A program made the position numbers and the translations under genes. Below the pieces are notes generated by a model. The model did no database searches. It worked only from the letters and a program-made list of their open reading frames with translations, and was not told the origin of the DNA. Below are positions 1 to 34,450 of a stretch of DNA of 34,450 nucleotides, one piece after another. Every line of letters starts with the position of its first letter. The first letter of the stretch is position 1. Source of the stretch: a virus (lineage: Duplodnaviria > Caudoviricetes); IMG/VR virus record IMGVR_UViG_3300033407_000079, positions 1 through 34,450 of that record; one strand, given 5' to 3'.

Positions 1-97
1 ACATCCGTTGAAACGTCACGGCCGCCGGAATATCGAACCTCACCCGCTGATGCGCGCCACTGCGAAACGGATAGGCGAGTCCTTGGACAAACGTCAT
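1..97 (-). CDS. hypothetical protein, 5' part only (runs off window)
   Basis: ATG at 97 overlaps the TGA of the upstream gene (ATGA); open to the window edge: MTFVQGLAYPFRSGAHQRVRFDIPAAV... Confidence 0.5.
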   Translation of the reverse strand, partial: MTFVQGLAYPFRSGAHQRVRFDIPAAVTFQRM

Positions 98-852
98 TTG
101 GTAAACCCTTCATAGAGCAGCCCGCACTCATAATCGGTAATCAGCCGGTTCCAGCGGCCCAGCGAATCAAACGTGCCGCCAACGCTGGTGGTCGTGCGGC
201 CCAGGAACCAGTCCTGCACGCCGTTGTCGAGCGTCCCCTCGATGGCCGACGTGACACGGGTATCGGCCACCGGCGTCGCCGGCGTGCCGTTGAGGACAAA
301 CTCAGTCTGCGCCTCATGCTCGTGCCGAATGATGATGTGGTTCCAGGCGTCCGACGTCAGCGCCTGAGCAAAATTGCCTGAATGCACCTCATCGCTGTCG
401 CGCAGGGCGAGATTCAACAGGTTGCCGGTCGCCACTTGCAATTGAACACCCGCTATAGCCTGCGTGTTGTTGGTCATAAAAACCTTGGCCGGGTTCGGCG
501 GCGTGCCATCAAGGTACAGCGCAAACGCCAGTGTCCAATCTTGCAACTTGAACAGCACGTCCTCATTGCCGGCTGCCGACAATTCTGCGTAGGTCAGCCG
601 CAGATAGCTGTTTGTCACGCCGTCCCGGATCAGCGTCACGCCCTCGCCCGGCCGCCCCTCCCCCTTGGTGACGGTGCCCTCCTCCGCCCAGTCCAGCGCG
701 GTGGCGCGCGGCAACTCATCGGCATACGGCCCGCCATCGGGCTCCTCGAAATTCCAGAAGGCGACAAGATCGCGTTTGAGCAGATGAAACCCGCCGGCCG
801 AACCGGCGCGGCGGGATCGGGAGTGTCGCCAGCGCGAGCGTACGGTCATCAT
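94..852 (-). CDS. LamG/concanavalin A-like lectin domain protein (putative virion/receptor-binding)
   Basis: LVAFWNFEE start, WT-AF-L-L strand, WNHIIIRH, FVLNG, GTFDSLGRWNRLIT..E...LY match the LamG-like jelly-roll pattern; ATGA-coupled start at 852. Confidence 0.7.
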   Translation of the reverse strand: MMTVRSRWRHSRSRRAGSAGGFHLLKRDLVAFWNFEEPDGGPYADELPRATALDWAEEGTVTKGEGRPGEGVTLIRDGVTNSYLRLTYAELSAAGNEDVLFKLQDWTLAFALYLDGTPPNPAKVFMTNNTQAIAGVQLQVATGNLLNLALRDSDEVHSGNFAQALTSDAWNHIIIRHEHEAQTEFVLNGTPATPVADTRVTSAIEGTLDNGVQDWFLGRTTTSVGGTFDSLGRWNRLITDYECGLLYEGFTK

Positions 853-1157
853 TCGCCTCGGAGCCAGAATTTGACGTTGCCGGTCTTGGTCACGACGCGC
901 ACGTCCGTCGTGAGCGCGCACAGCACAAAGTCCGGCACGCCGGGCTGGACCGGGTAGCCGTCCGTGGCGTCGTCCCCGTCGGCCGTGATGGCGTCGGAAA
1001 AACCGACGTAAACCGGCTCCGCCGCATCGGGGTCAACGGAGATATGCATACCTCGCGTCAGCGCCACTGCGTCGGCCGTGGCCCGCGTGGCCGTCGTGGT
1101 CGCCATCCCGCGACGAGTGAACTTGACCGTTGAGCGGTCGATGTTAATGCTGGTCAC
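849..1157 (-). CDS. small beta-rich hypothetical (virion-like) protein, 102 aa
   Basis: GTG at 1157 overlapping upstream TGA, GGAG RBS; sequence ...PVYVGFSDAIT..DGYPVQPG...; upstream part of the 268-aa ORF call is spurious. Confidence 0.6.
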   Translation of the reverse strand: MTSINIDRSTVKFTRRGMATTTATRATADAVALTRGMHISVDPDAAEPVYVGFSDAITADGDDATDGYPVQPGVPDFVLCALTTDVRVVTKTGNVKFWLRGE

Positions 1158-2041
1158 TGTGTTTCTCCCTGTAAAATGTCCGCGATCAACTCGTCGCGGG
1201 TGAACGGTTTGGTTCCGAGGCGCTCGACCGCCAGGCCGCCGGCGTGCATGGAAAGTTTGCAGGCGTCTTCGATCTGGACTCCGCCGGCCAGGCAGTAGGC
1301 AAGCATCGCCATCACCGCGTCGCCGGCGCCGCAGGGGTCGATGGAGGTGCGCGACGTGGCCGGGAACCATTGGCCCGTGTCCAGAGGATGACTCACCAAG
1401 TCCGCGCCAAACCCGCCGCGCGTAATGAACAGCAGCGGATCGGGGTCTAGGGCGATGTAACTTTCGCGGTACTCCACCACATTCGGTTTGATCACCGTCG
1501 CGCCGGCGTACTTCTGCCAGTCCGCGCCGCGGGCCGGATCGACCAGGACGTGGATGTTCCGCTCGCGGGCCGCGGCGATCAACGTGCGCAGATCGTCGCC
1601 GTCCGGCAGCGCGCCCTTGCCGTAATCGACCAGCGCCACTGTCTCCGGCCCCCACCGCCTCACCGACATTTCGGCCAGCCGCAATGTCCCCAGCGCGTCG
1701 CTGAGCGTAGCCGTACGGTCGCAGTCGTAGCGCAGCACCTGCCGCCCGTCGGCGTCGACCAGTCGCGTCTTGACCACGTGCATCGGCGGCGAGAGACGCC
1801 GGACGTTTGCGCCCAGGCCGGTCAGGTGCTCGGCCACGTTGCCCGCCATCCCCAAGGTCGGCGCCACCTCGCCGGCCGTCTGCCAGCAGGGGGCGTCAGA
1901 CTCCGGATTGTCGCGCCGATTGGCAAGCGCGATCCAGCGGTCGGTACAGACATCGCCGACGACCAAGACGCTAGGCGAATCGATTCGCTGAAAAACTTCG
2001 GCGAGCCGCTGGGCTTCCGTCTGCTTCACTTCCGTCGGCAT
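1154..2041 (-). CDS. hldA: D-glycero-beta-D-manno-heptose-7-phosphate kinase-like (RfaE/HldE domain I, PfkB family)
   Basis: VLVVGDV.TDRW, GMAGNVA..L..LGA, DYGKG, VLVDP, YAGATVIKPN..E, ITRG..GA, PfkB anion-hole DPCGAGDAV. Confidence 0.85.
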   Translation of the reverse strand: MPTEVKQTEAQRLAEVFQRIDSPSVLVVGDVCTDRWIALANRRDNPESDAPCWQTAGEVAPTLGMAGNVAEHLTGLGANVRRLSPPMHVVKTRLVDADGRQVLRYDCDRTATLSDALGTLRLAEMSVRRWGPETVALVDYGKGALPDGDDLRTLIAAARERNIHVLVDPARGADWQKYAGATVIKPNVVEYRESYIALDPDPLLFITRGGFGADLVSHPLDTGQWFPATSRTSIDPCGAGDAVMAMLAYCLAGGVQIEDACKLSMHAGGLAVERLGTKPFTRDELIADILQGETQ

Positions 2042-2433
2042 CGCGCCAGTATCTCCGTCGTGCTGATTTTGGCGATGTGCGGCGGCGGGCGGAGCACGCG
2101 AACCAGACCGCCCCATTGGCGGACCGTCGCTTCTCCGATCACCTCCCGCGTCCGCGCCCCTTTAACTAGATACGATGGCCGCACGTCTTGCAAGAGATGT
2201 GTGAGGTCGTCGAACAGCACGGCTTGCGTGACGCCCGCCACGGCGCGAACAATCGTCACGCGCTCCCAGGCCGGGATCACCGGACGGCCGGGTCCCTTGA
2301 GCTTGCGGACCCGATCGTCGCTATCGACGCCGACGATAAGCTCGCAGCCCATCGCGGCGGCTTCGCGCAGCAACCAGGCATGTCCGGCGTGGAACAGATC
2401 GAAGCAGCCGTTGGTGAAGATGGTGCCGTTCAT
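2026..2433 (-). CDS. hldC: D-glycero-beta-D-manno-heptose-1-phosphate adenylyltransferase-like (RfaE/HldE domain II)
   Basis: FTNGCFDLFHAGH (HIGH motif), VGVDSD..VRKLKGPGRPVI..ER, YLVKG, ISTTEIL. Confidence 0.88.
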   Translation of the reverse strand: MNGTIFTNGCFDLFHAGHAWLLREAAAMGCELIVGVDSDDRVRKLKGPGRPVIPAWERVTIVRAVAGVTQAVLFDDLTHLLQDVRPSYLVKGARTREVIGEATVRQWGGLVRVLRPPPHIAKISTTEILARCRRK

Positions 2434-3683
2434 TGTGGGCGCGGGTTGCGGAGGTGGAAGATGCCCAGGCCGCCCGATTCGTAGTGATGGCCGTAATCCC
2501 ATGTGGCGAAGCGCCTTGCCAGCAGTCGGTTCCAGCGCGCGGACCCGTGATACTCGCCCACGATGAAGCGGATGGAGTCCAACAGCGTTGTTCGGCCGAG
2601 GACGGAATGTTCGCAGCCCTCGCAGTCGAGTTTGAGAAGGTCGATGGTCGATGGTCGAGTGTCCAGCGAGTCAAGCACGGCCTCCAACGTGACGACCGGC
2701 AGCGGCCGCTCGTCCAGCCAATATTGCGTATCCCCGCGCGGCGAAAACGTGTGCGGCGGGAAGCTGACGATCGATCCGCCCGTGCTGGCGCAATGCGGGA
2801 AGACCGCGTTCAACAGCCGCGGCGCCCCCTTTTCGTAAGAACAGGCCGCGTGAACGATCGTGGCGAAGTGCCCGACGTTTTTCTCCAGGGCCGTGAGATT
2901 CTCCGGACAGGCCTCGATGCAGATGATCTTCGCCCGCGGGTTCCGCTCGTGAACCAGCCTGGCGAAACAGCCGATGTGCGCGCCGACGTCGACGACCGTT
3001 TCTGCCGACTCGACGACCCGCGGGATCAACCGCAGCCGGTACGTGTCCTCCTCATACACGTCGCGGACGATCACCAGATCCTTGTCGACGTTGTGTTCGC
3101 GGACCCAGAAGCCGCGGCGCTGGACCAGACTCGGCGGGCAGTCGTAAAGTTCTTTGGGCATGGTCTCTCCAGTCGCGTAGTGTTTTCGATTTTGATTCTC
3201 AATCCGCGCGGCGGTCGTTTGTCCCGGCGTGTGGATCGGGCCTCTGGCGTACGGCAAGCCAATCGTCGGCAGCCAGGCGGCGAGCATTGGCTCGCTCAGG
3301 GATTCGTAAGGGACGATCTCCAACTGTAGTCCCGCACGCATCGCCGTGGCCACGTTGGTCGCGGTCGTCACCGTCCGGTCCAAATAACAGAGGCCGAAAT
3401 CCTTTCCGTGCGCGCGGCTGGCGCTGCGGGCCTGGGCGATCGGTTCTCGGACCATCACGATCGCCGCCACGTGTCCGTAGCCGCACTCCCGCAGCGCCTC
3501 GGCCCAGTACGGCAGCCGGTGATGCTGGACCATTACATACGGCCGCCCGTCGCATTGCGGGATCTCCCCGGACCCGGCCGGCTGATCGGTCGATCCGGAT
3601 CCCCGGCAGCCGGAGCGGACCAGAATCGCTGCCATCAATCGGTTCCCGCTGGCAAACGGGCCGCAGACGATGTAAGCGTTCAT
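2430..3683 (-). CDS. fusion: N-terminal sulfotransferase-like P-loop domain + FkbM-family methyltransferase
   Basis: N-term IVCGPFASGNRLMAAIL, IVMVREP, IVPYESL; C-term VVDVGAHIGCF, IEACPEN, IDLLKLDCEGCEH; ATGA-coupled start at 3683; possible internal start at 3161. Confidence 0.75.
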   Translation of the reverse strand: MNAYIVCGPFASGNRLMAAILVRSGCRGSGSTDQPAGSGEIPQCDGRPYVMVQHHRLPYWAEALRECGYGHVAAIVMVREPIAQARSASRAHGKDFGLCYLDRTVTTATNVATAMRAGLQLEIVPYESLSEPMLAAWLPTIGLPYARGPIHTPGQTTAARIENQNRKHYATGETMPKELYDCPPSLVQRRGFWVREHNVDKDLVIVRDVYEEDTYRLRLIPRVVESAETVVDVGAHIGCFARLVHERNPRAKIICIEACPENLTALEKNVGHFATIVHAACSYEKGAPRLLNAVFPHCASTGGSIVSFPPHTFSPRGDTQYWLDERPLPVVTLEAVLDSLDTRPSTIDLLKLDCEGCEHSVLGRTTLLDSIRFIVGEYHGSARWNRLLARRFATWDYGHHYESGGLGIFHLRNPRPQ

Positions 3684-5098
3684 CCAGCGGCCTCCGCGGT
3701 CTCTGCGGCTCTGCGTGAGGCCTTTAGTCTTTCGCTCACCAGCTCCGGCAGTTCGTAGCGGAGGTGGCGATAGCAAAAGTGGTAGCGGTAATGATCGCGG
3801 AAGTAGCGGTCGCCCGTCGCCCGGTCGCCGCGGATGTACTTTTCATGGTCGGGACAGACCACGTGCGTCACGTTGTCGGCTGGGCAAAAATAGTTCACCG
3901 GATGCAGTTGCTTCCAGACCACGATCGTCGGCGTGTCGGTGGCGGCGGCGATGTGCTCTGGACCACTGTCGATGCCGACGACCAGCGCGCAGCGCTCGAT
4001 CAGCGCCGCCAGTTGCGCCGCGTCGCCCGTGCCCGTCGCGCCCCACATGGGATGACCGGCGCCGAGCATCTCCAGGCCGTCAATCGCTCCGGCCCATTTC
4101 GATCGGTAGGGCGTCTCAAAGTCCAACACCACCGGCACGTGGCCGGCGTCCAAGACGGCCTGGATACAATCGCGGGCGATGTCCTCCTCGATGTTCTTCC
4201 ACGAGCGGGCGGAGTTGCCCTGGTAGTGGAGCAACACGACGGGGAAGCGGGGATGAATGCCTTGTGTCCCTTGTGCCTTCGTGGTGATCGATTCCAGGTA
4301 TCGCTCGGCCTCTTGTTTCTCACAGTCATACGGCTCGACGGAGTAATAGTTGAGTTCCGGAGTGGGCCGGACGCCGAGCATTTCCTTCAGACACCTTTCC
4401 ACTTTGGTGCCGGGAGAATCAGAAAAAGTTTCCTCCGGCTCCGAGAAGCTGACCTGGCGGATGTCGGCGTAGTCGCGCAAGATCGGCTGATCGGCGCCGG
4501 GGACGTTGTACGTAAAGGTTCTGCGGGCCAGGCCGCGGAACGCGGTGTGGGCGCCGACCTTCGAGCGGATGTCGATCGTCAACTCCGGGTGGATGGCCCT
4601 GACGTGGCGCAGAACCGCGGTGAACTGGACGGCGTCGCCCAGCCCGTGCGGGAACGTCCAGAGCGCCAGCTTCGGTGCCGCGCCCACCAGCGGCTCCGGC
4701 GGAGGGCAGAGTTTTTTGCAGACCCGCGTGAGCGGGAAGATCGCGTTGAGCGAATCCTGCCGTACACGACATCCACATCCGGCTCTCCGCTCTCCGCTCT
4801 CCGCTCTCCGCAGCCAACGACTATACCGGCTCGGCTGCTGCGTCAACAGCTTCCGCACTTCGACGCACTTGTGCGGTATCCAGTTCACGGCGACCCAGTG
4901 CAACGCGTACGCGACCAGATCACCCGCGCCGCGGCAGGTGCAAGTGACCGTTGTGGCCAGATCGATCCGCCGGCAGGTGTGGCGGATCCTATCCGCCAAA
5001 AATCGAGTCGGGTTGGTGCGTAGACCGCAGGCGGAACATTGCCAAACGTACGGACGATCTGGATCGTCAGTCTCATGGTGAAGTTTCCAGGTATTCAT
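3680..5098 (-). CDS. glycosyltransferase family 9 (ADP-heptose transferase-like) with Cys-rich N-terminal extension
   Basis: PHGLGDAVQF and LVVGIDSGPEHIAAATDTPTIVVW GT9 motifs; N-term CSAC, CTC.G.GD, GCGC..RQ..LN. Confidence 0.82.
   Translation of the reverse strand: MNTWKLHHETDDPDRPYVWQCSACGLRTNPTRFLADRIRHTCRRIDLATTVTCTCRGAGDLVAYALHWVAVNWIPHKCVEVRKLLTQQPSRYSRWLRRAESGERRAGCGCRVRQDSLNAIFPLTRVCKKLCPPPEPLVGAAPKLALWTFPHGLGDAVQFTAVLRHVRAIHPELTIDIRSKVGAHTAFRGLARRTFTYNVPGADQPILRDYADIRQVSFSEPEETFSDSPGTKVERCLKEMLGVRPTPELNYYSVEPYDCEKQEAERYLESITTKAQGTQGIHPRFPVVLLHYQGNSARSWKNIEEDIARDCIQAVLDAGHVPVVLDFETPYRSKWAGAIDGLEMLGAGHPMWGATGTGDAAQLAALIERCALVVGIDSGPEHIAAATDTPTIVVWKQLHPVNYFCPADNVTHVVCPDHEKYIRGDRATGDRYFRDHYRYHFCYRHLRYELPELVSERLKASRRAAETAEAAG
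4783..4810. repeat. (CTCTCCG)x4 perfect heptamer tandem repeat inside the GT9 gene
   Basis: read directly from sequence. Confidence 0.9.
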
Positions 5099-5104
5099 AT
5101 GCGA

Positions 5105-5722
5105 TCAGGGCGCCGCGATCGGGGAAGCAGTGGCTTGACTCGCACCGGTGTATTCGCAGCGAGCCGCATTGGAAAAAAAAAAGTCGCAGACGATCAGATC
5201 TGCGAGGCAATCGACGTCGCCAACGGGATTGTAGCGCCACAGACTTTCGCCCACGGGTTCATTCATTTGTATTTCAAACGACGAACCGGCTGGTACGGTC
5301 TGGACGACGGCCTCGAAGTTGATGGTGTCCCCGCTGGGACCATCGCACGGGAAGAACGAATCACCTTGTCGACCGCAATGTAATTCGAAAACGAACCCGG
5401 TAGGTCCGAGAATGTACGCGCCCGGCAGTGTGTCGCAGTTGGCTTGCGTGCAGGCTGCGGTTTGGCTGGTGAATCCGTCTGGTATTTCGACCTGATAATA
5501 CTCGGACATTCTGCCGTCGAGACATACAGCGCAACCCTCAATAAACGTAATGCCTGGGCTGCTGGTCGACGTGCTGCCCGGCGGAGGAGGGGGAAAATCT
5601 ATAATCGACGAACCGCTGCCGAACACCGAACCGTCAACAGGGCAGCAGCACGGGTAGCCGCCGGCCATGCCGAGCAGGAGGCTGGAAAGGACGGCAAGGA
5701 TGATGTCTTCGGGAATCAGCAT
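5105..5722 (-). CDS. Cys-rich hypothetical protein (hydrophobic N-terminus, PCCC motif)
   Basis: ORF fits operon; MAGGYPCCCP motif, Pro/Ser linker, many Cys. Confidence 0.65.
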   Translation of the reverse strand: MLIPEDIILAVLSSLLLGMAGGYPCCCPVDGSVFGSGSSIIDFPPPPPGSTSTSSPGITFIEGCAVCLDGRMSEYYQVEIPDGFTSQTAACTQANCDTLPGAYILGPTGFVFELHCGRQGDSFFPCDGPSGDTINFEAVVQTVPAGSSFEIQMNEPVGESLWRYNPVGDVDCLADLIVCDFFFSNAARCEYTGASQATASPIAAP

Positions 5723-5728
5723 GGCGTG

Positions 5729-5813
5729 ATGGTCGAGGGTCGAGGGACAAGGGTCGAGGGCCGGAAAGACGCGCTAGCGCGTACACTTGTCCCTCGACCC
5801 TTGACACTCGACG
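5729..5813. repeat. intergenic heptamer-repeat hairpin element
   Basis: GGTCGAG-type tandem units; perfect 15-bp inverted repeat 5737-5751/5786-5800; internal 14-bp palindrome ACGCGCTAGCGCGT at 5769-5782. Confidence 0.85.
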
Positions 5814-5816
5814 TTC

Positions 5817-6398
5817 TCAACATTGTACGTTCTCGATCCAATACTGGGCCGCCGCGTGATTCCACCTCACATACGCGCGGTCGCCCGCGTCGCCCTCGAA
5901 CGTGCCAAGTTGATCGTGCGCGGTGAAGGTGGAGCCGTCGCCCCCCTTGGCGATGATCCACTTGACCGTCACGCTGCCGCCGGCCGAGAGCGCGCCCTGT
6001 AGTTCACAGACCAACAGGTCCCAGTCGTAATAGCAAAACCACCAGCGGCTGTTCTCTCGCCAGACCTGCAGCTTCTTGCCTTCGGGGACGTAGGGCGCGT
6101 TGGTCAGGTTGTGAGCTAAAAACTTCGGGTCGGCCTTTTGTCGCAACGTCTCCGTGATGGCTTTGACGCCGGAGAAATCCTCGACAAACGTATCGTCCGT
6201 GAAGATGATTTCATAAGTATTCCATCCCTGGCTGCGGAGCGGATACGTGCCCGTCGCGCTGGTGATCGCGTGCCGCGGGTTGCGCACAAGCGGTGCGTCC
6301 CCCAGGCGCTGCGCCGCCTGGCGCAGAAAACGCTCCTGGTGCGCCGCCTGGCGTTCCAGTTCGATCAGCCGGTTTTCGACGGTTCCGCGAGGCGGCAT
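5817..6398 (-). CDS. hypothetical tail-tip/baseplate-region protein
   Basis: N-terminal coiled coil then beta-rich region; abuts the large tail protein gene. Confidence 0.6.
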   Translation of the reverse strand: MPPRGTVENRLIELERQAAHQERFLRQAAQRLGDAPLVRNPRHAITSATGTYPLRSQGWNTYEIIFTDDTFVEDFSGVKAITETLRQKADPKFLAHNLTNAPYVPEGKKLQVWRENSRWWFCYYDWDLLVCELQGALSAGGSVTVKWIIAKGGDGSTFTAHDQLGTFEGDAGDRAYVRWNHAAAQYWIENVQC

Positions 6399-8474
6399 CT
6401 ACACCACCAGTGCTCGAAAATTGATGTCCGCAAAATCGGTGCTGACGACGGTCCGCGCCCGCGCCAGGTCGTAGGTGATCGACGTCACCAGGCTGTTGAC
6501 CTCCGTCAGGGCCTCGCCCGCGCCGACCTCGGTAATCAGGTCGCCCAGGTCGAAGCCTCGAAAGTGTTGACGGATTTCCAGCGCGAACGAAATCCGCGGG
6601 GACCGATACCACTCGGCCGCCAGATTGGCCAGATCGGTCATCCAGGATCGATCGTCGCGGCTGAACGTCCCATCGGCGTTGCGCACCAACGTGCCGTCGG
6701 CCTGGATGCCGGTAACGCAGCCCTCGGCGAGCCAGTCCAGCCGCGCGCGGTCCTCAAGGTCGATCACGATCTCGCGGATCACGTCGTCTTCCTCGGCGCC
6801 GACAATCACCGATACTTCGACGTAACGATCCGCCTCGGCGGCAACGGTGCAGATCAGGTTGTCGCGCCAGTCGTATTCGACCGGCACCTCCGCACCGCTG
6901 ACCAGCGGGAGGAAATCAGCGCCGGCGATGATGTGTTGCGGCCGTCCGCTGATCTTGATCGACACCGCCGCGTCGTGATCGGCCATCCGCACGTGCGCCG
7001 ACCACTTGGGACCGTCGCCTTCCAGACCCAAGCCTTCCACGCCGCCGAGTTGTCCGAGGCGGTCGATCATCGCGTAACGGCTGTCCGTGACGTGGATTCG
7101 CAGCAGCGCAAACGGCGCGACAAACTCCGTCGCCTCGTCTACGATCTCGTGTTCCTTGATGGCCGGCAGCCGGTCCAGGAATCGAAACGCGGGGCGGTAA
7201 GCCGGCTCAGGATTCAACTCGTCGTCTCCGCCGTCAGGACCGACGCGAGGGAACCAGACCACCACGCCCAGGCCCGCCTCTCCGTCGTTGACCAGCCCAT
7301 CCCAATCGTCCGGCAGCTTGAACGACGCGAACACGCGGCGCAGCTTGTCGGCCGAGCGTGCCAGCATGTTGGCACGCTCCTGCTCGTCCACGTCCAGCCC
7401 GGCGTAGCCGGGGATGCCGGACGCGGCGGACTCGTAATCGGCTTCCTGTGCCGCGGTCCAATCCGCCTCCAGCGTGCCGTCCAGGGGGGAAAGGCAAAAC
7501 GTGCTGGTGGCTCGTGCGCCCCGTACCGTGATCTTTTCGACCTCGTGCGTGGCGCTGGTCCGCAGCGGCGTGACGTCGTTCCAAATCGTGGCGTCGATGT
7601 CCGCGTCCTTGAGCACCAAATTCGGCGACACGCGGCCTCCGCCGGGCAGGATGATCTGCTGTGGCGCGAAGCTGTAGATCAACAGATCGATCAAGGTCGG
7701 CGACTGGGTTTCGTCCACGTCCACGGTCCATGCCAAAAAACGTGAGCGGTCGACCAGGTCCAACAGCACCTGATCGAGCGTCATCCCGTGAACGGTTTTT
7801 TTAGGCCGGTCCCAATCGTGCAACGTGGCGATCGCCGAGAAGCTAAAACGGAAGTTGAGCTTCACTTCGCCCTGCTTGTCGGTCGGAGCGTGATACGTAA
7901 ACAGGTACTCGACGATATCCTTTGTGCTCCACCACGTGGCGTCGTTCAGGTCGTCGGCGAACACGTAGGCGCCGTTGGGTCCGCGCTCCATGCTGCGGTT
8001 GCCCGTATTTTTGCGTGCGTTATCCTCATTGAACGGAAGCGCGCGGTTAATGCGGGTTTCGCCCGCGCCGACGATCGAATGGCGAAGGATCGACCGGCGC
8101 AGCAGGGACTCCAGGCCGAAGGCGAACGCCTTCTGCCGGCCGGTAGTGCCGCCCGCGCGCGCGTCGTCCACCTCTTGGATCTGGCCGTACCAGCGTTTCT
8201 CGTCGGCCTCGCCCGGCGCGATCGTGATCCGCACGTAGTGATTCAGCAAATCCAATCGCGAAAACACCGCGAACGACGCGGAGTCGTGCTGTATGATGTT
8301 GCCATACGTCCATTCAAGCACCGCCTGAGAAATCTCCGGCATGACGGTGTGCTTGACTTCGAGCGCAAACAGGTACGGCCGCAGCGTCCAGGCGTCATTC
8401 CAAAATTGCCTGGTGTGGACCTGATGCGGGACCGCATCGGCCAACGTCGCGGCGGGGAGTGTCACAGTGGTCAC
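6399..8474 (-). CDS. large tail-tip/hub-like structural protein
   Basis: 691 aa, downstream of tape measure; C-term ..GFDLGDLITEV..VNSLVTSITYD..T.VST resembles hub/Tal-type C-termini; positional inference. Confidence 0.6.
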   Translation of the reverse strand: MTTVTLPAATLADAVPHQVHTRQFWNDAWTLRPYLFALEVKHTVMPEISQAVLEWTYGNIIQHDSASFAVFSRLDLLNHYVRITIAPGEADEKRWYGQIQEVDDARAGGTTGRQKAFAFGLESLLRRSILRHSIVGAGETRINRALPFNEDNARKNTGNRSMERGPNGAYVFADDLNDATWWSTKDIVEYLFTYHAPTDKQGEVKLNFRFSFSAIATLHDWDRPKKTVHGMTLDQVLLDLVDRSRFLAWTVDVDETQSPTLIDLLIYSFAPQQIILPGGGRVSPNLVLKDADIDATIWNDVTPLRTSATHEVEKITVRGARATSTFCLSPLDGTLEADWTAAQEADYESAASGIPGYAGLDVDEQERANMLARSADKLRRVFASFKLPDDWDGLVNDGEAGLGVVVWFPRVGPDGGDDELNPEPAYRPAFRFLDRLPAIKEHEIVDEATEFVAPFALLRIHVTDSRYAMIDRLGQLGGVEGLGLEGDGPKWSAHVRMADHDAAVSIKISGRPQHIIAGADFLPLVSGAEVPVEYDWRDNLICTVAAEADRYVEVSVIVGAEEDDVIREIVIDLEDRARLDWLAEGCVTGIQADGTLVRNADGTFSRDDRSWMTDLANLAAEWYRSPRISFALEIRQHFRGFDLGDLITEVGAGEALTEVNSLVTSITYDLARARTVVSTDFADINFRALVV

Positions 8475-8477
8475 AGG

Positions 8478-8984
8478 CTACCCCAGCGCAATTGCGACGT
8501 CGGCCGTGTCGGCATTCGTGCCGCTGATTCGGATGGTTTTTGCGCCGGCGGCAATATCCGGCAGTTGCTCCGGCAAAACGAACAGCAGCCACGGATTGAG
8601 CGTCGCGTAGGCGGGGACGATCGTAGCGTTGCCGACGCCCAGCAGATCGTACTTGTTGGTCGCCGCCTGATCGCAGAGCGTCATCGGATTGGCGCCCTTG
8701 TTGCGGACCATGATCGCCTGGACCTTCAGGCCGGTCCCATCGATCGCGTCCTGTGTTCCCGCCAGCGCGGTCAGGTCGATGTCCGCCACGCCTGCGGCGA
8801 TCGTGTAGGTGGCGTAACTCACGCGCGACACCGCGGGCGTGGTGCTGGGGGTCAAGGCGGTTTCGGTGCGGTTGAATTTTTCGTTGACGATGCGGTCGGT
8901 CCCCGCGCCCGGGAGTCCCTCCAGTTGCTCCACCGCCTGAAAAACTCCTCGCAACAAAAGCTGCACGACAGATGCTTCGGCCAT
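8478..8984 (-). CDS. hypothetical structural protein
   Basis: GGGAG RBS; Thr/Ala-rich beta pattern (IDLTAL...GLKVQAIMVRN). Confidence 0.6.
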   Translation of the reverse strand: MAEASVVQLLLRGVFQAVEQLEGLPGAGTDRIVNEKFNRTETALTPSTTPAVSRVSYATYTIAAGVADIDLTALAGTQDAIDGTGLKVQAIMVRNKGANPMTLCDQAATNKYDLLGVGNATIVPAYATLNPWLLFVLPEQLPDIAAGAKTIRISGTNADTADVAIALG

Positions 8985-8999
8985 GATCGTACTCCCGTG

Positions 9000-9404
9000 T
9001 TATGCCGTCACCGGTGTCATGGCGACGACGGTCCATTCGGCTACCAGCCAGCCCCCGCTATTGGCGCTCAGGCCGCCGACGCCGGCGATGATTGCCTGCA
9101 CGCGCACCGGGCGGACGCCCAATACCAGCACGTTGCCCAACTGTTGATCGGCCCAGGTCAGCGGCGCAGGATCGCTGCCGACGAACGCCTTGTAGTCTTC
9201 CATCAATTGCGTTGCGGCTTGCAGGTCGTCGGTGTCGACGCGGCTGACGAATACAAACGGCTGTCCGCGCCGGCCGGTGCGCAGCGCCGCGACGTTGGGC
9301 ACGCCGAGGCGCGCGATCAGTTCCAGTTCCTCCGCCGTCAAATCCGGGAACGGATCGAGCGACAAAAACACGAATTCGCCCAGCTTGTAAGTCGGCAGCG
9401 CCAT
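9000..9404 (-). CDS. putative distal-tail-like protein
   Basis: 134 aa directly after tape measure; positional. Confidence 0.5.
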   Translation of the reverse strand: MALPTYKLGEFVFLSLDPFPDLTAEELELIARLGVPNVAALRTGRRGQPFVFVSRVDTDDLQAATQLMEDYKAFVGSDPAPLTWADQQLGNVLVLGVRPVRVQAIIAGVGGLSANSGGWLVAEWTVVAMTPVTA

Positions 9405-9406
9405 CG

Positions 9407-10924
9407 TCAGTCTCGCACGTTCTGGTCAAGCCCGCGGCCGGCGGCGTTGCGGCCGGATTGTTCGATCGCTTGTCGTGTGCGCCTGAACTCCTCCAGCAAT
9501 TCACGGGCCAGGCGGGCTTGTTCGAGTTCCGCCTCGGTCGGGATGTCCGCGCCGCCCGCCGCAAATCCCAATCGCCCAACCCGCGACCGCCCCCTTCCGC
9601 GTCGCCGCTGAGACTGAAATTCCGCTTCCCGACCTTCGATGTCTTCCGCGAAACTGCGCACAAATCCCAGATCGATATCGGCCCGATCTTGAAACATCCC
9701 ACGAAGGAATCGCCGCTGGCTCAGAAGGCGCTGCTGGAATGGCGTCAAACGCAACGCATCAATCACGTCTATCTCGCGCTCCGAGACGATGCCGCGGATT
9801 CCTTTTTCGGGATCACGCAGCCGCTCCCGTTCGGCCTGGACTTCGATGGCGCGGCTCAGACCCTCCACTCGCTGAAGGTCCGTAGCGCCCAGGCTGGCTA
9901 AAAAATCTCGGCCGGCGCCGGACCGGTCGGTAATCTTTGATAGCGCGGTGGCGCTGTCTCGCAGGTCTTTGCTGACCTGGCTGTCCGGATCGAACAACTC
10001 GATTAGCGCCTGTTTGGTCCGTCCCTGTTCGATGCCTCCGGCCACCGTGGTGGCCAAGAGCGGATCGGCGCGGACGGCGGCCAATCGCTCTTCTGTCGTC
10101 GCCGCCGCCGGCACGTTCTTGGCCAACACCGCCGCGAACCGGCTGGCGGCAGTGCCCGACAGCGACCCTTCGGGGTCCACTAGCCGCTTCGTCAGGGCGT
10201 TGACCAGCGAGACGCTGAATACGTCGGTGTCGCCGAAGCCGGCGACGTTCGCGGCCCCAGGAACGACGTTCTGGGCAAAGGCCCGCGGCGTGGTGACCCG
10301 CGACTGCTGCAGCGCGCTGGCGACGAATCCGATGTTTTGCTGCGCGTCGGTGGTGCCGGTCACCTTGGCCACGTCCAGCAGTCCGGCCGCCAGGCCGCCG
10401 GGGTCCTGCGGGTTGACAATCGCGCCGATCCGCACCGCGTCCAGCGCGGACTTTAGATTGCCGCTAGCCGAAACTGCTTCTCCCGCAGGGACGAATAACT
10501 TTTCCTGCGTGACGCCGGTAGCGGTCGAAATACGGGCGATCTCGGCCAGTGCTTGTTTGCGTTCTTTAGCGGACACGCCGGCCAGATTCGCCAAAAACTG
10601 GCGTTGGCTTTGGCCAGCGGTGATTTGCCCACGGGCGGCCCGCTTTTGTAGTTCGATTTGCTCTCGGATGTCGTCGTTGACCTGCTGCACGACCGAACGC
10701 ACCGAGGCGTAGCCTGCCACCATGCCGCCCAGGCTGGACAGCGCCTGCCTGCCCAGCGCGCGAAACGCATCGGTCTGCTGCCGTTGCTGTTGCGTTCCTG
10801 TGCGCACCTGCTGTGCCAGCCTTTGATTCTGCTGCCGCAGCTTTTCGATATCGCGCTGCGCGCGCTCCAGCGCCCGATGGTGCTCGCGGTCGTCGCCGAT
10901 GATCTGGTTGACTACCTTGGCCAT
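9407..10924 (-). CDS. tail tape measure protein (short, about 505 aa)
   Basis: MAKVVNQIIGDD start, N-terminal coiled coil, Ala/Gly-rich helical body, follows tail chaperone region. Confidence 0.65.
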   Translation of the reverse strand: MAKVVNQIIGDDREHHRALERAQRDIEKLRQQNQRLAQQVRTGTQQQRQQTDAFRALGRQALSSLGGMVAGYASVRSVVQQVNDDIREQIELQKRAARGQITAGQSQRQFLANLAGVSAKERKQALAEIARISTATGVTQEKLFVPAGEAVSASGNLKSALDAVRIGAIVNPQDPGGLAAGLLDVAKVTGTTDAQQNIGFVASALQQSRVTTPRAFAQNVVPGAANVAGFGDTDVFSVSLVNALTKRLVDPEGSLSGTAASRFAAVLAKNVPAAATTEERLAAVRADPLLATTVAGGIEQGRTKQALIELFDPDSQVSKDLRDSATALSKITDRSGAGRDFLASLGATDLQRVEGLSRAIEVQAERERLRDPEKGIRGIVSEREIDVIDALRLTPFQQRLLSQRRFLRGMFQDRADIDLGFVRSFAEDIEGREAEFQSQRRRGRGRSRVGRLGFAAGGADIPTEAELEQARLARELLEEFRRTRQAIEQSGRNAAGRGLDQNVRD

Positions 10925-11475
10925 CACCGCGTCCTGTGGCTCTTGCGCTCGACAATCTGATTGATGCCGCGCTCGATCCGGCTTTGCAGCATGTCGAGCA
11001 GTTCGTCGCGTTCGCTGGGCAGCAGCCGCGTCGCCTCTTCGAACACCGGGGGGCGGGAGTTGCCCGGCTTGGGCCTTTCCGGCGCGTGACCGGGCAGGCT
11101 CGGCACGCTGACGATGCCTCGCGTGGGAAAGCCGCGGGCAGCGGAGAGTTCGATCATCTGCGCCCGTAGCCGCCCAGAATAAATCAGGTCCGCGTTGAGT
11201 GCCGCGGGGATCGCTCGCCCGGTCTTGATCGCCCACGCGACAGTCGACAGCAGCTTGCGACGCCGCTGCCGCTCGGTTTGTTTTCGATAGCCTGGCTTGC
11301 GCGGCTGGTAGCCGTACTTCCCGCGCGCCCCAGGGCGGAAGTGCCTCGGCATGATCTTCGTCCGCCAGTGTTCGGCCGTGGCGGCGAACGACTCTTTGGT
11401 CAGCCGCCGCCAGCCGCGCTTGCTCAGCCCGGCCGGCACCTGCACCGAAATGTGCGTGCGGATCGGGATCACCAT
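10924..11475 (-). CDS. basic virion morphogenesis / tail-completion-like protein
   Basis: Arg-rich; HF..GA..KYGYQPR...Y..., LIYSGRLR motif typical of neck/morphogenesis proteins. Confidence 0.55.
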   Translation of the reverse strand: MVIPIRTHISVQVPAGLSKRGWRRLTKESFAATAEHWRTKIMPRHFRPGARGKYGYQPRKPGYRKQTERQRRRKLLSTVAWAIKTGRAIPAALNADLIYSGRLRAQMIELSAARGFPTRGIVSVPSLPGHAPERPKPGNSRPPVFEEATRLLPSERDELLDMLQSRIERGINQIVERKSHRTR

Positions 11476-11491
11476 AGTCCGGCCGCTCCCA

Positions 11492-12316
11492 CTAGGTAGA
11501 GTTCGCCGCGGCTGGGTCGGTGGCCGGGACTGAGTCCGCGTGCCCAGGCGACGAATTCATGCCATCCGGCGTCCCGGAGGGGTCCGTTTTTTTTTGCTCC
11601 GCCGCGGTCGCGATCTTGATGGCGTCGATCAAGCAAAACAGCACCGTCGCCCAGTTGTTGCTGTCGATCAGCCCCAGTACGTTTTGCTCCGCGCGGCCGT
11701 AGCGATAATTGATCCCCACGGCGCGGACCGCGACGTCTAGAATCTCGGCCGCGTTCTCATTGGCGTTTTTGAATCCGTCGTGAAACCATTCGATCGCCCG
11801 CCCGGCGTCGTCCCACAGTTGCCGATAGTCGGCCTTGACCCGCTCTGTGTAGTTGCCCTCCGCGTCCCAGCCCAGCGATCTCGGCAGTTCGCTCGTGCCG
11901 TCCGGCCGGCGCGCGATGGCGATGCAATATTCGGCGCCGTCGCCGAGGGTGACGCGGTAGCCGGCATGTTCCAAGGGCCGCGCCAGGTCATCGGCTCCCG
12001 GCGGCTGCTCGTTGTCCAACCCGATCCAAAACGGCCCGCAGTCGTGCCAGGTCTGAAACTGCGGCGCGTAGCGGGTGCCCCGTGCGCCCAGGATGTCCTT
12101 GTCCTTGCGGAGCACGGCGAAGATAAGCCCGCTGGTCTTGCCGTCCGGCCCGATGCCGGTCAGGTCGTTGAGCGACATCTCCGCGCGGACGTCGCGCACG
12201 TCGCACGTGACGTGCGTCAGCCCCAGCCTGGCGAATTGCTCGCGGCGCAATTGACCGTCGGCGCGGCGAATGTCCGCGGCGTGCAGCCCCGGCAGATAAT
12301 AGAGTGGCGCGGCCAT
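11492..12316 (-). CDS. tail assembly chaperone (gpG-like), with probable -1 frameshift extension to 11469
   Basis: upstream of TMP; ends ...EQKK on an A9 slippery run followed by a low-complexity tail. Confidence 0.55.
   Translation of the reverse strand: MAAPLYYLPGLHAADIRRADGQLRREQFARLGLTHVTCDVRDVRAEMSLNDLTGIGPDGKTSGLIFAVLRKDKDILGARGTRYAPQFQTWHDCGPFWIGLDNEQPPGADDLARPLEHAGYRVTLGDGAEYCIAIARRPDGTSELPRSLGWDAEGNYTERVKADYRQLWDDAGRAIEWFHDGFKNANENAAEILDVAVRAVGINYRYGRAEQNVLGLIDSNNWATVLFCLIDAIKIATAAEQKKTDPSGTPDGMNSSPGHADSVPATDPAAANST
11587..11595 (-). other. slippery sequence A AAA AAA (programmed -1 frameshift candidate)
   Basis: GAG CAA AAA AAA ACG in frame; -1 frame is open for 39 codons and its stop overlaps the next gene's start. 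Confidence 0.65.
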
Positions 12317-12322
12317 CGGCGG

Positions 12323-12499
12323 TCAGTCTCCATCGCTCTCGCCCTCGTCAGGCTCGCGCGTGCCGTGCTGTGCGTCCGCTTCGGCCTTGCGGGCGCGCAG
12401 CAACTGTGCGGCGGCAGCGCGCGTGATGCCCCGTTCGCGGGCCAGGAGATCGACCTCAGGGGGGCGGTCCGGGTGTGGCGGCAGTGGATTGTCGGTCAT
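12323..12499 (-). CDS. small hypothetical protein, 58 aa
   Basis: ATGA-coupled start; MTDNPLPPHPDRPPEVDLLARERGITRAAAAQLL... Confidence 0.55.
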   Translation of the reverse strand: MTDNPLPPHPDRPPEVDLLARERGITRAAAAQLLRARKAEADAQHGTREPDEGESDGD

Positions 12500-12897
12500 G
12501 TGGGATCCAATTCTCGAAAGACTCTGTGATCGAAAATCAATTTTGCGACGGTGTTGCCCAACGCCGCCGACAGCGTGAACGTGTAGACGGCGACGCGGCG
12601 CCCGGCGTTGGCCGGGAAGGCGTCGGGCGTGATCACATGGAAAAAGTTGTAGCCTCGATCGTCGATCGGCCATCCTATGAGGCTGTTGCTGATCACGTCC
12701 GCGACGACCAGCGATACGTTGTTGTGTCCGGTGACAGCCAAACCCGAGCGGTCGTACACCGTGTAGGCGATCGTGGCGACGTCGGCCTGTACGTAGGCGT
12801 CTCCCCAGGCGCCCGGGGCGGCGGCCAGCTTTGCCAGCCGGCCAAATACCCGACTGTGCGAGTTTTCCAGGTGGTCCAGACGGAAACGTGCAATCAT
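12496..12897 (-). CDS. hypothetical structural protein (BppU/Ig-like), 133 aa
   Basis: ATGA-coupled start; ADVATIAYTVYD...GYNFFH..P..AFP pattern; fold call is inference. Confidence 0.6.
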   Translation of the reverse strand: MIARFRLDHLENSHSRVFGRLAKLAAAPGAWGDAYVQADVATIAYTVYDRSGLAVTGHNNVSLVVADVISNSLIGWPIDDRGYNFFHVITPDAFPANAGRRVAVYTFTLSAALGNTVAKLIFDHRVFRELDPT

Positions 12898-14228
12898 CCA
12901 GCAGTCGCATATTCGACGACGGGCGAGGTTGTTTGGTATTGGCGCTCGGACAATCCGGCGCGGTGCGTAGCGCGTTCGATGGCCGAGGCGTGGTGTACGG
13001 CCTCGACGCGGATCCTCTCGGTAATGCCGCCAAGTCCTATCGTCACCGCCGGGGCGCTCCAAGTGGCAGCGACGGGCGAGGCGGCGAGTTGATTTGTGCT
13101 GGCGGCCGCCGGCGCCAACCAAGCGGCCGTTACGGGTGCGGGCGTGACTGTGATGCCGGCGCCTGCCGTTACCTCCGGGACGCTCCAGGCGGCCGAAATG
13201 GGGGCGGCGGAGAGTTGGATTGAGGCGGCGCTGACCGGCGCAGACCAGTTGGCCGCGGGTGCGGTGAGCGGGATCGCTATTGAGGTATTCGCTGTTGGGG
13301 CCGACCAGGCGGCGGCCATCGGATCGGGCACGATCGCCAACGACGCGGCAATCGCCGGCGCAGTCCAGGAGGCCACAGCGGGATCGGGCGTAATGATGAT
13401 GCCGCCGCCTATCGTCACCGCCGGGGCGCTCCAAGCCGCGGAAACGGGCGAGACGGTCTGTTGGATCGCGCCTGCCGCTTCTGGGACGGACCAGGAGACG
13501 CTGGCCGGCGCGGCGGCGAGCACAATCGACGTTGCCAATGCGGGCGCGCTCCAAGCAGCCGATACGGCGCTCACGGCCAACGAGAGGGGCGTTGAGGCGG
13601 CCGGAGCGCTCCAGGAGGCCGGAACCGGCGAGGGCGTCAGGGCCAGGGCCTGGCTGGCCGCCGGGGCGCTCCAGGACGCGCTCACCGGACTGGGCGCGAC
13701 AGTGATGCCGCCGGAATACGTGCCGTCCAGATCGCATCCGTAGAGCCGCAGGTTGGCGTTGTCCGGCTGGGCAACCTTGGTGTAGGTCCAGGTAAAGCGG
13801 ATGTGCGCGGCGTCCCACTGGGCCTTCGTGCCGGCCAGATTCGCAAACGCTACGTTCCGCTGCGTCCGGGTCGAATCCGCCTCGGTGGCGAGGTTGCCGG
13901 TTTCATCGGTCAGCGGATTGGTCGTGTCGTTGTCGGCGTCAAAGATGCGAGCCGTCAGGGTGCAGGTGTCGTTGCCGAATTCGGTCGCCTCGACGTCAAC
14001 GTCAATGTTGAGCGTCTCCATCGCCGCAAAGTCGGCATCGACGTTGGAGAGCGAAAACCACGCTTCGCCGCTCGTTTCACTGTCGTCGTTCTCGACGTAA
14101 TCAGCGCTCCCGCCGTCCGGCGCGTCGTTGCAATGACTGAAAAACGGCGCGCCGGTGCCGGCGTCGTGGCGGATCACCGCCCCGATCGTGCCGTCGGCGT
14201 CAAGCGTCAGTTGGTTGAGTGTCGGCAT
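12894..14228 (-). CDS. fibre/appendage-like protein with 11 Ser/Ala-rich WSAP repeats
   Basis: acidic N-terminal domain followed by 20-22 aa repeats xPVxAxWSAPA. Confidence 0.7.
   Translation of the reverse strand: MPTLNQLTLDADGTIGAVIRHDAGTGAPFFSHCNDAPDGGSADYVENDDSETSGEAWFSLSNVDADFAAMETLNIDVDVEATEFGNDTCTLTARIFDADNDTTNPLTDETGNLATEADSTRTQRNVAFANLAGTKAQWDAAHIRFTWTYTKVAQPDNANLRLYGCDLDGTYSGGITVAPSPVSASWSAPAASQALALTPSPVPASWSAPAASTPLSLAVSAVSAAWSAPALATSIVLAAAPASVSWSVPEAAGAIQQTVSPVSAAWSAPAVTIGGGIIITPDPAVASWTAPAIAASLAIVPDPMAAAWSAPTANTSIAIPLTAPAANWSAPVSAASIQLSAAPISAAWSVPEVTAGAGITVTPAPVTAAWLAPAAASTNQLAASPVAATWSAPAVTIGLGGITERIRVEAVHHASAIERATHRAGLSERQYQTTSPVVEYATAG
13040..13710 (-). repeat. about 60-66 bp coding tandem repeats (WSAP units)
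   Basis: 11 units counted in the translation; DNA repeat GGCGCTCCA(G/A) recurs. Confidence 0.85.
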
Positions 14229-14669
14229 CTACGTCAACTGCAAAATGCCTTCGGCGTTCCAGGTGATGGTAAAGTCGCCGCCGCCGGGACTTTGCGGCGT
14301 GGCGAACTCGATCCAGCCGATCACCGGACTGTCGGCGTCCACCGTGACGTGTTTGTACACCAGCGCGCCGGCCAGTTGTCGAACGTCGTTGCCCAGCGCG
14401 GTCCAGGTCACGTCGTCCGCGTCGAACTCCGCCCGGTCGTTGGCGTCGTCCTTGTTGACCGCCTCGTTGGCCAGTGCCTTGCGGACGTAGTTGGCAGCGC
14501 CGGTCGATTCATCCAGCGTGGTGAAGTCAGCCACAAACACGATGCCGTCGTTTTCAGTGCCGGCCGTGGTGTTGGTCATCAGCAGCGCCACGCGGATGTC
14601 GTCGGCGTTCAGGTCGATCTCGCCGGCCGCGCTGGCGCGCTTGAACTCGTTGTAGATTTGGGAGGCCAT
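14229..14669 (-). CDS. conserved phage minor tail/structural protein
   Basis: IDL..DDIRVALL...Y.RKAL...FDADDVTW...ALVYK...SPVIGWIEF...GGDFTITW..GIL, a pattern commonly seen before fibre genes. Confidence 0.7.
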   Translation of the reverse strand: MASQIYNEFKRASAAGEIDLNADDIRVALLMTNTTAGTENDGIVFVADFTTLDESTGAANYVRKALANEAVNKDDANDRAEFDADDVTWTALGNDVRQLAGALVYKHVTVDADSPVIGWIEFATPQSPGGGDFTITWNAEGILQLT

Positions 14670-14712
14670 GTGAGTCCTTGTTGATCGCGTGGGTTGAAAT
14701 CCACGCTACGGG

Positions 14713-15633
14713 TCATGCGATCGTGTCCGTCAGTGCGATGGCCAGCGGCGCAGTGGTGACGAGGGGCGCCTTGAGCGGGCAGCGGAGCACGGTGGCGACC
14801 GGCTCATTTCCGCCGCCGCTGGTCTGTTCGGCGTGGACGCGGCCAACCGTGCCGGTAAAGCTCACGTGCTGCGCTGCGCCGTCGGCGTAGTTAAGCCCAT
14901 TCATCTCGTGACTCCGGCGGAACCAAAATTTGATAGCGGTCAGCGCAACGCCCTGCGGAACAGCGTTGGCAATCGACGGCGACTCGCGGGTCGTGATCGT
15001 CAACACGGGCTGCCCCTGACCGATCGCGAAAAACGTGTTGAACGGCTCGCCGTCGGCGTCCAATTCGATCGGCGTGATGTTTTTTTCAATCCTCACGTCC
15101 GTGACGCCGTTGAGGAACACCCCGTTGATCTTGACCGGACCCAGCGTAAAGCTATTCGCGGTCGCGACCGTGCCTGCCAATGCCACAGATCCGGCAGCTA
15201 CGATCGGCGCGTTGACGCCGTCATACGTGATCGCCAGTCGCGTGGAGATCGTCGCCGGATTTCCTTGGCTGGCGGAGATCGACTGCCAATACAGATAGGA
15301 TTGCGCGACGCGGTATCGATCATGCACCAGCGACGCGTCGGCCTCGCGCGTGCCCAGGTCGGTGACTTTTTTGTAGTAGAGGTCGACGTTTCCGGCCGCC
15401 TGGCTGGCTCCGTTCCAGCCGGTCGCGGTCAAGACTCCAGACAGGTCCGTCGAGTCGAAACTAATTTCCGGCTTGTGACTCGCCGAACCCACGAAAAGCG
15501 GCTCGAAATGGCCGGCCGTGTACTCGATCAGGTCCTCGATCCCCATGCTGTTGGTGTGTTCGCGCAGTTGCGCCAGGAGCGCGAGGCTGGGTAACCCCAT
15601 TCCGTACAGCACACTCGCGGTCGCGGCTGGCAT
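14713..15633 (-). CDS. major tail tube protein (putative)
   Basis: 306 aa Thr/Ala/Gly-rich, directly after terminator-like gene; no sheath gene in window. Confidence 0.6.
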   Translation of the reverse strand: MPAATASVLYGMGLPSLALLAQLREHTNSMGIEDLIEYTAGHFEPLFVGSASHKPEISFDSTDLSGVLTATGWNGASQAAGNVDLYYKKVTDLGTREADASLVHDRYRVAQSYLYWQSISASQGNPATISTRLAITYDGVNAPIVAAGSVALAGTVATANSFTLGPVKINGVFLNGVTDVRIEKNITPIELDADGEPFNTFFAIGQGQPVLTITTRESPSIANAVPQGVALTAIKFWFRRSHEMNGLNYADGAAQHVSFTGTVGRVHAEQTSGGGNEPVATVLRCPLKAPLVTTAPLAIALTDTIA

Positions 15634-15644
15634 GGTCTAGGACC

Positions 15645-16205
15645 TCAATTGAAGCTGTACGTAAAAATCGCCCGCCAGTACCCGGCGCCGGCGTGTTGCG
15701 CGTCTTCGATTTCGCTCGAATGGATCGGCAACAGAAAAATTTCGCTGCCCGACATCGCCAGGTCGTCTTCCGTTACCGGAGATACGTACTGCAAAATCTC
15801 GTGGTCGATGGCGCCGAACAGATTGTCGGCGGTGACGAAACTGGCCAGCCGGTCGGCGGGCAACTCGTCGCGCGCGAAGTAGCTGACGGCCAGTTGCCCC
15901 TGCTGGATCGACAGCAGCGGATTCGCCCCGCCGCCGATCACGGGCCGCTGCCAGGCGTCGCCCATCTGCACGACCGCCAGCGGCATCCGGGGCACGAGCG
16001 ACAGATAGTCGCCGTCCTCGGCCCGCAGCGACGGCAGGAAGATTCGCTTGTCGCCGTTGATACCCAGGATCAGCTTGTCGCGCGCGTCCGGATCGGGCGG
16101 CGTCAGTCCGGCGGCAGTTTGAAACGCCGCGCTGTCGGCGATCATTTCCGCCAGGCGGAACATCGGCACGCTGACCGGTCCGGTGGGCGTCGGTGTGAGC
16201 GGCAT
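15645..16205 (-). CDS. tail terminator-like protein
   Basis: position between head-closure and tube genes; P.AVV motif, C-terminal aromatic strand. Confidence 0.5.
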   Translation of the reverse strand: MPLTPTPTGPVSVPMFRLAEMIADSAAFQTAAGLTPPDPDARDKLILGINGDKRIFLPSLRAEDGDYLSLVPRMPLAVVQMGDAWQRPVIGGGANPLLSIQQGQLAVSYFARDELPADRLASFVTADNLFGAIDHEILQYVSPVTEDDLAMSGSEIFLLPIHSSEIEDAQHAGAGYWRAIFTYSFN

Positions 16206-16215
16206 CGATAATCAC

Positions 16216-16608
16216 TCATTCCTCGTGCGTCGTGCCGGCGCGCTTGAGTTTGAAGCGGACGAACATCCCCGCGATGCTGTGATCGGTCACGTCCACTCTG
16301 GCCGTGTCCACCGCCCAGCGCTCACCGTCTGTCTGGCCGGCCCTCAGCAATGCGTCGCGGGGAAAAAACTCTGTCCGGCCCCCTTTTTCGTGGTCCGGGT
16401 CTCGCAGCATCGAGACGCGAATCTGTTGTTTCGTTTGCGCGATGCCCTCGCGGTTTTGCGTTTCTTCGTCGTCGAGTTCCTGCACGTTGGCCACGATCGA
16501 CACGCCCGGACCGCCGGCGGCCGGAAAGAACGTGACGGTTTCGGCGAACTTGTTTTCGTCGAGAACATTGGCGGCGTAGGCGGTTTTGCGGTAATCGCGG
16601 AATGTCAT
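16216..16608 (-). CDS. head-tail joining/closure protein (lambda gpFII-like)
   Basis: FAETVTFFPAAG...I.A.V N-terminus typical of head-tail joining proteins. Confidence 0.6.
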   Translation of the reverse strand: MTFRDYRKTAYAANVLDENKFAETVTFFPAAGGPGVSIVANVQELDDEETQNREGIAQTKQQIRVSMLRDPDHEKGGRTEFFPRDALLRAGQTDGERWAVDTARVDVTDHSIAGMFVRFKLKRAGTTHEE

Positions 16609-16619
16609 GGGCCAGCCGG

Positions 16620-17324
16620 TTACACCTCGACGCGATAAACGATCCGCACGCGCTGTAAACTAAAACTATCCACGTTGGTGTCGGCCGTCTTTTGGAGTTG
16701 CACGAACGGTTGCAACCCTCCGGCGTAGTTGCTCATGTCGAATTGCGTCGCGCGGGCGACGGGCCTCAACGCCCCGCGGCCATCGCTCATGCTGAACAGC
16801 ACGTTCGCCTTGCCGCCCACCGATTGCACACCCACCTTGCTCTGGATGCCGGTCTTGAAGTCGATGTGAAATCGCTTCACCGCGGCTACCAGGGTCTGGC
16901 CGGTGGCCACGTCGTCGTTGTTGTTCGTGCCGTCGTCGCTTTCGACCACGACGCTGTTGTTGCCGATAATCCGGAAAAGTGCCGCTTCGGCGATCGAATC
17001 GATGGCGTCGTTCCGCGCGCTCTCCATGCCGAACGCCAGTTGCGATGCGGCATCCAGCGCGGCGACGGTCTTGATCCAAAACTCGGCGCTCACCAGGTCG
17101 TCGATGTCGTAAGACAGGATGTCGCCGTGGTAGAGGCAGAGATTTTGGACCTCGCTCTGCGCGTCGAACGCGCCCACCATGAACCCCCCGGCGGCAGCCA
17201 GCGTCGGCGTTCCGGCGGAGGACGTGTCCGCCTTGGCCCACGGGCCGTTGACCACGCTGGCGGTTAGGGCCGGCACGATCTTTCCGTTGAAACGGAAGTC
17301 GTCTACGATTTCTTCAAACGGCAT
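16620..17324 (-). CDS. capsid-associated (decoration/cement-like) protein
   Basis: directly after MCP; GGAG RBS before ATG 17324; ..DDF.. start, beta-rich. Confidence 0.55.
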   Translation of the reverse strand: MPFEEIVDDFRFNGKIVPALTASVVNGPWAKADTSSAGTPTLAAAGGFMVGAFDAQSEVQNLCLYHGDILSYDIDDLVSAEFWIKTVAALDAASQLAFGMESARNDAIDSIAEAALFRIIGNNSVVVESDDGTNNNDDVATGQTLVAAVKRFHIDFKTGIQSKVGVQSVGGKANVLFSMSDGRGALRPVARATQFDMSNYAGGLQPFVQLQKTADTNVDSFSLQRVRIVYRVEV

Positions 17325-17381
17325 GATCGGTTCTCCGAGCAATGGATCAGGTCGATAAACTCACGTTTGTTTTCAGCCGGC

Positions 17382-19874
17382 TTACGCGCCGGCGTTGCGC
17401 ACGATGCCGCGATGGTTGTTGCCAGTCACGCCGACGACCGTCTTGACTTTCCAAATGCGGGCTTCGCTCTTTGGCTCGTCGCGCGAGGTCAGGCGGAACC
17501 CGCCCTCGTAACCTCGCTGAAACGCATACGCGATGCTGTCGATCATCGACGGCCACGCGCCGCCGTAATACTTGACGGCGCTGTCGTCGCTGAGCATCGG
17601 TTCCGCGATCGGCGTTACGGCGCCGCGGAACGTCTCCGTGTTGGAGGCCGACGTGGGCACGACGAGGACGGACGGAGAAAGCGTCTGCTTCGCAACGGTG
17701 ATCAACTCGTTGGGGACCAGCAGCCACTGCAAAAAGAGATTCGCAAATTGCTTGTTGCTGACGTCCTTTTGTTGACGCAGCAACAAGTCCATCGCGTCAA
17801 ACTCGGATTGCGACGGCGCCCCGCCCGACGTGCGGTCGTTGCCGTGGCCGGCGGTAAACAAAGCCGTCCCGTCATAGATGGCCTCGTTATTGACCAGTAG
17901 ATTGACGCACAGCCGATTGGCCGTGGCGTCCGCGGCACGCGCCAGCCTGGCGGCCACCCGCGGCAGTTGTCCAAGGTCGTCATCCACAATCATGCGGCGG
18001 GTGATCGCAAATTCATTCGCGTACTCGTCGACCGAAATGAACGCGACTTCCTCGCTGGGCTTGATCTTCTTGGGTTCCTCGTAGCCATCCGGCCAGTGGT
18101 CCAGTTCGCCAACCTCGCCGAGCTTGTGGATCGACTTCGGCTTGAAGTCGGCAATGGGGGCGAGACGCGCTGCCCACTGGCGATAACTGTGATCCGCCAG
18201 GCCGATTTCCTTGTCCATCATCTTGCCAAGCGTGGCCGACAGCAGATTGGGGAAGTCGGACGGATGTGCGCCGCCGCCGGCGGCCATGTAAACCGTTTCG
18301 CCGCCGGAGAGCATGTGCGCGGCAATCGTTTCCGGATCGTCCGATGCACGATGCCCGGACTGTCGCATGAACATCTTTCCCAGATCGGTCAGTCGCTCGT
18401 AGCGGTGCTGATGAGCGCCGGCCGGCATGTCGGCCTCTGACAGGGCGCCCAGGCGGTGCTCCAACACGGCGCCGAACACGGTCAAAAAGTTATCGTGTTC
18501 ACTGGCGACCGGCTTGATTGGCGGGCGGTCTTTCGACGCCTTCTCGGTGAACTGCTTCGCCGCCTTGGCGAACGACATGTCGATGTCCTTGCAAGCCGCC
18601 TCGATGTCGGCGGCGTCGATCCCCATCGTCTCACCGCAGGCGCGGATTGCGTTGATGCGGTCGTTTTCCTCCGCCGCGATTTTTCGGGGATCCAACTCCA
18701 CGTGCGGCTTGTCGTGGCAGCGCGTTTCGTCTTCTTTGCACGTTGCCTTCGTGCCGCAATCGGGCTTTTCTTCTTCGCACGTCGGCTTGGTTTCCTCACG
18801 CAAGGCGATCACGATGGCCTGCGCTCCGCTGGGGACCGCACGGCCGCGAGCACCGAAAAACCCTCGCAGGGAGGCTTGGCAAACGTCGTCTGCCGCGTTC
18901 GGCTCGACCAGTCCGAGCGCTTCAAGTTGTTGGCGAATTTTCCGTTCCATCTTGATCCTCGCGATGGGTAAAAAAGAGACTCTCGTAAACCCGCTCGACG
19001 ATGAGCGGCCCTCACCGCGGATCGCCGCGATGGTGTCTTGTAGCGTTCCGATCCGATCGATGAGTCCGCGCTCCAGTGCGGCCGGCGCCAGAAACACTCG
19101 GCCGGCGCCGTATCGCTCCCGGACCTCCGCGACGCTGATGCCGCGGTTACGAGCGACGGCGGATTCAAACTGTTCCGTCGTGTCGTCGATCCGCGATTGC
19201 AGAATCGACCGCGCGCCAGAGTCCAGCTTTTCAAACTCGTTCGGCCTGCCCTTGCTTTCCGGCTGGCGGATCACCGTGCTGGTGACGCCGTTGCGTTTGT
19301 CCGCCTCGGTAAACTCGGTGTGGACGGCGAACGCGCCAATAGAGCCGATTTCTGAGCTTGGGCTGCCGACCAGTTCGTCCGCGGCACTGAAAATCCAGTA
19401 CGCGCCAGAAGCGCAAATATTCCGTGCGACGCCCGTGATGGGCTTTTGGCCCCGGGCCTGATACACCAGGTCGCCGACCTCGTGAACGCCGGCAGCCGCG
19501 CCGCCTGGTGAATCAACATCGAGAACGACATGTCGCACGGAATCATTCGCCATCGCGCGGCGAAATGCTTCCGAAAATGCTTCGGTTGAGGTGCCGCCGC
19601 TGATTTTCACAAGCATGTCCATCCGCGGCGACAAGACGCCGTGCAGGTGCAGGACGGCGATGCCGTCGACCATCGTCATCAACTCCCGCTCGCCATCGCG
19701 GTCTTCGCCGATCCGCTGTTGGATTTCGTCGGCGGTGAACCGGTAACCGTCGGCGCGCAGGTTGATGAGTTCGCAGATTTGCTCCAGCTTCTCCGGCAGG
19801 ATCACCCACGGCGATTGGCTGATCGCCCGTATGATCTTGTTGTAGCGCCGGTCGTGGAGGCTGCGTCGCGGCAT
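17382..19874 (-). CDS. S49 prohead protease - scaffold - major capsid protein fusion
   Basis: S49 motifs LDVDSPGG, CASGAYWI.SAA, EIGSIG; C-terminal Mu gpT/HK97-like capsid (SDFPNLL, DFKP, ITRRMIVDDDLG, DGTALF...HGN, LLVP..L, RGIVRNAGA). Confidence 0.9.
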   Translation of the reverse strand: MPRRSLHDRRYNKIIRAISQSPWVILPEKLEQICELINLRADGYRFTADEIQQRIGEDRDGERELMTMVDGIAVLHLHGVLSPRMDMLVKISGGTSTEAFSEAFRRAMANDSVRHVVLDVDSPGGAAAGVHEVGDLVYQARGQKPITGVARNICASGAYWIFSAADELVGSPSSEIGSIGAFAVHTEFTEADKRNGVTSTVIRQPESKGRPNEFEKLDSGARSILQSRIDDTTEQFESAVARNRGISVAEVRERYGAGRVFLAPAALERGLIDRIGTLQDTIAAIRGEGRSSSSGFTRVSFLPIARIKMERKIRQQLEALGLVEPNAADDVCQASLRGFFGARGRAVPSGAQAIVIALREETKPTCEEEKPDCGTKATCKEDETRCHDKPHVELDPRKIAAEENDRINAIRACGETMGIDAADIEAACKDIDMSFAKAAKQFTEKASKDRPPIKPVASEHDNFLTVFGAVLEHRLGALSEADMPAGAHQHRYERLTDLGKMFMRQSGHRASDDPETIAAHMLSGGETVYMAAGGGAHPSDFPNLLSATLGKMMDKEIGLADHSYRQWAARLAPIADFKPKSIHKLGEVGELDHWPDGYEEPKKIKPSEEVAFISVDEYANEFAITRRMIVDDDLGQLPRVAARLARAADATANRLCVNLLVNNEAIYDGTALFTAGHGNDRTSGGAPSQSEFDAMDLLLRQQKDVSNKQFANLFLQWLLVPNELITVAKQTLSPSVLVVPTSASNTETFRGAVTPIAEPMLSDDSAVKYYGGAWPSMIDSIAYAFQRGYEGGFRLTSRDEPKSEARIWKVKTVVGVTGNNHRGIVRNAGA

Positions 19875-21415
19875 CAGGCGGCCCCCCGCTGTCCGGTCAC
19901 TGCCGCCGGCTCTTCCGGCTCTTCGGGGAAGCGATCGCTGCCGGCGCCTTGCGTCGAGAGGTCAAACGTCAGTCCCGATGCCTCGATCATCTCGACTTCG
20001 CGCTTGCGTTCGCGGATCAAATCCTCAAACGAACCTTCCCCGCGTTTTTCCAGTTCGCGCGTCCAGGTGGACAACCCGGCGGCGATGCGGCGGATGGCCG
20101 CCGCGTCTTCCTTCATTTCGTCGAGTTGCAACCGCCCCGGCAAAATCAGCTTCGTGCGCAGCCAGCGCCGAGGATTGGTGCGGAAGACTTCGGGCCGCAA
20201 CGTGCCGTTGAAACGGCCCAGCGAAGCCGCCATCGCGGTGAAGCGCTCGCGGATCGGCACCACCACGCGCTGTCCGAACGAGCGGCTGATGGGCGCGAAC
20301 GTGCGGAAGTCGTCATTGTGCGCGGCACGCGCAGAACTGTAGTTTGTGCGGCTGTAGTCGCGCGTGTTGCGCAGCGCGGAAATGCCCGTCGCCATCGAAT
20401 GTTCGGTGTGGATCACATCGTAAAACGGCGGCAGGTTCGGCCCTGGCTGCGTCGGGTTGACGCCTTGCACGTCGTCGTCGGCGCCGATTTCGTTGATGAT
20501 TCCCTTGCCGAGCTTAAACAGGTTGTTGCCGGCGTCGTCGGTTGTTGAACTGTCGCCGCTCTCGACCAATCCCAGGCCACTACCGGACGGATGCGCGCTC
20601 TTGAGCACCAGCGTAAAGATGGCCTGGATCGCGGCGGCGCTGAGCACGTTGCCGATAAGCCAATCCCGGTCCCGGGCCGGCAGCATCGCCGCGCGCCACC
20701 AACTGACGCCGCGGGTTTCGCCGGGACGGGTGCGGTTGAAGTAATGCAGCACGCGCGCGGCCGGGATCCGCTGGCTCTGGTTGTCAAAGGTGCCGAAGGG
20801 GTCGGCCGGATGGGCGCCGTAGAGATAAAACGCCACCGCGCGGCCGGCGTTGTCCAGTTCCACGCCGCGGCGGATTTCGTTTTCGCCGTTGCGCGCCAGA
20901 CGGTCTTTCGTCAGGTCTATCTGCTCGGCTTCGAGCAACTGGTAGCACAATGGCAGCGATCGGTTTCGGTCCTTGTCGATGCACTCCAGCCAAAGCGTTT
21001 CACCGACGTTGGCCGTCTCCAATAGCGCCAACCGTTGCATTTCAGCGAACGTGTAGCTGCCGTCGGACGCTACTTCGCGCATCGCCCATTCGTCGAACAG
21101 GTCGTCAGCCAACGTGTTGAATTCCAGGTCGAGCGCTTCCGCCTCGCCGGTCGGTAGCGTCACCGCCGCGCTGGCGCGCAGCCCTTGCCCGATGCAGTGA
21201 TCGGCCAGCACGCGGCCGGCTGCGATGATGGCCGGCTCGTTGCGGATTTGATCGCGGATGCGACTGGTCATCAGATCCCAGTCGCCGTGAATCGCGCCGT
21301 CGCCCGATCGGTGTGGCGGCAACCAATCCTTGGTCATCCGCGTGCGCGCGCCGCCCTTGTAGGCGTTTTCCGACGCCTGAATGCCGAACAGCTTGGCGAT
21401 TGCTTTGCGAATCAT
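19874..21415 (-). CDS. phage portal protein, lambda family
   Basis: R.RDQIRNEP, QLLEAEQID, IRRGVELD..GR.VAFY, RPGETRGVSW, DYSRTNYSSARA; ATGA-coupled start at 21415. Confidence 0.92.
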   Translation of the reverse strand: MIRKAIAKLFGIQASENAYKGGARTRMTKDWLPPHRSGDGAIHGDWDLMTSRIRDQIRNEPAIIAAGRVLADHCIGQGLRASAAVTLPTGEAEALDLEFNTLADDLFDEWAMREVASDGSYTFAEMQRLALLETANVGETLWLECIDKDRNRSLPLCYQLLEAEQIDLTKDRLARNGENEIRRGVELDNAGRAVAFYLYGAHPADPFGTFDNQSQRIPAARVLHYFNRTRPGETRGVSWWRAAMLPARDRDWLIGNVLSAAAIQAIFTLVLKSAHPSGSGLGLVESGDSSTTDDAGNNLFKLGKGIINEIGADDDVQGVNPTQPGPNLPPFYDVIHTEHSMATGISALRNTRDYSRTNYSSARAAHNDDFRTFAPISRSFGQRVVVPIRERFTAMAASLGRFNGTLRPEVFRTNPRRWLRTKLILPGRLQLDEMKEDAAAIRRIAAGLSTWTRELEKRGEGSFEDLIRERKREVEMIEASGLTFDLSTQGAGSDRFPEEPEEPAAVTGQRGAA

Positions 21416-21627
21416 TCGCACACCGGCTGGGCTAGATAGATGCCGCCACGGCTGATTTCCCGCGCGACGCGCTCTTCGAGCTTGCGACGCTCGCCGTAGA
21501 GCCTGGGCAGATCGTGCAACTTCATCCGCTGCGCCGCCTCGCCCCATTCGGCAACGCCATCGCCGCTTTCGATGAGCGCGATCATCGCGTCGAGTGCGTC
21601 AAGTTGTTGCTGCGCCGTACGGGCCAT
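21412..21627 (-). CDS. gpW-like head-tail joining protein
   Basis: 71 aa between terminase and portal; helix-hairpin-helix pattern (LDA.I..IE.G...DL..L...R..LE). Confidence 0.7.
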   Translation of the reverse strand: MARTAQQQLDALDAMIALIESGDGVAEWGEAAQRMKLHDLPRLYGERRKLEERVAREISRGGIYLAQPVCE

Positions 21628-21638
21628 GCCGTACGGTT

Positions 21639-21687
21639 AGCATAAGAGAGGGGCAAATTGGGGCGTGAGGTTTACAGTAATGTAAAC
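21639..21687 (-). promoter_or_regulatory. candidate activator-dependent late promoter with palindromic site
   Basis: GTTTACA-GTAA-TGTAAAC perfect inverted repeat at 21670-21687; TATGCT -10-like at 21644-21639; AT-rich gap before head operon. Confidence 0.5.
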
Positions 21688-21693
21688 AGAGAC

Positions 21694-22170
21694 TTACGCC
21701 CTGGCATCGAATTGTTGTTGCTCATCCGCCGCTCTGCGCGGACTTGGGAAGGGGTTGCGAACCTTGATTAGATTTTCGTGCCGGCACTTTTCATTCAAGC
21801 ATTTGAACTCTATCAGGCCCATCGCCGAGCCGGTCCGCGTGCATTCGACGTGGCAATAGCCGCAGATGGGAGCACGCACCACGGCGGGCTGAGGCTCACG
21901 AGACATTTTGAAACCCTCGGATTCGGAGCATTTTGGATTACAGCAGTAGCATCGGCGCATGCTGTCGCTGGTCGTGCCAGCCTTCATGTACTGGCCGCAC
22001 GTCGGACAGGGCGGGCACTTCTGGTTGCCGTGCGGGGTTTTTTCCGCGCAGGTCTTAATCTTTTCCTCGCAGTGATTTTCCTCGGCGCCGCACTGGGCGT
22101 CCACTTGGATCGGCGCTGATCTCTGTGATTCCGAGGCCGCACTCGACTTCTGCTGAGACTTCTTCGGCAT
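21694..22170 (-). CDS. double zinc-ribbon protein (Ogr/Delta-like)
   Basis: CPTC...R.YC.NPKC and CGYC...FKC.NEKC. Confidence 0.55.
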   Translation of the reverse strand: MPKKSQQKSSAASESQRSAPIQVDAQCGAEENHCEEKIKTCAEKTPHGNQKCPPCPTCGQYMKAGTTSDSMRRCYCCNPKCSESEGFKMSREPQPAVVRAPICGYCHVECTRTGSAMGLIEFKCLNEKCRHENLIKVRNPFPSPRRAADEQQQFDARA

Positions 22171-22363
22171 CTGCAATGCCCTCCGTAACGGTCGTTTCGC
22201 CCCGCAACTCCGCGAGGCGTCGTTCAAGTTCGCGTTTCGTTTTTGACAGCAGGTCGATAGCCGGCTGATGTTTCGTCACCGCCCCGTCTATGACCCCTCG
22301 ATGGCCTTCAAGCTCGGCCGTCACGTCGCGCAGTTCTATTTTTACTTGTTGGATGGCGTCCAT
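22055..22363 (-). CDS. small coiled-coil hypothetical protein
   Basis: AGGAG RBS before ATG 22363; MDAIQQVKIELRDVTAELE...; 3' end overlaps the next gene by 116 nt. Confidence 0.55.
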   Translation of the reverse strand: MDAIQQVKIELRDVTAELEGHRGVIDGAVTKHQPAIDLLSKTKRELERRLAELRGETTVTEGIADAEEVSAEVECGLGITEISADPSGRPVRRRGKSLRGKD

Positions 22364-22377
22364 TTCGTTTCTCCTGC

Positions 22378-24324
22378 TTAACGGGCTGAAAACTCCTCTT
22401 GATCCACACTGCGCCGCGCGCCGTTGGCGGGCTTCGCGCGCGACACCAAGTCGTGCCAGTCGCCGCCGGTAATCATGTCGGCCACGCCCATCGCGTACGC
22501 CTCGGCGTCCCAAGAGTGCGAGCCGATCGACTGGTCGACCACTTGCCACGTCGTAACCTGGCGGCCTAACCGATTGCGCTCCACCACCGGCACCTCGTTT
22601 GTCAGTTCGCGCAGATAAAGTTCCATCTGTTGGATGCGCTGAAAGTCGCAGAGGAACCACGCGCCAGGCTGGTCGAGCGGCTGCTGCCAGCGGCCGGAAA
22701 TGTCGGCGTTGAACAACTCGCGATTGATTTCCCACCGGACCATCCCTCCCTCGTACGGCTTGCCATCGCGGGCGCTGCGCTCCAGGCGGTTGGATCGCCA
22801 GCGGTCGCCGATCTTTAGCATGGTGGTGCCGGCCACCATGCGCACGCGGTCGCGGATGCGTGGCTCTAAGGCTCGCCACCACTCGTGGATGAGGTGAGGC
22901 GCGTAGCCAACGTCGATGCCGGTCAACTGGACGCGCATCGATTTGAGGCCCAGCGGATTGGCCGCCGGCAAAGGCCACGAGCGGTCCAAAACGTCGGCGG
23001 CAAACGTTTCCAGGTGACTCGACCGCCTGGCCTCGCGGACGTGCGAGGTGCCGAAGTCCACCAACGCCGACGTGCCGCCCTCGCCCCAGGCGCGGATAAT
23101 CCAGCGCACGAATTGCTTATGCACGTCGGCGCCGCAGGTGAGGAACACCGCCCACGGCGGAACGGTGCCGGCGGGGTTGGTGCCTTTGAGTCTGCGCCCC
23201 AGGTCCTGCCATCGCGGCGCCCCGATGCGTTTGGACCACGGCTTTCCCAACCGCTCATTCCAAAACGATTGCAGCCGCTCCGGATCGTTGCGCGCCTCAA
23301 GATACCACGCGGCCATGCGGCCGAACAAGACGCTTTCGGCGTAGAGGCTGTTCAACCGTCCGCCCCAAATACGCGGTCCCTTCTCCGGCTCACCGTGAAT
23401 CTTGCCGGAGGTGTCGACGGTCTGGCCGCGCGGGATCCATTTGCCGTGCGCTATCATGCCCGGCTTGTCGGCGTCGATGATTTTGCAGCCCAGTTCGCAC
23501 CGATAGTAGGCACGCTCAAACGCTTCGTCTGGCTTACAGTAGCCGCCTTTTTTGCTTTTCAACCCGACCACGCCGCCCGCGCCCGCGAACGGGCCGCGCT
23601 TGTTGATGAAAAACCTTAGCTCCTGGTAGTGGCCGCACCGAGGGCACGGCACTAGAAAACGCCGGCGGTCGCTGCGATCGTACGCCTTGGCGATCCGCGA
23701 AGTGTCATCGCTCGGCGTGGATTCTTTGACCAGCAGGCTGCGGTGGAATCGTTGCGTTCGCGCGGCCGCCAGGTCTTCCGGGTCGCCGTGCGTCAGTGTG
23801 CGCCGCCAGCGGTCCAACTCCGTGCAGAGCACCAACTGGCACGGCTTGCCGCTCAGGCGTTGTGTGCTCCGCGAGTAAGCCAGGTGGCAGCGCATGCCGC
23901 CGACCGTCATCCAGCGGCGATTCCAAAGCCGTTCGGGCGGGATCAAGTCACGCACCGCCGGCGACGCTTCGGCCATCGCGTAGCACTTGTCGCGCAGCTC
24001 GATCATCGAGTCTTCGTCCGGGCAGGCCAACATCGCCGGACAGGGGTGCAGCGCGGCTGTTGACAGCAGTAAAGCCTGGAGCATCGTCGTCTTCCCAATC
24101 TGTACGCCCGCCATAATCACGATCTCTTCCACGTCCGGGTCGTCAGCCGCTTCCAGCACGCCGGCCCAATAGCTGTCCGCTCCATCGATCTTGTAGCGTC
24201 CCGCCGCGGCCGATAGTTCCACCGGCAACCGTAAGTTCCGTCCGCACCACTCGACGCGTGACGTTGCCGGTCGGGGCCGGGTCCGCTCCGCGATTCTGCG
24301 CAGCAGCGCCGCGCGTGAGTCCAT
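22378..24324 (-). CDS. terL: terminase large subunit, lambda gpA family
   Basis: Walker A MAGVQIGKT, STP motif, VPCPRCGHYQ and YYRCELGC zinc site, FWNERLGKPW, LTCGADV, GIDVGY, HSWDAEAYA. Confidence 0.92.
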   Translation of the reverse strand: MDSRAALLRRIAERTRPRPATSRVEWCGRNLRLPVELSAAAGRYKIDGADSYWAGVLEAADDPDVEEIVIMAGVQIGKTTMLQALLLSTAALHPCPAMLACPDEDSMIELRDKCYAMAEASPAVRDLIPPERLWNRRWMTVGGMRCHLAYSRSTQRLSGKPCQLVLCTELDRWRRTLTHGDPEDLAAARTQRFHRSLLVKESTPSDDTSRIAKAYDRSDRRRFLVPCPRCGHYQELRFFINKRGPFAGAGGVVGLKSKKGGYCKPDEAFERAYYRCELGCKIIDADKPGMIAHGKWIPRGQTVDTSGKIHGEPEKGPRIWGGRLNSLYAESVLFGRMAAWYLEARNDPERLQSFWNERLGKPWSKRIGAPRWQDLGRRLKGTNPAGTVPPWAVFLTCGADVHKQFVRWIIRAWGEGGTSALVDFGTSHVREARRSSHLETFAADVLDRSWPLPAANPLGLKSMRVQLTGIDVGYAPHLIHEWWRALEPRIRDRVRMVAGTTMLKIGDRWRSNRLERSARDGKPYEGGMVRWEINRELFNADISGRWQQPLDQPGAWFLCDFQRIQQMELYLRELTNEVPVVERNRLGRQVTTWQVVDQSIGSHSWDAEAYAMGVADMITGGDWHDLVSRAKPANGARRSVDQEEFSAR

Positions 24325-24340
24325 ACCGCTCGTTATTGCA

Positions 24341-24934
24341 TTAACTTTGTATCCGCTCCCGCTTGTCGGCCAACTCATCTTGCACGCCGGCCAGGTCGTT
24401 TAGGATGTCGTGGATTTCCTGGCGGAGAATCTGCACGAGTTCCTTTTTCTTGCCGCGCGGCGGCGTGAACTTCGTAAGCAATCGCTCCGGCAGTTGCTCC
24501 AATTGCGTCTTGGCCTCGGCAATGTAGGCTTCGATGATTTCCGAAACGTCCCGCCAGCCGATCAATTCGCCTTCCTTCTCGGCGGCCTTGAGTGTGGCCA
24601 GCCGCGCTTCGGCCAGCAGCTTCTGCTGCCTTGCGTCGTCGGACGCCTCGGAATTCCGCTCATTGGTCTCGATGTTCTCTTCGCGCCACTCGGTAATCTG
24701 GCTAAGGTCGTATGCGCCGACGGCGAATCCCGGACATCCGCGCTCGCGCCAATTGGCGACGTACCGGGTTGAGACGCCGAAATGGTTCGCCACGTCCGCC
24801 AGCGTCCGCACGATCCCGCTCACTTCGTCGGCCTCGGCGATCAGTCGCCGGAGTTTGGCCTTTTTTGCCCCCAACTCTGCTATCAGCCCGGCGGCGTCTT
24901 TTTCAGCCCCTTTTTTAGGCTTTTTGTCCGCCAT
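24341..24934 (-). CDS. terS: terminase small subunit (Nu1-like)
   Basis: HTH LADVANHFGVSTRYVANW...GCP....YDLSQI.EW; coiled coil then EGELI; directly upstream of terL. Confidence 0.85.
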   Translation of the reverse strand: MADKKPKKGAEKDAAGLIAELGAKKAKLRRLIAEADEVSGIVRTLADVANHFGVSTRYVANWRERGCPGFAVGAYDLSQITEWREENIETNERNSEASDDARQQKLLAEARLATLKAAEKEGELIGWRDVSEIIEAYIAEAKTQLEQLPERLLTKFTPPRGKKKELVQILRQEIHDILNDLAGVQDELADKRERIQS

Positions 24935-24944
24935 AACTGCCTAT

Positions 24945-24972
24945 TTGTCAACGTGTTACGACACATTATAAT
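24945..24972 (+). promoter_or_regulatory. sigma70-type promoter for the plus-strand island
   Basis: TTGTCA-16 nt-TATAAT; AAGGAG RBS at 25001-25006 before ATG 25016. Confidence 0.65.
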
Positions 24973-25015
24973 AGTGGAGACACCACTACTTCTCGCCACA
25001 AAGGAGCGATAAAAA

Positions 25016-25579
25016 ATGATGCCTCGAACGCTTCACAAACTCGATCCGATGGCCTGCATTTCCGCGATGCAAAAATTCATCCGCCGCGCCGACGAACGTC
25101 GCGCGATGGAGTTCGCCTGCGAACTGATCCACACCTCGAAGCCGTTTTTTTCAATGGTCGCCAATCGCCTGGAAGTGATCTCTCACGAAGACGTCGGCCT
25201 CGCCGATCCACAAGCCGTCCTCTTCGCTGGCATGGCGATCGAGCAGGCGCGTCGGCACTATGACGCAAAGAAGCCGGGCAAGTGTCGCATGATGATCGGC
25301 AACGCCATCCGCGCCCTTTGCCGCGCACGGAAATCCCGCGAGGGCGACCATTTTCAGGCGGCGATAGGCGTCCCGAACCGCGAACAAAACCGCATCCCGG
25401 AAATCCCGGATTTCGCCTATGATATGCACACCAGCCGCGGCCGTCGCGCGGGCAAGGGCCTCGACCACTTTCGCCGCGAGTCGGCGCGCCTCGTTCCGCC
25501 GCCCAAACCCGATGTGTACGAGACTGAGGCTTATGGACTCTGGCATTGGAAATCGCAGCAGACAAACGGCGCTGATTAG
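25016..25579 (+). CDS. stand-alone RarA/MgsA C-terminal-like domain protein (no AAA+ module)
   Basis: ISAMQKFIRR, RLEVISHEDVGLADPQA, IPDFAYDMHT..GR..G; no Walker A/B. Confidence 0.7.
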   Translation: MMPRTLHKLDPMACISAMQKFIRRADERRAMEFACELIHTSKPFFSMVANRLEVISHEDVGLADPQAVLFAGMAIEQARRHYDAKKPGKCRMMIGNAIRALCRARKSREGDHFQAAIGVPNREQNRIPEIPDFAYDMHTSRGRRAGKGLDHFRRESARLVPPPKPDVYETEAYGLWHWKSQQTNGAD

Positions 25580-26201
25580 CCTGCCCAACAGCGGCAGCAC
25601 GTGGCTCGCCGAAATCCTCGCCCGCCACATTCCACAGGCGCGGTACGCGATGGAGTATTTCAATCCACTGCGAAATTCCGCCCGCTTCGATGTGCTCCGC
25701 CACGGCTTCGGATGCGAACTGCAAAGCTGCTCCCGTTGGATCGTTGACACGCCAGGCGAAGCACAACTCGACGATATCTACGCGCGATCCTGGGCGCTGG
25801 ACGGTTACAACTTCACCAAGGAGGTATTTTCGCCCACAAAGCTTCGGTGGTTCCATCGCCACTTTCGTTGCGCCGTCCTCATCACCCGCCCTGAACTTGC
25901 GTTCCCTCCATCGCGGCTGCGTGTGTACTCGTTTTACGAACACGCACACTGCGCCATTTGGCCAAGTCGGCCATTCCCTTCCGTGCACGCAGCGGCCGTA
26001 CGCACCATGATCCACCTGACGGATCGACTCGTCGAAGATGCCCACAAACTCTCGGTTCCGGTGCTCGATTACCATGAGTTGCTCACAGGCGATTTCTCAT
26101 TTTTAGCCTCATTCCTTCCCCATCTTTCCTTCGGACTCGATCCGGACGATTGTGCTCGCGACATCATTTCCACGCGCCGACATCCCCTGCGGCGCTGCTA
26201 A
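25533..26201 (+). CDS. sulfotransferase-like protein
   Basis: LISLPNSGSTWL (5'-PSB-like), EYFNP, FTKE, VLDYHELL; start codon uncertain. Confidence 0.65.
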   Translation: MDSGIGNRSRQTALISLPNSGSTWLAEILARHIPQARYAMEYFNPLRNSARFDVLRHGFGCELQSCSRWIVDTPGEAQLDDIYARSWALDGYNFTKEVFSPTKLRWFHRHFRCAVLITRPELAFPPSRLRVYSFYEHAHCAIWPSRPFPSVHAAAVRTMIHLTDRLVEDAHKLSVPVLDYHELLTGDFSFLASFLPHLSFGLDPDDCARDIISTRRHPLRRC

Positions 26202-26953
26202 CGAACCGCAGTCGGATTCGATCTTGCGACATTGATCCGCATCGGGACGACAGTACGGTTTTTCACGACGTTTGAGGCCGCGTGCAACACACACCTTCCC
26301 CACCGCCGCTTGATTTCCCGCGTCACGGCGATCCTTCGCCTTTGGTCCACCAGATCCACATTTCCGCCAGCGCCGCCGAATATCCGGCCATTGGCGAAAA
26401 AGAACCTGGTGTCGGCATACACCGCGCGGTCGTCGCGCAGCGTCCGCAAGGTCCAATCCAGGTCGCCGCGGCCGATCAGCGACTCGTCGTACCTCCTACT
26501 CCGGGCGGCGCCGCGGATTCCGAACGCAACGCAGACCGGTTGCACGGCGCGAATCGGCCGATTGGCGGGGTCGATCACCGTGTAGTTTGGGGTGCGGGAA
26601 AAGCAGCAGCACGTCATGTCCAGATCCTCGATCACTCGAAGTCCGTTAGTCACGACAACAGCGGCGTCGTCAGCCGATAGATGCCGCGTCGGCGGAATTG
26701 TGGTCCGTACTGCGATCACATCGTCATCCACGAAAAACAGCGCCGGTTCCTCAAAGTGATCCAGACACCAGTTGAACACCGCGGCGAATCCGAGTTTTCC
26801 CGGGTGGCAAACCAGCCGGCGACGCGCGACGACCTGCGTGTAAGAGTCGCGCTCCGCGCGATCGACAACAATCGTAGCGCCGGGAAAAAGCGCCGCGGAC
26901 CTCCTAATCTGACGTAGCCTTTTTCGGCTTGGAATTATGAGCCTGTAAGACAT
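26198..26953 (-). CDS. TET-associated/GREB1-like GT-A glycosyltransferase
   Basis: IIPSRKR start, FFVDDDV DxD motif, D.DWTL, F...GG, ..RRWG. Confidence 0.7.
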   Translation of the reverse strand: MSYRLIIPSRKRLRQIRRSAALFPGATIVVDRAERDSYTQVVARRRLVCHPGKLGFAAVFNWCLDHFEEPALFFVDDDVIAVRTTIPPTRHLSADDAAVVVTNGLRVIEDLDMTCCCFSRTPNYTVIDPANRPIRAVQPVCVAFGIRGAARSRRYDESLIGRGDLDWTLRTLRDDRAVYADTRFFFANGRIFGGAGGNVDLVDQRRRIAVTREIKRRWGRCVLHAASNVVKNRTVVPMRINVARSNPTAVR

Positions 26954-27584
26954 CCAACACCCGTTCCGCCGCCACAGCGCGGCATATTCCCAACCGGCTT
27001 TTTTTTAAGCCCTTGATCCGCTCGACGCCGATCCCCAATGCCGCACAGAGTGTATTCCACGTCGAGCTATCGCGCGCGCAAATCACGACGTAGTCATAGT
27101 GTTCATGCGGCGCAAGATTCATTCCGTCCGTTTCTGTACCGCCATCTTCCTCTTCGCCCGGCGCCTGCTCTTCATCGATCACCTTGGGAGCGATCTGATC
27201 GGCCAACCGCTTAAGATCCGCTTCCTCAAACTCGATCTGCCGAAGCAGATCGCTCAGCTTAGATTTGTCGACCTCAGCCATCTGAGAGACCGAGTCCAGC
27301 GTCGCCAGCAGCTTGTCAGCCTCGGCTTCTGAAACGTCGAGTACCAGCACAGGCACGCGTTGGTCGGGAGTGATCTCCGCTCTCAAATGCCCATCGATTA
27401 GGACCAACGAACCATCTGTCTCTTCTCGGGCCAATAATGCATCTGCGTATCCCACCTCACTTAGGATCGCGCGCAATCGATTTCGCTGCGAATCCGGATG
27501 CCGGCGGAAATTTTTGGGATTAGCCATCAATGTCGAGGCTTTGACTCGCCGCAATGACCTGATCCGATCACGCACCTCACCCAT
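26904..27584 (-). CDS. ParB/Srx N-terminal domain protein
   Basis: L.ANPKNFRRHP..Q...L..IL.EVGY...LL......LIDGHLR; C-terminal HYDYVVI domain. Confidence 0.8.
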   Translation of the reverse strand: MGEVRDRIRSLRRVKASTLMANPKNFRRHPDSQRNRLRAILSEVGYADALLAREETDGSLVLIDGHLRAEITPDQRVPVLVLDVSEAEADKLLATLDSVSQMAEVDKSKLSDLLRQIEFEEADLKRLADQIAPKVIDEEQAPGEEEDGGTETDGMNLAPHEHYDYVVICARDSSTWNTLCAALGIGVERIKGLKKSRLGICRAVAAERVLDVLQAHNSKPKKATSD

Positions 27585-27624
27585 GATGATGAACTCCCGA
27601 TTTCCGACCAAGCGCCCAAAAAGC

Positions 27625-27730
27625 GCAATCGATTACCCGCGCGCCTCCACCCCCCCGTCGAGAAGGACCCATGGGGGGGCCGTAAGTCCTTATTTGTCGT
27701 CCGGAAACCATCGTCGTAAGTCCTTATGTT
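27625..27730 (-). other. candidate cos/packaging region
   Basis: minus-strand GGGTCCT (identical to lambda cosQ) at 27670-27664, then a G-run and CGCGGGT; adjacent direct repeat CGTAAGTCCTTAT x2. Confidence 0.45.
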
Positions 27731-27816
27731 TCGTCGGCCCAACAGGGCGGCCCGGCGCTTCGGGCTTAGCTCGAGGGGATAGGCATTCACCCTCCGCGCC
27801 CGGACCGCCGCGGCGT

Positions 27817-28161
27817 CTAGCGGAATAGATCAATCAGGCGCAAGATGCGCTCCAGGGCCGCAAGCCACCGATTCCAGTCGATCCCGGCCGCTCCCACGTC
27901 GCTTTGCACGTTGCACAGCGCCTGCTGTTGGGCCTCGACCGAGAGGGCTTGCACTTCGGCCAGCGGCGAACTGTCCAACGCCAGGGCAACCGGCGCCATT
28001 GCGTCGTCGATCAGACCCCAGCGGGCCGCATACGTGTGGGCATCCTTGAGCGCCAGAAGTTTCGCGACGGCGTGCTGCGCAACCGTCGCGTTCTCCACCG
28101 CCCACCTGCCCCAGCGGAGCAGTTCGCCGAGGTCGATGTCTTGGGTTTCGATTTCGTTCAT
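27817..28161 (-). CDS. hypothetical protein
   Basis: AAGGA RBS, ATGA overlap; helical, C-term IDW..W...LE.IL.LI. Confidence 0.65.
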   Translation of the reverse strand: MNEIETQDIDLGELLRWGRWAVENATVAQHAVAKLLALKDAHTYAARWGLIDDAMAPVALALDSSPLAEVQALSVEAQQQALCNVQSDVGAAGIDWNRWLAALERILRLIDLFR

Positions 28162-28577
28162 ACGTTTCCTTTCATGTCTTCAATACGTTGCTCAATTACC
28201 TTGATCTGCTCGTCGTGCCGCCTCAGTGTCTCCGCGTGGGACTTGAAGATATGCGAGTGGGCGTTCTCGTCGGCCTTATGTTTTCCCAGCGATTTTACGA
28301 GCAGGTCGATCCTCCCATGCGCGGAGATCGCGCCCTTGAACTTTTCGTCCAGGTTGTTTTGCAGCGCAATCACGCGCGCGTCGGTGACCGCCACGCTCCC
28401 CATCAACTTAACGATCATCAACAGTCCCCAGCCGCCGAAGAGCGAGGTTGTGGCGGCAAAGCAGCCGGCCGCCCACATCAGCACCTGAGTGTGATCGCCC
28501 TGGGCTAGCAGCGCCATCGCACTGGCCAGAAGTCCGACTTGATTCGCACCGCCGAGAATCCAAATGGCGAGTTTCAT
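28158..28577 (-). CDS. membrane protein with C-terminal coiled coil (holin-like)
   Basis: two hydrophobic segments followed by a charged coiled coil. Confidence 0.6.
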   Translation of the reverse strand: MKLAIWILGGANQVGLLASAMALLAQGDHTQVLMWAAGCFAATTSLFGGWGLLMIVKLMGSVAVTDARVIALQNNLDEKFKGAISAHGRIDLLVKSLGKHKADENAHSHIFKSHAETLRRHDEQIKVIEQRIEDMKGNV

Positions 28578-28589
28578 AGCGCGCTTTTG

Positions 28590-28648
28590 AAAAAACCAAG
28601 GCGACCGGACCGCTGGGCGAAAGGAGTAAAAGCCTGCCGTCCGGCCGG
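28590..28648 (-). terminator. putative intrinsic terminator/hairpin
   Basis: CGGCCGGACGGC...GCGGUCCGGUCG stem followed by CCUUGGUUUUUU. Confidence 0.4.
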
Positions 28649-28649
28649 C

Positions 28650-28754
28650 TCACCAATGCATATCTCGGACCAACTCCAACACGCTGCGTACCAGCATGTG
28701 GCCGATCAGGGTGGCCAGCAGGACGCTACTGACTATCAGGATCGAGTCTTTCAA
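28650..28754 (-). CDS. possible 34-aa membrane peptide
   Basis: TTG start, (M)KDSILIVSSVLLATLIGHMLVRSVLELVRDMHW single TM. Confidence 0.35.
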   Translation of the reverse strand: MKDSILIVSSVLLATLIGHMLVRSVLELVRDMHW

Positions 28755-29097
28755 CGCTGCCGCCCTCGCCCCCTTCGGGCCACTCCCAAGAGACGCGAAA
28801 CTTGAGCGGCTCGGCCTGGCCGGTGACGTTCTGATTCGGCTGGGAACCGGCATCGTTTTTGCCTCCGAGGTACAGCAGCGCTCCGGCGATCGCGGCGAAC
28901 CCGGCCAGGATGGCGGTGATGATCACCGCCACGCCGATCAGGTGTTTGAGCGTCATGCCGTGGTATTCGTTGTGGATCTCCACATCGTCATCCGCCGCAA
29001 TGTCGTTGGCCTTGGCGATGATGCGTGTATGCAGACGCTGCCGGGCGGCTTCGCCCTTGGCCCACTCGCCGTACAAAACTCCCTTGTCAATCGCCAT
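28726..29097 (-). CDS. single-pass membrane protein
   Basis: MAIDKGVLY...; TM LIGVAVIITAILAGFAAIAGALLYL. Confidence 0.65.
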   Translation of the reverse strand: MAIDKGVLYGEWAKGEAARQRLHTRIIAKANDIAADDDVEIHNEYHGMTLKHLIGVAVIITAILAGFAAIAGALLYLGGKNDAGSQPNQNVTGQAEPLKFRVSWEWPEGGEGGSVERLDPDSQ

Positions 29098-29410
29098 CTT
29101 GCACTTCGGCGGGCTGGTCTTCGACGCGATCATCCGTTTCCGTTTCCGCCTCGATCAACGTCAGCAACTTGTCCACGATTGTCGGATTGGCCACGATCGC
29201 CAACACGACGTCGATCGCCTTTGGCCCCAAGCCCGCGGCCTCAAGATAAAACCGCCTCAACGCATCCGTCTCGGTCGGCCAGGTCGGGTTGAGCGCCCTG
29301 AAGGCCATCATGTCTTTGGCCAGCCTGTACCGCGCTCTCTCCATCGCGGGCAGCTTGGAAATATCCACGCTCCCATCAGGAAGGATCGCTTCGTCGGGGC
29401 TGTCGTTCAC
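29087..29410 (-). CDS. hypothetical protein
   Basis: GTG start with AGGTGAG RBS, fits operon. Confidence 0.6.
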   Translation of the reverse strand: MNDSPDEAILPDGSVDISKLPAMERARYRLAKDMMAFRALNPTWPTETDALRRFYLEAAGLGPKAIDVVLAIVANPTIVDKLLTLIEAETETDDRVEDQPAEVQDGD

Positions 29411-29420
29411 GGTCGCTCAC

Positions 29421-29648
29421 CTACGGCGTCACGGCCGGAAGCGCCGGAGGACGGATACTGGCCAGGTCGGTGCTCAGACCGGCCTTACTGAGTTCCTTCG
29501 CGGCGCTGGCCTCCACGAGGTCAACGCTGCTCTCCAAACGCACGAACACTTTTTGCTGCATGTCCATCTGCTGCGCATGCGCCCGCGCGGCCGCCGTGAT
29601 GCACGCCGCCTGCTCGGACTGCAAAATTTCCATCATGTCGATTGCCAT
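29421..29648 (-). CDS. small Ala/Gln-rich helical protein
   Basis: GGGAG RBS; 75 aa. Confidence 0.65.
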   Translation of the reverse strand: MAIDMMEILQSEQAACITAAARAHAQQMDMQQKVFVRLESSVDLVEASAAKELSKAGLSTDLASIRPPALPAVTP

Positions 29649-29669
29649 TGGTCACTCCCGTAAAAAAGA

Positions 29670-30836
29670 CTATTGGTCCGGCGTGATCGTGATGATCGCT
29701 TCCGCCCTCAACTCCCGCTTGATTTCGCTCTTCACCTCGGCTTTCAGCGACGCCAACTCCTCGCGGATCGCCGCGCGCACGGACGCAATATCGACGCCTT
29801 CGCCGGCCGGACCCGGGGGCCCGGGATCTCCCTTCGGACCCTGCGTCCCTTCCGGGCCAGCCGGACCAGCGGCCCCGGCGCCCGCAGCAGAGTCCTTCAA
29901 CGATTGCAAATCCGTGCGCAGGCTGCCGAGGTCTTGTCTCGTGTCTTGCACCTCCGCCAGCAGCGCATCGACTTGATTTTTTAGATCGACCAGCGATTGC
30001 GGCTGTTCCGGTTGCGGTTTCACGGTCGGCGCCTCCGGAGTGGGAACGCGAATCCGCGGAGGAGGGCAGTCGTATCCGCCGGCGTACTGGTCGGCCCCGT
30101 CGCCACCAATCGGGATCGTGTTGCCGACGATCAGGTTGCCGAATCGATCGACCGGTTTGCCCGGCTGCGAACCTGCTCGCGGGCGCGGCGGCAGGTTCGG
30201 CGCCAGCCAGGCGATGCGATTGCCGACCTGCTGTAAAAATCGCTTGATGCACGTCAGCCGCACGGCCATCGTGCTCGTCGCATGGTCGCTGCCCCACAGA
30301 ATCCCGCACAACCGACCTTGCGCGTCCAGTATCGGACCGCCGCTGTCGCCAGAGCGCACGCCGGTGGCGATCGAAAACCACTCACCGGGGCCATGATCTT
30401 GACGATAGACGCCGCGCGAAGCGCGAAACTGCATACCGCCAGGGCCGTAGCCGGCGGCCGTTAAAACCTCTCCGCGGCTTGGCGCGCTGTCGCGTATCTC
30501 CACCGGCTCAACGCCTGACGGCTCGTTGATCAACAGGGCCGCCAGGTCGTTGCGCCGATCCGAGGAGACTACGCGACACCGAAAACTCCCATGTATCGGA
30601 AATTGCACACGCCCGGTGCCGTTGCTGTCGCGGACGACGTGCGCGTTGGTCAGACAGAGACCTTGACCGCCTCCTTTGGCGATCAGGATTCCCGATCCGC
30701 CGCTACCGTCGCTCATCCACACCCGCACAATCGCCGGTTGGGTGAGGTTGGCCGACGCCGGACGTCGCGCAGAAATACCCACCAGCGGTCCCGCCAACTG
30801 CGCTTGGCCCGCGCCCGGCGGGCAGACTCCACCCAC
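29670..30836 (-). CDS. trypsin-like serine protease with Pro-rich linker, coiled coils and collagen segment (possibly C-terminal part of a UGA-readthrough protein starting at 31094)
   Basis: triad motifs LTNAHVV, NDLAAL, GDSGGP; 9 Gly-X-Y triplets GAAGPAGPEGTQGPKGDPGPPGPAGEG. Confidence 0.85.
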   Translation of the reverse strand: MGGVCPPGAGQAQLAGPLVGISARRPASANLTQPAIVRVWMSDGSGGSGILIAKGGGQGLCLTNAHVVRDSNGTGRVQFPIHGSFRCRVVSSDRRNDLAALLINEPSGVEPVEIRDSAPSRGEVLTAAGYGPGGMQFRASRGVYRQDHGPGEWFSIATGVRSGDSGGPILDAQGRLCGILWGSDHATSTMAVRLTCIKRFLQQVGNRIAWLAPNLPPRPRAGSQPGKPVDRFGNLIVGNTIPIGGDGADQYAGGYDCPPPRIRVPTPEAPTVKPQPEQPQSLVDLKNQVDALLAEVQDTRQDLGSLRTDLQSLKDSAAGAGAAGPAGPEGTQGPKGDPGPPGPAGEGVDIASVRAAIREELASLKAEVKSEIKRELRAEAIITITPDQ

Positions 30837-31094
30837 TCAGCCGGCCTCGGCCGATTGAGGCCAGAACGGTTGAAACGGCAGAGAAATCCAAAGCGCGATC
30901 AACAGCTTGATCGGCGTGTCGGTCACGAACCGCAGGATGACGTTCCCGACCGCGACCGCGGCGGCGATCCAGAGCGCGGCTTCGGGGTGCTCTGAGATTA
31001 GCTCTTGATTTGAGAGCGCCGTCAGGATCGCCACCACGAGCGTGACGGCGTTGAGCCAGAATGTGCGGCTCTTGAAAAACGGCTTCGGGTCCAT
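30837..31094 (-). CDS. holin-like membrane protein
   Basis: KPFFKSRTFWLN N-terminus, two TMs, NVILRFVT..PI, third hydrophobic segment ending AEA. Confidence 0.7.
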   Translation of the reverse strand: MDPKPFFKSRTFWLNAVTLVVAILTALSNQELISEHPEAALWIAAAVAVGNVILRFVTDTPIKLLIALWISLPFQPFWPQSAEAG

Positions 31095-31166
31095 CAGGCG
31101 GCCTCGGGCGCATGTGCATCGATGCGGCCCGCCTGATCCTGGCGCACTGGAACTCCTATCCAGCCG

Positions 31167-31370
31167 TTACGTGGAATCTAGCCCCAGAAAGGGGAACGTG
31201 TCAAGCGTTTGCCGGTCGACGCACTCTTCCCGGAGGATCCGCACGTCGGTATCGGCCTGGAATGCCAGCTTGCTGGTTTGATCGTCCAGGTTTGTGATTT
31301 TCGCGCATCCGTGCCGCGAGAGCAGGTAGACGCAGCGCTTCGGTTTGATGCGCAGGATCAGGTTTGGCAT
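31167..31370 (-). CDS. divergent CsrA-like protein
   Basis: LIL...., .KLAFQA..DVRILREE matches CsrA beta5/helix signature; GGAG RBS. Confidence 0.55.
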   Translation of the reverse strand: MPNLILRIKPKRCVYLLSRHGCAKITNLDDQTSKLAFQADTDVRILREECVDRQTLDTFPFLGLDST

Positions 31371-31389
31371 CGGCTCCATCCGTCAGGTT

Positions 31390-31461
31390 TCAGTTCGGTT
31401 CGTCCGGCGACCGCTCCGGCTCAGCGGCCAGGAGCGCGAGGGCGACTAGGGTTTCAACCAT
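31390..31461 (-). CDS. possible 23-aa peptide
   Basis: GAGG RBS; MVETLVALALLAAEPERSPDEPN fills the intergenic gap. Confidence 0.3.
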   Translation of the reverse strand: MVETLVALALLAAEPERSPDEPN

Positions 31462-31660
31462 CGCAATCCTCAATCACTTCCGCCGATGGGTCGATACCGC
31501 TTCCGCCGCAACGCGGGCAAACCAACAGCATGCCGTAGTCGCCGGTATATGGATCAAACTGACCCTCGATGTAATGCTCACCGAGTCCGTCGCAGGCTTG
31601 ACAGGCATTCGCCTCGGACCAGTCTGCGTATTCGTCGCTGAATGGGTGTTGAAAAGTCAT
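31454..31660 (-). CDS. DnaJ-type Cys-rich zinc-finger small protein
   Basis: CQACDGLG ... CPRCGGSG. Confidence 0.65.
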   Translation of the reverse strand: MTFQHPFSDEYADWSEANACQACDGLGEHYIEGQFDPYTGDYGMLLVCPRCGGSGIDPSAEVIEDCDG

Positions 31661-31857
31661 TCCCACTTCTCCGGATTCGGGTTGTTCGACAACAACAGCC
31701 GCTCCCAGTAATCCACCGCCGCGTCGTAGGTGATTTGCAGTTGCCGCGCGATCTTGTTCACCGACCTCCGAATCTCCGCCGGGGTCCGCTCCGCTCCGCG
31801 CTCGCGCAGCAGGTCGTGGAGTCTGCGGATGGCGACGGTTTCGTCGAACTCGTTCAT
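31657..31857 (-). CDS. hypothetical protein
   Basis: ORF fits operon, helical. Confidence 0.6.
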   Translation of the reverse strand: MNEFDETVAIRRLHDLLRERGAERTPAEIRRSVNKIARQLQITYDAAVDYWERLLLSNNPNPEKWE

Positions 31858-31860
31858 GCG

Positions 31861-32103
31861 CTAGTCACCATGTCGTAAGTCATCCAAGTATGCTTGTGGG
31901 TCATCAATCTGGTCCCATGCGTCCAGCCCGGCGGCGCGCAATTTACTGATCGCTTCATCGACGTTTCCGATTTTGGGGCTTTTGTCTTGTTCCTTCGTCC
32001 GCTCCCACTCGGCGTTGACGCAATGCACGGTGTGCTCGGCGCCGACACTTATCCAAGCAACTGGTTTTCCGTTTGCGTCGTAAATCGTCTGCTTATGGGT
32101 CAT
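31861..32103 (-). CDS. hypothetical protein, paralog of 32093-32308
   Basis: AEHTVHCVNAE and DAWDQIDDP shared. Confidence 0.6.
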   Translation of the reverse strand: MTHKQTIYDANGKPVAWISVGAEHTVHCVNAEWERTKEQDKSPKIGNVDEAISKLRAAGLDAWDQIDDPQAYLDDLRHGD

Positions 32104-32308
32104 CAATCTGGTCCCATGCGTCTGATGCCAATTGCAGCAGTCGGTAATATTCGGCGTTGACGCAATCCACGATGTGTTCGGCACTGGTGGTCGAGACAAA
32201 AAACGGGGCGACCGTCTGGTTGTCGGCCGAGACGATCATGGCAGAAGTGCGATCCTCCAAATCAAACAGCACTCTCCACGGCCTGGGGGGAATCTTGTCG
32301 TCAGTCAT
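32093..32308 (-). CDS. hypothetical protein
   Basis: P.PWRV...AEHIVDCVN motif typical of small phage early proteins. Confidence 0.65.
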   Translation of the reverse strand: MTDDKIPPRPWRVLFDLEDRTSAMIVSADNQTVAPFFVSTTSAEHIVDCVNAEYYRLLQLASDAWDQIDDP

Positions 32309-32314
32309 GGCAGC

Positions 32315-32485
32315 CTAACCCTCATTGTCAATCTCGTCATTGGGGATGCAGAGCAGTTCGGAAAATATGATATCAGCGGCGTGTTTTGCAAAGAGGTCCG
32401 AACTCCGAACAATCCCAGAATGTTCGTCGGCCCAGTCCTCGAGCAACTGGATGAGAGTCGAATAGGCTAAGCCGTTGTGGTTCAT
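32315..32485 (-). CDS. hypothetical 56-aa protein (absent from ORF track)
   Basis: AGGAGG RBS; MNHNGLAYSTLIQLLEDWADEHSG...NEG*. Confidence 0.55.
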   Translation of the reverse strand: MNHNGLAYSTLIQLLEDWADEHSGIVRSSDLFAKHAADIIFSELLCIPNDEIDNEG

Positions 32486-32515
32486 CGCTACCCCTCCTTT
32501 CCTGGTCGGTGACTT

Positions 32516-32788
32516 TCATTCTGGCAACCTCGGCGGACAATGCTTCCGAATCCATTCCTGGACTTCTCTGGCAACCGCTACGTATTCCATTGATGGGTCG
32601 CATGTCGATTCCTGCCCTGGCCGATACGCCAACCAGATTCGGTCGCGGATTCTTTTCGGCAACATAAACCAATGCGCCCGACACCCCCACATGGCCGGAG
32701 GGACTTGCTTGTTGCACCCCGGCCAGTGGCATGTGTGTTGTCGTGATTGTTTCTGCCGTGTCACGTAGCTTGCTTTGGATTCAGCCAT
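32516..32788 (-). CDS. Cys/His zinc-binding phage protein
   Basis: HTCHWPGC...VPPAMWGCRAHWFMLP; GGAGG RBS. Confidence 0.7.
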   Translation of the reverse strand: MAESKASYVTRQKQSRQHTCHWPGCNKQVPPAMWGCRAHWFMLPKRIRDRIWLAYRPGQESTCDPSMEYVAVAREVQEWIRKHCPPRLPE

Positions 32789-32790
32789 CG

Positions 32791-33012
32791 CTACCCCTCC
32801 GGCTCTGGCAACGGTCCGGCGAACTCGCCGCCCATTTCGTTTACGTCCCGATACTCGCGGTCATGGAATGCAAACAGCCGACCGGGCGCGTGATCGAATC
32901 TAACCACCTTAACGACTATCGGCCCCCGCCAGTCGGTGTACTTCCGCGAGATGTGATCTTGACGGAACCAATACTGCCCCGCCTCGGTCGGGCGTTCTTT
33001 GGTGTACTTCAT
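32791..33012 (-). CDS. hypothetical phage protein
   Basis: MKYTKERPTEAGQYWF...FAGPLPEP pattern; ATGA overlap. Confidence 0.7.
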   Translation of the reverse strand: MKYTKERPTEAGQYWFRQDHISRKYTDWRGPIVVKVVRFDHAPGRLFAFHDREYRDVNEMGGEFAGPLPEPEG

Positions 33013-33359
33013 GGCTTCACCCACTCGCGTGAGACTTTGATGATCGTATCGCAAATCTCAAAATATTCCTGGAACAAGGATTTGCACTCGTCGGATATCG
33101 ATCCGTCATACACGCCTCGCATCTGGAAGCTGCGGTTCCTTTCCTCACGCCAAAAGTTCCTGACGGTTATCGAGCCGCCGAACATCCGCTTGACTGACGG
33201 CGGAGCGGAATGCAACCAATCGGCTACTAACGCATCGTCCGGCGGGCCTGGCAGAACGGCAGCGCGGAGGTCACGTGCGATCTCGTATTCAGACCTGACA
33301 GCCAGGTGTTTGATGGCCGCCTCGAACTTCTCGCGGTCCAGCGTGATGGTTTCAGGCAT
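33009..33359 (-). CDS. hypothetical protein, N-terminus paralogous to 33566-33904
   Basis: PETITLDREKFEAA...RAAVLPGPPDDA. Confidence 0.65.
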   Translation of the reverse strand: MPETITLDREKFEAAIKHLAVRSEYEIARDLRAAVLPGPPDDALVADWLHSAPPSVKRMFGGSITVRNFWREERNRSFQMRGVYDGSISDECKSLFQEYFEICDTIIKVSREWVKP

Positions 33360-33573
33360 CGTCTTCCTCCACATTCAGCGCATCGGTCACTGACTCGCGG
33401 CATTGCCGGCACAGGTGCTGACTCTTTCCAACGCAGAGCCATCCGCGCGGTGTGCCGACATTTCCCAGCTTGGTTCCGCACAGGTCACACGTCCATGTGC
33501 TCCAATGATGGTACGGTGTGGCATCACACGTGGCGGGAACAAACGTGCCGAGAACAAACACCATGCTAGCCAT
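33352..33573 (-). CDS. small zinc-ribbon protein
   Basis: TCDLCG...GW...HLCRQC. Confidence 0.6.
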   Translation of the reverse strand: MASMVFVLGTFVPATCDATPYHHWSTWTCDLCGTKLGNVGTPRGWLCVGKSQHLCRQCRESVTDALNVEEDDA

Positions 33574-33904
33574 CGTCTTCCTCGCCTTCCTTCACCCACC
33601 TGCCGTCTTCTCGGAAGTCGTAGCCCTCGGATTTCATCAACTTGATAAAATTGAAAACAAACGGGCCGTGCCTGTACGCCGCATTGTAGTGACTCACCGC
33701 CCGCGCGAACGCATCGTCCGGCGGGTCGGGCAGGATGGCGGCTCGAAACAGAGCGGCGGTCGCGTGATCCCTGCTGAAACTGTTGCGTGTGGTCAACCGC
33801 AGTATGGCGGTCGCGTGATCCCTGGAATTCTTGCGTGTGATCAACCGCAGCATGGCCGCCTCGAACGTCTCGCGGTCCAGCGTGATCGTTTCAGGTTTGC
33901 TCAT
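33566..33904 (-). CDS. hypothetical protein with internal duplication
   Basis: GGGGAG RBS; LRL.TR...SRDHATA occurs twice. Confidence 0.65.
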   Translation of the reverse strand: MSKPETITLDRETFEAAMLRLITRKNSRDHATAILRLTTRNSFSRDHATAALFRAAILPDPPDDAFARAVSHYNAAYRHGPFVFNFIKLMKSEGYDFREDGRWVKEGEEDDG

Positions 33905-33914
33905 GTTCTCCCCT

Positions 33915-34090
33915 CAAAAACAGCCGCCCCGCGTCACGGGATTCGTGAGCCAGGGTCCTACTGAGGTTCTCGTTCCCTGGCCTGGGCAGATGTCAAGCCT
34001 CAATCTGCCTTGTGCGTATGTCGTCACGTGCTCCGTTTGGCCACTGGTGTCGCCACACATGGCGCCAGCACGCGGGAGCGGCTTGGTTCA
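33915..34090 (-). ncRNA. putative structured non-coding RNA
   Basis: 13-bp closing stem enclosing at least three hairpins, followed by GUUUUU. Confidence 0.4.
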
Positions 34091-34095
34091 TCCTT

Positions 34096-34263
34096 TCACG
34101 TTGGCCTCGGTTCGCGTTCCTCCAACTCCCCACGTAGAATCTTCGTGTCCTTCGGCGCGTCGATCCTCAGCGTGACTTTCCCACCCCGCACCCGCGCGAC
34201 CGTGACGCGGATGTCCTTGCCGATGATGATGGTTTCGTTCAGTCTTCGTGACAGGCACAGCAT
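34096..34263 (-). CDS. csrA: carbon storage regulator CsrA/RsmA homolog (absent from ORF track)
   Basis: MLCLSRRLNETIIIGKDIRVTVARVRGGKVTLRIDAPKDTKILRGEL; GAAAGGA RBS. Confidence 0.9.
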   Translation of the reverse strand: MLCLSRRLNETIIIGKDIRVTVARVRGGKVTLRIDAPKDTKILRGELEEREPRPT

Positions 34264-34287
34264 GGCGATTCCTTTCAGTTAAAAGAT

Positions 34288-34449
34288 TTACTCCCACTCC
34301 CCCCACGGCCTCAGCCGGCGCTTCTCCCGCCGCAACTCCTCCGCCGTCGGCGCGTACACGCGGCACTTGGTACACGCTTGCCACTTGATCCGCGCATAAC
34401 CGCACTGCGGGCACTGGACCTTGACGGGTTTGGCCTGGGTCGCGGTCAT
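34288..34449 (-). CDS. small zinc-ribbon protein (start may lie beyond window)
   Basis: MTATQAKPVKVQCPQCGYARIKWQACTKC...WGEWE*. Confidence 0.55.
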   Translation of the reverse strand: MTATQAKPVKVQCPQCGYARIKWQACTKCRVYAPTAEELRREKRRLRPWGEWE

Positions 34450-34450
34450 G

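Follow-up and report, generated by a model that had tools for sequence, protein, structure and literature searches.

The locus studied here raises the question of what a single in-frame TGA, placed between a holin-like and a protease reading frame, does in translation. It lies in a 34,450-nt virus record (the window, that is, the whole stretch of DNA that was analysed), which carries lambda-like terminase, portal and protease-capsid genes. The phage comes from soil and its host is likely to be a planctomycete bacterium, an assignment made solely from the taxonomy of the genomes that carry relatives of the protease; by the record titles of 80 loci these are nearly all Planctomycetota and mostly Pirellulales.

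On the minus strand, an 85-codon ORF (31094-30837) ends in TGA, and a GTG followed by the remainder of a 388-codon ORF abuts it in frame. The initial annotation of this DNA had described the pair as one frame with a single internal stop (window 29670-31094, minus strand; ...PQSAEAG*VGGVCPPG...) and had given the read-through product as 474 residues long, both of which were confirmed from the frame. It had further proposed that the TGA is a selenocysteine codon or a site of regulated read-through. The features of the locus are collected in Table 1.

Table 1. Features assigned in the window
Feature	Position	Strand	Remark
Sigma-70-like promoter match TTGACA-18-TAGATT	31175..31204	(-)	81 nt upstream of holin start; predicted
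GGCCG[CG]CTGA, 10-nt motif ending in TGA	19874-19883, 30837-30846, 31094-31103	(-)	precedes protease-capsid start, junction GTG and holin start
Holin-like two-helix membrane domain, residues 1-64	30903..31094	(-)	stand-alone homologues about this length
Predicted ancestral protease signal peptide, residues 65-84, h-region LLIALWISLPF	30843..30902	(-)	aligns with P0025 signal
GAGG, Shine-Dalgarno-like, also Glu-Ala codons	30845..30848	(-)	8 nt before GTG
In-frame TGA	30837..30839	(-)	predicted mature position +2, first Cys of family C-x4-C motif
GTG, candidate restart codon or Val87	30834..30836	(-)	unchanged in L002 and X2
Alternative stem-loop burying stop and GTG	30809..30844	(-)	RNAalifold consensus of two alleles
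SECIS-like hairpin	30790..30822	(-)	within 46-nt tract identical between alleles
Protease ORF, GTG to TAG, 388 aa	29670..30836	(-)	same length and frame in L002
S1 (trypsin-like/HtrA-fold) serine protease domain, residues 121-295	30210..30734	(-)	Pfam Trypsin_2 E 2e-21
Long helix 368-406 (likely coiled coil) and short collagen-like repeat 407-431, predicted	29802..29993	(-)	

The in-frame TGA is real and conserved

A check of the codon against sequencing data, which the initial annotation had called for, returned TGA in Logan contigs. Contig X1 (depth 50.6), which possibly represents the source sample, was identical to the window over 30778-30875, TGA included, and its depth roughly equals the sum of two holin haplotypes (36 and 12.5). 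A contig from a second study (X2, depth 2) retained the TGA despite 29 differences in 260 nt; 28 of these differences are listed and none falls at the TGA codon. The TGA is also present in L002, an allele 95.8% identical to the window, and a cluster member (P0022) likewise ends at EAG, implying the same stop. Sequencing error is ruled out by the depth of X1 and by the retention of the TGA in X2 and L002. Since L002 and X1 may stem from related samples, these sequences amount to three or four haplotypes and not to independent lineages. Differences between alleles come within 10 nt of the TGA on its 5' side and within 6 nt on its 3' side, so a recent sweep of the stop is unlikely.

Beyond the window contig itself (L001) and L002, no close relatives were found in viral contigs or GenBank phages. 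Samples of genomes from the class (401) and from the order (401) gave holin-like matches only and no close relative of the locus, and no distant relative with the same stop was found in viral contigs, genome samples or pattern scans. A search for longer forms of the 85-residue ORF gave none, and a profile search returned only P0025, itself a member of the profile. None of the outcomes that the initial annotation had named as fatal to its proposal (homologues that are always two genes with TAA or TAG or in different frames, TGC in the reads, or a unique nonsense mutation with no conserved hairpin) was encountered outright.

Both flanking ORFs are under purifying selection. Between the window and L002, pN/pS was 0.15 in the holin part, 0.38 in the signal, 0.33 in the linker, 0.11 in the protease and 0.19 in the tail, and in both alleles the 388-codon ORF is free of additional stops and of frameshifts. 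Stop and frame are thus conserved in close alleles with selection on both sides. Downstream of the stop, a 46-nt tract (30826-30781) is identical between the alleles. The variation is patchy, which suggests recombination and weakens the statistics on invariance and selection; moreover, the conservation tests are weak, since no more than two haplotypes differ past the stop.

A global recoding of UGA had already been denied in the initial annotation, and TGA indeed ends 23 of the 43 ORFs listed as likely genes, which means that it serves as an ordinary stop and that global recoding is absent. No tRNA genes were found within the window, and both global recoding and a phage suppressor tRNA were rejected for the window, whose record covers only part of the genome. 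An Rfam scan gave a single match at chance level.

Several other features of the window deserve mention in their own right. A sugar-modification cluster stands at the end of the virion genes (1154-5098, minus strand) with a PfkB-family kinase, an FkbM methyltransferase and a family 9 glycosyltransferase. A Cys-rich 205-residue protein (5105-5722, minus strand) has an N-terminal hydrophobic segment, a CCC motif and no family match. At 26198-27611 (minus strand), a ParB-like gene and then a gene resembling beta-glucosyl-HMC-alpha-glucosyltransferase possibly form a DNA-modification pair. Duplicated segments of 32-44 nt occur among small ORFs (31888-32182 and 33229-33895), a region in which L002 departs from the window by insertions and deletions, and the ORFs at 33009-33374 and 33566-33904 have similar first residues.

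The stop appears to lie inside an ancestral fusion

Helices of the holin-like domain are predicted at residues 10-28 and 37-57. A search with this family gave 57 distinct rows, comprising 52 stand-alone homologues (about four-fifths of them 51-68 residues long), the two alleles of the locus itself, one fusion (L231) and two weak false matches (L229 and L230), which were excluded from the counts. At 10 of 30 sampled holin-family loci, where 80 of 87 neighbouring ORFs were covered, a peptidoglycan hydrolase (amidase, GH108 or M15 peptidase) lies within about 1 kb, and nine of these ten hydrolases have no N-terminal hydrophobic segment. The family thereby shows what is expected of holins, a small membrane protein of one to three helices beside an endolysin; at the present locus the neighbour is a protease, and no peptidoglycan hydrolase was detected among the 44 ORFs of the window. 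There was no match to a Pfam or NCBIfam holin family, and PHROG holin matches were weak (E 0.02-0.05). The hydrolase neighbours support a putative holin role, and we speak of a holin-like protein without placing it in a curated family. At one further locus (L239), a signal-less trypsin-like protease lies just upstream of the same holin. The sigma-70-like promoter match was found once, versus 0.2 expected in shuffles. We discarded a 17-codon leader ORF that overlaps the holin start, since L002 has GGG in place of its GTG.

As a separate observation, a holin-like gene often precedes a gene for a signal-bearing exported protein in planctomycete-type phages or prophages (L231 and L225 in genome G206, L233, L240, L247 and L254). 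In G206 the two are fused into a 345-residue protein that is present in two copies.

The downstream ORF shows the two-barrel fold and the His-Asp-Ser triad with GDSGG that define S1 proteases. Its triad (H152-D183-S251) is intact, the triad columns are invariant among its relatives, and its top fold matches were Rv3671c, HtrA1, MucD and DegS. It shares fold and catalytic triad with MarP (Rv3671c), HtrA and DegS, but scores far below the NCBIfam cut-offs for MarP and HtrA, has no PDZ domain and differs in its holin-like N-terminus and internal stop. Fold and triad are also those of the signal-bearing S1 family of Planctomycetes (P0004, P0025 and L028), and identity to Planctomycete relatives is 40-48%. 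The same helix and collagen-like tail are present in P0003-P0005, P0007, P0009 and P0025.

A reading of the third hydrophobic segment as the export signal of the protease, put forward in the initial annotation, is borne out by P0025, the third match in a search of 1.8 billion proteins. This protein combines, in one stop-free ORF, a membrane domain, a signal ending in SAAEAAG, an insert of ~90 residues and the protease, and residues 65-84 of the window's frame align with its signal. The two membrane domains are 40% identical over 63 residues (E 1e-9). In three alleles the signal segment is intact before the stop, with a hydrophobicity of 2.2-2.3; its predicted cleavage site, A-E-A|G, was placed by eye. 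In L020, holin and protease are separate genes and the protease has its own signal, followed by QCAGGAC. Together, the P0025 fusion and the aligned signal point to a stop inside an ancestral fusion: the TGA appears to interrupt a holin-signal-protease protein at position +2 of the predicted mature enzyme.

The stop had also been said to sit where a Cys would be expected, and this held among the homologues. Eight loci among L003-L162 matched the motif pattern, one of them with Leu far upstream; the seven with the motif at the equivalent distance all have Cys (six TGC, one TGT). In L028 (A|QCVGGVCP) and L020 (G|QCAGGAC), the first Cys is in the same register as the stop. The C-x4-C pair after the signal is optional, being present in 11 of 149 proteins (read by eye), and P0025 has Trp at the stop column, as read from its protein sequence. 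An AlphaFold model was uninformative on the Cys pair, the junction being disordered (pLDDT below 50 at 72-115). Thioredoxin-like CxxC domains follow the signal in some protease relatives (L036, L058, L061, L074, L081 and P0129), and a CxxC...CxxC module does so in many others.

A signal-like stretch in the same ORF is the rule in this clade. Among 160 protease loci, 20 that lacked the motif used in this assessment and two that were cut were set aside, and 135 of the remaining 138 (113 of 116 distinct) have such a stretch, as do 129 of 149 relative proteins; a cytoplasmic form is hence rare. One of the three exceptions is borderline, and another (L162) was discarded as a signal-less protease since its signal is missing only through a frameshift. 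The third, L016 (2755-3078 of a viral contig), has an S1 protease signal, an in-frame TGA, a 9-bp hairpin from 2 nt after it and then the protease domain. No start abuts this TGA, a TTG following 24 codons on. No close relatives of L016 were found; it is a single unaligned contig and possibly an error or a pseudogene.

Coupled restart at the adjacent GTG is the leading reading

The junction is best read as a case of gene fission in which translation restarts, in a coupled manner, at the GTG that follows the stop, and to this reading we assign a probability of roughly 0.45; this figure, like the ranking of all other readings, is a judgement and was not computed. Under this reading, a change of TGC to TGA would have split the ancestral fusion and would have survived because a Shine-Dalgarno sequence and a GTG already flanked the site. 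Translation would terminate behind the 85-residue holin-like protein and resume at the GTG, with a stem-loop over the start codon controlling the restart. In the holin, the former signal would persist as a third helix; the signal-less protease would wait in the cytoplasm until the triggered holin releases it to act as a lysis enzyme. We infer every step after the split, namely the restart, its control by the stem-loop, the holin activity and the role of the protease in lysis, from sequence.

The GAGG before the GTG had been entered in the initial annotation as a caveat against its own proposal. This caveat gained support, and restart now leads, narrowly ahead of read-through by a near-cognate tRNA. 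As expected of a coupled gene pair, the start is close to the upstream stop, here at a spacing of 0 nt, and an SD-like sequence precedes it, here by 8 nt. The tract common to both alleles begins exactly at the first G of the GAGG. In the preceding four codons the alleles disagree, and the -3 residue of the signal site is Leu in L002 instead of Ala. The anti-SD energy of the GAGG (-5.9) equals that of the holin's own start and is matched by 15% of random sites; Glu-Ala pairs give GAGG in 22 of 35 cases (8 genes).

The motif GGCCG[CG]CTGA, a pattern defined after two of its three sites were known, occurs at three sites on the coding strand (from 31103, 30846 and 19883), each at a gene start or junction, and once on the other strand. 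A 14-nt version is found at the holin start and the junction only. The motif may be a phage-specific coupling signal. Two other in-frame abutments of stop and start, both TAG ATG, are located between neighbouring virion genes (14229/14228 and 6399/6398, minus strand). Restart is further favoured by the lack of a hydrophobic N-terminus in nine of the ten hydrolases beside this holin family, by the signal-less protease of L239 and by the purifying selection on both ORFs.

Conceivably, RNA structure plays a part in the restart. Structure over the downstream start is one of two coupling models presented in the accessible portion of PMC12548453, and the two-allele stem-loop that buries the GTG would fit the model in which such a structure is unfolded. 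Of three post-stop substitutions, two fall in its loop and one turns a U-G pair into C-G; there is no two-sided compensatory change. In a 110-nt context its probability was 0.99 in L002 and 0.00 in the window allele, and it was no more stable than shuffles.

Some observations speak against restart. A cytoplasmic protease would be a rarity in this clade, in which 135 of 138 loci have a signal-like stretch. Three alleles retain an undamaged signal ahead of the stop, and the stop stays TGA exactly at the +2 Cys. The GAGG may merely reflect ancestral Glu-Ala, which is present in P0025 too, and a Val also follows the Cys in L028. Finally, L016 has a post-signal in-frame TGA without an abutting start.

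Near-cognate read-through is a tentative second reading

A leaky UGA is the close rival of restart, a reading that we hold only tentatively. The locus would then yield mostly holin alone, while a minority of ribosomes would insert Trp or Cys via a near-cognate tRNA and produce the 474-residue fusion, from which signal peptidase would free the protease on the outer side of the inner membrane; through the stop, holin would be made at a high ratio to protease. Supporting this idea, a signal-like stretch is kept by 135 of 138 protease relatives, and stop-free fusions exist in P0025 and, with another exported domain, in L231. The charge pattern fits export, with a basic N-terminus, an acidic loop, and R55 and K63 before the third segment. 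The stop is in register with the Cys of L028 and L020 and with the Trp of P0025, the TGA is retained in all alleles seen with the signal intact in three, the downstream 46-nt tract is invariant, and L016 may be a second case.

Native tRNA-Trp gives background read-through of UGA in E. coli, according to the available text of PMC13092985, and Qbeta provides a phage precedent in the part of PMC8310308 that is accessible. On the other hand, the perfect restart geometry would be a coincidence under read-through, and in L002 the -3 residue of the signal changed while the GAGG stayed. The conservation tests are, as stated, weak, with two haplotypes differing downstream; L016 is one contig without close relatives that may be an error or a pseudogene; and the Trp of P0025 is known from the protein and not from the codon. 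To our knowledge, UGA-G is not among the leakiest bacterial contexts.

Restart and read-through lie close together and can coexist, and a small read-through background alongside restart is possible. That one frame yields three products, a holin, a cytoplasmic protease and an exported fusion, is a plausible combination, although we would sooner expect it not to hold.

Insertion of selenocysteine is unlikely

The initial annotation had favoured selenocysteine (Sec), and had suggested that lysis might be tied to the selenium status of the host. Host SelB and tRNA-Sec, guided by the downstream hairpin, would in this case produce an exported protease with a U-x4-C pair. We consider this unlikely. 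Several points do speak for it: all seven DNA homologues that have the motif show Cys opposite the UGA, with homology continuing past it, and SelB scored over cut-off in 83 of 301 genomes of the Pirellulales, the likely host order, with SelD also present in 55 of 57 tested and many SelD genes containing an in-frame TGA. These 301 genomes represent the order of G001, a Pirellulales record. Independently of the phage, we observed several Sec-type SelD genes or two SelB genes in Pirellulales genomes G426 (four SelD copies), G423 and G604, and Sec-type Rdx in five of five tested Pirellulales genomes. No TGA-type genes of the MvhD or NiFe hydrogenase type were found in five genomes each.

The hairpin folds as had been described, at -19.8 kcal/mol, and its GGGCCAA loop lies 26 nt downstream of the UGA. 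It lies within the general bSECIS limits (loop of 3-9 nt, stem of 4-16 bp, G in the first two loop positions, 16-37 nt from the UGA, MFE <= -7.5), which the accessible portion of PMC13188914 sets out. The claimed fit to the general model thus stands, but it is unspecific: in our own script of these limits, 80 of 400 random positions pass, as does one of 22 other TGA stops. Moreover, the stability of the hairpin is at chance (z 0.37; five windows per allele gave z values from -1.6 to +0.4), competing folds have similar energy, and the loop-closing pair has P 0.29 in a 60-nt window and 0.00-0.94 depending on the window. The 12 hairpin codons are unchanged between alleles, with P 0.003-0.006 against the local background and 0.10 against the whole gene; taken as the longest run, P is 0.02, 0.08 or about 1, depending on the background.

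Elements of the likely host type served as a specific control. GU in the SECIS loop is the contact for SelB in E. coli. We folded 22 elements of real Pirellulales genes without constraint (15 SelD, 2 formate dehydrogenase and 5 Rdx), and 21 had GU in the apical loop (all 5 from Rdx and 16 of the 17 from SelD or formate dehydrogenase) on clean stems of 5-9 bp; the SelD elements are mutually related, so they are not 15 independent cases. In all 25 Pirellulales elements searched for it, GU lay 18-34 nt after the UGA, a count that is partly circular. Like SelD, formate dehydrogenase alpha and Rdx of the Pirellulales, the junction shows a correspondence of UGA and Cys, a hairpin 16-37 nt downstream and a G opening the loop. 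Unlike them, it has no loop GU, a short upper stem of 4 bp and a residue that is neither catalytic nor conserved, and it is encoded by a phage and confined to one lineage. The candidate loops are GGGCCAA or GCGCAG, and the only form with a GU loop has P 0.03 and lies at 39 nt.

The passages available from PMC13188914 allow the SECIS G to be followed by G or U and mention elements that break the model, so the lack of GU lowers the probability of Sec without excluding it. SECIS-like hairpins are also folded by Cys-type genes, according to the accessible part of PMC13582414, which fits caution about the hairpin here. A scan for the pattern U-x-G-G-x-C-P-P-G gave 62 viral matches; none is a protease gene, and they were rejected as chance-like. 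Sec insertion is accordingly not supported, given the missing GU loop, the optional C-x4-C pair (11 of 149), the Trp in P0025 and the want of a second Sec-type homologue, and neither is a link between lysis and host selenium. The locus was not filed as a selenoprotein gene because the test against host-type SECIS elements failed. That a host SelB reads a non-standard GGG-loop hairpin, so that the UGA gives either holin alone or a holin-anchored exported U-x4-C protease, is an improbable variant.

No phage selenoprotein was found in the literature searched; supplements and BSepDB tables, which were outside its scope, could hold prophage entries. The portions of PMC13188914 and PMC13326102 that were available make no mention of phages, and the phage mentions in the available part of 10.1101/2022.07.06.499078 concern an absence of phage context.

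The least likely reading is a neutral or harmful nonsense mutation, after which the protease would no longer be made and the signal of selection would predate the stop; the restriction to three or four close haplotypes from possibly related samples and the patchy variation suggestive of recombination fit it, but the differences flanking the TGA make a recent sweep unlikely, the depth of 50 in X1 excludes a read error, and the 388-codon ORF is uninterrupted in both alleles with an intact triad and a pN/pS of 0.11.

Discussion

In canonical holin-endolysin lysis cassettes, a small membrane protein stands beside a hydrolase. The present locus is similar in its small two-helix membrane protein beside a hydrolase, and relatives of the former adjoin amidases, GH108 enzymes and M15 peptidases. 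It departs from such cassettes in pairing the membrane protein with an S1 serine protease that bears a collagen-like tail and has a putative lytic role, and in that this protease shares the reading frame of the holin, on which its former signal peptide would have stayed. The coupled f1 VII/IX genes and the MS2 and fr coat/lysis genes, as treated in the accessible portion of PMC12548453, resemble the junction in their adjacent stop and start, an SD inside the upstream gene and possible structure over the start. Here, in contrast, stop and start follow each other in frame with 0 nt between them, and the pair would have arisen by fission of one gene, so that read-through would rebuild a meaningful protein.

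Read-through of Qbeta coat/A1 reportedly inserts Trp. As in that system, insofar as it is covered by the available text of PMC8310308, the in-frame UGA could lead to two products, one short and one long, that share an N-terminus; here, however, the phage has dsDNA, the products are a membrane protein and an exported enzyme, an in-frame start follows the stop, and read-through is hypothetical. The junction would resemble a translationally coupled holin-hydrolase cassette that possibly leaks as Qbeta does.

If the Sec reading were true, a phage gene would depend on the selenium machinery of its host and would be the first bacteriophage selenoprotein in the literature searched, which the evidence makes unlikely. 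Lysis by planctomycete phages is barely described, and our literature search found no paper on this topic by title. The S1 protease in the slot beside a holin-like gene occurs in four arrangements: as a separate secreted protein (L020), as part of a fusion (P0025), without a signal (L239), and as a fusion broken by a stop, which is the case in the phage of the window. In this last arrangement, the stop would determine whether the same enzyme is exported or is released at a time set by the holin.
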